Virus record (IMG/VR): IMGVR_UViG_3300031920_000103
Span: 10,694-74,693 of that record
Reading direction: 5' to 3' (one strand)
DNA length: 64,000 bases
Source: a virus
Every line of letters begins with the position of its first letter. Position 1 is the first letter of the stretch. A program made the position numbers and the translations under genes. Below are positions 1 to 64,000 of this stretch, piece by piece. The notes below the pieces were generated by a model. That model did not search any database. It had not been told where the DNA came from and saw only the letters and a list, made by a program, of their open reading frames with translations.

Positions 1-358
1 TGTCAACACAAGCGCGCCAACCGTCGCGCGGTATAGGTTCGCCGTTTCGCCGTGCGCGCCTAAACCGTTCAACATCGTTTTTCCATTTTCCATTTTTGCC
101 GACCGCGCCAAACGGGCCACGGTCGATCACGCGCGCGACTGTTGATCGATTCGTGCGTATGTTCAACAACTCAACGAGAGATCCTAGCGGAAACTCTCGG
201 TGTGCGATCCCTTTGTCGGTCGGTCGTATCGCCCGCTTTAGGTATGGCGAGTCGCCGCCTAGGTGCTTGTCGCCCTTTTGCGCAAACGTTGTCGCATAGC
301 AAACCTGCGTGTCAGCGGCAAAGCTCGCCAGCAACGATAGCAGGGCTTCGAGGATCAC
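1..358 (-). CDS. RlpA-like double-psi beta-barrel (lytic transglycosylase-like) protein, truncated by window start
   Basis: Not in the ORF track. Manual translation from GTG 358 stays open to the edge: MILEALLSLL...IAHREFPLGSLVELLNIRTNRSTVARVIDRGPF...WRACVD. This matches the RlpA AHxxLPxG..V.V.N...V.V.V.DRGP pattern and has a hydrophobic N-terminus. Confidence 0.7.
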   Translation of the reverse strand, partial: MILEALLSLLASFAADTQVCYATTFAQKGDKHLGGDSPYLKRAIRPTDKGIAHREFPLGSLVELLNIRTNRSTVARVIDRGPFGAVGKNGKWKNDVERFRRARRNGEPIPRDGWRACVD

Positions 359-486
359 TTTATGCCTTTTGGCAACGTGCGATCGTGTATCCAGTCAGCC
401 GCAACCGGGAACCCGAGCAAGTGCAAAATTTCCATCGCCGGATGCCCGACAACGTTGTGCAACGTGTACGCGAATTTCTTTGTCAC
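355..486 (-). CDS. 43-aa hypothetical protein
   Basis: The GTG start overlaps the methylase stop (GTGA) and its TGA overlaps the next GTG, a translational-coupling pattern. MTKKFAYTLHNVVGHPAMEILHLLGFPVAADWIHDRTLPKGIK. Confidence 0.45.
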   Translation of the reverse strand: MTKKFAYTLHNVVGHPAMEILHLLGFPVAADWIHDRTLPKGIK

Positions 487-3227
487 TCTTCGCCCTCTTC
501 GCCCTCTTCGCCCTCTTCGCCCTCTTCGCCCTCTTCCATGTCCTCGATCGCGTGCTGCACTCGCGCCTTTGCGATCGTTGCGAACATTGGATCAAGCTCG
601 ATGCCTATGCAGGCAAAACCCTCGCGCTGCGCTGCCACCATCGTTGTACCGGATCCCAAAAACGTGTCGAGAACCACGCCGTTCTCGGGTGTCACCAATC
701 GAATCAACCAACGCATAAGGCGCACGGGCTTTACAGTTGGATGCGAATTTTTGCTACCACTCAACCGCCCCGCACCCGCTCGCGGGCTGTTGAGTCCGTC
801 GCTGCCCTCTTTGCGCCCGCCTGTTACTTCGCCGGCGCTCGCGTGTGCAAAGTCGTCTAGGCCGGCTTCCTTTTCCGATCGTGGCGGCTTGGGGCAAACG
901 TAAATGTTACCCGGAAATCTTCCGAGTTCGCTTGGCGGGTTGATCGTTTCGTTTGCTGCGCCGTACTTGTCGTTATCCGTTCTGCGCGGTGTGCTCAGAG
1001 ATCGATTCTGTATCGCCGGCATTGGGTGGACAACGTTGTTGTACTTGCCGTCAGACTTATGCCCCTTGCACGGTTCCGGGAAGTCGGAGCAATGCGAGCC
1101 AAGCGGGCCACCTTGCGGGCCGGGCCAAGACAAGTCGCCCGGCATGATCCTGCAACCGTCGATGTTGAGCCCTCCGGTGCCGTGCGCGATAAAGTTAGCG
1201 GCTACCGTTTTCGCGTCGATCGGTTTGCGTGCGAGGATCGCCGGCTCTTGCGCGGGCTTTAGCGCGGTGCCCCACCCCTCATACTTCGCGGCCTCTTCGC
1301 TTGCGGGCTCCGACGTTACTATTTCCCCCGCCGCCCAACCGCCACCGCCTTGCTTATCCGCGTCAAACGCGACCGCCTGCTTTCTTGTGCCGATCACTTT
1401 GCGATCTAACCCGAGATGCTGATCGATCGCCTTGCCGACGTTCATGCTCTTTGGGAACCCTTGCCAGTATAGCCAACTGATCGTGTCGCGAATTTCAAAA
1501 CCCGCATCCTCGATCGCCACGGCTAGACGGTGCACGGTTCTCGTCGATGCGAACGAAATGATATGGCCACCGGGTTTCAGAACGCGCAGACATTGCCGCC
1601 ACGTCTCCGGGTCTGGGAGCGTAGCATCCCACGCATTGCCCATAAACCCGCCCGATGGTAGGCTGACCTCAATGCGTGCTTTTAGCGGCAACCATAAGTT
1701 GAACCAATGACGCGTGAGTGCCCCGTCTGCTCCGTGAAATACGAAGCCGACCCGGTGCGGCTTCGCCATGGCAGACAAATCACTTGCAGCCGCACGTGCT
1801 CGTACAAGTTGCGCGCCGCCAAGAGAACCAATGCTCTGACCGTCAATTGCGCTACTTGTGGCAAGCAATTCAACCGGGCACCCTCTGCTATCAAATCTAA
1901 GCATGAGGCGGTTTACTGCTCGCGAGAGTGTCACTACAGGGGCAGAACCCTCGGCCTCACTAAACGTGTGGTCGTTGAGCCCTACGTCATGGTCTCCGAG
2001 TACGACAGGAAAGCTGCGGCTACCAAAGGTGCTGGGACTAGACGCCTCCGGGGCAAACACAGGCACACTGAATCCACTAAAGAAAAGCTCAGGCACGCAA
2101 CCGCCGAGTACATTGCAGGCACCACTAGAGCCGTCTCTAGCCTCGAAAATAAAGTTGCCAAGGAACTCACCAACAGGGGAATCGATTTCGCTAGGCAAGT
2201 CGGAATCCGTGACCCCGCTACCGGTAGATTTTTTGCGTGCGTTGACTTTCTTCTCGGTGACGGGCGCGTTGTCGAGGTCAACGGAACCTTCTGGCACGCT
2301 GACCCACGAGTCTACACCGAGCCCACTTACCCCGCGCAGATCCGAACCTGCGAACGGTACGCCATCAAGATCGCGAAGTGCGCGGCTCTCGGAATCGGCG
2401 TGATAGAGCTTTGGGAAATTGACATCGGAGAAAGCCTCGGAGATTTGCTTGATAGCGTTGGCCTGCTTTGAGTACGAACTCATCCCATAGGGCGGATCCG
2501 AAACTAGCGAATCGATCGAGTTGTCGGGAAAAGTTTTAAGCACCTCAACGCAATCGCCGCAATGGATTGTGTGCCCGTCAAACTCGATCGCGTCGCCGTC
2601 AGTAAACGCCGGCTCTGTGATCTCTGGCTCGTGCGCGTCGTCAGCCTCGTTTGTCGCGTCGTTTAGGTCTGGTAGCTGCGCGGGGTCGCAAGCCTCGCAC
2701 CCGTCGCCGTTGCAATGCGTGCACGCGATATCCTCTGCCGGCTCTTCTGCGTCGTCGATCAACGGCATACTCGTAACCGAGTCAGCCAGATCCATTAGAT
2801 CATCTTCCGAGAAACCTAGGCCGTCGAGCGAGCCGTACAAATCGATCTGCTCTAAGAGTATTTCGTTTAGCCCGTCAGTGTCCCAACCACCGAGCGCAGA
2901 AATACGATTGTCTGCGATGATAAACGCTTCCGCCTCGGTTTCGTTTTTAAACGGCATACCGCAAACGATCGGCACGAGCCATTTTCCCTTTTTGGTTTTA
3001 AGCCCGTTCGGTGCGTCCTCGCCGGCTGCGTGCATTCTGCGCAACGTCTCAAGTCGACCGTGCCCGGCTACAAGTTTGCCGGTTCGCTCGTCGCGAGATA
3101 GCGGCGCGCGAAAACCGGAACGCAAGATCGCTTTGCGGATCTCGTCGTAGTCATGCTTTTTTGGGTTGCGGTCAGCGCCCTCGATCTCGTCGAGAGGCAC
3201 GTAGTCTATGCGCATTGAGTCAGCCAT
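483..3227 (-). CDS. ParB-N domain fused to beta-class N4/N6 DNA methyltransferase, with 277-aa in-frame insertion
   Basis: ParB motifs RNPKKH, LVAGHGRL and ADNRIS. MTase motif IV DPPY lies before motif I DTFLGSGTT, with HPTVKP. Likely ATG is 3227 with GGGGA RBS, just after the recA stop. Acidic (GEE)n tail. Confidence 0.9.
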   Translation of the reverse strand: MADSMRIDYVPLDEIEGADRNPKKHDYDEIRKAILRSGFRAPLSRDERTGKLVAGHGRLETLRRMHAAGEDAPNGLKTKKGKWLVPIVCGMPFKNETEAEAFIIADNRISALGGWDTDGLNEILLEQIDLYGSLDGLGFSEDDLMDLADSVTSMPLIDDAEEPAEDIACTHCNGDGCEACDPAQLPDLNDATNEADDAHEPEITEPAFTDGDAIEFDGHTIHCGDCVEVLKTFPDNSIDSLVSDPPYGMSSYSKQANAIKQISEAFSDVNFPKLYHADSESRALRDLDGVPFAGSDLRGVSGLGVDSWVSVPEGSVDLDNAPVTEKKVNARKKSTGSGVTDSDLPSEIDSPVGEFLGNFIFEARDGSSGACNVLGGCVPELFFSGFSVPVFAPEASSPSTFGSRSFPVVLGDHDVGLNDHTFSEAEGSAPVVTLSRAVNRLMLRFDSRGCPVELLATSSAIDGQSIGSLGGAQLVRARAAASDLSAMAKPHRVGFVFHGADGALTRHWFNLWLPLKARIEVSLPSGGFMGNAWDATLPDPETWRQCLRVLKPGGHIISFASTRTVHRLAVAIEDAGFEIRDTISWLYWQGFPKSMNVGKAIDQHLGLDRKVIGTRKQAVAFDADKQGGGGWAAGEIVTSEPASEEAAKYEGWGTALKPAQEPAILARKPIDAKTVAANFIAHGTGGLNIDGCRIMPGDLSWPGPQGGPLGSHCSDFPEPCKGHKSDGKYNNVVHPMPAIQNRSLSTPRRTDNDKYGAANETINPPSELGRFPGNIYVCPKPPRSEKEAGLDDFAHASAGEVTGGRKEGSDGLNSPRAGAGRLSGSKNSHPTVKPVRLMRWLIRLVTPENGVVLDTFLGSGTTMVAAQREGFACIGIELDPMFATIAKARVQHAIEDMEEGEEGEEGEEGEEGEE
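486..536. repeat. 9-nt tandem repeat (CTCTTCGCC)x5 encoding the EEG tail of the methylase
   Basis: Read directly from the sequence. Confidence 0.95.
1647..2477 (+). mobile_element. In-frame insertion element in the methylase carrying an antisense endonuclease
   Basis: Removing 831 nt joins DPPYGMS to FMGNAWD, the usual continuous motif in this MTase family. The boundary could shift by one codon. The insert is filled almost completely by the + strand ORF 1707-2471. Confidence 0.8.
1707..2471 (+). CDS. Homing-type endonuclease: two CxxC..CxxxC Zn modules, NUMOD3-like segment, Vsr/DUF559-like PD-(D/E)xK domain
   Basis: CPVC..CSRTC and CATC..CSREC; HTESTKEKLRHA; SSLENKVAKEL..VDFLL..VVEVNGTFWH..GIGVIELWEIDI. 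Confidence 0.85.
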   Translation: MTRECPVCSVKYEADPVRLRHGRQITCSRTCSYKLRAAKRTNALTVNCATCGKQFNRAPSAIKSKHEAVYCSRECHYRGRTLGLTKRVVVEPYVMVSEYDRKAAATKGAGTRRLRGKHRHTESTKEKLRHATAEYIAGTTRAVSSLENKVAKELTNRGIDFARQVGIRDPATGRFFACVDFLLGDGRVVEVNGTFWHADPRVYTEPTYPAQIRTCERYAIKIAKCAALGIGVIELWEIDIGESLGDLLDSVGLL

Positions 3228-3234
3228 AATTCCC

Positions 3235-4350
3235 CTAGTCGTCGCAAAGGTCGTCGGATGATAGATCGGTGCTGTCGCCCTTACCGGCTGCGACCATCGC
3301 GGCAGCATCCCAGTAATCCCAGTTTGCCTCGTTTAGTTTCGCGCGCGCCTCGTCAACACTTTGGGATCGAGGTGCTACCAATTTCATGTCTTTTGCTAAG
3401 TTGAGAACTGACCAATCGTTATCCCAACCGGTCTTGTACATGAACCGCAAACGCGCCTTGCGATTTGGTTCTGTCAGCCGCGTCTTAGCTACTGCGATCG
3501 TAACGTCTTTGCCGATATGGTTGCCGGCCTTGTCCTTTACCGCTTTGCCGCCCCATATACCTAGGCGCAAGCTGCAATGAAACTTTAGCGCGGTGCCGCC
3601 CGGCGTGATCTTGCCGCCGCCGAACCCACCGATCGAGTCCCGCGTTTGGTTCACGATCAAAAGCGTTGCGCGGCTAGCCTCCACCTTCGCGGTCAGGATT
3701 CGCATCGACTGCGACATTATCTTAGAGCAACCGCCTACGCGCATCTTTTCGCTGACGCCCTCCTCGACTTCCGCTTTCGTTGGAGTCGCCGCGAGGGAAT
3801 CGAACACAACAAGCGCGGGGCCTAGGCTCGGATCGAGCGCATCAAACACACCCTCGATCGTAGCGAGTGCGTGCTCTAGGTGCGTTGGGCGCACTAGGAT
3901 CAAATTCTCCGGGTCAACACCTAGCACGCGTGCGCGTTGCTTCATAAACCCGCGCTCGGTTTCGACAAGTGTTGTTGTCGCGCCGTCGCGTTGTGCTTGC
4001 CCTAGAAATTGCAGCGCTGCGGAACTCTTGCCCGCGCCCTCATCGCTAAAGATCTCGACAATGCGCCCAATCGGCAGACCACCTATGCCGCAAATGTAAT
4101 GGTCGATCACTTCCATTCCGGTTCGTAGCGGCTCGATGCCGTCAGTAAATCCGGCCTCCAAGGTAGAGATCGCGGACACCTTGACCTTGGCTTTTTTCTC
4201 TTTGGCTTTTAGGTGCGCCATCACCGCTTGCGCGGAAGTAAGTTTTTTCTTCGGCTTCTTTTTCGCCGGTTCTTTTTTCGCCGGTTCTTTTTTCGCCGGT
4301 GCCTTTTTGGTCGCCGGTTTTTTCTTTGTCGTCGTCTTTGCTTTTGCCAT
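3235..4350 (-). CDS. recA: RecA/UvsX recombinase with Lys-rich N-terminal extension
   Basis: GGLPIGRIVEIFSDEGAGKSS (Walker A), VVFDSLAA (Walker B), NQTRD, TPGGTALKFHCSLRL. Confidence 0.93.
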   Translation of the reverse strand: MAKAKTTTKKKPATKKAPAKKEPAKKEPAKKKPKKKLTSAQAVMAHLKAKEKKAKVKVSAISTLEAGFTDGIEPLRTGMEVIDHYICGIGGLPIGRIVEIFSDEGAGKSSAALQFLGQAQRDGATTTLVETERGFMKQRARVLGVDPENLILVRPTHLEHALATIEGVFDALDPSLGPALVVFDSLAATPTKAEVEEGVSEKMRVGGCSKIMSQSMRILTAKVEASRATLLIVNQTRDSIGGFGGGKITPGGTALKFHCSLRLGIWGGKAVKDKAGNHIGKDVTIAVAKTRLTEPNRKARLRFMYKTGWDNDWSVLNLAKDMKLVAPRSQSVDEARAKLNEANWDYWDAAAMVAAGKGDSTDLSSDDLCDD

Positions 4351-4377
4351 CTTTGCCCCCGTCCACGCGCAACGAAA

Positions 4378-4522
4378 CCCGAGTAGAGACCCCCCGTTTT
4401 GATCAGCTAAAAAACTTGGAAAAGTTTAGGTGCGTTTTGGGAAATGGAATTAACCCAACGCCCTGCTATCAATGGTGCGCAAATGCTGACTAGCTACGCG
4501 CACCGGGGGGTCTCTACTAGGG
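4378..4522. other. Intergenic multi-stem element closed by a 19-bp inverted repeat
   Basis: CCCGAGTAGAGACCCCCCG (4378-4396) pairs with 4504-4522 with one mismatch. Internal stems include AAACTT/AAGTTT and GTGCGC/GCGCAC. Confidence 0.7.
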
Positions 4523-4530
4523 AGATCTAA

Positions 4531-5343
4531 CTACCAGCTAATACCGTCAGCCGGTGCCTCTGCGGCTTCCTCAACGTCGATCGTGTCTTGCACGCTGCGC
4601 CCACGTCCGCGACCCGTTGCCGCCGCTGCGGGTGCCGCTGCTAGCTCTGCTTTGGGCTCGTCGCGCCCGCTGCTACCTTGCCCGCCGTTGATACGGTCGA
4701 CAATATCGGCCTCGCTCTCGACTTTTGCATAACGATCAAGGTCGTTTTGCATCGGGATCCATTCCATGTTGCCAAGGCCAGAATCGCTGCGAGCCGCTGC
4801 GACTTTGTACTTTGTCAGCATTCCGGTTCCTGACTTTTCAATGATGATATCGAACCCGTTTACAGGGTCGACAAAATCGCCGCCGCCGTCAACATCCTCG
4901 CGAATGCGCACAAGCTCGTCGAAAATCATCTTGCCGAAACCGAGAATCTTTGGGCCGGCTTCCATGTCGCCGCGATCGATAATGTTTGCGAACACTCGCA
5001 ACTTAACGTCGTAGCTTTTCGCGAGGTCTTGATCCGCTTTGCTGCGTGATCCTGAAAGCTGCTTAATACGATCGCAGATAGGGCAAGGGCGCTTTAGCAT
5101 TGCGCGCGGGCAAGGGATAACAAGTTGATTCTCTGACGGTCGTTTGACGTAGTGTTGCTTGACCTTGCGGAATGGTTTTTGTCCCTGCAACGGTGGCAGA
5201 AAACGCACAACGTTTTTGCCGTCTGTCAACGTCATGAAATTCGCGCCACTGCCTGACGCATCAAGCTCCGCGCGATCTTCCGCCGCATCGTCAAGATCGT
5301 AACTACCGTACGCAACTACCGCTTTAACTTCTTCTTCGCTCAT
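4531..5343 (-). CDS. gp32-like single-stranded DNA-binding protein
   Basis: VRFLPP..PF..V.QH..CP...CPIC, FANII, DFVDPVNGFDIII.K.G.G..T.Y.V and an acidic C-terminus, typical of phage gp32-type SSBs. ATG at 5343. Confidence 0.8.
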   Translation of the reverse strand: MSEEEVKAVVAYGSYDLDDAAEDRAELDASGSGANFMTLTDGKNVVRFLPPLQGQKPFRKVKQHYVKRPSENQLVIPCPRAMLKRPCPICDRIKQLSGSRSKADQDLAKSYDVKLRVFANIIDRGDMEAGPKILGFGKMIFDELVRIREDVDGGGDFVDPVNGFDIIIEKSGTGMLTKYKVAAARSDSGLGNMEWIPMQNDLDRYAKVESEADIVDRINGGQGSSGRDEPKAELAAAPAAAATGRGRGRSVQDTIDVEEAAEAPADGISW

Positions 5344-5415
5344 ATTCTCTTTTTCCAATTTCTCTTCGCTGATTTCAATTTTCTCTTTCCCAGAATTGGG
5401 AGAGCCTTTGTACCA

Positions 5416-5934
5416 CTACCCGCTGGCATTCCTAGCGCTAGCGGCCATATTTCGGATCGATGGATCGTGCCCCATTTCAATCCGCAACTTAGCGCCGATA
5501 CTCTGCAACATGTCTTTCTTGGCCACGACTGATTCGCATACGCCCTTTAGCCGAATTTTCTCGGCTTCCGCGTCTACAAGCTCGATCTTGATGTCGTGGT
5601 AATCCTCGTCCATGTCGACCGCAGCCTTGATCATTGGCTCGGTCGCTTTGCCGTGCTCATTCATAAGCGAGGCGCGGTGCATCATGTACATGCGCCCGTG
5701 CAGTTTGTCGGTTTCGACCTTTAGCCTGTTGAACTTTTTGTGCGATTGCGCGTACTGATTATTCCAGTACGATAAATCGCCCGACAGTCTACGCATAGCA
5801 TCGTCGAGTTGTGTCACGTCGTCCATCTCGACCGACTCGCGTAGATACTCGGCCCGGCTTGGTACTGCCTTTGCTACCGAATCGTCCGTAACGTCATCAC
5901 TACCGCCCTCGTCGTCAAATAAATCGCTGCTCAT
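5416..5934 (-). CDS. UvsY-like recombination mediator (helical protein)
   Basis: All-helical, with TE..IK..V..DE.Y and KK.MLQSI.A.LR.E patterns. Sits next to SSB and RecA. Confidence 0.55.
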   Translation of the reverse strand: MSSDLFDDEGGSDDVTDDSVAKAVPSRAEYLRESVEMDDVTQLDDAMRRLSGDLSYWNNQYAQSHKKFNRLKVETDKLHGRMYMMHRASLMNEHGKATEPMIKAAVDMDEDYHDIKIELVDAEAEKIRLKGVCESVVAKKDMLQSIGAKLRIEMGHDPSIRNMAASARNASG

Positions 5935-5952
5935 TGTTCCGTCTTTCTGTTG

Positions 5953-8900
5953 TTAGAGGCTCGCCCATTTCGTGCGGTCGCTAGTCATTGCGCCCCACGA
6001 TCGGCCAACCTCGATGTCTACCACGAGGGGCACGCCGTAAGAAAACCACTGAGTCATGATTCGCTCTGTGCCCTCTATGACCTCGTACAGCGCGTCCTCT
6101 TCCACTTCCTGCAAAGCGCAATCGTGCACCGCCATGATCACGCGGGACGGGATGCAATCCTCTTTTACCCACTTGACCAACTCGACCATCGACATATTGT
6201 TGTACTCGCCGGCCGTGCCTTGCACTGCGGTGTTCCACGACGCGCGCTCTGCCGTGCTGCGCTTTTGGCCGTCCGGATCTGCGAGGTCGAACAACGGGCG
6301 GCGTCGGCATTTCTGCCCGTTCCAATACGTCCACGTGTAGCCTGTTTTGTGTGCTTGCCGTAGTTGGTCTTTGATCCATTTGTCGAGGGCGGAAAAGTTA
6401 CCGAGGATCGCGCGGCGTAGTTTGTTTGCCTCCATCACTTCGATTCCGATCGATGCGGCTAGTGCGTCGTCGCTCATGCCGTACAACAGACCGAAGTTGA
6501 TCATCTTGGATGCGCGGCGTAGTTCTGCGCCCTTCTTTGTTTGGTCGCCGTTCTCGTCTAGCAACTCAGCCGGATCAACGCCCCACGCCATAATTGAAAC
6601 CATTTGCGCGGTTCGCATATGGAAGTCGTCGCCTGCTTCGTAAATCTCGATCATCTTTTTGTCGCCGGATAGCATCGCGGCAACGCGCAATTCGATCTGT
6701 GAGTAATCGGCTGAGACGAGCAAGTGGCCGGGCTCCGCAATAAAGCACTCGCGCAAAACTTTGCCCTCGTACTGTTTCTCTGACGGAAGATTTTGTAGGT
6801 TGGGATCTGTACAGTTGTGGTGGAAAATTCCGTGTGCACTGTAACTGTGGTCTGTCGCTACTGTGAGGTCGTAAACTTGGCTTTGCGCCGCTCTGCTACG
6901 GATCTCCTGTACTGCAATGCTTTGCTCTCCGCTACCTGCAAGAAATGGATAGTGTTGTGGCCGGGACGAGTCACCAACGCTAGATTGTCGATGTCGTTGT
7001 TCTTCGGATCCTCGTCGATATGGTGCACCACCATTTTCTCCGGGAGACTCGACAAGCCCGAAAATTTGGCCATTACTGCCCGATGCACAAATTCCCGCTT
7101 GCCGTTGTGCAGACACGTCAGATACCCGTAACCGTCCTCGCATACCCCTTTCCAGTTGTGGTGCGCTTTGCCGGTCTTGCCCTTCATGGGATTCTTTGTC
7201 CCGGTCTTGGAGTCCGAATAGCGCAACTTGCGTAGCGCCGTCCGTTCTGCGGTCGGCATGTTGTGTTTGACCACGTGCGAAACGTTGTGGTGCGTAGTGC
7301 CCAACAGTTTCGCGATCTGCTCTAGTGTCAGCAACGGGTGCAGTTGTCGATACAGGCACAAAACCTCGTGCTGGTGTATCTGGCAACTTGTCCACTTTTT
7401 TGAAACGCTCAAGTAATTCTCCTACGGTGATCCAATCGCCGCCGGAACGTAGGATCCTATGATCACTTGTGCAAGTCAAAACTTCCCCGTTTGCCAGGCG
7501 TATATCGTAGACTGTGCGCACGCCTTGATCGAGGTTGTGGAGCACCGGTTGCCAACGCTTCTCGTGCGTCCAAACAAGATCGCCTGCTACTACGCCAACG
7601 ATCGCAACGTACCCGCGTTGCGTTAGTATAGGCGTATCACCAACCACACAAGACCACCGACCCGAGCGCGTACCGTCTGGTTTCAGGTTCGGGTGGATCC
7701 GACCATCGGCGCGAATATGCTGTTGCAGCCCAGTCGCGTAAGTACCATCGAGCTTTGCGTACTTTCGGTGATCGATAATGTCTTGCACTACCGGGTGATG
7801 CGCCGCAAGCGTAGTCAGCACGCTCTTGTCTGTGCTCGGCTCGCCCTTCGGTGTCTTCTTTGTGATCGGTAGCTTTAGCTTTACAAACAAAAGCTCTCGG
7901 AGTTGTTTAGCTGATCCGGGGTTGATGTTGTACGGGGCTAGCCTCGCGTCGATCGTTAAGAGTTGCGCGCGGCAATATTGGGACACGTTCTCGATCGCGT
8001 CTTTTGACACACCCATGCCCCACGCCTCGACCTGATCTAGCGCTTCGGACACGGGTTGTAAAACCGTGTTCCATGCGTACGCAAGCTCAGGGTTGTGCAC
8101 GTTGATCTCGTTTAGGTTGTGGTCGATCAACCTGCTAGTCGCAACCGCATCTCGCGCGCAGTACCGAAGCAAAACCGACTTAGGCATAAATGCGTATTTG
8201 TACTTTTTCGGATCTTGCCCTAGACGAATCAACGACTCGATCGCGGGGTCAAGGTACGGCAGCAATTTCGTGCCCTGCTCTGAGATGTCTTTTGCGGTTG
8301 GCTTCGCTTTGCTAAGCGCGCGGATCCTGCGTTGCACTTCGCGCAAACCCGATGCAATGGATTCGCTCGCCTCGTTTTTGTGCCCGCCCATACCGACCAA
8401 GTGGCCCATGGTGCCTAGCGTTGCGTCGGCCTCCGGGTACGTCAGCTTTCGAGACAAGCGCGTGTCGTGGTCAATGCGGTTTACTTGCACGCCGTACGCG
8501 GAACGGATCGAGAGCGTGTCGTACTTGACGTACTGACCGCTGACCTTTGTGGTCTTATCTGCGAGCACGTCGAGCAACGGCATTCGGATTGCTGGATCTC
8601 GCAATGCGTCGACGCACCAAACCCAAGGCGAGTCGCTACCGCGCGCAACCGCTGCGAGTGCGATGATCTGAAAGTCGTTATCCCATTGACGCCCGGATGT
8701 CTCAACGTCAAACGTAAACGCACCGGCGTTCCTTAGCTGCTTAGCCGCCACCGTTGCATCTTGCGCCGTCTGCACAAGCCTTGCGCTCTCGTGCCATGGT
8801 GGCTTCTGCGGTGCGTCTTCTTGCAGTATGCGCGTCAGGTCGTTTACAAACTCGGTGCGCAAATACTTGTTGCGGTGAACGAACCAAGGCGAGTTTAAAA

Positions 8901-9405
8901 AGTGCACGGGTACGCTACTTTGCCCGTCACCAAACAAGTACGTGTACCCTCGTGCGGCGGATGCGATCGGAACCTTGCTGCCGAACAAACTTTCGATCGA
9001 CGTTCTACCTAGCGCTAGAATCTTACCGGGCTTGGCTTCCCTGATCGTGTTGTGCAAGTAGCCTCGACACGCATCGATCTGATCCGACGTTGCTACACGC
9101 TTCGGCATACAACGAACCGCAAGCGTATAGGCAACCGGGCCGGGGTGTAGTCGTTTGATCAGATCCTTTACCCAAACCCGCTCTCGGCTGACGAATGATT
9201 TGTTGCGCGAGTCCTCTTCTCGTTGTGGTGCGTCGCCAACAACGAGCAACCCACCGGGTGCCCAATTTATCGGCTCGCTACGAACGCACGTCGACCTATT
9301 CGTGCCGCCAAGATCGCAAAGGTTGCAATCGTGGTTGCGTGCTAGGGGCGCAACTGTCTCGACCGCTAAGCGCGGATCGTCAGGGTAGAGCGGTAGTCGT
9401 TTCAT
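5953..9405 (-). CDS. polA: Family A DNA polymerase with N-terminal UDG-like domain, 3'-5' exonuclease and an intein
   Basis: Exo motifs FDVETSG, YVKYD and YCARDA. Pol motifs ADYSQIELR, RRASKMINFGLLYG and VHD. UDG4-like N-terminus CNLC..GDAP..VRC..DAC. Confidence 0.95.
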   Translation of the reverse strand: MKRLPLYPDDPRLAVETVAPLARNHDCNLCDLGGTNRSTCVRSEPINWAPGGLLVVGDAPQREEDSRNKSFVSRERVWVKDLIKRLHPGPVAYTLAVRCMPKRVATSDQIDACRGYLHNTIREAKPGKILALGRTSIESLFGSKVPIASAARGYTYLFGDGQSSVPVHFLNSPWFVHRNKYLRTEFVNDLTRILQEDAPQKPPWHESARLVQTAQDATVAAKQLRNAGAFTFDVETSGRQWDNDFQIIALAAVARGSDSPWVWCVDALRDPAIRMPLLDVLADKTTKVSGQYVKYDTLSIRSAYGVQVNRIDHDTRLSRKLTYPEADATLGTMGHLVGMGGHKNEASESIASGLREVQRRIRALSKAKPTAKDISEQGTKLLPYLDPAIESLIRLGQDPKKYKYAFMPKSVLLRYCARDAVATSRLIDHNLNEINVHNPELAYAWNTVLQPVSEALDQVEAWGMGVSKDAIENVSQYCRAQLLTIDARLAPYNINPGSAKQLRELLFVKLKLPITKKTPKGEPSTDKSVLTTLAAHHPVVQDIIDHRKYAKLDGTYATGLQQHIRADGRIHPNLKPDGTRSGRWSCVVGDTPILTQRGYVAIVGVVAGDLVWTHEKRWQPVLHNLDQGVRTVYDIRLANGEVLTCTSDHRILRSGGDWITVGELLERFKKVDKLPDTPARGFVPVSTTAPVADTRADRETVGHYAPQRFARGQTQHADRRTDGATQVALFGLQDRDKESHEGQDRQSAPQLERGMRGRLRVSDVSAQRQAGICASGSNGQIFGLVESPGENGGAPYRRGSEEQRHRQSSVGDSSRPQHYPFLAGSGEQSIAVQEIRSRAAQSQVYDLTVATDHSYSAHGIFHHNCTDPNLQNLPSEKQYEGKVLRECFIAEPGHLLVSADYSQIELRVAAMLSGDKKMIEIYEAGDDFHMRTAQMVSIMAWGVDPAELLDENGDQTKKGAELRRASKMINFGLLYGMSDDALAASIGIEVMEANKLRRAILGNFSALDKWIKDQLRQAHKTGYTWTYWNGQKCRRRPLFDLADPDGQKRSTAERASWNTAVQGTAGEYNNMSMVELVKWVKEDCIPSRVIMAVHDCALQEVEEDALYEVIEGTERIMTQWFSYGVPLVVDIEVGRSWGAMTSDRTKWASL
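6814..7650 (-). mobile_element. 279-aa intein in PolA
   Basis: SGRWS|CVVGDTPILT...TCTSDHRIL...VYDLTVATDHSYSAHGIFHHN|CTDPNLQN. C1, block B TxxH, terminal HN and C+1 are all present. Confidence 0.93.
6858..7412 (-). CDS. HTH/NUMOD-HNH endonuclease nested in the +1 frame inside the PolA intein
   Basis: TTG start with AGGAGA at 7418-7423. HTH LTLEQIAKLLGTTHHNVSHV; KNPMKGK..HHNWKG; VHRAVM..VVHHIDEDPKNNDIDNLAL..HNTIH. Confidence 0.88.
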   Translation of the reverse strand: MSVSKKWTSCQIHQHEVLCLYRQLHPLLTLEQIAKLLGTTHHNVSHVVKHNMPTAERTALRKLRYSDSKTGTKNPMKGKTGKAHHNWKGVCEDGYGYLTCLHNGKREFVHRAVMAKFSGLSSLPEKMVVHHIDEDPKNNDIDNLALVTRPGHNTIHFLQVAESKALQYRRSVAERRKAKFTTSQ

Positions 9406-9411
9406 TTTTTC

Positions 9412-10392
9412 CTATGGCACTACAGACGAAATCGCGCGGCGCAATCGGGAATCGAGAACGTCAGGTTTGATTTTCAAAAGCGCGGGTGCGGCGTTGCGCC
9501 ACTGCATACACTTTTCGTAAATGGCGTCGACCGTTTCGATTCCGTTTGCGACCATAATGTCCATCATGGGGATCAGACGAGTCTCTTTCGAGCATAGATC
9601 GAAAATCGGGTCGTCTATTTCTTCGGCTGACGGTTGCGCGTTCGAGCCTTCGGTGATCTCTGGTGCCGGTGCTGCGGCTTTTTTAGCGGCCGTTTTCTCG
9701 ATCGCGTCGTCAAATTCCGCGTCGGCTGCGGCGTCAGAGTCGCACGAGCACTCGACCTCGCCGCAAGTCAGGCAATACAGTCGCCCTTTTGCATCCTTGG
9801 CCCAACCATCGGGCACGGAGTCGTCAGAAAGATCGACAACGGTAAACGCGGGGCCGTCGCCGGGCTCTTTTTCGGCCTCATCGGGCTCGGGAACTGCGGC
9901 GCGCGGGGCCGTGGCCGTGCCTACCCCGCTAGACTGCGGAGGATCGTCCATGTCGCCCGCATCGACAACCGATGCTGCAACCATGGGGGCTGACTCTTCG
10001 GGCGCTGTAGCGGCTTTGTCGGCTGCGATCTGCGCCTTTGTGCGCCTAACCCGCTTGCGTTTTTCCGGCTTGGCGGGTGCGTCCTCCGTCGCGATCGTTG
10101 CCTCGTGATTGGCAACCTTTGCCTGCACCTCAACCGGGGCTGTCTCGACCGGCGGTGCCGTCTTTGGTCGAGCGGGCAACGTTGGGGCCTCAGTAAGTTT
10201 AGACCCGATCGATTTCGTCGTTGCGGGTGCGCTACCAGCCAACGTGTTTAGCAGATCCATCGCCTGCGACGATTCCATATCGCCAAACGAAAGCGAGCCC
10301 TCCGCATGGTTAAAAGAAAACGGCACTTCTCGCCCGCGAATTGTGATCGTTCCATCCATATTTTTTAGTTTCAACATGTCCCATCTCCTCAA
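9412..10392 (-). CDS. Hypothetical protein with long Ala/Pro/acidic linker
   Basis: Fills the space between primase and polymerase. Contains a basic KRKRVRRTKAQIAAD segment and CxxC...C.C. The start may be 10377. Confidence 0.7.
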   Translation of the reverse strand: MRRWDMLKLKNMDGTITIRGREVPFSFNHAEGSLSFGDMESSQAMDLLNTLAGSAPATTKSIGSKLTEAPTLPARPKTAPPVETAPVEVQAKVANHEATIATEDAPAKPEKRKRVRRTKAQIAADKAATAPEESAPMVAASVVDAGDMDDPPQSSGVGTATAPRAAVPEPDEAEKEPGDGPAFTVVDLSDDSVPDGWAKDAKGRLYCLTCGEVECSCDSDAAADAEFDDAIEKTAAKKAAAPAPEITEGSNAQPSAEEIDDPIFDLCSKETRLIPMMDIMVANGIETVDAIYEKCMQWRNAAPALLKIKPDVLDSRLRRAISSVVP

Positions 10393-11237
10393 GCGTTGAT
10401 GCTTTCTCGTGCTGCTTTTCGCAACCAGTTTGGATCGACGCTGTTTGGATCTGCCTTTGGTGGCAAGCGCACGAAACCCGCGCGCCTCCCTTCAAAGCGC
10501 AAACTCATTGCGAGTGCGTCACCCTCGCGATGAGCGTCGCCATCAAGAGCGATAGCTAGCGGTCTACTCGAAAGCATTAGTGCGTCTACGTGTTCTTTGA
10601 TCGGCTTGCCCAAACATGCGACCGCATCGGGCCAGTAAGGTAGCGCGTCAAATACACCCTCGACAACGATCACCGGTTCGTCTGTGTCTACAAACAAGGC
10701 GTCGTGGTTGTAGAGCAAATCGCGTTTCATTCCCTTGGGGTATCGATAGCGCAACTCTGCGGTGTCAGTCCAGTCGCGGGCAACGTATCCCAGCCAACCG
10801 CCGTCAGGCGTTGGGTTGATCGGTACGACGACGCGAGCCTCGAAAAATCCCGACACGCACGCCCCGATCCCAGCCGCGCAAATCGTCTCGTCGCTGATAC
10901 CTCGACCGAGCATGTAATCCCAAGCCGGTTTGAGTGAGAAAGAATCGCGCTCGTGCTCCAAAGCAAAAAAACCTTCGGGCTTCTCGATGTCCACGCGCTC
11001 GATCGGTGCGTCCTCTGGCATGTCTGTTTCGAGGTCTGCCGGTAGGTCTGTTTTTCCGTGAATCCCGCAGCGAAAACAGTGATAGCCGCCGCTAGATGCG
11101 CACACGCCAAGAGCACCGCGCCTGTCCTCTTTGCCCGTTCGATCGAAACAAAACGGGCACCGGGTACGGTACCAACCTGACGAGCCAAGCGTTGAGTGCC
11201 TGAGCGCGGAAATAATATCTTGATCATGCTCCCTCAT
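10389..11237 (-). CDS. DNA primase (Zn finger + TOPRIM)
   Basis: CPFC..CFRC zinc finger, RVVVP, VVEGVFDAL, LDGDA and ADPNS. Likely ATG 11237. Confidence 0.88.
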   Translation of the reverse strand: MREHDQDIISALRHSTLGSSGWYRTRCPFCFDRTGKEDRRGALGVCASSGGYHCFRCGIHGKTDLPADLETDMPEDAPIERVDIEKPEGFFALEHERDSFSLKPAWDYMLGRGISDETICAAGIGACVSGFFEARVVVPINPTPDGGWLGYVARDWTDTAELRYRYPKGMKRDLLYNHDALFVDTDEPVIVVEGVFDALPYWPDAVACLGKPIKEHVDALMLSSRPLAIALDGDAHREGDALAMSLRFEGRRAGFVRLPPKADPNSVDPNWLRKAARESINA

Positions 11238-11245
11238 CGTGTCCG

Positions 11246-11476
11246 TTAAGCTGAAACATATTTTTCTCGTATACGGACATTCGCCGGCTCGATTTTTCCG
11301 GCGAGTAATGGGAACCACCACCCGCGATTTTTCGAGTTGCCGCGTAGATGGTGCGCCGGAACCAATCCCGCAACCGCCCAACGTATAATTTCAACGAGTG
11401 AACAGTTGTAGAAATCCGCTGCCTCATCCGCAGCACCCCATTGCTCTCTGCCTCGTCTTGTTTGCATCTGGATCAT
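11246..11476 (-). CDS. Small excisionase-like HTH protein
   Basis: AADEAADFYNCSLVEIIRWAVAGLVPA pattern. ATG overlaps the dnaB stop. Confidence 0.55.
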   Translation of the reverse strand: MIQMQTRRGREQWGAADEAADFYNCSLVEIIRWAVAGLVPAHHLRGNSKNRGWWFPLLAGKIEPANVRIREKYVSA

Positions 11477-13872
11477 GTCCTATCTACGTCCCGCGCAACC
11501 ATGGCGATCATGCCGTGCGCAAAGTCGTGAGGTGCGGGGCCTACTTTAAAGCGGCTTCGCCCGGTTCGGTGTTTCGCAACGTAAAATTCCATCTCGTCGC
11601 CCTCATCGCCGCGCAAGTTCAACGTTATAACTAGATCCGCGATACGCCCTTTGTGCATCGAATCAGACATATCGTTTAAATCGTGGATCTTGCTTTTGTC
11701 AGACGATCGAGTTGCTTGGCAAGCGGTCCACCCAAAAATTCCGCGCTCGTCGATTATGTTGCGCAAACCCTCGTATACAATTTTTTGTGCGTTGTAGTCG
11801 CCGCTCTCTTTAGGTGCGCCCATTCGATCGGCGTAGTCAACAATCAGAACGTCAACGGGCCGCCCCTCTTGTTGCTCGCAGTTATCTACCCATGCGCGAA
11901 TGTCGTGGTGCGTAGTCGTGAAAGGCGAAAACTCTTTTGTTATCCCTAGACCGAGACCGGGCCGGTGCGCGTTGGTCGGGAACTTTCTAGCGCCTAGGTG
12001 GTTTAGCCTTTTTATACATTCGTCCTCGCCATCGCCTGACGTGATCGAGTCGATCGACATGTCGGTCAGATTGGCTTTTATCCGCGCGAGCACTTCGCCC
12101 TCTGGAATCTCAAGCGTTGCGTATAGTACCGTCAGACCATCGTACAACGACTGTGCGGCTATATGGCTCAGACCCATCGAGTTGTGCGTGATGGTGAAGT
12201 CGCCTAGCAAGAAACGGTGATCGCCGTCTAGGGAGAACCCGTAGTAGTCGCCAGTGCCTACCGGGGCAACAGAGAACCCTGTGCGTAGCGGGTTCTTTGG
12301 CTGCCTCCTTGGCGTTGGTCTTTTCCGTTCGAGCCTAAGCGGTATGTCGTACAGCGTATCACCGACGATGCCAACGCGGTGATACGTGCCGACCTTCGGC
12401 CCGCCTTTAGCGTTGGTGCATTCTTTTTGCACGGGTGCGACGGTGGCCGCGTATCCTAGCGACCTGCACACAAACGCAATGTCGTTCGCTAACCGTAGCG
12501 ACTTTATAGTTATCTCAAAGCCAGATTTATTAGAGGATCCGTCCGAGTCAAGCAGCCCTGCTAGGGTAGCCAAGCGCACTGAGCGCGGTGCAGCGCGGTA
12601 CGCGTGGGGTATGAATTTATCGCCAGCCCCGCAGCCCCACAAGCCCAACTCGCGTACAGCCTCGCGCACGGGGTTTTTCTTACCCATGGTACCGGTAAGC
12701 TCGTGGGAGAAAGTAGTTGGGCTTGCTTTGCTCCCGTACGTTTTGATTTTCAGCCCCCACCGCTCGCACTCCTCAACCACTAGCTCGCGAATTTCGTCGT
12801 CTTTGGAAGTTAGCCGCAGATTATCCTTTAGCGAACCGTCGCCCAAAAGCGCGCCAAGGAAATACGGGTCTAGCGGCATAGCGCTGGTGCTTGGTAGCTC
12901 CCCGAACTCCACCGCGCCGGCGTGGACTAGCTTAGAGTCATTCCTGCGCCTAGTTGACCAAGTAAGCCATTCGCGCAACGGTACATCGACGAGATCGTTG
13001 CTGTACCTCTTGCCCGACAAAACCACGGTTAATACATGATCTAGGTTTACCCTAAAAGTGTCGCCTATGCGCTTTGGTACTATATCGAAAAGCTCCGAAC
13101 GCCCTACGTTTGTCCCCAGCACAACGCGTGGTGTGCTGTCCGGCCCCATAACCGTGTCGCCAACAATAACGCTCTGCACAGCCTTTACGGTGCCGTCATA
13201 CATCAACACAGGCGTGCCTTTTGCTAAGCATTTACCGTCGCCCGCGCCGCCAACGATCACACCTAGCGCTTTGCGCGCGAGCCCGCCGTTTAGCTGCATG
13301 TCTAGATCTTCGATACCTGTTGGCAGGCGTTGGATTCTGCGCAACGATCTAATCGCCTCGAAAGATGCGGGGCCTATTCGCGTGCCTTGGCTTGTGTCGA
13401 CTTCACCGATGCGCCCGGCGTCGATCATCTCTTGGCCGATTTCGTCGAGGTCGGTGCCCTTGCCGTGTGCGGTGATCGCTTTTCGCACTGCGGCTTGCTG
13501 TGCTCTGCGCTGTAGTATCGGCGCAACCTCCGAGACAACCTCATCCTCTTGCGGTAGCCCCCGATCGTCCGCGTCCTCTAGCAACTCACCGACCGCGCGG
13601 ATCTCTTCGAGAGTCATTTTGCCCTCATCGCGAAATCGTCGCATCCGTTGAATCACTAGCAACGGGTCGCTAGGACCGCGACCGAGATCGTTTGCGATTG
13701 CTCGCAGCGCTTCTAGTGCTTTGCGGCACGCCGGGTCGCGCAACAAATCCACGTCAAGAGATTTGCCTATGCGCCCCCAAAACTGCGGGCGTTGGCAACA
13801 CAGCGCTATGATCGTCCGCTCAAAGTCGAGCCCGAAACCATAGCTATCGTTTGATCCGTCTGTTAGCCCCAT
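11473..13872 (-). CDS. dnaB: DnaB-like replicative helicase with intein
   Basis: LPTGIEDLD..GGL, Walker A GGAGDGK|S split by the intein, TLE, LIVDYAD, ACQ, KHRTG. Confidence 0.93.
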   Translation of the reverse strand: MGLTDGSNDSYGFGLDFERTIIALCCQRPQFWGRIGKSLDVDLLRDPACRKALEALRAIANDLGRGPSDPLLVIQRMRRFRDEGKMTLEEIRAVGELLEDADDRGLPQEDEVVSEVAPILQRRAQQAAVRKAITAHGKGTDLDEIGQEMIDAGRIGEVDTSQGTRIGPASFEAIRSLRRIQRLPTGIEDLDMQLNGGLARKALGVIVGGAGDGKCLAKGTPVLMYDGTVKAVQSVIVGDTVMGPDSTPRVVLGTNVGRSELFDIVPKRIGDTFRVNLDHVLTVVLSGKRYSNDLVDVPLREWLTWSTRRRNDSKLVHAGAVEFGELPSTSAMPLDPYFLGALLGDGSLKDNLRLTSKDDEIRELVVEECERWGLKIKTYGSKASPTTFSHELTGTMGKKNPVREAVRELGLWGCGAGDKFIPHAYRAAPRSVRLATLAGLLDSDGSSNKSGFEITIKSLRLANDIAFVCRSLGYAATVAPVQKECTNAKGGPKVGTYHRVGIVGDTLYDIPLRLERKRPTPRRQPKNPLRTGFSVAPVGTGDYYGFSLDGDHRFLLGDFTITHNSMGLSHIAAQSLYDGLTVLYATLEIPEGEVLARIKANLTDMSIDSITSGDGEDECIKRLNHLGARKFPTNAHRPGLGLGITKEFSPFTTTHHDIRAWVDNCEQQEGRPVDVLIVDYADRMGAPKESGDYNAQKIVYEGLRNIIDERGIFGWTACQATRSSDKSKIHDLNDMSDSMHKGRIADLVITLNLRGDEGDEMEFYVAKHRTGRSRFKVGPAPHDFAHGMIAMVARDVDRT
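12181..13230 (-). mobile_element. 350-aa LAGLIDADG intein in the DnaB P-loop
   Basis: CLAKGTPVLM start, LGALLGDGS and LAGLLDSDG motifs, TITHN|S end. Confidence 0.95.
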
Positions 13873-13879
13873 CAGTCCA

Positions 13880-15511
13880 TCAATCCCAAAGGTATTCGCC
13901 GCGCGCTATGCGAAAGCGGAAGTTAGATAATTTCTCAGACGCTTCCGTTTTCGCGTTAGCAACCAATACACGATAGAGCCTGCCGGGGAAATGCTCGTCG
14001 ACAATTTCCTCAACGGATCGGTCGGTTCCGAGTAGATCCCTACGCATTGCGAAATAGCGTTTTTTCAAATCGTTGAACGATACGCCGGGCATTAGTGTAC
14101 CCGACGAGTACGACGTAACGCATCCGCGAAATAGTGCGCGCCATTTGGTGATCCGCGTTTCGTCAAACACCCACGCGGTCTTTGCTGCGTAGCTCCCCGC
14201 GTGTTCGTAGTAATTATCTACGGACCACGCCACCCATAGCGCCGGTTGCAAGTCATGCTCGATCATCAAACTAGCGCCGCGTGCGAGTATTTCGTAAATG
14301 CTCAGCTTGGCTTTCTTCGGCTTGCACTTTGCCGGCTTGCGCGGTTTTTTGATCGGGTCGTCTGGATTTTTTAACTTGGCTTTGTCGTACGCCGCTAAGT
14401 CTTTTTCCCAAGCCTTGAGTTTCTTCGCGGTGTCCTTCTCGGCCGTTACGATCGACGCGGCTTCCCGCTCTGCTAGCGTCTTGCTCGACTTGCGCGGTAT
14501 CTTGTTGAACTGCCAGACGTAGCCCTCGCTCGGTTCTTTGGGCTCGGTCAGCGTGGCTAGCGGGTTCTCGATCTTCGCCTTGAGGTATGCCGCGTGCTTG
14601 CGCGCCCACTCGCGGTGCGTGCGCTCGTATCGGTTGCGGTAGACGCCAAACATGATCGCGCGCAGTGTCTCGACCTGCTCGTGCTCGGGCAAGTTTTTGT
14701 CGAGTCGCGGCGGTGCGGGTATCTGCGCGGGACGAACAACGCTAGGACCGGGGAACGCGGGTATCATCGGATCAAACAAACGCTCGTCGTTGCGGTAACA
14801 AGTCGGCGCGTTCGTTGTTAGTTTAGATCCGATCGTTGAGTTGCTTGTATCGAGGTGAGTTGTAGTTGCGTCCTCAACTTCGATTTTTAAAAGAGAATTT
14901 TCGCCGTCTACGCACGGCGTGTCTTTTTCTTTAGAAAAAGAACTTACTGTATAAGCTAAAGGGGAACGTCTATGTAGTCCACTTTGATTCGGCCCCCTTA
15001 TGTAGTCCACTTTGATTTCTGTTTTGGCAACCTTGGCCAGACTTTTTGCGCTCGGCTTGCGCCCCGCGCCCTCGCGTTTACCGCCTCGCGACTTGAGTTG
15101 ATCGATACGACTGTGCAGATCACCCGGTACCGCGATCATGTCGCCGCGATATGCACAGAGCATCATTGCGCCGTATATGCGTTTTTTGTGCAGGGCTTTT
15201 GCCGTGCCTTTGCTCGGCACCCACCTGATCGTCTCGACGAGTCCGCACGATCGTAGCCGCACGAGCGAGTGCTTTATTTGCTTCGCTGTGAGCTTTTCCC
15301 AACCACGGCAAGCCATGTCTTTTCGCGCGAGCGTTTGGTGCGTTACGTGCGAGAATCCCTGCTCATCCCGGCACACGCAAAGTTTTTTCCAGACGCGCCA
15401 AGCGGTGTCGCCTAGCTTCGCGATAAAGTCAGCCTCTTTGTAGAGGTACCGCCCGGCGACCCAACCCTTGACATAAACCCCGTGATTTTTGGGGTACGCG
15501 GTCGTCGTCAT
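13880..15511 (-). CDS. Replication initiator-like protein (N-terminal winged HTH)
   Basis: wHTH-like AWRVWKKL..THQTLAR..KQIKHSLVRLRSCGLV and RGGKREGAGRKP. Lies directly upstream of dnaB and contains origin-like repeats. Confidence 0.6.
   Translation of the reverse strand: MTTTAYPKNHGVYVKGWVAGRYLYKEADFIAKLGDTAWRVWKKLCVCRDEQGFSHVTHQTLARKDMACRGWEKLTAKQIKHSLVRLRSCGLVETIRWVPSKGTAKALHKKRIYGAMMLCAYRGDMIAVPGDLHSRIDQLKSRGGKREGAGRKPSAKSLAKVAKTEIKVDYIRGPNQSGLHRRSPLAYTVSSFSKEKDTPCVDGENSLLKIEVEDATTTHLDTSNSTIGSKLTTNAPTCYRNDERLFDPMIPAFPGPSVVRPAQIPAPPRLDKNLPEHEQVETLRAIMFGVYRNRYERTHREWARKHAAYLKAKIENPLATLTEPKEPSEGYVWQFNKIPRKSSKTLAEREAASIVTAEKDTAKKLKAWEKDLAAYDKAKLKNPDDPIKKPRKPAKCKPKKAKLSIYEILARGASLMIEHDLQPALWVAWSVDNYYEHAGSYAAKTAWVFDETRITKWRALFRGCVTSYSSGTLMPGVSFNDLKKRYFAMRRDLLGTDRSVEEIVDEHFPGRLYRVLVANAKTEASEKLSNFRFRIARGEYLWD
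14902..15017. repeat. Candidate replication origin inside the initiator gene
   Basis: 19-nt direct repeat TATGTAGTCCACTTTGATT at 14971-14989 and 14999-15017. Next to it are the AT-rich palindrome TCTTTTTCT-TT-AGAAAAAGA (14922-14941) and a CGCCGT/ACGGCG hairpin. Confidence 0.55.
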
Positions 15512-15543
15512 ATTTGGGCCTCAAGTGTTGAGGGCATAGAAAA

Positions 15544-15659
15544 GCTCCGAAACTCTAGGGGTGAGGTGTTGTTAGGTGCTTGGCGTAACTGCGTTCAGTC
15601 GGATCCCACGAGACAACCGAACACAGCCTGACAACAACACACCCCTACAATTTCGGAGC
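15544..15659. other. Long imperfect inverted repeat upstream of the initiator gene
   Basis: 33-nt arms at 15544-15576 and 15627-15659, 28/33 complementary, around a 50-nt interior. Confidence 0.8.
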
Positions 15660-16161
15660 GGTAAAACTGGTCGTGATTTGATTTGTTTTTAACGTGGGTT
15701 CTTATACAGCAACCCGCCCGAAACGCCAAGTTAGGACGGACTGACCTTCTAGCCCCATTCGTGGGGCGAGGTCAACCGCCTAGTTGTCCCGATCCGCATT
15801 TTTGTTTTCGGGGCAGATCCCGTCCTCGCCTTATCAGCACCCTGTGTGTAACTTTGTACACTTTTTCTGCGCATGTTGCGCGTAGAGCAAAGTTGTCGAG
15901 CTTGCGCCCCGTGTGTGCGCTACAATGCCTTTGCGCGGGGGAAAGCACAGAGTTGTCGTCGTGTCCCGCATTAGATATAGGTGCCCATTTTGTCAATGGT
16001 CGCAAGCCTTGCTTGTTTGTCCGCTAGACGACACCCATAGAACCGTCCTACCGATCACCCTGTGCGCGCATCTAGTGCGCGCGGATCGGTGTCTTGTCTG
16101 CGATTGCTACGGCGTTTACGGCAATTGGCCGCTGACGTACATGGCTCGTTTTTTCGAGTAG

Positions 16162-16520
16162 CTAGTCGCCTCTTGGCAAAGTGTCGTCGAAATTCTCGTG
16201 CTGATCTCCGACAAGCTCAAAGTCTGTATCGATGCGCCCGGAACTCGCCGCCATGCGCAACGGGATATTGTTGCCAGGGCCTAGTTGATGCGCCAGCCAA
16301 CCGACGCACGGTTTCTCGCCGCCCTCGGTGTTGCTTTCGTGGCACGCCATCATGCGCAAACCTCGATTGCGCGACAACTGCGCGAGCACGTCACCACTGG
16401 CGATCGTGTCCGCTAGATTCGCGTGCTTGATTTCGCAATACCCGTTTGGGATATCGTACGGATCGGTGTCGACCTTCCACGGACAAGCACCGCACTAGCG
16501 TCGGTGTGTTTGCGGCTCAT
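16162..16520 (-). pseudogene. DUF6283-like Cys/His protein with a frame break near the N-terminus
   Basis: The frame CGACPWK...MACH...CVGWLAH begins right after an in-frame TAG (16495-16497). The RBS-backed ATG at 16520 is in another frame. Confidence 0.5.
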
Positions 16521-16819
16521 GGTTTGTTCCCTCTGGCTACGAAAATTTCTATGCACGTCTCGCAAAGATCTTCGGGTAGCAGTGCGCTAATTATTTGGTC
16601 TCGCCGGCACGTGGCTAGAAAGTAACCCATCCCGCACAGCGTCGCGCCTTGCCTGCGATCTACCATGCGATCTACCATGCGATCCGTTTTCCTGCACAGA
16701 TGCGGCCCCAATAGGTTTCGCCTCGCGCCGTTTGTGCGGACTACCGCAAAGTTGTGGATATGCGGCAACCCAAGTCGAACTAGGGTTTCGAGTGCTTTTA
16801 GGTCGTCGCTTAGGAACAT
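16517..16819 (-). CDS. Hypothetical protein
   Basis: ATG 6 nt after a -10 box. Contains a 12-nt tandem duplication (DRMVDRMV). Confidence 0.6.
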   Translation of the reverse strand: MFLSDDLKALETLVRLGLPHIHNFAVVRTNGARRNLLGPHLCRKTDRMVDRMVDRRQGATLCGMGYFLATCRRDQIISALLPEDLCETCIEIFVARGNKP

Positions 16820-16825
16820 GATTTT

Positions 16826-16854
16826 ATCTTATCCGTGTAAAGTAAGTCAGTCAA
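16826..16854 (-). promoter_or_regulatory. sigma70-type promoter
   Basis: TTGACT-N17-TAAGAT, 6 nt before ATG 16819. Confidence 0.75.
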
Positions 16855-16856
16855 AA

Positions 16857-17474
16857 CTATTCTGATTTCATCCTCGCGATAATTGCTGCGGCGCACTCGT
16901 CGTTGTGTGCCGACTTTTGGAACCCCGGCGTGCTGCGAAAAGACGACGCCTCGCTGACACTCGGTGAGATTTTGCGGTAGGTCAGCACGCACCCCTCGTT
17001 GCCGTCTATGACCGTCGCGCGCTCTTGTTGCCAACCATCGTCGACGGGCGTTGCCATCGCGTGCGCGGGCAAGTGGATGCCCTTAGCGGGCCGGTTAAAT
17101 TGCCCCGCTGCGCTATCGATGATCATGCCGTTCGCGATCCCGACAACGTGCCCACTAAACCCGCCGTCGTCGTCGACACCGGGGCCAACACCGACTGACC
17201 AACCGCCTTGCTCGCACCATTCGTGCATCTCGCGTTCGCTAGGGTACCGCTGCACCGCTTCCATGCGCGCCCAAAATTCGGCGTTGAACCCGGTAAAGAT
17301 CGCGGCGCATGGGAACACACGCACGCCAAACTCGGCCAACACGTCGACCGCAACACGCGTGCCGTTGATACAACAATCGGGGCGGAAGTGATCGAGCATG
17401 ATTGCATTCGCCGCGCTGACGTACTTTGCGATCGTACGCGCTGCGCCCCCGCGCTTTGGCTTGCGCTTACCCAT
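16857..17474 (-). CDS. Hypothetical protein with possible transglutaminase-like Cys-His-Asp triad
   Basis: DCCING...SGHVV...IIDSAAGQF spacing. Confidence 0.6.
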   Translation of the reverse strand: MGKRKPKRGGAARTIAKYVSAANAIMLDHFRPDCCINGTRVAVDVLAEFGVRVFPCAAIFTGFNAEFWARMEAVQRYPSEREMHEWCEQGGWSVGVGPGVDDDGGFSGHVVGIANGMIIDSAAGQFNRPAKGIHLPAHAMATPVDDGWQQERATVIDGNEGCVLTYRKISPSVSEASSFRSTPGFQKSAHNDECAAAIIARMKSE

Positions 17475-17694
17475 TTGCAAGCTCGTGCATACGCGCGTAC
17501 ATGAGGTCGATCGCGGAGTCAGACGAATCGCGAACGTGTGACCAATCCCAAAGCAGATCGGGGTTTTTGGTTTTGCCGAACCCGTCCGCGTGGCTGCGAA
17601 CTTCGAGCGACTGCGCGTTGGTGAGCGCGCCGTACTTGGCTCCGTTAAAGTGGAGCACTTCGTAAATTTCTGCGAATTTGGTTTGTGGTGTCAT
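17467..17694 (-). CDS. Hypothetical protein
   Basis: ATG 9 nt after a -10 box. Confidence 0.6.
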   Translation of the reverse strand: MTPQTKFAEIYEVLHFNGAKYGALTNAQSLEVRSHADGFGKTKNPDLLWDWSHVRDSSDSAIDLMYARMHELANG

Positions 17695-17703
17695 GCTGTG
17701 TTT

Positions 17704-17733
17704 ATCCTATCCCGATAAAGTGTGGTCAGTCAA
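17704..17733 (-). promoter_or_regulatory. sigma70-type promoter
   Basis: TTGACT-N18-TAGGAT. Confidence 0.7.
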
Positions 17734-18063
17734 TTAGTAAAACGCTGACGCGTCGCGGGCTTGCGCGTACCCTTGATCGAACTCGGCGCATTCGCGATCG
17801 TACCCTGCGTCGAGTTCGTCTTGCGTAGGTTCGCCGTAGAGTGCGGTTAGCTCGTCGTCGTCTAGTTCTGCGACGCGCAACACCACAACGTCGGTGCCGT
17901 ACTCGTTTGCCCAAGTCGTCGCGCTGCACACAGCGTCGTCGTGACCGCAGCACTCAAGCCAATAGTCGCGCACAAACTCGCCGTCGCGAACCTCGACCAC
18001 GTGGGCGAGTTGACCGCTTACTGATACCACGCTGTCTAGCGTGTTTTGTTTTGCGTTGTTCAT
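17734..18063 (-). CDS. Hypothetical acidic protein
   Basis: ATG 6 nt after a -10 box. Confidence 0.65.
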   Translation of the reverse strand: MNNAKQNTLDSVVSVSGQLAHVVEVRDGEFVRDYWLECCGHDDAVCSATTWANEYGTDVVVLRVAELDDDELTALYGEPTQDELDAGYDRECAEFDQGYAQARDASAFY

Positions 18064-18069
18064 GCTTTT

Positions 18070-18098
18070 ATCTTATCCCTAGAAAGCTAGGAGGGCAA
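18070..18098 (-). promoter_or_regulatory. sigma70-type promoter
   Basis: TTGCCC-N17-TAAGAT. The spacer contains a CCTAG/CTAGG inverted repeat. Confidence 0.65.
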
Positions 18099-18124
18099 GA
18101 CTTTTCTTGCCCTCGTGGTGATCC

Positions 18125-18397
18125 CTACAGCGAGTAGAGTTCACGGACTTTTGGGTGTAGTGCGTCGAGTGCTTTTTGGTTTACTGCGCAGCACTCGCCG
18201 TCTGACCATCCGAGCCCTTTTTTCGTGAGGCTGCTAAGCACGCCGCCAAGGCGGTTTTCTTCGATCCCTGCGTCGCCTACGATGTACTCGACCCAAACAG
18301 GTTGGTCGATCCCGGCTTCGGGGGCAGAGTCGCGGCACTCGTTGGATAGGATTGCGACGATTACGAGTGTTTCGAGTGCGGTGATTGTGTTGTTCAT
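18125..18397 (-). CDS. Hypothetical wHTH-like protein
   Basis: ATG 18397 lies 7 nt after TATAAT; RLGGVLSSLTKKGL wHTH-like segment. Confidence 0.6.
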   Translation of the reverse strand: MNNTITALETLVIVAILSNECRDSAPEAGIDQPVWVEYIVGDAGIEENRLGGVLSSLTKKGLGWSDGECCAVNQKALDALHPKVRELYSL

Positions 18398-18404
18398 GTT
18401 ATCT

Positions 18405-18432
18405 ATTATACGGATTATTCGTGAACTGTAAA
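18405..18432 (-). promoter_or_regulatory. sigma70-type promoter
   Basis: TTTACA-N16-TATAAT. Confidence 0.75.
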
Positions 18433-18744
18433 CCACCATTTGCATTTAAAATGGAAACCGTAGGGATCCCGTGGTGTTACCCGCGAGATCCCCCCGCCTC
18501 TAGCAGTGCTGCGCTATGAAGTGCTCGATCGGGCTGACCTCGACGACAACCGCAGCGGCTACCGCTGCGCGCCCTGCGTCGGATAGCGAAAGCCAGTAGT
18601 CGGTTTCGCGGTTGATTTCTTCGGGGCTCTCGTGGACAAGTCCGCGCGTGATTAGGCTAGCTAGTGCCGCCTCGCCGTGGTACCCGGTGACAACCCAACG
18701 CCGGGCCTTTCCGGGGGAGATCCCAGGTTCGGCTCGGGTGTGAT

Positions 18745-19029
18745 CTACCGGGGGGTATCGGGCGAGATCTCGTCGAAATCGTCGTTGTCGCGCAAATTGC
18801 GGTAAAAAACGCGGGCCTCTGCGGTGCTTTTGACGTAGCGCACGTCAGGGGGCTCGCCGTCAGCTTCCCACCAAATTTCTACCTTATCGCCGGGGATCGG
18901 GCGGAAGTGCACAATGTCTGTATCGTGCGGGTTGCGCAACCTGTGGGCGTTTACGAGCTTTGCGAGTCTCGCGTTGATCTCTGCGCAGTAGCGGGCTAGC
19001 TCTCGTCGGTCTGATTCGGCTCGTGTCAT
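18745..19029 (-). CDS. Hypothetical protein
   Basis: ATG 19029 preceded by GAAAGG. Confidence 0.55.
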   Translation of the reverse strand: MTRAESDRRELARYCAEINARLAKLVNAHRLRNPHDTDIVHFRPIPGDKVEIWWEADGEPPDVRYVKSTAEARVFYRNLRDNDDFDEISPDTPR

Positions 19030-19040
19030 GGTGCACCTTT

Positions 19041-19286
19041 CTAGCGTGTGTAGGTGAATGCCCAGCCGGGGCCAGACGTAGGGTTTTGGGTTGCCGCGAC
19101 CGCTTCCGCTGCGGGTACGTCGGCCCATGCCGGGGCACAAGCGGCGTGCGCTAGCTCGATGTAGTCAAGGTCGCCCTCGAAATCGTAAACAAAGTTGTCT
19201 CCGAGCGCGTCGCCCTCAAAGAGCATTTTCTCGCAGATTGCACAGAGGCAAATCGACTTGGCTGCGGTTGCGGTGTTGTTGTTCAT
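19041..19286 (-). CDS. Small Zn-finger-like hypothetical protein
   Basis: CLCAIC...HAAC; ATG 7 nt after TATAAT. Confidence 0.55.
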   Translation of the reverse strand: MNNNTATAAKSICLCAICEKMLFEGDALGDNFVYDFEGDLDYIELAHAACAPAWADVPAAEAVAATQNPTSGPGWAFTYTR

Positions 19287-19293
19287 GGTTTCT

Positions 19294-19321
19294 ATTATAA
19301 CCATTATTCGCAGACTGTAAA
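19294..19321 (-). promoter_or_regulatory. sigma70-type promoter
   Basis: TTTACA-N16-TATAAT, closely similar to 18405-18432 (shared CGAATAAT spacer core). Confidence 0.75.
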
Positions 19322-19499
19322 CCCCTAAAGCGAGAAAGTTTGCAGGGGGGATCTACCCTTGGGGCTGCGGTGCGGCTCTCGCCGTGCTCAAGACCGCGCC
19401 CCCGATACTGTGGGGCCTCAACTGGTGCCCCCTCGGTGGTTGTGTTCGTGTTCGCCTTCCATGCTTACTAGACGCGCAAGGGACACAAGATCTGACAAC

Positions 19500-19712
19500 C
19501 TAACCGCTTTTTGCGATCGCCTCTTCCGCGAGGCGTTTGCAGCGGTTGCCGCAATGCGTTTTTAGCGTGTCGCGTACTTCGAGATCGCCGCAATGCTGAC
19601 ACCACGTTTTCGACCCGAAAATAGAGTGTCGCACTAAATGATCTTTGTGCATTTCGCAACGACGCCCACGCTCGTTTACGTGCGCGCACCGGGTGGACTG
19701 CTCGCCCCTCAT
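19500..19712 (-). CDS. Small Cys/His-rich protein
   Basis: ATG overlaps the HNH stop (ATGA); CAH..RCEMHKDH..CQHC..HCGNRC. Confidence 0.5.
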   Translation of the reverse strand: MRGEQSTRCAHVNERGRRCEMHKDHLVRHSIFGSKTWCQHCGDLEVRDTLKTHCGNRCKRLAEEAIAKSG

Positions 19713-20179
19713 GCCCAATGTTCCCCGCGCACGATGCGCCCGATCTGTGTCCGCGAAATACCGTGTCTGCGTGCTAGGTCGATCTGACGAACGGATCCGC
19801 GTTTGTACTCGCGGCAAATTTTATTCGCTGTGCGCTTTGTTATCCGAGCGTTTCCGTTTTTCTCGCCGCCGTGCTCGCCGCCGTGCTCGCCTGTGTACCC
19901 TCTACCCTTTGCGTGCATGTCGTGATTATTGTCTAGGGTCGTGCCCGCCTTTAGGTGCGATGGTCTAACGCAATGCCGCACGTCGCACTTGTGCATCACG
20001 ACGCGCCCTTTTGGTATGCGGCCTTTGTGATTTGCGTATGAGTATCGGTGCGCGTATTGGTGCCCCTCCCATCTGAATTGCGCGTACCCATTTGGCATTA
20101 GTCGCCCGGTCCAAAGCCAGCAACCGCCTTTTGCTTTTTTGTTCACCTTTGCCAAAAAAGCTCTGTACGATTTTCTCAT
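19709..20179 (-). CDS. Free-standing HNH (His-Me finger) endonuclease with C-terminal HTH
   Basis: CWLWTG...AHRYSY...VMHKCDVRHCVRPSHL..GT..DN..DM..KGR; QIDLARRHGISRTQIGRIV. Confidence 0.88.
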   Translation of the reverse strand: MRKSYRAFLAKVNKKAKGGCWLWTGRLMPNGYAQFRWEGHQYAHRYSYANHKGRIPKGRVVMHKCDVRHCVRPSHLKAGTTLDNNHDMHAKGRGYTGEHGGEHGGEKNGNARITKRTANKICREYKRGSVRQIDLARRHGISRTQIGRIVRGEHWA

Positions 20180-20222
20180 GCCGAATTGTTGATCACCCGC
20201 ACGAGGCAGTCTAGTAAAACAC

Positions 20223-21659
20223 TTACGCACTAGGGATCGTTTGAACCTCATGCCCTTCCTTTAAGTAGGCCCTACGACGCCCTTTGGCGTGCCGCTCGGT
20301 CCACTTGTTGCCCTTGTCGAGAATATCCCAAACCTCGAAAGTCTTTTTCTTGCCTTGGTTCGATCGCATACCGCGACCGATTCGTTGCAACGTTGCGATC
20401 ACGCTCTTGCCACCACTCGCGACGATCACACTTTCGATCTCGGGAACGTCTAGCCCCTCTTGGAAAACTACGGAGCAAACTAGAACGTCGATGTCGCCGC
20501 GCACTAAGCGCTTGCACGATGCGTCGCGCGTTGCTTGCGGTGTTGTTCCCCAAACGAAATCAGCACTGATACCAGATTTCTCTAGCCGCTCTTTTAGCAG
20601 CTTGCCGTGCTTAACCTCTTTGACGAAAATGAGACAAGGCTTCTCGGCTTTGCGTGCGATATCGACGATCACTTTGTTGCGTTTTGGCGAACGCGCGATC
20701 AACTCGCCGTAGGCACCCTGCCAAGTAGGCTTGGCAGACAAACCCTCGCAGTCGACCATTCGGATCTTAGGTCGAGCCAACACCCCGCGCGCTATCAAAA
20801 GATCGGGGCGAACCCTGTAGATAACCGGTCCCGTCGCCGCAATCGTGTAGATACTGCGCCGGTCTCCACGTGCGAGCGGGGTGCCACTCAACGCGACCCG
20901 ATAGTACGCCTGATCAAGTGCCATTGCCACCGACCAAAAGCTCTTAGCGGGCAGCGTGTGCGCCTCATCAAAGATCACGCCGTCGATGCTCTTTACCAGT
21001 CGCGCAAATCTTGGTGTGCCTTGGTTTTTTACGAGCGTTTGAAACGTCGCGCACGTTAGCGCGCCGGGGAACGGGTCAGCCGGATCCCACACTCCGGTAC
21101 CTATGCGCCCCGCTTCCATGCCGTGATGCCCTACCGTGTCGTCGCCCGGATCACCAAAACTTTTACCGCCCGGATACTTGCCGAGTGCGCGCGCGTTGTA
21201 CCGCTTTGCGATGTCGTCGACCAATCCCGCACGGTGCACAACGAATAGCCAGTTGCACGGAAGCGAACGAGTCAGCGCGGGGATGATATCGCCCTTGCCG
21301 CCGCCCGTTGGGATCCAAACGATGCCGCGTGTTCTTTTGCCGATCAGGTCGACCGCCTCTTGTTGATAGTCGCGCAGCCATTCGGTGTTTGCTTTGGGGT
21401 CTACCTCGCAAGGTTTTACGCGTTTGTCGGCTAGCTGTATGTCGATGCCGTCAGTCTTTGCGGCTTCGAGGATCGAGCGCATTAGGCCAGCGGGGAACGT
21501 GTCAGAAAACGAGTCGAGGAAACAAGTTGTCTCGGTCTTAGGTTTTCCGCGCATCCGAAAGCTGACCTCATCAAACGATAAGAACTCCGACAACCACGCG
21601 CGCTCGTCGTCTGTTGCTCTGGCAACGCGTGCGTAGTTGTTAGCGGCTTGGATCCACAC
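20223..21659 (-). CDS. Superfamily 2 DNA helicase (UvsW/type III Res-like)
   Basis: LRDYQ, PTGGGKG, DEAH, SGTP, EGLDVP and QRIGRGMR motifs. Confidence 0.92.
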   Translation of the reverse strand: MWIQAANNYARVARATDDERAWLSEFLSFDEVSFRMRGKPKTETTCFLDSFSDTFPAGLMRSILEAAKTDGIDIQLADKRVKPCEVDPKANTEWLRDYQQEAVDLIGKRTRGIVWIPTGGGKGDIIPALTRSLPCNWLFVVHRAGLVDDIAKRYNARALGKYPGGKSFGDPGDDTVGHHGMEAGRIGTGVWDPADPFPGALTCATFQTLVKNQGTPRFARLVKSIDGVIFDEAHTLPAKSFWSVAMALDQAYYRVALSGTPLARGDRRSIYTIAATGPVIYRVRPDLLIARGVLARPKIRMVDCEGLSAKPTWQGAYGELIARSPKRNKVIVDIARKAEKPCLIFVKEVKHGKLLKERLEKSGISADFVWGTTPQATRDASCKRLVRGDIDVLVCSVVFQEGLDVPEIESVIVASGGKSVIATLQRIGRGMRSNQGKKKTFEVWDILDKGNKWTERHAKGRRRAYLKEGHEVQTIPSA

Positions 21660-21674
21660 TAAGCGCCTCCGGTG

Positions 21675-22049
21675 CTAAGGATTCGCGGGGGTGCGTGTGA
21701 TACCCATTTTGTCGTCGTCTTTTTTGCAGCGTCTCGCATAAGCTAGATCGTCCTCATCAACAAACTGTAATGGCGGGGGCGGGGGTAAACACGCAAAGCA
21801 AACAGGCACCGCGTAGCAGTACCGTTGCACCTCGACAGGCTTAGCGCATTGATTGCAGATTACAGGGTGTTTTGCAAACTCTTCTTTTACGCACTTGCGG
21901 ATCATTTTTTCGAGCATTGCGCGCTCTTGCTCTGGATTGTCGACGATGCAATAGCGCCCTACCTCTGTGCCGTCGTCGAGGTAAACACCGATCGTCGCCT
22001 CGTCGTCGCAAAGCTCGTCGTTGTAGTCGCCGTCAACTTCTACTTTCAT
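21675..22049 (-). CDS. Hypothetical protein with CxxC..CxxC
   Basis: ATG 22049 overlaps the upstream stop. Confidence 0.5.
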   Translation of the reverse strand: MKVEVDGDYNDELCDDEATIGVYLDDGTEVGRYCIVDNPEQERAMLEKMIRKCVKEEFAKHPVICNQCAKPVEVQRYCYAVPVCFACLPPPPPLQFVDEDDLAYARRCKKDDDKMGITRTPANP

Positions 22050-22300
22050 GCCAGCAATCCTTTGATGAGTGCGCGAAACTCGGCCCACGAAAGCGACACG
22101 CCCGAGTCTTGCCACGTTTTCCACGATCTCGATTCGTCCTCGCGGTGTTGGTACGAGATGTCTATGCGGGTTTCGCTCGTGTGTGCGATCACGCGCTCGG
22201 GTCCGCACCCGTCGTTTTCTTCTGACAGCACGATCGTTTTGCTGATAGGGAAACCCACCGATCGCGCCAATCCAAGATAGCCCCCGCGCACGATCGACAC
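22046..22300 (-). CDS. Small protein, possibly PC4/YdbC-like
   Basis: RIDISY...SGVSLSWAEFRALI resembles the PC4 signature. Weak. Confidence 0.4.
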   Translation of the reverse strand: MSIVRGGYLGLARSVGFPISKTIVLSEENDGCGPERVIAHTSETRIDISYQHREDESRSWKTWQDSGVSLSWAEFRALIKGLLA

Positions 22301-22338
22301 TTGCCGTGGTATCGAAACCTGTGCTTGCGCTTTGCCAA

Positions 22339-22560
22339 CTATGCGGGGCCTAGAAACTGATCTGCGGTTGGGCCTAGGAAGGTACGCAGAGACTCGGTAC
22401 TGATGTAGATCGTGCCGCCTACTTTAGTGCTTTCGAGTTTGTCCTTTCGCACCAACTTGTAGATCGATGTCGGGTGGTAGCCGATCAACTCTGCCGCCTC
22501 ACTCGCAAGCATCCATCCTTGCTCTCGCATCATGTCCGCTTGTTTAGTATTTCTTGCCAT
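22339..22560 (-). CDS. Excisionase-like HTH (HTH_17) DNA-binding protein
   Basis: WMLASEAAELIGYHPTSIYKLVRKDKLESTKVGGTIYI. Confidence 0.8.
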   Translation of the reverse strand: MARNTKQADMMREQGWMLASEAAELIGYHPTSIYKLVRKDKLESTKVGGTIYISTESLRTFLGPTADQFLGPA

Positions 22561-22578
22561 GCTGCCAACCTTGCCCGA

Positions 22579-23205
22579 TTACTGAGCACCAATCAAGCTA
22601 AGAAGTCCGGTAGATAGCGGGTTCCCTTTGCCCGCCGCTTTCTTGAGAGCTTTTTTCGCGGCTTGAAATTCTGCCTTGTCCGTAAATTCGATCTCAAGGT
22701 GAAATGGTTTTGCAGGCGCGTCGTCGTCGTCTTGTGACGAATCAGGCAAAGACGCGCCAGTCATCACGTCATCCGGATCGAGCGAAGTTGCAGAAACCAA
22801 GTCGTCTATTTCGTCACGACTGAAACCCGAAAGCGTCAGTAGTTCCGGATCGATACCCTCCTCGATCATATCCGCGAACGCTAACCCGGTATCGTGCAAG
22901 TCGAGCCGGCCGCGTAGGTTGTTCATTGCGATTTGCAGCAAGTCGGCTTTGTCGTGCTCTGGATCTCCTAGCTCGATAACCTTTGCGTCGATCTCGGTTC
23001 GGTCGTTTGCGAGCATCGCTTTAACGCGGTGATGCCCGTCGATAATTTCGTGCCCGCCGTCCTCCATTTCGCGCACTAGAATAGGCTGGAAAAAACCGAC
23101 CTCACGAATCAGATTCGTGAGCGCTTCCAGCTTGTCAGGATCCATGCGGTTGGGGTTGTCCTCGCGCCACCGCAATGCGTCTAGTTTAATTTTCGTTTCG
23201 ATCAT
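22579..23205 (-). CDS. ParB-like N-terminal domain protein
   Basis: NPNRM..GFFQPILVR..EIIDGHHRVKA..AMNNLRG. Confidence 0.85.
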   Translation of the reverse strand: MIETKIKLDALRWREDNPNRMDPDKLEALTNLIREVGFFQPILVREMEDGGHEIIDGHHRVKAMLANDRTEIDAKVIELGDPEHDKADLLQIAMNNLRGRLDLHDTGLAFADMIEEGIDPELLTLSGFSRDEIDDLVSATSLDPDDVMTGASLPDSSQDDDDAPAKPFHLEIEFTDKAEFQAAKKALKKAAGKGNPLSTGLLSLIGAQ

Positions 23206-23767
23206 CCCGTCTCCATAACCGGAAAAGTTCGCAGTCGTTAGCAACTGCGCGCCTTGCCTTACGCGTTACATCGTACACCGTGGCAACCGGCACACCAAAC
23301 GCCGCCGCCACCTCACTAGCTTTGCGCTCCTCGACAATGCACGATTCTGCGATGTCGCCACCGTCGATCGCGTTGAACACCGCCGCGAGCCTCTGCGCTA
23401 CCTCACGCCCCCACCGCCGCCGATCTAGTTCGCCGCCCGTGTCAGAGTCTTGCCCGCATAGCCTCTGCGCTGACTCTTCGTGCGCCGCAACGTGTTGCAG
23501 CGCGAACAACTCGCCGCGCTCTCTGCGCGGTGCGCTTAGCTGCGAAACGCTCGCAAGCACAAACGGTTGCAGCGCGTACTTTGCGACGCTGTAGCAGTAG
23601 CCGCGCACGTCGCAAAGGTCAGGATCGTATCGCGGCTCAGCGTCAACAACTGCGGCCCATGCCTCTTGCGTAAGGTCGCTAGGGTCAGTCGAAAAGTATC
23701 GGCGTGAATAGAACCCGACGACACGATCGATCGCATCTTTCGCCTCGTTGTAAAAGTGATCATCCAC
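23186..23767 (-). CDS. Phage sigma70/ECF-like RNA polymerase sigma factor
   Basis: Region 2-like DLTQEAW...YDP and region 4 HTH ASEVAAAFGVPVATVYDVTRKARR. Confidence 0.7.
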   Translation of the reverse strand: MDDHFYNEAKDAIDRVVGFYSRRYFSTDPSDLTQEAWAAVVDAEPRYDPDLCDVRGYCYSVAKYALQPFVLASVSQLSAPRRERGELFALQHVAAHEESAQRLCGQDSDTGGELDRRRWGREVAQRLAAVFNAIDGGDIAESCIVEERKASEVAAAFGVPVATVYDVTRKARRAVANDCELFRLWRRDDRNEN

Positions 23768-24137
23768 CGGATTTTGCCGCCTTGATCGCTTTGTAGTACG
23801 CCTCGAATCGCTTGAGCCCGATCAGGTCGATGCCTACCGACTCGGCATAGGTCGCGAGCATGTCAGGGCTCCAAGTGCCGCCACCGGTCAGGCGGTACTT
23901 TACGGACTGCACAACGCCGGCAGGTTTAACCGCGCCGCGATAATCCTCGTACCTGAAACTGTCGTGCGCGTACGCGAACACGATTTGCTTGCCGTTGCCC
24001 GATACCATAGCCACAACGTCTTGTTTGCCTAGTTCGAGTTTGTTCTTTTTCAAAACGCGGTTTAAATTTGTCCACTCGGAACAACGGAAATCGCAGTGCC
24101 CGATCAAAACGAGTCTGCCTTGTATTGCTGCTTTCAT
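23760..24137 (-). CDS. Hypothetical protein, weakly IS66 TnpB(Orf2)-like
   Basis: ATG 24137 after AGGA; DFR..VVAMVSGNGKQIVF..YRL.GG.W.P. Confidence 0.5.
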   Translation of the reverse strand: MKAAIQGRLVLIGHCDFRCSEWTNLNRVLKKNKLELGKQDVVAMVSGNGKQIVFAYAHDSFRYEDYRGAVKPAGVVQSVKYRLTGGGTWSPDMLATYAESVGIDLIGLKRFEAYYKAIKAAKSGG

Positions 24138-24356
24138 GATCCTGTTTCCTCGGTTGTTAGTAGGTGCCGCAAATATGTTCGGCCTTCGGCATAAATGGGT
24201 TGCTCGCGGGTTTGATTGCCGACGTACCGCACACCGTTTTTTCTGCGGTTGTTGTTCCGTTGCGCACGAAATGGAATTGGTTGATCGATCGATCAAACGA
24301 GTAAAAGAATCCGCCTAGCGCGTGTATAGCTAGCACTGCGTCGCGCATTGCTTCGC

Positions 24357-24536
24357 TCACTTGGATCGCCGCTTCTCCTCGTGGATTGCGATCTGCAACG
24401 CCGTGCTCTCGTTGCCGGTCTTGAGTAGCCAAGCCTTGTACTCTTCGGGCGAGAGGTTCTGCTCTTGCTCTGCTTTTCCCTTTAACGCTTTGCGCACCTC
24501 CGCAAAGCGGGCTTCGAGATCTTCCAAGTGGATCAT
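24357..24536 (-). CDS. 59-aa helical hypothetical protein
   Basis: ATG overlaps the upstream TGA. Confidence 0.5.
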   Translation of the reverse strand: MIHLEDLEARFAEVRKALKGKAEQEQNLSPEEYKAWLLKTGNESTALQIAIHEEKRRSK

Positions 24537-25117
24537 GATTGCGCCCTGTACGCGGTCAGCATTTTCTGCACGAGTTCGATCACAGTGATGCCCTCCGCCA
24601 TTGCCGCGCCTCTTAGCAGCCAAAGCGTCTCGCCGTCCGTGTCGGGCATTCCCATTGCGGATAGCGAGAGCGCGCGCTGTGCGTCGTCTAGCCCCGCCGC
24701 TTTTGTGTCGACGCCGTTTGCCCCTTGCGCTGCGGCTTTGCGTTTTTTGATGTCGGCTTGTGCCTTGACTTGTTTTGCGCTCATGCAAGCGCGGCACTGG
24801 TGCATAAAACCGTCTTTGCTTTTTACGTTGTTACCAAAGTTTTTTGCGCTGATCGTTTTCTGCTTTGCGCACGGGCCTGTGCACGTCTTGCGCTTGCCCG
24901 TGCCTTGTGGCTCTTTAGCGCGCTTGTCGCCCTTCATGCGGGTGTGCGCGTTGCTAGGTGACATTCCGAAATGCTCGCCTATCTGCCGATAGGTCTTGCC
25001 CTCTTCGAGCATCTTTGCGGCTAGCGGTTTGCTGAATTCTTTTTTTGCTCTTGCCATTGGGATCCTTTCTACTGCGATAGTCGCCAAATCGACTCGATCG
25101 ATTTTTGCGTTGCTCAA
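24533..25117 (-). CDS. HTH plus Zn-ribbon DNA-binding protein
   Basis: KTYRQIGEHFGMSPSNAH HTH; CTGPC...CRAC. Confidence 0.7.
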   Translation of the reverse strand: MSNAKIDRVDLATIAVERIPMARAKKEFSKPLAAKMLEEGKTYRQIGEHFGMSPSNAHTRMKGDKRAKEPQGTGKRKTCTGPCAKQKTISAKNFGNNVKSKDGFMHQCRACMSAKQVKAQADIKKRKAAAQGANGVDTKAAGLDDAQRALSLSAMGMPDTDGETLWLLRGAAMAEGITVIELVQKMLTAYRAQS

Positions 25118-25147
25118 AGTTCGTCTTTCGATTTGTGGTAGAGGCTA

Positions 25148-25175
25148 AGCATACCACACTGGCAAAAGAAGACAA
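25148..25175 (-). promoter_or_regulatory. Promoter family B, copy 1
   Basis: TTGTCT-N16-TATGCT, spacer ends in TTTGCCAGTGTGG (extended -10 TG). Confidence 0.65.
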
Positions 25176-25192
25176 CACTAAATCGCCACCGC

Positions 25193-25705
25193 TCAACGAA
25201 GATCGCCGGTGTTTACGAAGTGGCGCAGCACAGGCAACAACTCGCGCACCATGTCGCGCGTTAGGTGCATCCGTGTCGAGAGGCTAACCTCTTTGGGTAT
25301 CTTGAACTCGACCCAACCGCTGCCGCCCTCTGGCGTGTCCGACGCCATGATCTGCGGGGTCGGGTCGTCGATGCCGAACCAAATGCAGTCGTCGCCAGCG
25401 AGTGATGATTTTTGGATCGAGCATTCTTTTTCGTAGCGGTCGCGAAATTCGCCGCTCGCAAAGCCTCGTTGCGTTTCGCCCATGTTGACCGGGAACCCGT
25501 GCGCCGCTAGCGAGTATCCCGCCATGACCTCAACCGACGCCGGCTCGCTGCTCTTGCAATTCCCCTCTTGCCATTCGTCGATCTGCCGTTGGTGGTCTGC
25601 CGCCAGATCCGTCGCCATCTCGTTGCCCGGAACTTGCGCCAACGCGTACAACTCGATCCCCTCTTTGCGGAACTCTTCCCGCCTCTTTGCTGTGAATTTT
25701 CCCAT
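25193..25705 (-). CDS. Hypothetical protein
   Basis: ORF with an AAGGA RBS. Confidence 0.6.
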   Translation of the reverse strand: MGKFTAKRREEFRKEGIELYALAQVPGNEMATDLAADHQRQIDEWQEGNCKSSEPASVEVMAGYSLAAHGFPVNMGETQRGFASGEFRDRYEKECSIQKSSLAGDDCIWFGIDDPTPQIMASDTPEGGSGWVEFKIPKEVSLSTRMHLTRDMVRELLPVLRHFVNTGDLR

Positions 25706-25806
25706 CGCTTTTAATTTCCTTGATGTCGTTTTTGATTGTTAGGAGGTAGTAAAAAATGTTCGCCGCCCCGCACGGTAGTGCGAGGGCGACAAGCCAATCA
25801 GGCACG

Positions 25807-26700
25807 CTAGTACCCCGCGCCCGAGTTCGCGAGGGTTGCGATCGTGATGTCTGCTTTCAGGTCGTCGACACGCTTTGCGATTTCGCCTAGGTTTGCGCCT
25901 AGTAGATCTTCGTATTGCTTGAGCTTCGAGAGCATCGAGTCGCAACGTTCGGCACGGTTGATCAGTGCCCGGCTTTGCAAATCACCTTTGCCCATCTCCT
26001 CTTGTATCTCATCCGTTGCGGCTTGAGCCTCGCGCACAACAGCGTCGAGAATCGCGTCAACCGCATCGCTCGATTTAAGCGCGGGGATTTCGTAGCAGTG
26101 ATGCGCGCTCGCGAGCTTTACCGCGCCAACCGCTAGACGCCAACTTCCGATCGTGGTGCGCGGTACAAAGTAAATCCCGCCGCGCTCTCGCAGTGACACC
26201 GCGCCGCACTTTGTAGCGAATCGAACAAGCCACGCGCTAATGTCGCTAGCCGTGAACTCGTCGAGGTGTTGATAGTACGCGCCCTCGACTTGCTGACAAA
26301 TCGCGTCGAGGTTTGCCCGCCGCCCCGTGTGCTCGTCTTCGTCGCACTCTGGTGTCTCGGGAATCTCGAATTTGATCCGGCCGATCTTGTTGAGAAAAAC
26401 GCGAATGTCGACGGAGTATTTTAGCTCGCCCGTGGCGACCGACTCGCTGACGATTGCCCACCCCTTGCCGCTCGGCAATTTGCGCACGAGTCGCCGGCGT
26501 GCCTTCTGCTCGTATACAGCGCGCCTGAGAGCCGCGTCAGGGGTTGGGGTCTCTGGCAACATGCTCTCGGCTAGGCCGGCCTCTAGCCAACTCTCCGTAA
26601 GCCTAGCGGCGTCTACAGTCCCCGCGAGCCTCCAATACACGATCGCCCCCGCTTGCTCTGCGTCGGGTACCGCGAAAATCTGTTGTTGTGGTGTTTGCAC
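25807..26700 (-). CDS. DUF3150/DUF6744-type protein
   Basis: GAIVYWRL..AL.RA, LRERGGIYFVP and a helical C-terminus. Linked to the AAA/VWA genes. Confidence 0.6.
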   Translation of the reverse strand: MQTPQQQIFAVPDAEQAGAIVYWRLAGTVDAARLTESWLEAGLAESMLPETPTPDAALRRAVYEQKARRRLVRKLPSGKGWAIVSESVATGELKYSVDIRVFLNKIGRIKFEIPETPECDEDEHTGRRANLDAICQQVEGAYYQHLDEFTASDISAWLVRFATKCGAVSLRERGGIYFVPRTTIGSWRLAVGAVKLASAHHCYEIPALKSSDAVDAILDAVVREAQAATDEIQEEMGKGDLQSRALINRAERCDSMLSKLKQYEDLLGANLGEIAKRVDDLKADITIATLANSGAGY

Positions 26701-26730
26701 GGTTCGTCTTTCCTCGTGTGGTGTGGGCCA

Positions 26731-26758
26731 AGACTACCAGACTGGCCAAAGAAGACAA
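26731..26758 (-). promoter_or_regulatory. Promoter family B, copy 2
   Basis: TTGTCT-N16-TAGTCT, spacer TTGGCCAGTCTGG. Confidence 0.65.
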
Positions 26759-27235
26759 GCACAAAATGTCGAGTTGTGTCGATTATCGGATCCCGCTAGG
26801 CAAGTTCGTAGGGTGCTCGATGATCCCGCATATCGAGCAAACCCAATAGTCGCCGCGCGTCGAACCCGTGCGGTGCTCCAAGATCGCGGGCTTCCAACGT
26901 TTTGCGCCCTCGCCTAGCTGCGAGTGTTGGCAGAAAATACCGAGACGCAAAAGCGAATCTAGCAAAGCTCGGGCGCTCATTTCGACATCTCGGTACCTCC
27001 CCAAAGCAACGAGCCGTGAATAGGGCAATACAAAAAAACTTTGTGTTGGTCAACGCGTGTGATCCCGTTCATGAGAGTCAGATCGCGGTTGCACACCTCG
27101 CACACTAGATCCGAAAGTCTCGCGATCGACTCTTGTGCTTTCGTCAGGTAGCACTGCTCGTTTTTTGGATCATCGCTCAAAAGCAAAGCTCGGGCACCCG
27201 ACACCGACACCACTCGACACCGGGTGCCCTCGCTT

Positions 27236-27616
27236 TCAGATCTTCTTTTTGGGATTCTTTTTCTTTGGCCACTTTTTCCCGTTCTCTTTTTCGATAAGTT
27301 GAACGGGCACAATCCTGAACTCGATCACCCTAGATTTTTTGTGCCGCTTAGACGCGCCGGTTGCCCCCGACTTTGCCGCGCCCGCGTTGAGTGTGATCCT
27401 GCCAAAGTGCGGATTCGCTAGCGGGCCGATCACCGGTGCGAACAACCGCACGCCCTCGATGTCAGGCATACCACCACCGCTACCCGTCATCGACAAGTAG
27501 AGCAACGAGTACGCGGCTTTTTCGTCGTCGTAATATTTTACGTTCGCCTCTAGTTTTGCGATCAGCTTTTCCTGCTTTTGGATCTCCGCGTGTAGTCGTG
27601 TCAGTTGGTCGCTCAT
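27236..27616 (-). CDS. Hypothetical protein
   Basis: ATG 27616 overlaps the upstream stop; N-terminal coiled coil and basic tail. Confidence 0.55.
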   Translation of the reverse strand: MSDQLTRLHAEIQKQEKLIAKLEANVKYYDDEKAAYSLLYLSMTGSGGGMPDIEGVRLFAPVIGPLANPHFGRITLNAGAAKSGATGASKRHKKSRVIEFRIVPVQLIEKENGKKWPKKKNPKKKI

Positions 27617-27876
27617 CTTCCCTGACCCTCTAGCGATTCTTTGTGCCACCCGAGATAGGTGATCGCTTTTTCTACCTCTTGCGATTCAACGTCTTTGTCG
27701 CCGCATCGCCAGATGTACTTGAACGCAGACAACTTGCAAAAACCTTGGAACTCTTCCGGCGTTGCGATCTGCCGCATCGCGTCGATGCACTCTATGTCGC
27801 CGGGGTTTTTCTTGTAGTGAGCGGGGCGGATCGCGCCGTCCCGATCTGGCCTGTCGTCGCTACTCGTAGTCGTCAT
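27613..27876 (-). CDS. DUF3310 family protein
   Basis: PAHY...IECIDAM...GFCKLSAFKYIWRCGDKD..QEVEKAITYL. Confidence 0.85.
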   Translation of the reverse strand: MTTTSSDDRPDRDGAIRPAHYKKNPGDIECIDAMRQIATPEEFQGFCKLSAFKYIWRCGDKDVESQEVEKAITYLGWHKESLEGQGR

Positions 27877-29209
27877 CGTATTTGTCTCCGTTGTCGACTT
27901 CGATAAACTCGCCCCAACTGATTTCGCCGCCGCCGCTTGTGCAAAATGGCTTGCGCTTGTAGGGACCGACGAGAACCCAAATCACCTTGATACCGGGCGG
28001 GGGTGTTGCGGGTGCGTCGCCGCAACCATCGGTAAAAAAGATCAAGATGTCAGGGCGTGGTTTCGCGAGCGGGATTGCGTCGGTGAACACAGGAACAAAC
28101 GAGGTGCCACCGCCACCGCTCAAGAGTTGCGCAGCCTCCGACCAATGCCGGATCCTTTTGAGTCCGTGGATCGCCGCATCGCACGCGGTAAACGTAACCG
28201 CTGCGCCCGTTGCTTTCATGATCCCGTTTGTCTCGCGTAGTGCGTCGTTTAGTTCGTTGGTGCCCATAGAGCCCGACGTATCCACCGCGATCATAACTTG
28301 CGGAATCGGCTGACGCATACAAGGCAAAACCGGGAACCCAATACCGCAGCCTAGCCCGTACTGACGGCGCGAAGGTCGCGTGTATTTGTAGTCAACCGCG
28401 CCGGCCTTCCAAGCAACCGCGTTGCGGCAAATGCGCGCGAGCTTGTCTTGCCACCGAACCTTTGGCGGGGAAAAGTGCGCGTCAGCCCAACGCTGCAACC
28501 CGGCCGGAATCGTTCCGCGTGAATTGCTCGCGTCGTCTACGATCTGACGCGCAACTTGGCGACGCGCCCGATCCATGTATTCATCTGACCGCCCCTTTGC
28601 GTTCTGCGGCCCGCCTTGCTCTTCGGTGCCGTTGCCGTCACCGCTTCCGTCGGGCTCGTTAGGCAACGCGCGCCCGGCCCCTGAGCCGCACCAACCGTGC
28701 CCCGGCTGATCACCCTCGCCGTCTTCGCCCTCATCGCCCTCGCATTGCCCGCCGCCTTGGCCCTCTTGCTCGCGCAAGTGTCGGTAATACTCCTCTGCCG
28801 TCAGCCCCTCTTCCGCGCCGATGCCTTCGGGGTACACCGGGCCTGACTCACTATCACCGATTTTTTCGGGTAGCTTCCATCCGCCCGCGCGCAGATCGTC
28901 GTTGATCTCTGCGTCGGCTGCGATGTTCCAAGTCTTGCCGTCGCCGCCAATCGAGGCACAACGATCGTGGTGGTCGCGCAGTACGTGCCACACCTCGTGA
29001 AAAAGTGCGGCGGCAACTTGCTCGGGTTCCCATTTGTTGATCACTTCGGGATCCCAAAGTAGCAACCCGTTTTTGGTTACGCCCATGGTACCGAGGCCGG
29101 GCATTTCGATCGGCACTAGACCGAGCAGCGCCGCCGTAATGTAGGGCGCACGCTCGCGACAAATTAGCCGCCCGACCGTGAGCTTTTCTTGTGGTGTGAA
29201 AATTGACAT
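27860..29209 (-). CDS. DUF2201-type HExxH metallopeptidase-like domain plus VWA domain
   Basis: HEVWH, NIAADAEIN, MIDAS DTSGSM, GGGGT and FFTDG. Confidence 0.88.
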   Translation of the reverse strand: MSIFTPQEKLTVGRLICRERAPYITAALLGLVPIEMPGLGTMGVTKNGLLLWDPEVINKWEPEQVAAALFHEVWHVLRDHHDRCASIGGDGKTWNIAADAEINDDLRAGGWKLPEKIGDSESGPVYPEGIGAEEGLTAEEYYRHLREQEGQGGGQCEGDEGEDGEGDQPGHGWCGSGAGRALPNEPDGSGDGNGTEEQGGPQNAKGRSDEYMDRARRQVARQIVDDASNSRGTIPAGLQRWADAHFSPPKVRWQDKLARICRNAVAWKAGAVDYKYTRPSRRQYGLGCGIGFPVLPCMRQPIPQVMIAVDTSGSMGTNELNDALRETNGIMKATGAAVTFTACDAAIHGLKRIRHWSEAAQLLSGGGGTSFVPVFTDAIPLAKPRPDILIFFTDGCGDAPATPPPGIKVIWVLVGPYKRKPFCTSGGGEISWGEFIEVDNGDKYDDDYE

Positions 29210-29242
29210 TGTGTGTGGTGTCTCCGTGTGCGGTGTGGGCCA

Positions 29243-29270
29243 ACCTTACCAGACTGGCCAAGCAAGACAA
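29243..29270 (-). promoter_or_regulatory. Promoter family B, copy 3
   Basis: TTGTCT-N16-TAAGGT, spacer TTGGCCAGTCTGG. Confidence 0.65.
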
Positions 29271-29274
29271 AGGG

Positions 29275-30105
29275 TTATTTTCGCCGTGGCCCGCCAAATG
29301 TCCGCATCGCTAGGCGGGATCGGTCTAGCACTTTGTCGACGTGTTTGTTTGTCTTGATATGGCTCGATCTATTCTTGACTTGCTTGGCACACGCGAGGCA
29401 ATGCGTGTTCTCGCCCTCCGTGTGCGCTTGCCGCCCTGACGCGTTCGCCGCGAAAAAGTACAGGGTCTCGCGCCGCAAAGTTTCGCGCAATTTGAACTCG
29501 TCGAATTGCCAACCGCGTTTTCCTACCTCGCGCTTTCCGATCATAGTGAGGCCCACCGCCATCGTCCAAACGCCGTCGCCACGGGCAAAGTTGATATGCA
29601 GCCCGGCAACCTTTGACGCTTTGGCTGATACGATCTTTAGCGCGCGAGCGCACAACAACTTTGTGTGCATCTCGTGATCGCTCTCGCGCGCTGCTATCTC
29701 GGAGCGCGCTAGCGGGTCGGTGCCGCTAGCCTCGATCGTCTTTCGATCTCTACGCTTCTCGTCTGCTACGCCCCTACAGCGCTTCATGACGGTTTGCGCG
29801 AGGTCGGGTAGCGCGTAAAACGAGTTGCGGTAGTTTCCGGTGTCCGAGTGATTCGGTTGCTCTTTTAGCGTTTGCAAAACTTGCTCGACATGAGTTGCGC
29901 AGCACTCCCCGCCTAGGCGCTCGACCGACTCGCGCGCCATAGACGTAGACTCGCATTCTGATTTTACGTGGATAAGGTCGCCACTCGTGCCGACGCAAAT
30001 CGTCAGCAAGTGGCTACCTCGCTTTGCCAGCGAGCAAGCAACCGATTCCATCAGAACCGTTTGCGTTGCTTGTTCGCCAACCTCGTGTCGTTGCGCTGCG
30101 TTCAT
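29275..30105 (-). CDS. Hypothetical protein
   Basis: 276-aa ORF in operon position. Confidence 0.65.
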   Translation of the reverse strand: MNAAQRHEVGEQATQTVLMESVACSLAKRGSHLLTICVGTSGDLIHVKSECESTSMARESVERLGGECCATHVEQVLQTLKEQPNHSDTGNYRNSFYALPDLAQTVMKRCRGVADEKRRDRKTIEASGTDPLARSEIAARESDHEMHTKLLCARALKIVSAKASKVAGLHINFARGDGVWTMAVGLTMIGKREVGKRGWQFDEFKLRETLRRETLYFFAANASGRQAHTEGENTHCLACAKQVKNRSSHIKTNKHVDKVLDRSRLAMRTFGGPRRK

Positions 30106-30107
30106 GG

Positions 30108-31310
30108 CTAGCGCTTTGGTCTAACGTTAGCGGCTGACAACACCGGTTGCAGGTCGACAAGTATCTTGCGTGCGCTGTCGATCGTAGCGAGGCCGGCTTG
30201 CACCATAACGCGTGCAGGGGGCACAACAACATCAACCGCGCCCTCGATGTCAGTCAGGATTTCCCATAGCTTAGAGGCGCGCTCTTGCCGCTTGTCGCAC
30301 TTCTCGGGAATAACGAAAGCCGCACACGCTTGCAGGATTGCAGCACTTCGATCGAGGCGTGCCGGATCGTGCTTGAACTTAACTTTTCCGTCGAGCACGT
30401 CTTTTGGTTCCGGCAGATCCGCTTCGGCTTGCCACGTGGCGAACTCGCCTAGTGGAGCCGCGCCAACAAACGCCGCCATAAACTCTTCCGACTCGGCAAG
30501 GCTCAAGTCGTTGAGCGCGCTAGATGCGTGCGCCCTTGCTGCGAGTTCCCAAGTTCTCGGGCTAGCCCATGCCTTTGACGCGCGAGGGGATCCTGTCTCG
30601 GGCATTTGCATAAGCAGGTCAGGTCGTCGCCGAATGAATCCCGCGATCAGTCCCCGTGCCTTTGCCCATGGCTCTTGCCAATTTGCTTCGATCCGCCTTT
30701 CCTCCGCGATAGGATCCATTGCCTTGGCGTGCGAGTCGCCAGCGTTGCCACCGGATAGCAACCAATCGCCCCAACTCTCCGCGTCGGGTGCGCTCCAATC
30801 GCGGTGCCCGAATCGGTTAGCAAGTGGAGCCGCTAGATCCCAACCGCCCGCCGCATCCTCGGTTGCGTTTTGGGCCGCAATAAAGCGAACCGTGTTTGGT
30901 AACTTGAACTCGCCCACGGAGCCCTCAAGAATAACTCTTAGGAGTGCAGCTTGTACGGCAGGGGGCGCAGTGTTGATCTCATCAAAGAACACGACGGTGC
31001 GAGTTTGCTTTGCGCAGTTGATTGCCCACTCGGCAGGCGAGTAAGTGATCTGCGTGTCGATGTCTTTAAAAATGAGCTTGTCAGCATCGCTGCGCTTTTT
31101 GACTTTGGTGGGAATCGGTAGACCTAGAAAGTCTGACGGTTCGCGCAGTGATGCAACGATTGTTTGCATTTGAAATCCGCAGTCGCGAACGATCTCGCCA
31201 ATCTTGGAAGTCTTCGCAGTGCCGGGCTTTCCCTCGTAAATGATCGGGGTGCCCCAACGTCCAAAAAGGCCGGGTGTAAAAAGGCTAGCTTTGATAATTT
31301 TTTCGTTCAT
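30108..31310 (-). CDS. MoxR-like AAA+ ATPase
   Basis: GKPGTAKT (Walker A), VFFDEIN (Walker B), AAQN, PLANRF and SPRTW. Confidence 0.9.
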   Translation of the reverse strand: MNEKIIKASLFTPGLFGRWGTPIIYEGKPGTAKTSKIGEIVRDCGFQMQTIVASLREPSDFLGLPIPTKVKKRSDADKLIFKDIDTQITYSPAEWAINCAKQTRTVVFFDEINTAPPAVQAALLRVILEGSVGEFKLPNTVRFIAAQNATEDAAGGWDLAAPLANRFGHRDWSAPDAESWGDWLLSGGNAGDSHAKAMDPIAEERRIEANWQEPWAKARGLIAGFIRRRPDLLMQMPETGSPRASKAWASPRTWELAARAHASSALNDLSLAESEEFMAAFVGAAPLGEFATWQAEADLPEPKDVLDGKVKFKHDPARLDRSAAILQACAAFVIPEKCDKRQERASKLWEILTDIEGAVDVVVPPARVMVQAGLATIDSARKILVDLQPVLSAANVRPKR

Positions 31311-31344
31311 GGTTCCGAATTTTTCTTGGTTGTGGGTTCCGGGT

Positions 31345-31773
31345 TTATACAGCTAGTGCGAGGTGAGCTTTTGGGATAAACATTTTCACGCCGTTTGTGG
31401 TCGTGACTCCGACTTTCCCTTTGGCGACCTTGATAACTTTGAGGCCAACTAGATCCGCGTCGTCTAGTAAATCCTCGTACGACTTGCGCACCCGCTCTTT
31501 GATGTCGACGATCGCGCCAACCTCAAAACTTGCGCGCTTGCCCTCGCCTTTACTAGCGATCTTTCGTCCCGCCTCATCGGGCAAAACAGAAAGAATTTCT
31601 GCGGCCTCTTTCATGGCTTTCGCCGCGACCTCAAATTTGAGTTTCAACTCAGGGTTCTCGAATCGTGCACTGTACGCAACAGCTTTGCTGACTCGTGTTG
31701 CAACGCGGGCGATCTTAGATTCAAATCTCCTGACCAATGGCATTGCGGGTTTAGCGTCTGTTTTGTTTGTCAT
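31345..31773 (-). CDS. Hypothetical protein
   Basis: ATG 31773 with an AAAGGA RBS. Confidence 0.65.
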   Translation of the reverse strand: MTNKTDAKPAMPLVRRFESKIARVATRVSKAVAYSARFENPELKLKFEVAAKAMKEAAEILSVLPDEAGRKIASKGEGKRASFEVGAIVDIKERVRKSYEDLLDDADLVGLKVIKVAKGKVGVTTTNGVKMFIPKAHLALAV

Positions 31774-31814
31774 GTTTGGTTCCTTTGGTGTGTTTCGTCT
31801 TGTTCGATGTCTGC

Positions 31815-31843
31815 AAACTATCTGACCACAACGGCAAAGGCAA
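31815..31843 (-). promoter_or_regulatory. sigma70-type promoter (family C)
   Basis: TTGCCT-N17-TAGTTT. Shares TTTTGGTTGCCTTTGC with the promoter at 35183-35211. Confidence 0.6.
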
Positions 31844-32038
31844 CCAAAAAAGACAAACAAACCACACAAAGATTTCGTGGCACTTGGATCAAGACTGATC
31901 TCCTATAGTTGCGACGTTCGTGTTGACCCGCTGCGCAGCGTATGGCGTGCGGTTGTGCGACGCGATCCCTCGTGGTTTTATGTTTGCGGCGTGGGGGAAA
32001 TCTGCAACTCGGGGCACAAGGTGCGTATCGAAACGCCT

Positions 32039-32218
32039 ATGATTCCACTCCCAGACAATTACAAAAAAGAGCGGCGCGACTTGCTCGCGCGCGGAGGTCA
32101 TATATGGCGGGAACCGAAACAAAAACAGAAACGGAAGAGATCGAGAACACGAGTGCTGATCGCGCTAGCGTTGTTGACGACGATCACAGTGCTTACGTTG
32201 CAGCACGTGGCGCTGTAG
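32039..32218 (+). CDS. Small protein with C-terminal hydrophobic helix
   Basis: ATG 32039; VLIALALLTTITVLTL. Confidence 0.4.
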   Translation: MIPLPDNYKKERRDLLARGGHIWREPKQKQKRKRSRTRVLIALALLTTITVLTLQHVAL

Positions 32219-32468
32219 ACGGGGGCATTCACAACCTGACTATCTCCGAGTTGCACAGCCGTGTGCACACCGGGCGCACGTGGCGCGCGCAAGGCATGGT
32301 CGAGGGCGAGCCGCTAGAAATTGTGCGCAACGCTTGTCGCGAATTTTTAGAGTCGACGGAAGATGATGCGGCAGAGCTTGCCGGCACTCCGTACGTCCCA
32401 AAAAATAAACCTTGCGCTGACTGCAAAGGGATCGACTTGCACAAGCCAACGTGTGCACAGGTACGCAG

Positions 32469-33008
32469 ATGATCATGCTAGGCATTGACCCCGGTTTCGC
32501 TAACATCGGGATCGGGGTTGTGAAGGTTACGAAAAGTTCTTACACGGTTCTCGCGACCGATGTTTTACGCACGAAAAAGGCTGACAAGAAAGTCAAAGTC
32601 TACGTGGCTGACGACAACGTGCGCCGATTGCGCGAGGGCATTAGCAGCCTGATCGCAATCATCGACGAGCACAACATAACCGCGATTTGCGCGGAGGCGA
32701 TGAGCTTCCCGCGCAACGCTTCCGCCGCTGGAAAAATGGCTTTGTTTTGGGGCGGCATGATCGCAGTTGCGCACGAGCGCGATTTGCCGCTCTACTCCGC
32801 GACCCCGCAGCAAATGAAATTTGAGCTTTGCCGCGATAAGAAAGCGACCAAAGACGATATGGCTGCGGCGGTTATCGCGCGAGTGCAGGGCGTGATCCCA
32901 ATGAAGCTAGCCAAGACAAAACAAGAGCACGCGTACGATGCGATTGCCGCTGTGTTTACGTGCATGGAAAGCGACGAGTTGCGGCTTGTGCGCAAACTGA
33001 CCGCATGA
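32469..33008 (+). CDS. ruvC: RuvC-like Holliday junction resolvase
   Basis: LGIDPG, CAEAMSF, ATK.DM and HAYDAIAA. Confidence 0.88.
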   Translation: MIMLGIDPGFANIGIGVVKVTKSSYTVLATDVLRTKKADKKVKVYVADDNVRRLREGISSLIAIIDEHNITAICAEAMSFPRNASAAGKMALFWGGMIAVAHERDLPLYSATPQQMKFELCRDKKATKDDMAAAVIARVQGVIPMKLAKTKQEHAYDAIAAVFTCMESDELRLVRKLTA

Positions 33009-33202
33009 TGTTTGTGCGGGCGTACTTACTGATCGGCGCGTTCACAGGCACGATCGCGTTGTTGGTAGTTCTGTCAACCTTGTCTAAACGAGCCATAGCG
33101 TCGCTGTACGCGCCCCGCATGGTGCTAGGTGGGTTTTTTCTGTGGCCATATTGTTGGTGGGTGGTCGCACAAGAGGTTAGGAAAAGTATCAAAAATGGCT
33201 GA
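33005..33202 (+). CDS. Small membrane protein
   Basis: ATG overlaps the ruvC stop; hydrophobic segments. Confidence 0.5.
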   Translation: MMFVRAYLLIGAFTGTIALLVVLSTLSKRAIASLYAPRMVLGGFFLWPYCWWVVAQEVRKSIKNG

Positions 33203-33416
33203 CGAAAACGAAAAAGACGAAACCACGCAAACGGTCGGTGGGTGGCCTACGGGCCTAGTAGGCGGCGAAATGCGCGCTATGCTGCGCGAGGAAAACTTGT
33301 GCGGTCAGTGCATGGTCGCGTCGATCTGCAAAGTCAACTCTCAGGTCGACGACGATATGATGCTAGTCGTGTCAAGGTGCCTCAACTTCCTAGACGCGTC
33401 GATCTTAGAGGGTTAG
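33195..33416 (+). CDS. Small Cys-containing hypothetical protein
   Basis: ATG 33195; LCGQC..IC..C. Confidence 0.5.
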   Translation: MADENEKDETTQTVGGWPTGLVGGEMRAMLREENLCGQCMVASICKVNSQVDDDMMLVVSRCLNFLDASILEG

Positions 33417-33705
33417 ACTTTGCGCGGTTGCCAAAACCGCGATCCTCTTTGATCGCTCCCGTCCGAGATGAGGGGTTTCGCCTCGCGGAATTGGCGACCA
33501 ACTACTTGGTGATTCGGAACAACTTTTTTCGGATCACAACTTCACGCCGCAACGACAATGTTGCAACGCGGTAGCGCCTTGAGCACAAAGGGCACTGCAA
33601 AAACTCCGGATCGCCAACGCGGCAAAGCCGGATCTCGCAGTCGCGGCAGGCTGAGTTGAGTATTTCGTCGACTGTCGCGGGCAAAGTTCGGCTCGGGTGT
33701 GATCT

Positions 33706-34218
33706 CTAGCGCGCGGTTCCGCGATATGTCTTGCCGTTCACGATGTAGCTGACGGTAGATTTCGCGACTTTGTACTTGGCCATCAGTTCGGCGTACTTCA
33801 TGCCGCCCGCCCGATCGGCCAATAGAGCCCTAATTTGCGCATCTGAGAGCTTTTTGTTGCTTTTCGCTGCGTGCCTTGCACGTGCAACTCGTACCGATCG
33901 GGGCTGATCCATCATGTTGTTGGATTGCGTGCCGATCCTGATATTCAAAAAAGAATTGTCTCGCCGGTTGTCGTTGCTGTGGCGCACAACGACGTTTTCG
34001 CCTAGTGCCCGCCGGCCGTATTTCAAGTATGCGACGAATTGATGCACCTTGACCGGCAACGGGTCGCCTTTGACGTTGATCGAGAACGTGTTGTATTTGC
34101 CGCCACCGGTGCACGCGAGCACGGTACCGGTCGGGGAGATCACGTCGCCGCTTTGCGTCGCGGTGTATCCTCGCAGCTTTGCGATAATGCAGCGCTGCCG
34201 TAGCTTTGAGATCGCCAC
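33706..34218 (-). CDS. Free-standing HNH endonuclease with C-terminal HTH
   Basis: VHQFVA..VVRHSNDNRRDNSFLNIRIGTQSNNMMD; YAELMAKYKVAKSTVSYIV. GTG overlaps the upstream TAG. Confidence 0.85.
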   Translation of the reverse strand: MAISKLRQRCIIAKLRGYTATQSGDVISPTGTVLACTGGGKYNTFSINVKGDPLPVKVHQFVAYLKYGRRALGENVVVRHSNDNRRDNSFLNIRIGTQSNNMMDQPRSVRVARARHAAKSNKKLSDAQIRALLADRAGGMKYAELMAKYKVAKSTVSYIVNGKTYRGTAR

Positions 34219-34532
34219 TAGAGCACACCGCGCAGTTCTAACATGCGCACGCACTCACCGCAGATCACAACATCGGGACCCCAAATCGGGTCGCTCTCTT
34301 GGCCGTTCGACAGCGTGCACACCGCCCACCAATCGCCGTCGTAAGCATCGGAGTCGGTGAAGTTTTCCCAAAAAATATGCACGAGCGCGCCCGCCCACGC
34401 GTCAGATCGGGCTGTGCGGATTCGGTAGCCCGGTATCCCTAGGCGCAACGTCGACTCGATGCGCTTCGCTTTGTCGCCGGGTGCCATGGGCACGACTTGC
34501 GGGGCCTGCCCGCCTTGCCCATATTTGATCAT
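34218..34532 (-). CDS. Hypothetical protein
   Basis: Coupled to the Nudix gene (ATGA overlap). Confidence 0.5.
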
Positions 34533-34984
34533 TCAATGAACGGATCGAAATAGGGTTTGCTGCGCGCGGGGTTGTCGATGTACGCGAGAATGTCTGAGTA
34601 CCAAAGATAGAAACTCGGCAAACACGGTTTGTGCAAACGCGCGTCGAGCATCGACACCCATTGCAATTGCTGCGACTCCATTGCACGCAATGGTGCGTGC
34701 TCGTCGACTACGCACGCATAGAGCAACAAATTTAGTCGCCGGTCTGCGTGTATCGAGGTGACAGAAATTAGCTCAAGCGGTATCACCTTGACGCCTAGCT
34801 CTTCGCGCATCTCGCGGATAAGTGCGGCGCGCTCAAACTCGCCGGGCTCGACCTTGCCGCCCGGAATTTCCCAGACGCTTGGCGGGCTTTGCGTTGGGTG
34901 GCGTAGCGCCATCAGCACTTGATTTGTGCTGTTTAGGATCAGCCCGCTTACTGCGGTGATCGGTGCCTCGGTTGACGGGATCAT
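34529..34984 (-). CDS. Nudix (MutT-like) hydrolase
   Basis: Nudix box [27 protein letters not shown]. Confidence 0.9.
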
Positions 34985-35182
34985 GGTGCACTCTAATCGG
35001 CGTTGTGGTGGTCGTCTAGGCCCTCAAGCACGCTAGGGCGTACTCGCGGCGGCAACTGACCTGACGGGCTTTGCGCTTGATCTGTGCGTCGCATTGCACC
35101 CCGCGCCGGGGTTTGGGTTTTCCCACCGTGGCCCGTTTTCGGTGCGGTTCTTTTGCTTGCGTCGCCAACCCATTACCGGATC

Positions 35183-35211
35183 AACGTACACGGCAAAACT
35201 TGCAAAGGCAA
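35183..35211 (-). promoter_or_regulatory. sigma70-type promoter (family C)
   Basis: TTGCCT-N17-TACGTT. Confidence 0.55.
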
Positions 35212-35274
35212 CCAAAACCGTTTATTGTCGCTCCCAATAAACGGGTCAAACATTTTTGACATACAGCGCGTTTG

Positions 35275-35345
35275 CTGGTCGATAGCTCAATGGTAGAGCA
35301 CGCCCATGAAAGGCGACGACGGGGGCTCGGTACCCTCACGATCGG
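35275..35345 (+). tRNA. Degenerate tRNA-like element (loop CATGAAA, nominal anticodon TGA)
   Basis: Canonical D arm TAGCTCAATGGTAGAGC. 4-bp anticodon stem CGCC/GGCG. T arm GGGGG-CTCGGTA-CCCTC. Imperfect acceptor stem and no CCA. Confidence 0.55.
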
Positions 35346-35411
35346 TGAGCGCGCTAATGTCGATTCTATCGCCTGCTCGCGCGCTACCGTTGCGCTAGCG
35401 AGACAAAAAGT

Positions 35412-35489
35412 TGGTGGATTCGGAGGGATTTGAACCCTCAATCTTTCACGTCATCAACGCAAACGCTCTGCCCGTTGAGCCACAAATCC
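35412..35489 (-). tRNA. tRNA with GAT anticodon (Ile) and 6-bp anticodon stem
   Basis: GGATTTG/CGAATCC acceptor, GCTC/GAGC D stem, loop TTGATGA, GAGGG-TTCAAAT-CCCTC T arm, encoded CCA. Confidence 0.8.
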
Positions 35490-35490
35490 A

Positions 35491-35576
35491 TGGTGCGGGA
35501 GGGTGGTAACGCTCCACCGTTGCGCGAGCAATGAACAAGCAAAGCAAACGCAGTCCTACTATTAGACGACTCCCGC
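35491..35576 (-). tRNA. tRNA-like element with remodelled anticodon arm
   Basis: Perfect GCGGGAG/CTCCCGC acceptor with ACCA, GTCT/GGAC D stem and GGTGG/CCACC T stem. The 34-nt middle cannot form a normal anticodon arm. Confidence 0.65.
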
Positions 35577-35956
35577 GAAATCTAGTTTGCTATGCTGCCT
35601 CTCGTGATTCCGTTTGACGAATTGATCGCGCGGGTGCCGGCTCGCGCAAAAGCGGTAACGAACTCAGCGCCCGTTGCAGCGGTTCACGATCACGGATCAA
35701 CTCGCAGCCAATCGCCATATCCGGCGACGGTAGCGTTGGTCGCGGAATCCTCGCGTCGACTGTGCGCCTTTTGTGTACTAGCTGCACCTCTGCGGAATCC
35801 CGCAACTCTGCGAGATCTTCCGAGAGCGTTGGCGTCGGCTTTTTGCGAACTTTGAAGCCCACTATGAGCGAGCCCCCGTGCCGCGTTGCCAATGGTACGC
35901 GGCAAAGACGCCAAACGAAACGCCGATCGGAAAACCTATGCAGACGCCTAGGAGTA

Positions 35957-36772
35957 TCAAGCGATCAACTCTTCGATCACGCTGTAGACGTAACCCCAAT
36001 CGAAAAATGGTTTCGATCGCATCCCGCCCGGATCCCAACCGCCCGATCGGTCTGTACGACTTATCGGGGTAACGTCCTCATGCCCCATTAGGCGCGTGCC
36101 TAGGTGCCAACCTTCGGGCCAATCGAGGCGACGTGCAATGTCGCAAGCTAGAAACGCGATCGTGTCGTGCTGCGCCTCTGTGAACTTGAGCCCGTCGCGC
36201 ATAGGTACCGCCCCGATGCGCTTCTTTCCGTTTACCCAAAAGATGCACGGAATCATCTCAACCTGAATGAAACAACTATTCACGGTTTTGGTACCCGGCA
36301 ATAGCGCGCGTGGATCCTTTGCGTCAGGGTGCCGCAAGTCCCATTGCTTTAGCACCGCCCTCGACATTGGCTTTTTGGTCGTGAGGTTGATCGCTTTGCG
36401 CCAATCACTGCGCTCGGCTTTGCGTTGGTCGGAGGTGCCAACGCCGTTCGCTTGCACGTGCTCGTTTGCGATCTGCAAGAGGTCGCCGCCCTCATGCCCC
36501 CGCCATCCGCACAGGTAGTGCGGCCCACCCTGCTTAAAGTAATAATCGGCCCCAATGACCGTAGGGTACAAACCGCGCTTGTGTGCGCGTTCTGGTAGCC
36601 CTGAGCCGGTCGTGTGTACGATCAGCCCGTGCTCGTTGCCCGCCCAATCTCCGGGGCGTGCGCGGTTGCTGTGCATCTTCGGCGCACGGATCGCGTAGAT
36701 TGACTCCCCCGGCATTTCGCGCAAGGGGGCCTCGTGTGCGGCTACGGAAAAATGAGCTAGGCGTTTTGGCAT
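35957..36772 (-). CDS. N-acetylmuramoyl-L-alanine amidase (Amidase_2-type endolysin)
   Basis: LIVHTTG, PHY, IQVE, GHEDV and DPG Zn-amidase motifs. Confidence 0.8.
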   Translation of the reverse strand: MPKRLAHFSVAAHEAPLREMPGESIYAIRAPKMHSNRARPGDWAGNEHGLIVHTTGSGLPERAHKRGLYPTVIGADYYFKQGGPHYLCGWRGHEGGDLLQIANEHVQANGVGTSDQRKAERSDWRKAINLTTKKPMSRAVLKQWDLRHPDAKDPRALLPGTKTVNSCFIQVEMIPCIFWVNGKKRIGAVPMRDGLKFTEAQHDTIAFLACDIARRLDWPEGWHLGTRLMGHEDVTPISRTDRSGGWDPGGMRSKPFFDWGYVYSVIEELIA

Positions 36773-36784
36773 ACGCCCGAGAGA

Positions 36785-37393
36785 CTAACTTGCGTCAGCC
36801 TCTTTGTCATCTTTGCCCCCGAATAGGGAACCAAGAAAATCTCGCGCATGTTCGTAGCCGCCGCCGGCCGCGATCGCAACGCCAACCGCGCCGGTTAGCA
36901 ACCCGACGCTAAACGATTCGCCCGCCCAAAAGGCTAGGCTAAGTGTGACAACACCCGCCGTCGAAAAGTTTACGATGTAGCCGCCCTTTTTCGTGTCAAA
37001 GAATTTGCTGATCTTAGACGCAAATTTTCGGAATACGAAAACGAGCATGAGCAACACACCGCCGACAAGCGGTAGCCACTCGCGCGATTTGTATTTTGCC
37101 CATACCTCTTTGCCGAACTCGGTTGTGTTTTCCGCCGCCGGATTAACGGCGGCCTCTGCGGCCTCTTCCGCTTCCGGTGCGTCTGGCGTTTTCGTTTCGT
37201 CGGTAACAGCGGGTGCCGTTCCCGCGTCGTCTGTGCCCGGCGTAGTTGCCTCGGTTGGTGCAACGTCAGCGGGTGCGGCCCCTGCGTCGATCGCGGTGAC
37301 TTCGGGTGCCTCGTTTTGTCCGTACGCTGCGACTGTGAATAGCAGACAGACAGAGGCGGCTGCGGCCATAACCATAGGTTTGGTGTTTCTCAT
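36785..37393 (-). CDS. Membrane protein with signal peptide (lysis-cassette associated)
   Basis: N-terminal signal-like helix, acidic Ala/Pro linker and three hydrophobic helices. Confidence 0.7.
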   Translation of the reverse strand: MRNTKPMVMAAAASVCLLFTVAAYGQNEAPEVTAIDAGAAPADVAPTEATTPGTDDAGTAPAVTDETKTPDAPEAEEAAEAAVNPAAENTTEFGKEVWAKYKSREWLPLVGGVLLMLVFVFRKFASKISKFFDTKKGGYIVNFSTAGVVTLSLAFWAGESFSVGLLTGAVGVAIAAGGGYEHARDFLGSLFGGKDDKEADAS

Positions 37394-37412
37394 AAGAGTT
37401 CCCTTTCGCGCA

Positions 37413-37943
37413 CTACTCTATCAGCACGGAGTGACCTACGAAACCCACCAAAAGCGCAGCGGCAACACCGGCGACCCCCCACGATAACGAAGTGCCCCAA
37501 CGCGGTTTTACCCGCTCTTTCTGGTACTTGAGATCCGTTGCCTCTAGCTCTTTGGTAAGTGTGGTAACTCTTGCATCACCGATCGCCATAGAGGCGGTGA
37601 GTGCGCCAACCGCGATCCGGAGGTCGTCGACTTGTTGCGCTTGCACCTTGAGTTTTAGATCGAGGTTGAAACGAGTTTTTCGCGCGGTGAACAACTCCGC
37701 GTCAGCCGAGTAGAGTTGTTGCACCTCCGCAAGCGTTGGGTACCCGCAAACCTCAAGCCCCGGCTTTACCTTGTACACTTTGCACTCTGGTACCACGTGC
37801 GGCCTGTAGCCCCGGTATACGTCGTCTTCTGCGTGTGCGCTATTCGGCGCTAGGCAGATCAGACCAAACAAGCAAATCAATAACGCGCTGATCGCCCGCG
37901 TGCCGCTCTTCGAGTCTTTTGATATTCGCATCGATTCCCTCAA
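37413..37943 (-). CDS. Exported coiled-coil protein with C-terminal hydrophobic helix (spanin-like candidate)
   Basis: Signal-like ALLICLFGLICLAPNSAHA, a coiled coil and a C-terminal TM. The 5' end overlaps the upstream gene. Confidence 0.65.
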   Translation of the reverse strand: MRESMRISKDSKSGTRAISALLICLFGLICLAPNSAHAEDDVYRGYRPHVVPECKVYKVKPGLEVCGYPTLAEVQQLYSADAELFTARKTRFNLDLKLKVQAQQVDDLRIAVGALTASMAIGDARVTTLTKELEATDLKYQKERVKPRWGTSLSWGVAGVAAALLVGFVGHSVLIE

Positions 37944-38217
37944 TCCTTTTCGCGGCCTTGTCGGCGCGCTCTACGGCCTCCTTAGCGGCCTTTTCGTGCG
38001 GGGCACGTTGGGCGTCGGAACGCTCTTGCGCCTCTAAGATCTCAGCCTTGCGCTTCTCGTGGCGCAATTTGGCAAGCTCGCCGCGATTCCTTTTCAGAAT
38101 CGACGACGCAACGAACAAACCGAACAACAAGACCAAGATTGCCACGGGCCAAAGCCACCATTTCGGTTTCCCGTTGTCACCTTTGGTAGATGAGAACACG
38201 TTGGCAATTTTGTCCAT
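37840..38217 (-). CDS. N-terminal TM plus coiled-coil protein (i-spanin-like candidate)
   Basis: WWLWPVAILVLLFGLFVAS followed by charged heptads. Confidence 0.65.
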   Translation of the reverse strand: MDKIANVFSSTKGDNGKPKWWLWPVAILVLLFGLFVASSILKRNRGELAKLRHEKRKAEILEAQERSDAQRAPHEKAAKEAVERADKAAKRIEGIDANIKRLEERHAGDQRVIDLLVWSDLPSAE

Positions 38218-38597
38218 TAGCTGAAATCCTCGGTTACTGCGCGGCGCATATCAAGCGCGCTTGGTTTGATCACCGGGTACCGCTTGCCGCTCACCAACTC
38301 AACCCAAACGTCGTAAACGTAATCGCGCGCGGGGTCGACGCCGATCGTGTCGGTTGGCGTCAGGAAGATTTGCGCCTGACCTAGCGTAGCACCCGACTGT
38401 GCGAGCAATACGGCCTCTGACGCGTTTGCGGAGGTTTTACGCACGAGCGGATCGGTGTCGTCGATCGTTCGCTTGATGGTAAAAAAGATCTTGGCGTCGG
38501 TCAGATTGACTAGGTTTTTGCCCTTGTCCCTGACGGTTAGCAAAAGTGTTTTCGACGAGCCCCGGAGGATCGTCAGAGGTCTGCCTTGAATCGCCAC
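38217..38597 (-). CDS. BppU-N-like beta-sandwich virion protein
   Basis: G.S.TL.LTV.D...NLT.A.I.F.IK...YVYDVWV pattern. Confidence 0.65.
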   Translation of the reverse strand: MAIQGRPLTILRGSSKTLLLTVRDKGKNLVNLTDAKIFFTIKRTIDDTDPLVRKTSANASEAVLLAQSGATLGQAQIFLTPTDTIGVDPARDYVYDVWVELVSGKRYPVIKPSALDMRRAVTEDFS

Positions 38598-38601
38598 GGC
38601 G

Positions 38602-39048
38602 CTAACTATCGCAGATAATCAACTCGCCTTCTAGCTCTTCCACCTCTTCGATCGTTCCGTCTAACTCGTCGACCGCAACAAGCTCGCCCTCGATGTTTTC
38701 GGCAAACTCGATCGTGCCGTCTAACTCATCAGAAACGATCAACTCACCGGCCAAATCGTCGACCTCATCGATCGTTCCGTCTAGGATCTCAACCTCCGTC
38801 TCTGGCAACACGGGTGTCGTGTCGATGTAGAACGCAACCACCGTGTCGCCGCCTTGCGGTGCAAACCCGAGCGTAACGACGCCGGCTGCGGGCGTCGTCT
38901 CGGCCCACGGGTTGCCTAGGTTGTGCATCTGCAACTGACCGTTGACGTACACCGCAACAGTGCCGGCCGTGTACGGTGTTGGCGTCGTGTAAACTGTGTT
39001 CGCGCCGTCGATCGATCCGATCAAAGGCTCGAATTGTGGCTGTCCCAT
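38602..39048 (-). CDS. Virion protein: small beta domain plus acidic LDGTI repeats
   Basis: GSIDGANTVYTT..VYVNGQLQ; three LDGTI-anchored acidic repeats. Confidence 0.7.
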   Translation of the reverse strand: MGQPQFEPLIGSIDGANTVYTTPTPYTAGTVAVYVNGQLQMHNLGNPWAETTPAAGVVTLGFAPQGGDTVVAFYIDTTPVLPETEVEILDGTIDEVDDLAGELIVSDELDGTIEFAENIEGELVAVDELDGTIEEVEELEGELIICDS

Positions 39049-39065
39049 TGGCCTAGGCTAGCACG

Positions 39066-39278
39066 CTAAATCGGGCGGTAGTAGACCGTCACAACGTCGC
39101 CGATCTGCGGTGCCGGCGAGACTGTAAAATCCTTGCCGCCAAGCTCGGCCGGTTCCGCGTCTGCGAAACCATTGTTGAACACCACAAGCGATCCGGTCTT
39201 GTAGTCCCGGTTTGTAGTGTACGCGGTGTTCACGCCGTCGATCGTACCGTTGGCGAGTTCTGTGATTGGGTTAGCCAT
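39066..39278 (-). CDS. Small beta-domain virion protein (paralog of 38602-39048)
   Basis: GTIDGVNTAYTT..VFNNG..APQIGDVVTVYY. Confidence 0.7.
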   Translation of the reverse strand: MANPITELANGTIDGVNTAYTTNRDYKTGSLVVFNNGFADAEPAELGGKDFTVSPAPQIGDVVTVYYRPI

Positions 39279-39620
39279 TTACCACCAAAATCCAACTACC
39301 ATCGACAACGCAACAACCGCAAGCAACGCGCCGGCAAGCATCAAACGCTTTTGCAACGAGCGCGCTTTAAACGCGGCTTTTGCGCTAGGGATGCCGGGGT
39401 CAGTCGTTTCTTTGTCGTATGGCTTGACGAACCAATGCGTAAGTAAAACACCGAACACCGCAGCGACGGCAAACGGTAGCCACCGCATCGAGTACGCCCA
39501 CTCTCGGATCACTTCGCTGTACGTGTTGCCGCGCGTGTCGTCTAGCGCTAAGTAAATGTCGAATCCGCCAAGCGCAAAAAACGCTACGAAAACAAACATT
39601 GCCGCCGCTCGTTTGCTCAC
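39279..39620 (-). CDS. Small 3-TM membrane protein
   Basis: Three hydrophobic helices. Likely start is GTG 39620. Confidence 0.6.
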   Translation of the reverse strand: MSKRAAAMFVFVAFFALGGFDIYLALDDTRGNTYSEVIREWAYSMRWLPFAVAAVFGVLLTHWFVKPYDKETTDPGIPSAKAAFKARSLQKRLMLAGALLAVVALSMVVGFWW

Positions 39621-39746
39621 TCGCCCTCGCCCTGCTCTTCGCGTTTTTTGCGTGCGAGTTCTTGCCAATCAACTTCGGGCGGTAGCTTGTGCTTGTTGAT
39701 CGGTGCGGTTTCCTCGCCGTTTACGAGAACCTTTTTGTCGCCGTTG

Positions 39747-40223
39747 TTATTCGTAGGCAAAAGTTGATACCCCAAGTTTAAGATCGGTTGCGCCGACAGA
39801 TTCGTAAATCGTGCGAATGTACAAGCCTGCGTAAACCACCATAGTCGAGTCAACGCGGAACTCTTGCCGCTCTGTTGATCGCGGGTTGACGTACTCGGTT
39901 ACGACGTACTTTTTAAGCTCTAGCACGTCGACACCAACGGTCAGCCCGTAGGTCGCAAACAGTCCTAGCGCGTCGTCTTTGTCTACTACGGCCTCCTCGA
40001 TGTAATCACCGATCGCCGCGTTAGCGTCGAGCACTTGGTACCAACCGCCGCGCAACTCGCGCTCGGTCGTTACGGGTATGTCGAAAATGTTTGTAGCACC
40101 GGCCGTGATCGAGTAGAGGTTTCCCCTCCACTTGGGATGCAATCCCCCGGTGTCCTCGAAACCGGAGACAACGATCGGCTGACCCTTGGCGTTAGTCGGC
40201 TGTGTTTTTAGGTTCAAGCTCAT
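39747..40223 (-). CDS. Hypothetical virion protein
   Basis: Beta-rich ORF in the structural operon. Confidence 0.65.
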   Translation of the reverse strand: MSLNLKTQPTNAKGQPIVVSGFEDTGGLHPKWRGNLYSITAGATNIFDIPVTTERELRGGWYQVLDANAAIGDYIEEAVVDKDDALGLFATYGLTVGVDVLELKKYVVTEYVNPRSTERQEFRVDSTMVVYAGLYIRTIYESVGATDLKLGVSTFAYE

Positions 40224-41221
40224 GGCGTGTCCTCAACCCCAAAGTGTGCATACGCGCGCATCTCGGAGATAACAGATAGGTCGTCACGGACAACAATCTC
40301 TAAAACTGCGTCGTCGGTAACTACCACGGAAGCGTTGCCCGGCTTTACCATGAACCCGACAAGCAATTTGTTATCCGCAAAGTTGAACGACTCTTGCGGG
40401 TGGTACTGCCCGAAAAGTTGTTGGTTGTTCTTTGTCACGAACCGCCACAACACCTCGCCAGTTGAGATTTTCTTGTGCCGCATGATCAGCCCCTTACCGA
40501 GCCCGGCAACAACGTTCGCAAAAGCGGTGCTAGTCCACCCGCTATCGGGTGCGGTGATCATAAGTACCGCCATGGTTAGGTGGTACGCCTTGCTCGCGGG
40601 TGCCGCTAGGCGGAATCGATACGGCCCGCCTCCCGTTGCCGTAACCAACTTGATGTCGTCGAGAAAGTAATGCTGACCCGCTGCGTTGCCGTAGCGGATC
40701 CTTAGTTTCTGCACGTTGCCGGTCAGCCCAAAGTCTGCGATCGGGATCGAGATCTGTTGCCACACACCTAGATCCATATTCGGCGCGTACTGGTCTAGGC
40801 GAAGCTGCACACCTACGACAGCGTTTGTGGCGTCTTGCCAACGGATTTGCATACGCGACGACGCCGGGAACGATTGCGGGTTTACCCAAACCTTTACCTC
40901 GTCGTACAGCGTCGCAACGTCGATCATAGATCCGTTGTCGAAAAGTGTTTTGTCGTTTTGCGCCGTCGATCCTGTGTCCCACCCGTTTGTGCCGTTACGA
41001 TTTGCGCCGGCTGTTTCGGATCCCGTGCCCGAAACAGCCCAGTCTGCGCCAGTGTCCCCCGCGCCGCCGCCGTTCCACAAAACAACCGCAGCGCCAGACG
41101 CCACGCCGTCTACGTTCATAAGCTCGGATCCGTCGTCGGTGCGGGCGAATGGTTCAACGCTCAGAACTAGCTCACGGTCTGCCGTTACTTGGTTCCCGTT
41201 TGCGTCTTTGTTTATAGCCAT
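40220..41221 (-). CDS. Virion protein with carbohydrate-binding-module-like jelly roll
   Basis: GVWQQISIPIADFGL..VQKLRIRY..YFLDDIKL resembles CBM/galactose-binding folds. Confidence 0.6.
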   Translation of the reverse strand: MAINKDANGNQVTADRELVLSVEPFARTDDGSELMNVDGVASGAAVVLWNGGGAGDTGADWAVSGTGSETAGANRNGTNGWDTGSTAQNDKTLFDNGSMIDVATLYDEVKVWVNPQSFPASSRMQIRWQDATNAVVGVQLRLDQYAPNMDLGVWQQISIPIADFGLTGNVQKLRIRYGNAAGQHYFLDDIKLVTATGGGPYRFRLAAPASKAYHLTMAVLMITAPDSGWTSTAFANVVAGLGKGLIMRHKKISTGEVLWRFVTKNNQQLFGQYHPQESFNFADNKLLVGFMVKPGNASVVVTDDAVLEIVVRDDLSVISEMRAYAHFGVEDTP

Positions 41222-42081
41222 TAGGTTGTTTCCTCGAATCCCTTAACGACCGCATCGATTTCTAACGAGCCACCCGACAACCTTATTCTGCGCACAATAA
41301 TTTTCTCCGTGCCTGTGCCCACCATGACTGTACCGTCGCGAGCCTTAAAAGTATCCGGCGAAATCTGATTAGAGAATCCCGCTACATACTCGCGAGAAAC
41401 AAGGTGCTCGCTTCCGTTGTCGTAAACGATGTCGATGCGTGAACCGTTCTCGGTGGAGTCACCTTCGGATCCGCCAATCAAGGTCAGCAAAGTAAAGGTG
41501 CTTCCGACCGCGATTATGTAATCAGTATCGTGCGGCGTTATCCCCGCTGTGATTATTAGCGGAGTGTCCGCAGAAATCTGTATTGCGGTTGCTCCGGGCG
41601 GCGGCTGTGCCTCGACTATCGACACCTTGCCCGACACGTCGAGGCGCTTTTTTCCGTCAATAAGATCGTGTGTGATCGTAGCGTCGTCAACACCATCGGT
41701 GATGTAGACCTTGCCAACAATTTCGGTGCCGGCACCGAGACCGATCGGGTCGGTGATCTTCTTAATTCCGTCAGTGTCTTTGATCGAGTCTAGTACCGCG
41801 TCGATCGTTGTCAGCCTTCCGTCAGCCGCTAGTAGCGTTGCCTCTGTTGCGCGTGTGCTAAGCGCAACGTCTAGGTTTGAGGTGTCCGCGTCGATCGTTG
41901 TCAGCAACGCGACCGACGAGTTTGTGTCGACTAGGATTGCGTCTAGTGCCGTGTCGATCGTTGCAAGTTTTGCGTCGAGCGCTTGTAGCGTTGCCTCGGT
42001 GCCTAGGTCGACGGTTGCGCCCGCCGTGTTGAGGGATTTAAAACCCTCGTTGTCTACCTCGACTAAATTAAAACCGCTCAT
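41221..42081 (-). CDS. Fibre-like virion protein
   Basis: ATEATL-type repeats and a beta-rich C-terminus. ATG 42081. Confidence 0.65.
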   Translation of the reverse strand: MSGFNLVEVDNEGFKSLNTAGATVDLGTEATLQALDAKLATIDTALDAILVDTNSSVALLTTIDADTSNLDVALSTRATEATLLAADGRLTTIDAVLDSIKDTDGIKKITDPIGLGAGTEIVGKVYITDGVDDATITHDLIDGKKRLDVSGKVSIVEAQPPPGATAIQISADTPLIITAGITPHDTDYIIAVGSTFTLLTLIGGSEGDSTENGSRIDIVYDNGSEHLVSREYVAGFSNQISPDTFKARDGTVMVGTGTEKIIVRRIRLSGGSLEIDAVVKGFEETT

Positions 42082-42536
42082 GTCAGCACCCAATCCGTCG
42101 ATGCGACTTTGCCGCCCGATCGCGTGATCGTTTTCGTTAGCGTTTCGACAAGAGTTCCCGCAACGTCGTATGCCTTTTCTACGATCACAGAAACTTTGCC
42201 GAATGCCCGCGTTATATTCGTTTCACGAATTTTTACGGTCTTGCCGTTGTCGGTCCACAAAATAACGTCGGTGATATTGTCGCCCGATCTTATGACCTCT
42301 TCCCACGCTGTCTCGGCCGGTACGTGCACTAGCTGATCGAGGTCGCGGTGCCCGCCCTCACTTAGCCCTGAGCCGGTCGTCAGACTCTTTACGCCGGTCG
42401 AGAGCTTTACGACTAGATCGTCGCTGACAAAACGCACCGCGCCGTCGACGGTTGGGGGACCGTCAGCGGTGCGATCTTCGTACTGGGTTTCCTCTTCGAG
42501 CGAGGCCCCCGGTGTTCTGTCTGGGGTGATTCCCAT
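42078..42536 (-). CDS. Hypothetical virion protein
   Basis: ORF in operon, coupled stop/start. Confidence 0.65.
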   Translation of the reverse strand: MGITPDRTPGASLEEETQYEDRTADGPPTVDGAVRFVSDDLVVKLSTGVKSLTTGSGLSEGGHRDLDQLVHVPAETAWEEVIRSGDNITDVILWTDNGKTVKIRETNITRAFGKVSVIVEKAYDVAGTLVETLTKTITRSGGKVASTDWVLT

Positions 42537-43103
42537 TTACTTTTTCGTGCGTTTTGCGGCTGCGGCTATCTTAGCGAATCGCTCTTTGTCTGCGGGTGTT
42601 TTCTTTGCGGCCTTTTTCTTGGCGGGTTTCTTTGCAGGCTTTGCCGGCGTTTTCTTTTTGGCGTCTTTTGCCTCTTCGGCTGCTTTGGCTTCTGCTTCTT
42701 TTTCAAGCTCCGCACGGCGCACAGCTTTAGAAATCGCGAGGTCTCCTTTTTTGATCGCGGTGTCGCGCTGCTTTTCGAGCAACGAGATCTGACCCTCGCA
42801 GCGTAGCTTGCTGTTGATCTGATTTTTTGCGTTGTCGAGACACATCGTTTGGAATTGCGCGATCATGTTTTTCGCGTAGACGCGCGCAACGTTAGATTCG
42901 CTCGGAGACATTTCGGTGTCGGCTGCAATGCGCTCCTCGATGCGCGCGGCAAAGTTCGGCATTTGCTTACCCATTTGCGCGAGTGCTTGCGCCGCGCCAT
43001 CGTGCTCGTGCGATTCTCGCTTAGACGTAGCGGCAAGCTCGATCGCATCCCTTGCCTGCTCGTCGTAAACGCCCTTAATTATTTCTGCTTTTTCGTATCC
43101 CAT
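42537..43103 (-). CDS. Helical protein with histone H1-like Lys/Ala/Pro tail
   Basis: AKKKTPAKPAKKPAKKKAAKKTPA. Confidence 0.7.
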   Translation of the reverse strand: MGYEKAEIIKGVYDEQARDAIELAATSKRESHEHDGAAQALAQMGKQMPNFAARIEERIAADTEMSPSESNVARVYAKNMIAQFQTMCLDNAKNQINSKLRCEGQISLLEKQRDTAIKKGDLAISKAVRRAELEKEAEAKAAEEAKDAKKKTPAKPAKKPAKKKAAKKTPADKERFAKIAAAAKRTKK

Positions 43104-43121
43104 CGAGGTGGATCCTAAACT

Positions 43122-43153
43122 AAAAAGGGCACCTCTGGGAAGAGGTGCCCTTT
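43122..43153 (-). terminator. Rho-independent terminator
   Basis: 13-bp perfect stem AAAGGGCACCTCT/AGAGGTGCCCTTT ending in a T run on the minus strand, after 43175-44761. Confidence 0.8.
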
Positions 43154-43174
43154 GTCAGTGATTAGGCTAGGCTA

Positions 43175-44761
43175 TTAGACCCAACTGATCACGCAAATGA
43201 CATCGCCAACTTTCAGTTTCTTCTCGAATTTTAGTTGGCCAAGTGCCAATGAGGTTCCGGGGTACACGTCCAAGTTCGCGGCAGCGTCTACACCGTTTAC
43301 TTGGAACACGCCGTTCAGGTAAATATCGTAGTCTGTGACGAACGTTCCGCCGCTTAGATCGCCAAGTGAGGCGCTCAAGTTTAAGTCGGATAGTGAAACG
43401 TCTGTGTCGGCTGCGGCTGCGACGGTGACGATCGAGTGTACCTTTGTGCGGGCAGCGGCAGACGCGTTCGCCTGCGTGATCGCGTTGAGTAGTGACACCT
43501 CGCCAAACTCAACCTCGAATGCGTCCCACTCTGCGGTTGTTTCCGAGAGCTTGATTCCGCCCGTCTGTGCCCACGTAGAGCCAGCTTGGTTTACATCGTC
43601 AAGTAGCATCTCGTTTGCTGCAACGAGATTCAGGTCAGCCGCGCCGCCCGATGCAACAGTGAGTGCGCCGCCCGAGTCGATCTGATTTGCCGTTACGCCA
43701 ACGTTGATCGTCGTACCGGCTACGCCGGTGTCAAAGCTCGCGCCATTGTCGAAATCGTTTACGATCGCGTCAACGCGGAAGGTGTCAACCGCAGCCTCTA
43801 CGGCAAGCTCTGTCGTGCCGCCTGTGCTCCCTTCGGTAGCAACAAACAAAGGGGCGTTCGCGAGATCACGAATCGACCAATCAATACCGGCAGCCAGATC
43901 CAGAATTGCGTTTGTCGTAAGCTCGACAGGCGTTGCGCCTTGGTTGTCGTAACCGGCCTGACGAGTAACCGTGGTGCCGGCGGGAACGTCGATGTTCGCG
44001 CCGCCGAGAAAGTCAGCCTCGTTTAGATCTTCCAAACGAACACGCTCGACGTAGCAGTAATCGTAGTTAACCCCGTTCATTGCGCCAGCGGTGATCGCAA
44101 CTAGATCGTTGCCGGTTGCGTTGAGCTTAACGAACGAAATTTGTACGCGGTCAGAAACCGCATCAAGGATCGTGTCGCCATCGGCAAGACCTAGCTCGCC
44201 TTGCATCAAGCCGTAGATCTTATCGCCGGCGTCGAGGATAGGATCGCGCGTTGCCGCGTTGACAATTTCGACGAGGTTCTTTGGGCTGATCGCAGTTGTG
44301 CCGGCAACCTCGACTAGACTTGCGGTGCCCATCGTGGCACCGGTAGAGACAACGGTGCCTAGCGTGGTCGCAACAACCGCAGCGATCAAGTTTCCGGGAA
44401 GCTCGCCAATTCCGAGAATGTCTACGATGTCGCCGGGTGCGGCGATCGCGATCGAGTTGAGTCCCCAGTAGCACCGCAGAACTCGCTTTTTCTCAAGCGC
44501 GTGCAGTCCGGTGTTGAGGTCGTTTACGCCGCGTTGCGCGCCAGCCTCAAGCGTTGCGGGGGTGTTTAGATCGATAAACCAATCACCAGCCTGACCATCA
44601 AAAAGGTTTGATACCTGCGAGCGGAGATTGTTTAGATCGTCCTCAAGGCTCGCGGGGTTGGTCTCGTGGTTTGCCTCACTAGGGGCAACCGTGTCGTCGT
44701 AATTCGCGACCGGAAAAGTTTGGCGGATTTGAGTTTCTTGATCTAGTAACGTGATAGCCAT
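43175..44761 (-). CDS. Large virion structural protein (528 aa)
   Basis: Acidic, Ala/Gly/Thr-rich, with a C-terminal YLNGVFQ beta domain. Followed by a terminator. Confidence 0.75.
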   Translation of the reverse strand: MAITLLDQETQIRQTFPVANYDDTVAPSEANHETNPASLEDDLNNLRSQVSNLFDGQAGDWFIDLNTPATLEAGAQRGVNDLNTGLHALEKKRVLRCYWGLNSIAIAAPGDIVDILGIGELPGNLIAAVVATTLGTVVSTGATMGTASLVEVAGTTAISPKNLVEIVNAATRDPILDAGDKIYGLMQGELGLADGDTILDAVSDRVQISFVKLNATGNDLVAITAGAMNGVNYDYCYVERVRLEDLNEADFLGGANIDVPAGTTVTRQAGYDNQGATPVELTTNAILDLAAGIDWSIRDLANAPLFVATEGSTGGTTELAVEAAVDTFRVDAIVNDFDNGASFDTGVAGTTINVGVTANQIDSGGALTVASGGAADLNLVAANEMLLDDVNQAGSTWAQTGGIKLSETTAEWDAFEVEFGEVSLLNAITQANASAAARTKVHSIVTVAAAADTDVSLSDLNLSASLGDLSGGTFVTDYDIYLNGVFQVNGVDAAANLDVYPGTSLALGQLKFEKKLKVGDVICVISWV

Positions 44762-44803
44762 GGCTGCGTGTTCCCCTAATGCGTTTCGTTGTGTTTGTAA
44801 CGA

Positions 44804-45103
44804 CTACGCCCGCACGTAGTCAACTCGTATTGTTTCGCCCGTCTTTGGTGTACACGCTGCGGCAAAAGTTATCGTGTCGTAACCCGTGCCTACTCCACCG
44901 CTTTCGCTTGCGGTAAAGTCGTCCCCTAACGTCTGCCTCTGACCGTTACGATAAACTCGAATCGTCGCAACGTCAAAGGCTTCCGGCGTCGTGTGTACAG
45001 GATTCGACCCGTCGACAATCCCACTTGGCTCGATCGAAAAACTCTGCTCGGCCAATATGTCTATTTCGACTAAAAAGCCTGCGTCAAATTGTAGAACTTT
45101 CAT
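44804..45103 (-). CDS. Small beta-domain virion protein (same family as 39066-39278)
   Basis: GIVDGSN..VYRNGQRQ..DDF..PKTGETIRVDY. Confidence 0.7.
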   Translation of the reverse strand: MKVLQFDAGFLVEIDILAEQSFSIEPSGIVDGSNPVHTTPEAFDVATIRVYRNGQRQTLGDDFTASESGGVGTGYDTITFAAACTPKTGETIRVDYVRA

Positions 45104-45564
45104 CCCTTGCGAACCACCGGCAAAAGTTGTGGGGAAACGAGGAAAGTACCTGAATCTAAAGCGGCACCGACCACTTGGATCACGGCCTCCGCGCCAACGC
45201 CGGGCAATGGTGGCGTGTCTGTGATCTTCGAGTCAGCGCCAACGTAGTACCGCGCGGGTGGCGTCAGACCGCTAGCTAGGATCTCGCCAAATATCTGCAC
45301 GAGGCAAGTTGTCGCGGTTGGCTTTCGCACGAGCAAACCGATCGCCGGCATGGTCGCTCTGTCTGTTATGTCAACCTTAGTCACTTGCCGCACGCCCGCG
45401 ATTAGATCGCCGGTGACGTAAACGAAATGCCCTAGCGCGTCGGTTGCTAGGCAGTCCGCTTGGAAGTACCGCCCGCGCGCAAACTGCTCTTCGTCCGATA
45501 CAGAATCGAACGTGTCGAGTTCGCGGATCGAATCGAAGCGCAGTAGTGGTCGAGGTGGTGCCAC
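45100..45564 (-). CDS. Capsid-cement/DUF2190-like structural protein
   Basis: GHFVYV..PAIGL..VQIFG..GLTP..YYV..QVVG.A pattern. Confidence 0.55.
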   Translation of the reverse strand: MAPPRPLLRFDSIRELDTFDSVSDEEQFARGRYFQADCLATDALGHFVYVTGDLIAGVRQVTKVDITDRATMPAIGLLVRKPTATTCLVQIFGEILASGLTPPARYYVGADSKITDTPPLPGVGAEAVIQVVGAALDSGTFLVSPQLLPVVRKG

Positions 45565-45623
45565 GTCCGCATCCTAACCAATTCGATCGAGGGGTACACC
45601 CTTAACCGTCATAGGATGAGGCC

Positions 45624-45899
45624 CTAGGCAATTGTGGTGGGGGGTTGCTCGCTCAAAGAGCGAGATCTAGTCGGCACAGTGTCGCCAATTTTCTTGGCTA
45701 GTTGGCGGTGCCGATAGGTGCACTCTTCCATGCCGACATAGCATTGCGCGGTGCGCTCTTCGAGTGCGGCCAATCGTGCTTCTGCGGCAAGGCCGATCTT
45801 TGGTTTGTTGGGGCTGGGAATCGTGCGATCCTCCAACACCTCGCGCCGGGATATTTCGTCCTCGGGCAGCGAGTCAAAGTCAAGTGCGGGCTGTGCCAT
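45624..45899 (-). CDS. Hypothetical protein
   Basis: ATG 45899 after AAGG. Confidence 0.5.
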   Translation of the reverse strand: MAQPALDFDSLPEDEISRREVLEDRTIPSPNKPKIGLAAEARLAALEERTAQCYVGMEECTYRHRQLAKKIGDTVPTRSRSLSEQPPTTIA

Positions 45900-45913
45900 G
45901 CTCAGAGAACCTT

Positions 45914-46213
45914 TCATCTACCGTACCGGCGTTCCATCGAGGTAAGAACCTCGTTTTGCGCCCTCGAAAGTTCGTAGTGTTGTTGCATCCACGTTTCTGC
46001 TTTGGTGATGTAGCGCTCTTCGAGTGCCATCATCTCTGACTTGTGCTCACCCGCTAGAGTTGTGAGGCGCGCCGCGTGCTCTTTGTGTAGCTCGTCTTTT
46101 TCGTCGTTAAGAGTTTTGTTCTCGCGGTCTTTGCGCCACGCAACAGCCATCGCCAACAACGCGATTATGCCGAGTACCCCGTACTCCAAAAACTTCGAGA
46201 TGATCTCTTGCAT
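45914..46213 (-). CDS. BhlA-like single-TM plus coiled-coil protein (holin-like)
   Basis: EYGVLGIIALLAMAVAW followed by charged heptads. Confidence 0.6.
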   Translation of the reverse strand: MQEIISKFLEYGVLGIIALLAMAVAWRKDRENKTLNDEKDELHKEHAARLTTLAGEHKSEMMALEERYITKAETWMQQHYELSRAQNEVLTSMERRYGR

Positions 46214-46328
46214 GATGCTGTGCCACTTTATACACCTGTCGTAGTAAGTCTACACCAAACAGATAGACTTGCGGGGGGCGGTAAGTTGTCGCGTTTGGAT
46301 CAACTTGCAAACGTTGCAAAGCTAGCTA

Positions 46329-48089
46329 TTACCCAATCGCGGGAAGCGTGTACCGAACCACGATGCCGTAAACGTCGTGTGTGTTGCCGGGCGTGCCCGC
46401 TACGTCGGTGTCTTGCGCGTGCACCGTCACGTAATATTGGCGCAATACATTGCTGACCGTTTCGGCCCCGACGTTTGGGGTCGTCTGTAAAATCGCTCCG
46501 ATGCCGGTAAACAGCGCGTCTGACCTCAACCGGGTGTTGATAAAGTCGACTAGCTCTGTGCCTACCATGGTGGTGTCTTGCCGGTGCGATCGAATGCTGA
46601 TCTGCGTGGCGGAACTGTTGCCGTCTGTAGACGTGCCGAGAACGTACACGCGATTTATCGTCGCGCCTTGCGGCAGCCCGTTGAGCGCGAACACAAGTGC
46701 GTGCGACCTAGTTACGCTGCTCGTTACGCGCCAGAATCTACGCGTGCCGTTTGCGTTCCATGTCCATGAGCCGCCGCCGCCGCCCGGAGACCCCGAACTT
46801 TCTTGGCCCGCGCCCATGTCAGCGCGGAAGTAGCGTTGGCCGCCGCGTACAGTGTTGGCAATACCAGTCAGGGCGAGTCCTAGGTTAGTGATGCCGCCAT
46901 AGTCGAGCCCTAGCGAGGTGCCCATGCCTAGTAGACCGACGCCGCCCCAGTTGCTCGCGACCGTCTCCGATGCAAGGTCTGCTATAATACCATCAGCGCG
47001 GCTTTGCACACCCTCGCTAGGGCGTACATGCCCGCCTATTGTTGACTCCCAAGTCGGGGCGGCCGGCAAACCAACCTTGTTGCCACCGTTTACGCTACCA
47101 AGGTCAGCGATTATGCCGTCAACGCGACCCTGCACGCCCTCTGCGGCACGTGTAGCGGCGTCAAACCACGCGGAGGAAACCGGCAGCCCAATCTTTGCCG
47201 CGCCGCTTGCTGCGGCTAGGTCGGTAATGATCCCGTCCGTTCTCGCCTTTAGGGTTTCGGCGATCCTGCTAGTCGCGTCATTCCATGCGGGCGACGCGTC
47301 TGCCTTAATTTTTGCGGAGCCCGCGCCCGTTGCTAGGTCCGTGATGATCTTGTCAAGCTGCAACTCGACGCTAGTTGCCCCGTTAAGAGTTCCATCCGCC
47401 CAAGCGCCACCGCCCGCGTAGCCGATTAGACCACTGCCCGAGTTTACGAAATCGTTGATCTGATCTTGGAACGCTTGCAGCGTCGGCAACACAGTGCCGT
47501 TGCGCGAATTGTTCGGTGCTCCGGTGATAACGAAAACGTCTTGCCTACGCGTTAGCGAATCGATGTCAGCGTTTACGATCACGCTCTGCCCAAACACAAA
47601 AGTGATGTCCGCTAGTAGCAGTTGATCGGGGCGCAGCGCAGTAGCGACCTCAAGACCGGAAACAGCTTCCGCGCCCTGCACGACGTTGAACTTGTAAGAC
47701 TCGGAACGCTCAAAGAAAACTTGCGCGGTGTTGCCGTCAGTGCGTGGGTCGGAAAGAAGACGATCGAACTCGACGAAAATGCTGACGATCTTTGCGTTGC
47801 CCGGTGTCGTTACCGACGTTGCGTTTGTGAACTCGTCAGCGGAGCAATCCACTGCCTGCTCTGACGCCCACGAAACGCGACGCCCTTGCTGATCGTAGCA
47901 AAGGCCGGGGCCGGCTACGTCAACGCTTAGCGAAGTTGTAAGCCGCTCGCTAACCTCGCCGCCTTGGAAAACTCCGATAAGGTTTTGATCAGCTATTAAC
48001 GCGCGTTGCGCTACCTCCGAATGATCAAACCCCTCATCAAGTTCTGCCTCGGTGAGTAGCTGACGAAAGTAGTAGTCTTTGCGATCCAT
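46329..48089 (-). CDS. Tail fibre-like protein A
   Basis: N-terminus DRKDYYFRQLL is shared with the next gene. Has ~35-aa W.D.T..(A)E....DGIIADL repeats and a distinct C-terminal head. Confidence 0.75.
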   Translation of the reverse strand: MDRKDYYFRQLLTEAELDEGFDHSEVAQRALIADQNLIGVFQGGEVSERLTTSLSVDVAGPGLCYDQQGRRVSWASEQAVDCSADEFTNATSVTTPGNAKIVSIFVEFDRLLSDPRTDGNTAQVFFERSESYKFNVVQGAEAVSGLEVATALRPDQLLLADITFVFGQSVIVNADIDSLTRRQDVFVITGAPNNSRNGTVLPTLQAFQDQINDFVNSGSGLIGYAGGGAWADGTLNGATSVELQLDKIITDLATGAGSAKIKADASPAWNDATSRIAETLKARTDGIITDLAAASGAAKIGLPVSSAWFDAATRAAEGVQGRVDGIIADLGSVNGGNKVGLPAAPTWESTIGGHVRPSEGVQSRADGIIADLASETVASNWGGVGLLGMGTSLGLDYGGITNLGLALTGIANTVRGGQRYFRADMGAGQESSGSPGGGGGSWTWNANGTRRFWRVTSSVTRSHALVFALNGLPQGATINRVYVLGTSTDGNSSATQISIRSHRQDTTMVGTELVDFINTRLRSDALFTGIGAILQTTPNVGAETVSNVLRQYYVTVHAQDTDVAGTPGNTHDVYGIVVRYTLPAIG

Positions 48090-48090
48090 T

Positions 48091-49599
48091 TTAAGATACC
48101 AATTCTTTGTACGAGTACAGACCGTGCGTTATGGTGCACGCCGCACCAGTAGTGTAAACCTCTATGCAGTACCTACGCGTAAAGCCGTTCACGCTCTGAG
48201 ACAAGCCAGACTGCGAAAGGCCGAGACCGGCTAGCGACCCCGTTTGTTGGGCACCTACAGTTTCTCGGCCCGTGCCCATCGCGATAATCCTTGCACTCGC
48301 AGAACCGGTACCGACAAGCCGAAACCCGGTAATCACGCAAGGGGACGGCAGCGAGATAGGAATAAACAGCACCGTGCTCCCAGCGGGTGCGCTCCACCCG
48401 GCGATGTCTTGCGTGACCTCCGTATGCACCCACGGGGCGTTGCCCCCGTACGACGCCATTAGCTGATCGCGAGCGGCTTCTAGTTGTAGTGTTGCGCTAA
48501 CCTCGCGCCCTAGATGCGTCTCGATCGATTCGAGTGTCTGTTGCACAGATTCGCCGGCTGTGATCAACCCGGTTGCGCCGGATGCAACGCCGATGCGGGC
48601 AGCACCGGCGTTCGCCACAAGGTCAGAGATGATCGAGTCTAGCCGCTGGTCTACTCGCTCTGCGGGATTTGCGGTTGCGTCGTGCCAAGCCGGCCCGATA
48701 GCGGTTAGAATCTTCGCGGCACCCGCACCGGTCGCTAGGTCGGCGACTATCGACTCTACCCGTTGGCCTAGCTGCTCTGCGGGGTTCGTTGTTCCGTCAG
48801 CCCAAGCCGTACCCGCAGCGATTGCGATTTTTGCGGAGCCCGCGCCCGTTGCTAGGTCTGCAATGATTTTATCAAGCTGCAACTCAACAGTCGTTGCGGG
48901 GTTGGTTGTGCCATCCGCCCAAGCGCCACCGCCCGCGTATCCGATGCCGGCGTTAAGAATAGTGTTTACTTGGTCTTGGAACGCTTGCAGCGCGTCGTTA
49001 GGCGTTCCGGCGCGTTGGTTGTTTGGCGTGCCCGTAAGCACAAACGTGTCCTGCCTCCGCGTGATGTCAATGTCTGCGTCGAGGATCGCAGCTTGCGCAG
49101 TGATCAGCGTGATGTCGCAAAGCAGGATTTGACCGACGCGTAAAGCGGGTGCGACCTCGCCGCCCGCCGCAACCGTAGCGCCGGCGACCACGTTTATTTT
49201 GAATGACTCCGCGCGATCGAAAAAGATCGTTGCGCCGTTCCCGTCAACTCGCGAGTCAGACAGAGTGCGCGTGAACTCCGCGAACACAGAAATAATACGC
49301 GCGTTGCCACCACCGACCACAAAGGTTAGATTGCCGTCCTCGTCCGTTGAGCAATCGAGGCTTTGTGTTGGCGACCAAAAGATCCGTTGGCCAGCTTGGT
49401 CGTAAATCACTGCGGGGCCGGCAACGTCAACCGTCAGGTTTGGCACCGCCGCCTCTGCTACGCCTGCACCCTGAAAAATACCGACCAACCTTTGATCGGA
49501 AATTGCCAGACGATCGGCGGCTTCCAATTGGTCAAATCCTGCGTCGAGTTCCGACTCAGTTACCAGTTGTTTGAAGTAGTAATTTTTTCGATCAGCCAT
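48091..49599 (-). CDS. Tail fibre-like protein B (paralog of A)
   Basis: DRKNYYFKQLV N-terminus, the same repeats and a different C-terminus. Confidence 0.75.
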   Translation of the reverse strand: MADRKNYYFKQLVTESELDAGFDQLEAADRLAISDQRLVGIFQGAGVAEAAVPNLTVDVAGPAVIYDQAGQRIFWSPTQSLDCSTDEDGNLTFVVGGGNARIISVFAEFTRTLSDSRVDGNGATIFFDRAESFKINVVAGATVAAGGEVAPALRVGQILLCDITLITAQAAILDADIDITRRQDTFVLTGTPNNQRAGTPNDALQAFQDQVNTILNAGIGYAGGGAWADGTTNPATTVELQLDKIIADLATGAGSAKIAIAAGTAWADGTTNPAEQLGQRVESIVADLATGAGAAKILTAIGPAWHDATANPAERVDQRLDSIISDLVANAGAARIGVASGATGLITAGESVQQTLESIETHLGREVSATLQLEAARDQLMASYGGNAPWVHTEVTQDIAGWSAPAGSTVLFIPISLPSPCVITGFRLVGTGSASARIIAMGTGRETVGAQQTGSLAGLGLSQSGLSQSVNGFTRRYCIEVYTTGAACTITHGLYSYKELVS

Positions 49600-49614
49600 A
49601 TCAGCGCCTTGATG

Positions 49615-50958
49615 TTAGTGGAGTTCCCAAGTATCGCCAAGCCCAGAAGTGCCAAGCTCTAGGTGGTTAGGATCGATCGTGGGTTCAATGATCGATCCTA
49701 GGTGCGTATGCGCCGGTTTCATTAGGTTTGCTAGTTCGGTTATTTGTGTGCGTTGCGTGTCCGTTAGGGCAACCGGGGATTGCACTGTGAAGGTGTAGCG
49801 CGCCGCCGATGAGCTAGGGGCGAGCACAAAGTCAAACCCTAGCTCGCTCTCGCCTAGCGATCCGCTCGTGCCCAAGTACGGCACGCAAGTAACCTCGACG
49901 CCCACGAAAAAACGTACCGCGTTCTCGACACCCACGCACGTGCCCTTTTGCTTGTACAGCGGTACAAGGATCGAAATCAGTCTGCGTTGATCGATGTCGG
50001 ATAGCTCAAAGTTAAACGGGTTGCCTAGGTCGCACAACATGCCGGTCAGCCAAGGCTCGTCGGCTAAATCCGGATCGATGATATCTGAGAACGCGTCGAT
50101 GTCCGCTAGGATCAGATTCACAACGTCTTGCAGGCAAAGAATGAACCTATGCAGATCGCCGGTCGCGTCCTCTTGCCTGTTTATGCGCGGAAGCATCCGC
50201 CACAATTCCCAGTTGCGGCCGGCGGGTATGGTGGGCACAAACGAATCGAAAAGAGCGGTGTGGTCAGGCGGTAAAACTACGTTGCCGGAAACATCCGCCG
50301 CGTTTACTACAGACACCAAATACGGAACGCCGATACTTAGATCGATGTCAGTCGTAACGTCGACTGACGTTGTTGTTACCGACTCGACAGAGATCGCGGT
50401 TGCCGTTACGGCGGGAAGAGTTTGTGGCGCAAACGAGTAGTTTGCGGGGTTCATTGCGTCGTTTGAATTAGCCCCGAGAACTTGCAACATAGCCTCGTTG
50501 AAAGTAACGCGAACAACGTTTAGCGATTGCGCTTCTGCGCTCGCAACCTGTGGCGGTGTCGTGTCCTCGACGTTGAACTCGTAAGTCTCGTCGAGCGATG
50601 TTAGGCCGGCAGACGTGCCCGTTGCTCTAACTGCGATCGTCGCATCGCTGGTAAAGTCGATCGTCGGATCGATTGTGACCTGCAAAGTGTTCGCGTCGAC
50701 CGCAGCCGTGCCGGATCCGCCTCCGTTCCAACCAACAGCAAAACCGCCCGCGAGTGTCCACGCCGATACGCCGTCAATTAGAACCCCCGCAGTGTCTAGG
50801 GAAAACCCCGAGGCAACAGCGATGTCGAGAACAACAAGCGCGTCTTTCGCTACGTTATCCTCAAGCGGTGCCGGTGCTTGGTTCATGAGCACAACGTCAG
50901 CGGGTGCGCTCAGCGCGAGGTCGTCAAGATAGACGGCGGGTAGTGTTACGAAAGCCAC
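49615..50958 (-). CDS. Baseplate/tail protein (P2 gpI-like C-terminal domain with Ig-like N-terminal domains)
   Basis: DPDLADEPWLTGMLCDLG..LYKQKGT..ANLMKPAHT; DTTPPQV Ig-like linker. Confidence 0.75.
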   Translation of the reverse strand: MAFVTLPAVYLDDLALSAPADVVLMNQAPAPLEDNVAKDALVVLDIAVASGFSLDTAGVLIDGVSAWTLAGGFAVGWNGGGSGTAAVDANTLQVTIDPTIDFTSDATIAVRATGTSAGLTSLDETYEFNVEDTTPPQVASAEAQSLNVVRVTFNEAMLQVLGANSNDAMNPANYSFAPQTLPAVTATAISVESVTTTSVDVTTDIDLSIGVPYLVSVVNAADVSGNVVLPPDHTALFDSFVPTIPAGRNWELWRMLPRINRQEDATGDLHRFILCLQDVVNLILADIDAFSDIIDPDLADEPWLTGMLCDLGNPFNFELSDIDQRRLISILVPLYKQKGTCVGVENAVRFFVGVEVTCVPYLGTSGSLGESELGFDFVLAPSSSAARYTFTVQSPVALTDTQRTQITELANLMKPAHTHLGSIIEPTIDPNHLELGTSGLGDTWELH

Positions 50959-51411
50959 TTAGACTAGCTCCAATCGGATCGCAACGGTGTGGTCGCCAAC
51001 GTAGGCTGACACGTTCGCCGTCAGGGTTGTGTCGATCACTGCGTCGGCACCAAATGTTCTGCTAGCGTGCTCGACCGCGCCAACGCGTAGCGATATTTTC
51101 CACCCGGAAGTTCCCGCCGCGATTTCTGCGGGTCCGCGAATTTGCATGGGCACGTGAAAATAGCTTTCGATATCGAAATCGCCGATCTGCGTTACCTCGA
51201 TGTAGTCGCCCACCGCAAGCTCTGCGAGGTGCTCGGGTGCCGCGCCGTCGATACCCAAGCAAAAAGTGTAGTCGCCCTCTACGGCCGGCTGACCGTTCGG
51301 ATCGACGCGCCCTTGTTGCCTGCCGAATAGCATATCCCACGGGGAAACGCCGGGCTCACCACCAACGCCGGTGCCCCAACTACTGCCCCACGGTGCGACT
51401 GCCCACCCCAC
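50959..51411 (-). CDS. Hypothetical virion protein
   Basis: Beta-rich ORF in operon. Confidence 0.65.
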   Translation of the reverse strand: MGWAVAPWGSSWGTGVGGEPGVSPWDMLFGRQQGRVDPNGQPAVEGDYTFCLGIDGAAPEHLAELAVGDYIEVTQIGDFDIESYFHVPMQIRGPAEIAAGTSGWKISLRVGAVEHASRTFGADAVIDTTLTANVSAYVGDHTVAIRLELV

Positions 51412-51412
51412 C

Positions 51413-53497
51413 TTATGCGATTACCTTAGCCGTGATGTCGGAGCCGGCTAGGATGCCCGCAGCTACGTTGCTCAGGAACACGAGGCTAGTCAGGTTCGCT
51501 GTAGCGTCGTCGTACACGCCGGCACCCGCTTGGTAGTCCATAACGTCGCCGGCGTCTCGCGACCCGGTGAAGTGATAGCGACGCTTCGTACTGACCCCGT
51601 TTGTGGTTCTGGCTGCGTGCAGGATCATTTTGAAGTGCAAAGCGTGGTACGTCGCAGCCGCAACAGTCCAGCTAGACAAACGCCATGTCGTAGCCTCAGC
51701 AATAACCGACGAGCCTTTGTGCTGCGATGATTTTAGGTTGGTGGTTACATTGTTAGGGCGCACAACGATGTTGCCTACACCCAACGCCAACAACAGTCGC
51801 CCGGTTATTTCGTACACGGAGTCTGCGTCTCCGTCGAGCCCTGTCAGAGTTACACTCGTGGCGGCGGTCCCCACGACTACACTGATCGGGGACGGGCCTC
51901 GCAAGTCTGCTACCGTTACTCGCCTCTTACCGAAGGTCGCCGCGCTGTCCTCTAACAAGAGTAGGTCTGCGCCATCTAACGGCGCAGCCTTTGGCCCAAT
52001 ACCGTTAAACTCGTTGCTTATGTTTCCGTGAATAGCCGCCGGGTCAGAGGGTGCGGGTAGTGCGCTTATGAGCGCCTTCTTTTTTAGAAAAGAGTCAGCG
52101 CTATCCTCAATTAAGATAATGTCTGAGCCAAGTGGTGATGCCTTAGTTGTTATCGCGTTGATCTCACCGCCCGCAGTATCGTGAATAGCGGAAGTGTCTA
52201 CACCGTCGCCGCTTAGCATAGAGCTAAGAGTTGTTCGCTTTTTGGCGAAAGCCGCTGCGCTATCCTCGATCAGAATAACGTCGGCAGAAACAGCGTTAGG
52301 CTTGAGCGCAATAGCATTGATCTCACCAGCAACATCGTCGTGGATCGCTGTGCCCCCACCGCCAGCGATTAGGTCTGCTACCGTTACTCGCCTCTTCCCA
52401 AATGTAGCTTCGCTGTCCTCTAACAAGAGCAGGTCATCACCTACCGGTACGGCCTTCGGCCCAATACCGTTAAACTCGTTGCTTATGTTTCCGTGAATAG
52501 CCGCCGGGTCAGAGGGTGCGGGTAGTGCGCTTATGAGCGCCTTCTTTTTTAGAAAAGAGTCAGCGCTATCCTCAATTAAGATAATGTCTGAGCCAAGTGG
52601 TGATGCCTTAGTTGTTATCGCGTTGATCTCACCGCCCGCAGTATCGTGAATAGCGGAAGTGTCTACACCGTCGCCGCTTAGCATAGAGCTAAGAGTTGTT
52701 CGCTTTTTGGCGAAAGCCGCTGCGCTATCCTCGATCAGAATAACGTCGGCAGAAACAGCGTTAGGCTTGAGCGCAATAGCATTGATCTCACCAGCAACGT
52801 TGTCATGTATAGCGGTAGTGTCTGTGCGGTTATCCGTTAGGCGCGGGTCATTTGTATCAATTAGATCCGCGTCGCTTATTTTAGAGTTGAGGTTGATCAG
52901 CGTATCGGGGTCGTGGTCTGCGCCACCTAGCGCGTGGTTTGCGATCCCTGTGTCCGCTTGCCAAGTTGCGTTCGTTGGGCTTGTCGCTTTTAGAACTTGC
53001 CCCATCGTCGGAGGCACCGCAGCGTTGACAATAACGGGTGCGCCTGTGGTCGATAGTGCGTCAGCCGAGCCGCCCGTAGCGACCGCATCTAGTGCCCTCA
53101 TACCCGCCACGAAATCGGGGTGGTACGAATCCTCGTTGCCGCCCTCGTTATAGTCGCCGCTCTGCTCGTTTAGTCCGGGCAAACGCATACCGGAATTCGG
53201 CAACGCAACAGCGACAAGAATTTTTGCGCGGTAGTTATTGTCAACGATAACGTCGACCGTGTACGTGCCTGTTACGTCCATCACGAGCGCGGGTGTTGCC
53301 GTCAGCGGGTCTGTTAGAACCGCAGCCGATAGCGGGGGTCTGTCTGACAGAAACCAAGCGTGAGACGCCGCCCCGTTCGCAACCTCAAGGTCAGCAAAAG
53401 CGCAAGACTCCCCAATGCCAAAATCTTTGCGGCCCTCGCCCTGCGTGCCTACGCCCGCAATGGATCCTGTGGTCTGAATTATCGGTTTTGCTGACAT
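51413..53497 (-). CDS. Fibre-like protein with six ~51-aa repeats
   Basis: AIH....E.N.I..K......D..L.EDS...F.K repeats, arranged as a duplicated triplet. Confidence 0.8.
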   Translation of the reverse strand: MSAKPIIQTTGSIAGVGTQGEGRKDFGIGESCAFADLEVANGAASHAWFLSDRPPLSAAVLTDPLTATPALVMDVTGTYTVDVIVDNNYRAKILVAVALPNSGMRLPGLNEQSGDYNEGGNEDSYHPDFVAGMRALDAVATGGSADALSTTGAPVIVNAAVPPTMGQVLKATSPTNATWQADTGIANHALGGADHDPDTLINLNSKISDADLIDTNDPRLTDNRTDTTAIHDNVAGEINAIALKPNAVSADVILIEDSAAAFAKKRTTLSSMLSGDGVDTSAIHDTAGGEINAITTKASPLGSDIILIEDSADSFLKKKALISALPAPSDPAAIHGNISNEFNGIGPKAVPVGDDLLLLEDSEATFGKRRVTVADLIAGGGGTAIHDDVAGEINAIALKPNAVSADVILIEDSAAAFAKKRTTLSSMLSGDGVDTSAIHDTAGGEINAITTKASPLGSDIILIEDSADSFLKKKALISALPAPSDPAAIHGNISNEFNGIGPKAAPLDGADLLLLEDSAATFGKRRVTVADLRGPSPISVVVGTAATSVTLTGLDGDADSVYEITGRLLLALGVGNIVVRPNNVTTNLKSSQHKGSSVIAEATTWRLSSWTVAAATYHALHFKMILHAARTTNGVSTKRRYHFTGSRDAGDVMDYQAGAGVYDDATANLTSLVFLSNVAAGILAGSDITAKVIA
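51993..52798. repeat. Tandem duplication, 465-nt period, 341-nt apparently identical core
   Basis: 51993-52333 matches 52458-52798 with no mismatch found by eye. Confidence 0.9.
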
Positions 53498-53519
53498 GGT
53501 TCTAGTCCTTAATGATCTA

Positions 53520-54245
53520 TCAGAGCTGACGCGAAACGGTTACGTGGTCGAAAAAGCCGCGCCGCGCTACGTCGGCGGTCTGGAATGCGTAGCCCGCGCG
53601 CCCGTCCGCGTATGGGGCTGACCCGGAGTTGGCCCCGATCGCGTCGTCGATGTACGCGCGCCCGGTGTCGGGTGCCGGTGTCCACTCCATTCCGGGGATC
53701 TCTTCCCAGACCGGAGCCCCAACCGCGTTCGCATCGAGGTCAGAGGCGAACGCTAAGAGCACTACGTCGCCGTTTAGGTTCGCCACCATGTCTAGGCGCA
53801 GATGCAGCCAAGTGCCGGCAGGATAGCTTAGCGTGCCCTTAGCGAGCACGCCGTTTGTGCCGGGGTCGTCGCTTGGGATCCCGCCGTTGATCGCACCCTT
53901 GCGCAGCACGATATGGTGCGGGGCCTCGTCGGACATTCCGAGCGAGTAACCTAGATCGGACACGTCAAACCCTTGCAATCCGATAAAAAGGAACGGGGAA
54001 AATCCGGCGTTGCCGCCACTAACCGCGCGCTGTACCGCGCCGGTGATACGGCCGCCCTTTGCCATGGGTGCAAAGTTTGCCAAGTTGGTAAATCTCCCAA
54101 CTGTGCCCGGTGTCGCGGTTATAGAGTTGAACCCAAACACGAAACTGCCGCCTCCGTTTGGTGGGACGAATCCGGCGGATGCGCCGCGCAATACGTCGCC
54201 CGTGCTTAGTGAGCTTGCTAGCTCGGTCCAATCTGCTTCAGCCAT
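53520..54245 (-). CDS. Beta-sandwich virion protein (paralog 1)
   Basis: MAEADWTEL..PMAKGGRITGAVQRA..WLHLRLDMV..GRAGYAF. Confidence 0.75.
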   Translation of the reverse strand: MAEADWTELASSLSTGDVLRGASAGFVPPNGGGSFVFGFNSITATPGTVGRFTNLANFAPMAKGGRITGAVQRAVSGGNAGFSPFLFIGLQGFDVSDLGYSLGMSDEAPHHIVLRKGAINGGIPSDDPGTNGVLAKGTLSYPAGTWLHLRLDMVANLNGDVVLLAFASDLDANAVGAPVWEEIPGMEWTPAPDTGRAYIDDAIGANSGSAPYADGRAGYAFQTADVARRGFFDHVTVSRQL

Positions 54246-54264
54246 TTCTGTCCTCTTTTTCCTA

Positions 54265-55011
54265 TTACGCTAATTGCCTAAATAAAGTAATGCGTGCGAA
54301 GTACGCGCGGCGCGCAACGTCACTGCACTGAAATGCGAAACCGGCACGCCCGTTTATGTACGGCGCGCTCCCGGAATTAACGGCGAGAGCGTCGTCTATA
54401 AATGCTCTTCCGGGCGACGGGTCGGGCCATTCCATGCCGGGGATCGAAGACCACACGGAATCGGGCATGGTCTCGGAACTTAGATCGCTTTGGAAGCATA
54501 GCAACACTGTGTCGCCGTTCTCGTTAACGACCATATCGATACGCAAGTGGTGCCAAGTCTCGGGCGGAAACACTTGCGACCCGCGCGCCAGAACTCCGTC
54601 AGTACCTACAGGGGAATCGGGTACGCCATCGCTTAGCTTACCCTTCCTAAGAATAATTCTGTGCGGTGACGAGTCGGATAGGCCAAGTATGTACCCCGTG
54701 TCCTCCGTCATAGTGCCCTGCAAACCTATAAATAGCATAGGCGCAAATCCCGTGGTACCGCCGCTAGGTGCACGTTGCACCGCACCGACAATGCGCCCGC
54801 CCTTAGCCATAGGGTTAAAGTCGGGACTACCGCTCATCTGGCTTAGGCGATTGCTGTACGAGCCTGCAACGCCGGTAACGAGTGCGCGTGATGCGAATCC
54901 GTAAACAGTGTCGCCGCCGTCAGGATCATTAACGCTACCCGCGTATCCGCGATCGATCTCGTCGGCCTTACTAAGCGAGCCGGCTAGCTCTATCCAATCA
55001 GATTGTGCCAT
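54265..55011 (-). CDS. Beta-sandwich virion protein (paralog 2)
   Basis: MAQSDWIEL..PMAKGGRIVGAVQRA..WHHLRIDMV..GRAGFAF. Confidence 0.75.
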   Translation of the reverse strand: MAQSDWIELAGSLSKADEIDRGYAGSVNDPDGGDTVYGFASRALVTGVAGSYSNRLSQMSGSPDFNPMAKGGRIVGAVQRAPSGGTTGFAPMLFIGLQGTMTEDTGYILGLSDSSPHRIILRKGKLSDGVPDSPVGTDGVLARGSQVFPPETWHHLRIDMVVNENGDTVLLCFQSDLSSETMPDSVWSSIPGMEWPDPSPGRAFIDDALAVNSGSAPYINGRAGFAFQCSDVARRAYFARITLFRQLA

Positions 55012-55865
55012 CAGAGTGTGTCCATTGCATCCCACGCGCCCGTGTCAAACTCTTCGGGGGTGTCTAGGTCGCTAGACGAACCGCCATCGAGCACAGCCTG
55101 ATCCATCGATAGCGCACGGATCGCAGCAATAGTGGTGCCGGGGTTTATCCAAGAGGGTAGCGATACGTCAGATTTAAGCGTTAGCCCGGTAAGGGTAGTG
55201 TAGCCAGACATTCCAGCCGAACCCGGAAAAGCGCTTGCGCCCGGCCGGATCACGAGGTTTCCGGGTTCGCGAAAACCGTAGTCCTCCCAAGTCTCCGGGC
55301 CGGGGAGTACGGCAATACGCCCACCCGCCTGATCCGCGAACTCGATCCCGATCAGAAGTTCGCCGACACCGAAACCGCCCACCTCGGGGAGCACCGGCGT
55401 GTACGCTACGGAACCCTCCGCAAAAACAAAACTCTCGTTCGCGTTTGCGCCTGCGTCGAACAAACCGGTTTCGATTGCGCCTAGCGTGCCCGACCAAGTG
55501 TTGTTGCTCCAATCGTTCTCAAAGTTTTCGTCGGTGATCGATCCGGCGTCAAACTCTGCGTCGTCGATCGAGCCAAGACCAAACGCAAACGTTGTGTTGT
55601 TCCACCCGTACTCGAAACCATCGGCAACGAGAGGATCAACCGTGCCGCTAGGGAACTGCCCTTGCTGCAAATCTGTCTGCACGAACACAAACAGAAAATC
55701 AGAATTGCTCCACCCATCCTCCCAAGTGTCGAAAGGCGACGCGGAGGTAAAACCAAAGTTAGCGTGCTCGATAAGAGTCGACACGACCGATTGCCCCCAC
55801 GCAAAAGCGTCGCCGGGGATAGCTTCGGCGGTCTCGAATCCTAAGTTTAGAAACGTGTGGGCCAC
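55011..55865 (-). CDS. Acidic virion protein with FE..W repeats
   Basis: Repeated D.(F/W)E..W motifs. Confidence 0.65.
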   Translation of the reverse strand: MAHTFLNLGFETAEAIPGDAFAWGQSVVSTLIEHANFGFTSASPFDTWEDGWSNSDFLFVFVQTDLQQGQFPSGTVDPLVADGFEYGWNNTTFAFGLGSIDDAEFDAGSITDENFENDWSNNTWSGTLGAIETGLFDAGANANESFVFAEGSVAYTPVLPEVGGFGVGELLIGIEFADQAGGRIAVLPGPETWEDYGFREPGNLVIRPGASAFPGSAGMSGYTTLTGLTLKSDVSLPSWINPGTTIAAIRALSMDQAVLDGGSSSDLDTPEEFDTGAWDAMDTL

Positions 55866-57376
55866 TAGAACGCTAGACCTGTATCCCCGTCGATGAGTGT
55901 AATGGTTCCGAGCGCCGGGAACTCAGAAACCAAGATCGGAACGTCGGAGCTTTCGCCGTTGAGTAGCACGCCGGCAGCACCGTCAGAAATTTTGCGCACT
56001 CCGTCGACATCTCGGATAGCGTTGAAAATATCTGACCACGGAACCTCGCCAGAGGGTAGCCCCGCGTTGTCTTTGTAGTTGAAACCAAAATCTATGTTTG
56101 TGTTTAGCGTTCCGTCTACGTTGTCGAGGCTGAAATACTCGCCAAGCGCAGTCTCGATCTCAACGCGCACCGCCGTAGTGCTGCGGCCTTGCGCGAGGAA
56201 AACGGTTGCCGCAACGTCGATCGGCAAGTACACGGGGTCTTGTACGAAAACAACGAACGTCAGCGTGTTTGGGAACGTTACGGTTACTTGCTCAAGCACG
56301 GTACTCTTGAGCCCGGAGCTAGGTAATCCGCCGCCGGTGGGGACTATGTAGAGAATCCCTTGGTTTTCCTCGATCGTCGCGTCCTCGTTTGAGGTCAGCA
56401 TAAGCGATCGCGATACTTCCGGAAGAAGTAGCGAATTGATCTCGTAGTCCTCGCGAGCAACTGTGCGGTTTAGTACGCGAAGCGAGGCGGGGGCAAGCTG
56501 CCTGATAGACTCAATGCCCTGACGGTCTGCGCCCCCACTCGCGGCCGTTGAGTTGCCAACCGTCACCGTCACCGGGTTAGATAGAACGTCTAGGTATGTA
56601 CCCTCGACAATCGTAATTGATCCGGCCGCTACGTTGCCACGCTCGCCGCCGCCGATTTTGTACAGGATCGTGATCGTGCCTTGCGGGATTGCGCCGTTCA
56701 CGCCGTTGCCAAAACGGATCTCGGCTTGGTCTTGCTGATCAACGACGACGATAAAGTGCTTGTCAGTCGATGTTGAGTCTAGGAAATTTACGACTTCAGT
56801 GTACACGCCATCCGTTGCCGAGATGTTTGCTGTGTCGTCGATGTACGGGATCCCGTTTAGCGAGATAACTTGGTTGGGTAGGCTAGTCGACGGGAAAATG
56901 TCTGTCTTGCCTTTTGAGTTTCCGACAAGCGCTGAGACCGTCGGTGGGTTAGACCCGGCAACGATCGTCGCGTTTGCTGGTAGTTGGAACTCTACCGCGT
57001 CGCCAAGATCCGTCGTCCTAACGATTAGGCCAGCCGGTAGGATCACGTCGTTTGCCGGAACCTCTGCGAGAGTCAGATCTACGTCTGCGGTAGCGGCTCG
57101 CGCGGAGGTCGGTGTGTACGTTAGCAGCTTTGCCAACGCGATCATGTTTTTGCGTTGGGTGACAGAAACTATGCGGCTCTCGCGCCCTTGGTTGTCTAGG
57201 TAAAACCCTAGCGTGTCCCCGACAAACGCGAAAAGCTCAACAAGAATATTCCCAAAGTTGGCGACCTCAAATGCCGTCCACGTAGGGAAAACACCTTGCA
57301 CCAAGTTTTGCATTCGGGCGCGCAGAGAATCAAAGTCTCTGTCGCTGTAGTCTGGATTTGATGGTAGTAGAGCCAT
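55865..57376 (-). CDS. Baseplate J/gp6-like wedge protein
   Basis: DYSDRDFDSLR..DNQGRE..GGADRQ.IESIR..NRTVAREDYE. Confidence 0.88.
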   Translation of the reverse strand: MALLPSNPDYSDRDFDSLRARMQNLVQGVFPTWTAFEVANFGNILVELFAFVGDTLGFYLDNQGRESRIVSVTQRKNMIALAKLLTYTPTSARAATADVDLTLAEVPANDVILPAGLIVRTTDLGDAVEFQLPANATIVAGSNPPTVSALVGNSKGKTDIFPSTSLPNQVISLNGIPYIDDTANISATDGVYTEVVNFLDSTSTDKHFIVVVDQQDQAEIRFGNGVNGAIPQGTITILYKIGGGERGNVAAGSITIVEGTYLDVLSNPVTVTVGNSTAASGGADRQGIESIRQLAPASLRVLNRTVAREDYEINSLLLPEVSRSLMLTSNEDATIEENQGILYIVPTGGGLPSSGLKSTVLEQVTVTFPNTLTFVVFVQDPVYLPIDVAATVFLAQGRSTTAVRVEIETALGEYFSLDNVDGTLNTNIDFGFNYKDNAGLPSGEVPWSDIFNAIRDVDGVRKISDGAAGVLLNGESSDVPILVSEFPALGTITLIDGDTGLAF

Positions 57377-57383
57377 GGTGTTT

Positions 57384-57905
57384 TCAGATCGTTATGACGC
57401 TCTCTAGGTTCTCGAAAATGATCGCGCCGGTCGCGAGATCTAGGAAGTTGAAACGAACTTTTATGACAAGAGTTTTGTCGCCCTTTTCCGCCTGCAAGTC
57501 TCGCCCAACAGTAGTGCCTGTGACAATGACTCTTCGCTCCCATTTTTGCAGAGCGTCAACAACGTATCGACGTGCGATTTCGTCGAGCGCCGGTGTGTTG
57601 GGCCTGTGCCGTAGCAAGTGCAGCAAAGATCCAAACTCGGGTCGCCACGGCATTTCGCCCTGCGAAAATTCCGAGGATGCAACCGTGCCTAAAATCTGAC
57701 CCATAGCGGCGATCACAAGTGCGGGGCCTTGTGAAGTCGCGAAGTCGCCTTTTTGGTCTCGTTGGAACGGACGCACGAGCCCGAACCCAAAGGGGGCAAA
57801 GTCCGTCTTTGTGGCTGGGAGCGCGCTAGGGCCGCTTGGGGGCACCGTAGACGGTGCTGCGGTGTCCCCCTGGATCAGCGGCCATGTTGTAGTTGGGTGA
57901 CTCAT
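57384..57905 (-). CDS. gp25/GPW-like baseplate wedge protein
   Basis: ILGT..GEMPWRPEFGSLL..ALQKWERRV. Confidence 0.85.
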   Translation of the reverse strand: MSHPTTTWPLIQGDTAAPSTVPPSGPSALPATKTDFAPFGFGLVRPFQRDQKGDFATSQGPALVIAAMGQILGTVASSEFSQGEMPWRPEFGSLLHLLRHRPNTPALDEIARRYVVDALQKWERRVIVTGTTVGRDLQAEKGDKTLVIKVRFNFLDLATGAIIFENLESVITI

Positions 57906-58681
57906 GCGACGACCCCAAGATTACCGCTCGAATCGATCGGTAGATACTCGATCGTCGGTGCTTGCAGCCATCCGCCAATGCGGAGAACTGAATAGCTGAA
58001 ACCCCCCGCTATTGCTGACCTTGTGTTTGCCCCGCCAACGTATTTTCCCCGGAAGCCGTCGCCGTCGTGGATCATTTCTGCGGTGCCATCGGCAAAGGAT
58101 GCAAAGACGGCAACGTGTGCAAGCTCGGTTTCGTCTGTTATGTCGAAAGTGATAACTTGCGTGCTCTCGATACCGGTGCCCCCGGCTGGCAACACGTTGC
58201 CGACAACGGGGGGTAGAACGTCGCCGGTAGCCGCCGCCACGGTAAGCGGCACTGACCCAACGATCGCGCCAACCGTTGCGGTGATCGTCGTTGTGCCTAG
58301 CGCGACCGCAGTAACCAAACCTAGCGCGACCGTAGCGGTTGCCAGTGTAGTGGAGCCCCAAACCGCCTCAACAGTAACCTCTCGCACAGAGCCGTCATCG
58401 TATGTAGCTAGCGCTCTAATCTGCGCGTCTGTGCCGACTACCATCGTTAGAATCGGCGGCACCATTTCGATAGACAAAACAACAACCGCCGGTACGTCAC
58501 CGGCAACACCTGTGATCTCTAGGGTCGCAACGTCGTCGCTGATGTAGAGAAATGGAAGCTCTACTATGTCGACATGGCGGGAACGCGCGACCTCAAAGTC
58601 GGCCCCTTTAGCGAGGTCGTCGGATAGGCACAGCCCACGATCTGCGTGGTCTGTCGCGAGGTCTGCGTCCTTAGTTGCCAT
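57902..58681 (-). CDS. Ig-like (Big_2) virion protein
   Basis: ALATYDDGSVREVT..WGS..ATV..GLVTAVALGTTTITAT. Confidence 0.8.
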   Translation of the reverse strand: MATKDADLATDHADRGLCLSDDLAKGADFEVARSRHVDIVELPFLYISDDVATLEITGVAGDVPAVVVLSIEMVPPILTMVVGTDAQIRALATYDDGSVREVTVEAVWGSTTLATATVALGLVTAVALGTTTITATVGAIVGSVPLTVAAATGDVLPPVVGNVLPAGGTGIESTQVITFDITDETELAHVAVFASFADGTAEMIHDGDGFRGKYVGGANTRSAIAGGFSYSVLRIGGWLQAPTIEYLPIDSSGNLGVVA

Positions 58682-59739
58682 TATCTGATTCTCGGCATTG
58701 CCTGTGCGCTGTCCCAAGGAACTAGCAAACCACCGCCGCTAAACCAATTCACAGGGCCGCCAACGCTATCGCCGAACCCTTGCCGAAATTGGTTAATTGG
58801 TGCCCAATATATATCCGGAATTCGGCCCCAGAAACCACGGAGGGATACGCTACTTGCGTAAAGCTCGCACGGTCCTACTACCGTTTTTCTATCTTCTGGG
58901 ATTCTGATTTGGCTTTGTATTCCCACGTTATTCCAACCACGACCGCCAACGTAGAAAGCAGACTCGCCCCCGGTCGCCGCGCCATCCAACGAGAGAGCCC
59001 CGTGCCACGAAGCCACGTTGTAGTGGTCTTGGTTGTCCATGACGGTGTTGTCCATATCAATCCCTGAGTCGCCGCTGCGAATCGTCCACGCCATTCCGTT
59101 TTGTAGCGTCCATCCGGGATTGTCAGCTCTCGCATTTTCGAGTTTAGAGAACGCGAAAAAGTGCGGAGTGCCTCTGTCCTGGTGCGACATCAAATAGAAC
59201 TGGCTCAGGTCGGCTGACCAACAAGCGGTTAGTGAAAGCGTGTACGCGCCCAAGTTGTTTAGACCGTTAGGAACGTTGTTGTACCAAAGGAACTGATCCG
59301 GGGCGGTTGGTGCGAGGTTGCCACCAGAACCATCCGTACCGCCGCCAGACAATAAGAACTGCCCTTTATTCGATGTTGCGGCGGACCAATACTCTGGATT
59401 ACTGGAAGTCCGTTGCCCGCCCGAACTTATCATCACCTGGATTACCCCCATGATTGGTGGGCACTGCATGACGACCCAAGGGTAGTAGGTACCCTCGGCT
59501 AGCGCTGTGTCGTCCGGGTCTTGCGGCCAATGGTCGGTGCCTGCGACGAGCGGGTTTGGCCCGCCTGTGCCGTCGTTAGAAAATACGCCGCCGTTAGAAC
59601 TCGCCAGAACCGTCCAACCCGCAGCCACAAACATTTGTTTAACTTGTGGCTTCCATCGGAGAGGCAGCGACCTGCTACTACCGAGGTAAGGAGCTACCCA
59701 ATGCCGGAAATTATAAATTTGTGAGTGTGCTAGTGCCAT
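58681..59739 (-). CDS. Putative receptor-binding/fibre protein
   Basis: Shares WTV..SS, W.VxQ and PTAPD motifs with the next gene. Confidence 0.65.
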   Translation of the reverse strand: MALAHSQIYNFRHWVAPYLGSSRSLPLRWKPQVKQMFVAAGWTVLASSNGGVFSNDGTGGPNPLVAGTDHWPQDPDDTALAEGTYYPWVVMQCPPIMGVIQVMISSGGQRTSSNPEYWSAATSNKGQFLLSGGGTDGSGGNLAPTAPDQFLWYNNVPNGLNNLGAYTLSLTACWSADLSQFYLMSHQDRGTPHFFAFSKLENARADNPGWTLQNGMAWTIRSGDSGIDMDNTVMDNQDHYNVASWHGALSLDGAATGGESAFYVGGRGWNNVGIQSQIRIPEDRKTVVGPCELYASSVSLRGFWGRIPDIYWAPINQFRQGFGDSVGGPVNWFSGGGLLVPWDSAQAMPRIR

Positions 59740-59749
59740 GGTGTTTTCC

Positions 59750-61432
59750 CTATTGAAGCGATGCCCTGATGCCTAGCGTGAAGCCTGCACCGTCAGTGTT
59801 GATTTGGGTTGTGATCGACTTGCCCGCGTAAAGTCCGGCGACCGCCTGCACCTCTTCGTAGATAGCAAGCTCGCAGTCTGGCGAACCCTCCGCGCTTCCG
59901 TTGATGTCTGCCCGCTGCGTTGCCCCTGCCGGTGGCGTCACCACTGACGACGCCAAACCGCCCGCTCGGCATAGAGAGAATGCGGAAAGCATGATCGAAT
60001 TCGCGTGGGTTGTGGTGGCGTTGGGTAGGGTGTGCGCGGCTGTAGCGGTACCCGTAGCAAGGTTGGCGAGAACCTCAAGCTGCGTTGCGTGCGCCGGGCG
60101 ATACGTGAGGCACACAGCAAGCTCTAACCCGTTTGACGGATCAAGCATTGCGATGTCGTAGCTTGCGGGCTCGCTGCTAGCAAAACGGTGAAACACGTGG
60201 TGGTAGGTAACAGTCGATAGCAAAGGCATACTCGCCTTAGAGTCGAGCACCCATCCCGGCGGTGTAGCCGGCGACGTTTGAGAGGCGTTAAAACCTGTCA
60301 TGATCAAAACCATCAAGTCGCCATCGACTGTGCCCGCCGGAACGGGAACCGTAACGGTGGCGTCAACGGCAGGGTTAACAACCGTCGACGACGCCACAAA
60401 TATTGGGAGTATTGAGATCGCTTGTGTGAAACTCAAATCCGTTGCGGAGTCGTCGAGCCAACCCCATACGCAATCACCAACGCATACAAATGTTCTGTTG
60501 CCGGCCAGTGGAAGCGTGTCTAGATCGAGCAAGTGTTGCCCTGTTATATTTCGGCTGCACCAATACCAATCGTAAAGACCACCTAGAGGGCCAACGTCAG
60601 AGACTACCCGACTGACCAACGTGCCCCCGTACAGGCGTGGGCTGCTCCCCGTTTCCTGCAACTCAATAACTTCGTTTGTGGTGTACACCGGGGCAACTAC
60701 TTTGGCGAGAAACCCAACACCGGCCTTGCGGCCCCAGAATGGCTCGGTGCTTTGCATCACCTCCCACCTTAGACAACTCAAGGCGCTTGCGACCGTTGAC
60801 TTTAGGAAGTACCAAACGAAGTTCTCAGCCCAGTCCGGATCCGGCAGCCTAGGTCTCTCAAAACCCCACGCAGCGCAAGGAACTTCCGAGTTTACGTCAG
60901 AAATGACAACACGAGTGCACTCGCCATCGGTTGACTGAATGCACGTTAAGATTTTGTCTGTGTAGACCCCGGCTTGGTCGCCAAGCCAACCGGTAACAGT
61001 CCCAAGAAACTCGTCAGGCGCGGTCGGCCTAGCCGTAGCAGACCCACCAGAAAAACTCCCAGAAGGGCTAACAATAGAAACGATGTCGTCCCGAGTAAGG
61101 TCTAGCGCTAAGAGCCTCTCTAGCGAAATGCAAACCTGAGCACCGGTACCGGGTTGCTGTAGAACGATCCAACTGTATGGTGTGCCCGCCGTCGTTATGT
61201 AAACAAGATCGCCGGTATCGACCCAACGGTCAGACGCATCCATCGCGCCAACAAGCGAGTCGGATGATCCTGCCACCGTCCACGGCCAAGTATTGAACCC
61301 TACGAATGCGTCCCTGATTTTTAGGAGCATTGCCCGTTGCTGATTCGCGCCCACGACGAGCTTATTTACAAACTCAGTTCCGCCTAGGCTAGAGCCGCCT
61401 TGCCAAGTCTTTTGTAGGGCTGGAAGTGCCAT
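59750..61432 (-). CDS. Putative receptor-binding/fibre protein with C-terminal beta domain
   Basis: Paralogous N-terminal domain; VPAGTVDGDLMV..PPGW..EPASY C-terminal domain. Confidence 0.7.
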   Translation of the reverse strand: MALPALQKTWQGGSSLGGTEFVNKLVVGANQQRAMLLKIRDAFVGFNTWPWTVAGSSDSLVGAMDASDRWVDTGDLVYITTAGTPYSWIVLQQPGTGAQVCISLERLLALDLTRDDIVSIVSPSGSFSGGSATARPTAPDEFLGTVTGWLGDQAGVYTDKILTCIQSTDGECTRVVISDVNSEVPCAAWGFERPRLPDPDWAENFVWYFLKSTVASALSCLRWEVMQSTEPFWGRKAGVGFLAKVVAPVYTTNEVIELQETGSSPRLYGGTLVSRVVSDVGPLGGLYDWYWCSRNITGQHLLDLDTLPLAGNRTFVCVGDCVWGWLDDSATDLSFTQAISILPIFVASSTVVNPAVDATVTVPVPAGTVDGDLMVLIMTGFNASQTSPATPPGWVLDSKASMPLLSTVTYHHVFHRFASSEPASYDIAMLDPSNGLELAVCLTYRPAHATQLEVLANLATGTATAAHTLPNATTTHANSIMLSAFSLCRAGGLASSVVTPPAGATQRADINGSAEGSPDCELAIYEEVQAVAGLYAGKSITTQINTDGAGFTLGIRASLQ

Positions 61433-61436
61433 CAGA

Positions 61437-61706
61437 TTATTGTATTAGTCCCGGCATTGTCTCGTCGGTGTCTGTGCCCATGATCCCGCGCAGAACCTCA
61501 ATCGTCGGCACGTCTTCGATCGAGCCCAGCATCGAGAAAGTGCTCGCTACGATTGGTGTGCGATCTGCGTAGTCTACGCGCGCGCCGATCGTAGCGTCCC
61601 ACTTGGCTAGCGCACCCGACTCTGCCGCGCCATGGTCTGCGCCCGTGCCGACTACTGCGGTAGTGCTTCCTAGGCTGTCCGTTAAATAAAAAATGTAAGA
61701 GTTCAT
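61437..61706 (-). CDS. Hypothetical protein
   Basis: Coupled ATG/TGA with the upstream gene. Confidence 0.55.
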   Translation of the reverse strand: MNSYIFYLTDSLGSTTAVVGTGADHGAAESGALAKWDATIGARVDYADRTPIVASTFSMLGSIEDVPTIEVLRGIMGTDTDETMPGLIQ

Positions 61707-61933
61707 GATATTTTACCAATGCCCGCGCCGGTTCCCGTGCCGGCTTGCGCCGCCGCCGTTCCGGTTGTTGCGACGGCGGTGTTTACCGTCGTGTTGATTA
61801 CAGCGGCGGTTTGCAGATGCTCGATCACCGCATCCGCTAGCGCTTCAAAATACGCCTGCTCGTTATCGGTTACACCAACCGCGTGCACCCTGCTCCGCAT
61901 GAGCGCGCCTAGTACGTTTTTGTTTAGTGCCAT
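61703..61933 (-). CDS. Small protein following the spike gene (spike-tip candidate)
   Basis: Position directly after the gpV-like gene; A.ADAVI.H..A.V pattern and a Gly/Thr-rich end. Confidence 0.55.
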   Translation of the reverse strand: MALNKNVLGALMRSRVHAVGVTDNEQAYFEALADAVIEHLQTAAVINTTVNTAVATTGTAAAQAGTGTGAGIGKIS

Positions 61934-61934
61934 G

Positions 61935-62588
61935 CTAGATCTTCTTTGCGAATACAACTGTTGATGCTTGGCCGCGTTGGCCTGCGGTAGTGCCTGAGAA
62001 AGTGTCTAGCGTTTGCGCCAGCGCTACGCCCTCGCCGGTGATCGGGTTCTCGTCGAGGTTGTCGCCGCCTAGGTAGATCTTTGGTGAGTCTACAACGACC
62101 TTTGTTGGCGACTCAAGTTTGATCCCGTTGTCGGGGTCCATCGACACGAAATCCCCCGAAACTTTGTCTAGTATTTTGAACGTCTCTTTTCCGTCGCGCT
62201 CATCCCAAAGCATTTGGTAACGCGCAGTTTCGTAAACCTTAACCTTGTGCTTGTCCCCTTTGCCTAGCCCGCACGCGGCTGACGGAACTTCGCAACCGTC
62301 CGCGTCAGTCAGCCCCCAATGCGCGCATTGATAAAACGGCGAATCGATGTTGCCTTTGTGGAACCAAACCGCAACGTCAGCCTTTTCGGGGGGTACGTCG
62401 TAAAATCCTAGGTTGTTTGTGCCTCCACCCGTGCCGCCTATTGGGAACGCCCAACAGCTAGCTGATGTTACTCCTTGAATGTTGACGCGAACGCGCCCCA
62501 AGTTCTCGGGATCTTCGTTGGTAACAACGGTCCCGATGTACATGCCGACATAGCGTGTCTCGCCCTCTTCGTCGAATTCGGTAGGCAT
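61935..62588 (-). CDS. Baseplate spike (gpV/gp5 OB-fold)
   Basis: YIGTVVTNEDPENLGRVRV..WAFP..PPEKADVAVWF..G..DSP. Confidence 0.88.
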   Translation of the reverse strand: MPTEFDEEGETRYVGMYIGTVVTNEDPENLGRVRVNIQGVTSASCWAFPIGGTGGGTNNLGFYDVPPEKADVAVWFHKGNIDSPFYQCAHWGLTDADGCEVPSAACGLGKGDKHKVKVYETARYQMLWDERDGKETFKILDKVSGDFVSMDPDNGIKLESPTKVVVDSPKIYLGGDNLDENPITGEGVALAQTLDTFSGTTAGQRGQASTVVFAKKI

Positions 62589-64000
62589 TATTTTTTCGGC
62601 ACACTTTCTCTATGCGACGCGCTCCAATCGACGGAATATGCGATCGTTCCGTCGTCCCTTCGGTACGCGTACTCGACGCCCTTGCGGTTGCCTATCGATA
62701 CGTTGCGCTGCGACTGTGAAACGCGCGAGTCGTTGATCGCCTTGTCGCCCAATGCTGCGATCAGCTCTTTGTTGCATGTCTCGGATGCGTTAATGGCTAC
62801 CGTGCTGAGCATGTCTAGGCGCTGTTTAAGCCGGTTGATCGTGCCGTCGCCTTGCCCCTTAAAGAACTCGTTTATCGCCCCGATCGTGTCGCTAGCGACA
62901 CCTGATATTTGGCCCAACCGCTGCGCGTTCGGGTTGTTGTCTACCGCAGCAACAAGCAAACGCAAATCCCTAAACTTGAACGCGATCTTTCCTATCTGCG
63001 AAACCCCGGCTGCGGCTGACAGAGTTCCGGCCTTTGTCGCCTTGTTGTACTCGACGGCGACTTGCTTGTGCACTGCGACAACCTGTTGCACTGCGGGCAC
63101 GCAGTCGTTGAACTTGACCGCCTTACCGCCACCGCCACCGCCACCACCGCCACCGCCGCCACCTTTGAATAACTGCGACGACGACTTGCGGTTTTTTCCG
63201 TCGCGAATCATTTTTGCGTCGCACGTGTACCCGCTAGGCCCGTAAACGTGTTTTACAGATTTGCAATAGTAGTTCCCAGACAGGCGATCGCCGATCCCAT
63301 TTATGCGCGCGATCGTCTTTGCGAGAAACTGCGGCTCGCCTACTAGCTTCATATTCAGCTTGACGGTTAGTTGTCGCTTTCTGCGCAACTTGCCTTTCGC
63401 GTTCTTTACCGCGTTGCGCTCTGTGGCCTCTGCGTCAAGCCTTTCGATCGTAGCGCGTGCCTCGTCCATCTCGCCGGGGGCACGTAGATACCCGACCTCC
63501 CCAAGTATGTCACGCGTAGCGAATAGGGTTTCGTTTGCGTCGCCTCGCGCGAAGCCATCTCTGACCGTTCGTGAGAACTCGTCTCGCGCTTCTTTAGCGC
63601 GGGCGATGCCTTTGATCGTCCCCTTTACCAGTAGGTCAGCGGTCTCTCGGAACGCGCGTAGCTGCGCCCTATCGTTGGTCGGTGCGTCTGCTAGCTGTTG
63701 ATCTGAAATCACTAGCACGCCGTAGTCTTTCTTTTTCTTGTGGTCGCGCCCTTTTACCGACGTTACATAAGTTCTTACGGTCAAGTCGTTCTCGATGTCA
63801 AACGAGATCATGCTGCCGCGCGAATCGTTGTACCAAGTGTACTCGCGGAATGGTGCTTGCTTCATGTTCCGCTGATGGAAATGGAAACCGTCAAAGTCGA
63901 CAAAGAACTCGAAACCTTCTTTGTTTGCTAGCTTGCGTATAAAATTTGCGTCGGTTACATGCGCTTGCGTAGCGCCCTCGATCACCTCTTCGGTGTCCTC
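62588..64000 (-). CDS. gpD/late-control-like baseplate hub with poly-Gly linker and C-terminal extension, truncated by window end
   Basis: Q....TDANFIRKLA..EGFEF.VD..GFHF; LVGEP.F.A..I..INGIG..SGNYY..SVKH....GYTC. Gly12 at about 63126-63163. The frame is open to 64000. Confidence 0.82.
   Translation of the reverse strand, partial: EDTEEVIEGATQAHVTDANFIRKLANKEGFEFFVDFDGFHFHQRNMKQAPFREYTWYNDSRGSMISFDIENDLTVRTYVTSVKGRDHKKKKDYGVLVISDQQLADAPTNDRAQLRAFRETADLLVKGTIKGIARAKEARDEFSRTVRDGFARGDANETLFATRDILGEVGYLRAPGEMDEARATIERLDAEATERNAVKNAKGKLRRKRQLTVKLNMKLVGEPQFLAKTIARINGIGDRLSGNYYCKSVKHVYGPSGYTCDAKMIRDGKNRKSSSQLFKGGGGGGGGGGGGGKAVKFNDCVPAVQQVVAVHKQVAVEYNKATKAGTLSAAAGVSQIGKIAFKFRDLRLLVAAVDNNPNAQRLGQISGVASDTIGAINEFFKGQGDGTINRLKQRLDMLSTVAINASETCNKELIAALGDKAINDSRVSQSQRNVSIGNRKGVEYAYRRDDGTIAYSVDWSASHRESVPKK

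Follow-up and report, generated by a model that had tools for sequence, protein, structure and literature searches.

The locus lies on the minus strand of a 64,000-nucleotide stretch of viral DNA (IMG/VR record IMGVR_UViG_3300031920_000103, positions 10,694 to 74,693), here referred to as the window, and is occupied by a PolA gene (5953-9405, 1150 codons) that is split by an intein. The precursor comprises a UDG-like N-terminal domain (Pfam UDG, E 1.1e-9), a 3'-5' exonuclease, and a family-A polymerase domain (Pfam DNA_pol_A, E 2.7e-88). The class-1 intein (6814-7650, 279 codons, PolA residues 586-864) starts with C-V-V-G-D, carries T-S-D-H in block B, and ends in H-N ahead of a +1 Cys. Its junction in PolA reads GRWS-intein-CTDPNLQNLP, and the insertion site separates TGR-x-S from (C/S)-x-x-PNLQN in a conserved motif just upstream of motif A. 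An N-terminal splicing domain (7390-7650, intein residues 1-87) and a C-terminal splicing domain with blocks F and G (6814-6927, residues 242-279) flank a frame-0 linker (6928-7389, residues 88-241) that is stop-free, unconserved, and predicted to be disordered. A second gene is nested on the same strand in the +1 frame (6858-7412, 184 codons plus stop) and is predicted to code for an HNH homing endonuclease. It starts with TTG (7410-7412), 5 nt downstream of a Shine-Dalgarno-like AGGAGA (7418-7423), and its last ~23 codons overlap the start of the C-terminal splicing domain, where the intein frame dominates selection. An earlier note, made from the sequence alone, had described the intein with its intact blocks, the seemingly non-conserved middle of the intein frame, and the HNH frame with its TTG and AGGAGA. 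All coordinates given there proved exact, and the intein and the nested gene are confirmed as real at these positions.

The intein is predicted to be splicing-competent. The N-terminal nucleophile is present (C586 of PolA); Cys1, the block B His64, and the C-terminal H278 and N279 are invariant across 12 aligned inteins, and the block B Thr is variable in some relatives. An HN ending is found in 136 of the 139 intein family members; 101 members have Ser and 38 have Cys as their +1 residue. In the AlphaFold (AF2) model of the intein frame, residues 1-87 and 242-279 have pLDDT values above 90 and adopt a mini-intein fold, and Foldseek matches the two halves to the NpuDnaE, Ssp DnaB, and Mtu RecA mini-inteins (E 2e-6 to 1e-4). 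The Pfam models Intein_splicing and Hint_2 also match, with scores under their gathering cut-offs. The 154 residues between the two domains have a pLDDT of about 30 and contain 18% hydrophobic residues. Two intein-free homologues (P0003 and P0004) carry the precise junction GRWS-CT(D/Q)PNLQNLP without interruption. The window contains a further, canonical intein with an in-frame LAGLIDADG endonuclease in the DnaB gene (11473-13872), as the earlier note had stated.

The product of the nested gene (P0002) matches Pfam HNH_3 (E 1.2e-12; 47.7 bits versus a cut-off of 24.8) and PHROG 7545, 'HNH endonuclease' (E 9e-19), far beyond chance, and tblastn against annotated phage HNH endonucleases gave E values down to 7e-25. 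Matches to NUMOD3 (E 0.0055) and an HTH model (Sigma70_r4, E 0.0087) are below cut-off and thus hints only. Among 13 HNH sequences, H130, H131, N139, N143, H152, and H156 are invariant, and D133 and N138 nearly so. The AF2 model of the HNH frame is a folded endonuclease (mean pLDDT 76.5) with two confident domains. Residues 1-67 (7212-7412) are helical with pLDDT above 90 and form an HTH-like, putative DNA-binding domain, which resembles wHTH and HTH folds at Z 5-6, a score that does not discriminate. The catalytic core (residues 108-151, 6960-7091) was aligned with I-HmuI (1u3e) in an exhaustive VIA-align search (Z 6.1, rmsd 2.7, 64 residues, 31% identity). I-HmuI also is the top, albeit weak, Foldseek match of the whole model (E 0.28) and the sole match of the HNH profile in the PDB (E 0.2). 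A genome-wide search found no additional copy of the nested gene in this phage, and a blastn search of 50,697 phage records with this region found no match; cultured relatives are thus detectable at the protein level only. At that level, the nested HNH resembles the experimentally characterized I-PfoP3I (BLASTP, 33% identity over 116 residues, E 5e-12) and gp45 of phiL7 (P45; tblastn, 37% identity, E 8e-23), nicking HNH endonucleases of group IA2 introns in phage PolA genes (Kong et al., 2012, PMC3428280). It also is 37-44% identical to HNH genes placed between the PolA halves in seven phages. In the intron-bearing relatives, PolA exon 1 continues directly into a stop codon. A group I intron carrying the HNH gene was rejected for the locus in the window, because the host frame is open without stops against expectation and intein blocks are present.

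Throughout the 184-codon overlap, frame 0 of the window contains no stop codon and the third frame contains 10. After synonymous shuffling of the HNH codons, frame 0 stayed open in only 0.1% of the trials. It is open in 13 of 13 sequences, with shuffle probabilities of 0.11 or less and mostly 0.005 or less, which are not independent as the sequences are mutually related; the third frame of these sequences has 9-18 stops. Identity across the overlap is 54% in the HNH frame, 31% in the intein frame, and 32% in the non-coding third frame. Conservation by codon position is lowest at frame-0 position 3 in the exteins and splicing domains (0.35-0.41), whereas within the overlap the minimum is at frame-0 position 1, equal to HNH position 3 (0.45 versus 0.62 and 0.67). 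This signal moves to the HNH frame precisely at the HNH start codon and returns to frame 0 ~20 codons ahead of the HNH stop. In gapless pairs with ~150 differences each, 66-70 differences are synonymous in the HNH frame versus 10-14 in the intein frame. Judged by these substitution patterns, the layout of the overlap is under selection: the HNH frame is under purifying selection, and the intein frame evolves here like non-coding sequence, yet never gains a stop. To stay stop-free is the sole detectable constraint on the disordered linker of ~154 residues, which would allow the PolA precursor to be translated in full and to splice. PolA presumably is essential, which together with the selection for an open frame 0 would lend indirect support to splicing of the intein. 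As the sequence stems from a metagenome assembly, for which DNA runs from marine sediment may be the source, one might suspect an ordinary intein with an in-frame HNH domain that was disrupted by two compensating frameshift errors of assembly or sequencing. However, the same two frames and boundaries recur in over 20 contigs that were assembled independently, from different samples and with different assemblers, the linker is stop-free against expectation, and the HNH ORF begins and ends with start and stop codons of its own. We rejected an artefact because so many independent contigs share the layout, and regard it as practically inconceivable.

A start codon (ATG, GTG, or TTG) is found at one aligned position in 13 of 13 non-redundant relatives, and a Shine-Dalgarno-like motif lies 4-16 nt upstream of it in 12 of them (background 4-18%). 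These conserved signals are consistent with independent translation of the nested ORF. A scan of positions 6700-7800, which considered consensus sigma-70 sites only, found neither promoters nor terminators and thus gave no sign of a separate transcript. The complete gene for the HNH enzyme with its putative HTH/NUMOD-like part is most likely translated from its own Shine-Dalgarno motif and start codon on the polymerase mRNA. Alternatively, programmed +1 frameshifting could produce an endonuclease fused to the N-extein and the N-terminal half of the intein. Ribosomes that translate PolA cross the site, overlapping phage genes sometimes make use of recoding, and in the relatives no stop interrupts the 5-22 codons of the +1 frame that precede the nested start. 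In the window, however, a TAG shuts this frame three codons upstream of the TTG. A shared slippery sequence was not found, RNAalifold predicted no conserved RNA structure around the nested start in 12 sequences, and the fusion would yield a truncated and useless polymerase. These observations and the conserved start signals make frameshifting very improbable.

The copy in the window might also be a silent relic of a gene that the family formerly used but that is untranslated here, within an intein that is kept by vertical descent only. Its TTG is the weakest of the three start codons used in the family, 12 of the 13 sequences having ATG or GTG, and its C-terminal tail diverges from the family consensus. 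Degraded members of the family also exist: P0244 has an internal deletion that removed the HNH region, and the HNH motif of L009 contains H131R, whereas the near-identical L010 keeps the His. On the other hand, the ORF is full length and retains every invariant catalytic and structural residue, AGGAGA is placed at an optimal distance from the start, and the frame-specific purifying selection extends across the family, including pairs that contain the window sequence. A relic thus is very unlikely.

The nested layout was present in every relative checked as DNA, which amounts to ~20 non-redundant sequences that are 44-65% identical. The loci checked came from viruses (6), a genome (1), and metagenomes (14), with L036, L038, L039, and L041-L043 in addition. 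A profile search with the intein frame retrieved 284 protein clusters at E 1e-30 or better, and a full-length intein occupies the same PolA site in 139 of the best 150 clusters; the family thus comprises at least 139 clusters, defined at 50% identity. The closest PolA relatives, which are 73% and 69% identical and located on syntenic contigs, are intein-free, and this intein is absent from most of the UDG-PolA family; among polymerases it is distributed sporadically. Mini-inteins that lack the middle segment occur at the same site in P0244 (155 aa) and P0208 (134 aa). The HNH protein (54%) and the splicing domain (46%) exceed the flanking exteins (33% and 29%) in conservation and co-vary with each other (rho 0.63), which we read as movement of both as a unit. 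In phylogenetic analyses, one branch with support of 100/99 divides the nested from the non-nested, intron-borne HNH sequences.

We consider it highly probable that this element is a dual-coding class-1 PolA intein, in which frame 0 provides the linker and the +1 frame an I-PfoP3I-like HNH endonuclease that serves homing, and that it goes back to one ancient capture. During co-infection, the endonuclease would nick intein-free PolA alleles in or near the DNA coding for PNLQN. Recombinational repair would then copy the intein together with the HNH gene, and protein splicing would restore the polymerase. The captured gene probably encoded an endonuclease that already targeted PolA, and the resulting element may subsequently have spread among very different phage polymerases. 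The earlier note had proposed that a free-standing HNH gene invaded a mini-intein. Capture of a pre-existing gene is supported, because the nearest non-nested relatives are separate genes, mini-inteins share the site, and a single tree branch separates the nested from the non-nested sequences. The donors, however, appear to have been intron-borne genes of the I-PfoP3I type rather than generic free-standing ones, and the capture would be an ancient event that founded a large family and did not take place in this phage.

The likely target is the start of the C-extein, whose first 10 codons (C-T-D-P-N-L-Q-N-L-P) occupy positions 6784-6813, as the conserved DNA coding for PNLQN has its homologue in the mapped I-PfoP3I recognition site. 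That enzyme recognizes positions -3 to +11 around its intron site. If recognition by the nested enzyme is I-PfoP3I-like, its target would lie wholly within the C-extein, 10-23 nt from the intein junction, and would thus also be present in intein-containing alleles. This poses a problem of self-immunity, which we count against the homing scenario. A target outside the junction would also suit an HNH enzyme that has been domesticated for a non-homing function, such as DNA processing or competition with co-infecting phages whose PolA alleles or introns differ, and for which the intein is merely a safe harbour. I-HmuI, a related intron enzyme, indeed cuts both intron-containing and intron-free alleles (PMC3428280), and persistence of the overlap over at least 139 clusters exceeds what a simple homing cycle predicts. 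We nevertheless deem domestication improbable: the entire clade is bound to a single site of a single gene, close relatives commonly have intein-free alleles, and deletion derivatives occur as predicted by a selfish homing cycle.

Under the preferred homing scenario, a further step is conceivable, which we put forward only tentatively and hold to be somewhat less than an even bet. A single PolA-specific HNH lineage may serve an intron and an intein at the same target. The intein, the intron, and a neighbouring intein with an in-frame HNH domain would then be drivers that compete or collaborate at one hotspot, and the overlap would be a stable design. In some phages a group I intron follows ...S-x-P(NL), and in a very large environmental clade the intein sits 12-18 nt upstream. 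If the nested enzyme still recognizes the DNA coding for PNLQN as I-PfoP3I does, its target survives insertion of the intein. The long-lived overlap would then be more than a brief stage between invasion and in-frame fusion.

Inteins with an endonuclease in another frame are known, although rare in the literature (Gorbalenya, 1998, as cited, and preprints of the Gogarten laboratory from 2025-26), in agreement with the earlier note. Gosselin, Arsenault, and Gogarten (bioRxiv 10.1101/2025.01.02.630785) describe actinobacteriophage inteins with an Endo VII-like homing endonuclease in frame 3, call such layouts extremely rare, and propose that the endonuclease gene invaded the intein, with signs of continued horizontal transfer. 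These elements resemble the PolA intein in being class-1 inteins with an endonuclease slot that lacks structure when read in the intein frame but codes on the same strand, in another frame, for a beta-beta-alpha-Me-type nuclease related to free-standing phage genes. They differ in the nuclease (Endo VII-like, IPR004211, in frame 3 of cultured actinophages, versus HNH_3 with an HTH/NUMOD-like N-terminal part in the +1 frame) and in the host genes (terminase, minor capsid, thymidylate synthase, and a DNA polymerase, with DNA polymerase III alpha being named, versus PolA). They also differ in that here the nearest non-nested relatives are intron-borne and the family comprises at least 139 clusters. 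A cyanobacterial DnaX intein encodes its LAGLIDADG endonuclease out of frame (Gorbalenya, 1998, as cited; Phillips, DeSimone, and Gogarten, bioRxiv 10.64898/2026.09.14.751524). It likewise combines overlapping frames with purifying selection on the endonuclease and a relaxed intein frame; mini-intein and intein-free alleles coexist, and a secondary invasion has been proposed (10.64898/2026.09.14.751524). In contrast to the PolA intein, the DnaX intein carries an enzyme of the LAGLIDADG type, sits in a cellular gene, and uses a different frame, and it has not been reported to be linked to any intron-borne endonuclease next to its site.

I-PfoP3I and phiL7 gp45 share with the nested protein their homology, the domain order with an N-terminal part that is a DNA-binding domain or, in the nested protein, a putative one, and a C-terminal HNH part, the host gene, and the conserved motif, their introns being located 4-6 codons downstream of the intein site; for I-PfoP3I-type intron endonucleases in phage PolA overall, the distance is 4-10 codons. 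However, they are encoded by non-overlapping ORFs within self-splicing RNA introns, whereas the gene in the window is overprinted on the linker of an intein. In ShiLan, an HNH gene also occupies a shifted frame of an insert through which the host gene reads without stops. This gene begins at a start codon of its own, a few bases inside the insert, and shows a disjunct distribution. That insert lacks splicing domains and stays in the mature protein, whereas the insert in the window is predicted to be removed by its intact intein. The UDG-PolA family itself contains a second intein type with an in-frame HNH_3 domain (P0038, P0046, and P0049), which starts with C, ends in T-H-N, and is inserted between DG-x-E and TGR-x-S, five residues upstream. 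Here, NUMOD4-HNH_3 belongs to the intein's own reading frame and is translated with it, unlike the nested gene, and BLASTP did not match the HNH sequences of these three proteins to P0002 at an E cut-off of 0.01. P0208 carries both PolA intein types in tandem.

Out-of-frame intein endonucleases have been regarded as rare oddities that back a model in which the splicing element came first and the endonuclease invaded later. In environmental phage polymerases, this layout appears to form a large, old, and still mobile family. All expected stages of a homing cycle are represented by empty sites, full elements, and deleted mini-inteins, and the sister group is identifiable as intron-borne endonucleases that act at a neighbouring position of the same gene. 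The family thereby offers a concrete and testable case of an endonuclease lineage common to RNA-splicing and protein-splicing elements. It also is a natural example of ~550 nt of sustained dual coding in which one frame seems to be selected only against stops. The compact mini-intein halves with their tolerant, disordered linker may be of interest to protein engineers, and gene callers overlook the nested gene if the polymerase ORF is complete.

The PolA gene of the window (5953-9405, minus strand, 1150 codons) encodes a UDG-like N-terminal domain, a 3'-5' exonuclease and a family-A polymerase (Pfam). Residues 586-864 of the predicted protein are an intein (6814-7650, minus strand), with coordinates identical to those in the earlier note. 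Its splicing blocks are intact, as had been claimed: the first residue is Cys, block B reads T-S-D-H, and the terminal His-Asn is followed by a +1 Cys. The 111,873-base IMG/VR virus record that contains the window is rated complete and apparently derives from a marine sediment metagenome. Inside the intein, the +1 frame holds an ORF of 184 codons (6858-7412, minus strand), which starts at TTG with AGGAGA 5 nt upstream, all as originally described. Its assignment as an HNH endonuclease gene is well founded (Pfam HNH_3, E 1.2e-12, well over the cut-off; PHROG 7545 'HNH endonuclease', E 9e-19; annotated phage HNH endonucleases in tblastn, best E 7e-25), whereas the HTH and NUMOD3 parts of the proposed HTH-NUMOD-HNH architecture are only sub-threshold hints in Pfam. 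The DnaB gene of the window carries an in-frame LAGLIDADG intein of the ordinary type, again as noted before; this DnaB-like helicase (11473-13872, minus strand) matches Hom_end_hint (E 4e-15), LAGLIDADG_3 and Hom_end.

The nested gene has a conserved candidate start of its own. In all 13 non-redundant sequences a start codon occupies one shared aligned position (ATG in seven, GTG in five, TTG in the window) and is directly followed by the conserved N-terminus S-V-S-K-x-W. GGAG, GAGG or AGGA occurs 4-16 nt upstream in 12 of the 13, against a background of 4-18% within the same genes, and the intein-frame amino acids are variable where this Shine-Dalgarno-like motif sits. A frameshift route to the full HNH protein is unlikely, because a TAG closes the +1 frame of the window three codons ahead of the TTG. 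A promoter scan found no sigma-70-like promoter for the nested gene, and no conserved RNA structure was found for it either, which makes the polymerase mRNA its probable message.

A codon alignment of 11 non-redundant sequences revealed how selection acts on the two frames. In the exteins and both splicing domains, position 3 of the intein frame is least conserved (mean pairwise identity 0.35-0.41). In the overlap it is position 1 of this frame, equivalent to HNH position 3, that is least conserved (0.45 versus 0.62 and 0.67). The change of pattern coincides with the HNH start codon, and it is undone about 20 codons ahead of the HNH stop, where the C-terminal splicing domain begins. Amino acid identity in the overlap is 54% for the HNH frame, 31% for the intein frame and 32% for the unused third frame, in agreement with the earlier impression of a non-conserved intein-frame middle. 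Gapless sequence pairs with about 150 differences contain 66-70 that are synonymous for HNH versus 10-14 for the intein frame. Yet the intein frame is free of stops in 13 of 13 sequences, an outcome with a chance of 0.001 or less to 0.11 per sequence when the HNH codons are reshuffled synonymously; stops number 9-18 per sequence in the third frame. Selection thus bears differently on the two frames: it preserves the HNH frame for its protein, and the intein frame only for staying open.

Structures of both products were predicted by AlphaFold2. In the model from the intein-frame alignment, residues 1-87 and 242-279 have pLDDT values above 90, and these ordered halves match the solved mini-inteins NpuDnaE, Ssp DnaB and Mtu RecA (E about 1e-6 to 1e-4). 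Residues 88-241 are predicted at a pLDDT of about 30 without secondary structure; hydrophobic residues make up 18% of the linker, compared to 35-37%, and half of it consists of G, S, P, Q, A and T. The +1-frame protein (mean pLDDT 76.5) has three predicted parts, which are a confident helical N-terminal domain (residues 1-67), an extended middle segment of low confidence, and a confident beta-beta-alpha core (residues 99-161). This core aligns with I-HmuI (Z 6.1, rmsd 2.7, 64 residues, 31% identity), and its catalytic His and Asn residues show no variation across 13 sequences. Two relatives, L009 and L010, have nearly identical nested HNH genes with 3 nucleotide differences; in L009, Arg at codon 131 replaces the second His of V-H-H-I-D, which is invariant elsewhere, and this copy may have been freshly inactivated.

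Pattern scans based on the HNH protein and on its alignment retrieved 6 viral, 1 genome and 14 metagenome loci of 48-64% protein identity. The earlier note had made its interpretation depend on conservation of the HNH frame in relatives, and in every locus retrieved it stays open over 180-205 codons within a long PolA frame one base behind; the third frame is full of stops. A large protein collection contributed 32 further clusters of called proteins (44-65% identity, about 180-183 aa), and the layout is nested in all three that were looked up, including the most distant (44%). All inteins share one polymerase site, following TGR-x-S and ahead of (C/S)-x-x-PNLQN. One called protein, P0105, has records on 13 contigs, of which 10 measure 50-200 kb. 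The single long contig inspected (L036) ends within the PolA N-extein, about 700 nt upstream of the nested HNH; if others end likewise, this may be a recurrent assembly break or genome end.

The distribution of the element fits mobility. The intein is missing from the two polymerases closest to that of the window (73% and 69% identity), which have an uninterrupted GRWS-CT(D/Q)PNLQNLP; their contigs are syntenic and carry gp32, RecA and methylase genes. The methylase of the window (483-3308, minus strand) has 941 codons; its counterpart in the syntenic, intein-free locus L034 was called with 642 residues, but is cut short by the end of that locus. Among some 50 UDG-PolA family members, most are free of the intein; conversely, polymerases that are built quite differently contain it. 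Relatives resemble each other more in the HNH (54%) and the splicing domain (46%) than in the polymerase segments on either side (33% and 29%), and HNH and splicing domain co-vary (rho 0.63). The intein-frame profile, searched against 1.84 billion representative proteins, retrieved 284 clusters at E 1e-30 or better; 139 of the best 150 of these have a full-length intein (267-287 aa) at the same site, with Ser (101) or Cys (38) as +1 residue. At the DNA level, the nested HNH ORF is intact in three of three sampled distant members and matches the HNH profile at E 1e-61 to 1e-81. Related inteins without the middle segment, for which the earlier note had proposed a search, exist as well. P0244 (L044:1390-1854) has a 155-aa intein at the same PolA site, a natural deletion derivative whose +1 frame retains only the first 12 or so HNH codons fused to the last 45 or so; the deletion is therefore a multiple of three that left both frames in register. 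In another polymerase, P0208, this site is occupied by a mini-intein of 134 aa. A homing cycle predicts such a combination of empty sites, full elements and mini-inteins.

The nearest relatives outside the nested clade (33-44% identity) are HNH genes located between the PolA halves of seven cultured phages. Three of them (Providencia phage PS3, Escherichia phage PhAPEC7 and Phormidium phage Pf-WMP3) lie in group I introns according to annotation or publication, and the Pf-WMP3 enzyme is the characterised I-PfoP3I. The others are from phiL7, Xanthomonas L13.2, an Acinetobacter phage and Vibrio phage MJW; the phiL7 insertion has likewise been described as an intron (PMC3428280). In six of the seven, exon 1 ends in or shortly past TGRLS-S-S-x-P(NL), 4-10 codons downstream of the insertion point of the window intein; in PhAPEC7 the exon-1 frame departs from the motif after ...RLSASEP, and the junction is only approximate. 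The 14 bp of the window homologous to the I-PfoP3I recognition site, which spans -3 to +11 around the intron site, agree with it in 10 of 14 positions; they are located in the C-extein, 10-23 nt from the intein junction. In a maximum likelihood tree, one branch (support 100/99) separates 19 nested from 7 intron-borne proteins, as would fit one capture event; being unrooted, the tree does not give the direction. The suggestion that a free-standing HNH gene invaded a mini-intein is supported as to the invasion, but the donor was likely an intron-associated, PolA-specific lineage and no free-standing gene of a generic kind. The capture is an ancient one shared by the whole family, and no event of the window phage itself.

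A second intein type occurs five residues upstream in the related polymerases P0038, P0046 and P0049, with in-frame NUMOD4-HNH_3, and as a 131-aa mini-intein in P0047 (DG-x-E / C-M-P-A-G-E ... T-H-N / TGR-x-S; equivalent site at about 7666-7680 in the window). P0208 (1436 aa) contains both types in tandem (residues 387-637 and 643-776), spaced by T-G-R-L-S only; an in-frame HNH is present in the first, whereas its mini-intein of the window family comes second. With the window-type intein, introns and the second intein type so close together, this short PolA stretch is an insertion hotspot, used by selfish elements of at least three kinds.

We propose that the nested HNH would initiate independently of the polymerase and nick empty PolA alleles, that intein and HNH gene would then be co-converted into the empty allele, and that protein splicing would excise the intein from the polymerase. 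If the HNH target lay wholly in the C-extein, the escape of the occupied allele from cutting would need explaining.

Alternate-frame endonucleases in inteins had been introduced as reported but uncommon, and the literature bears this out. Out-of-frame or antisense cases are called rare in a recent preprint (bioRxiv 10.1101/2025.01.02.630785), which describes antisense LAGLIDADG, antisense Vsr-like and frame-3 Endo VII-like genes in actinophage inteins; the window differs from the latter in having HNH_3 in the +1 frame of a PolA intein. Synechocystis DnaX is an out-of-frame case according to citing papers (Gorbalenya 1998). Cyanobacterial DnaX, for which a similar frame-specific selection analysis exists, has a LAGLIDADG in the +2 frame (bioRxiv 10.64898/2026.09.14.751524), unlike the +1-frame HNH_3 of the window. 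ShiLan has a hidden HNH that is out of frame as in the window, but in a non-splicing methylase insert (PMC11855218). In the literature searched, the coverage of which is incomplete, no PolA intein is described that has an HNH_3 gene in the +1 frame, and neither is the kinship of the nested HNH to PolA intron endonucleases. A distant HNH gene (31% identity; L013:1700-2440) directly follows another gene in what is apparently a structural-gene region of a phage. It is overlapped by a second ORF that ends in a copy of the last 19 codons of the preceding gene, and the arrangement looks like an endonuclease insertion with duplication of the 3' end of its target.
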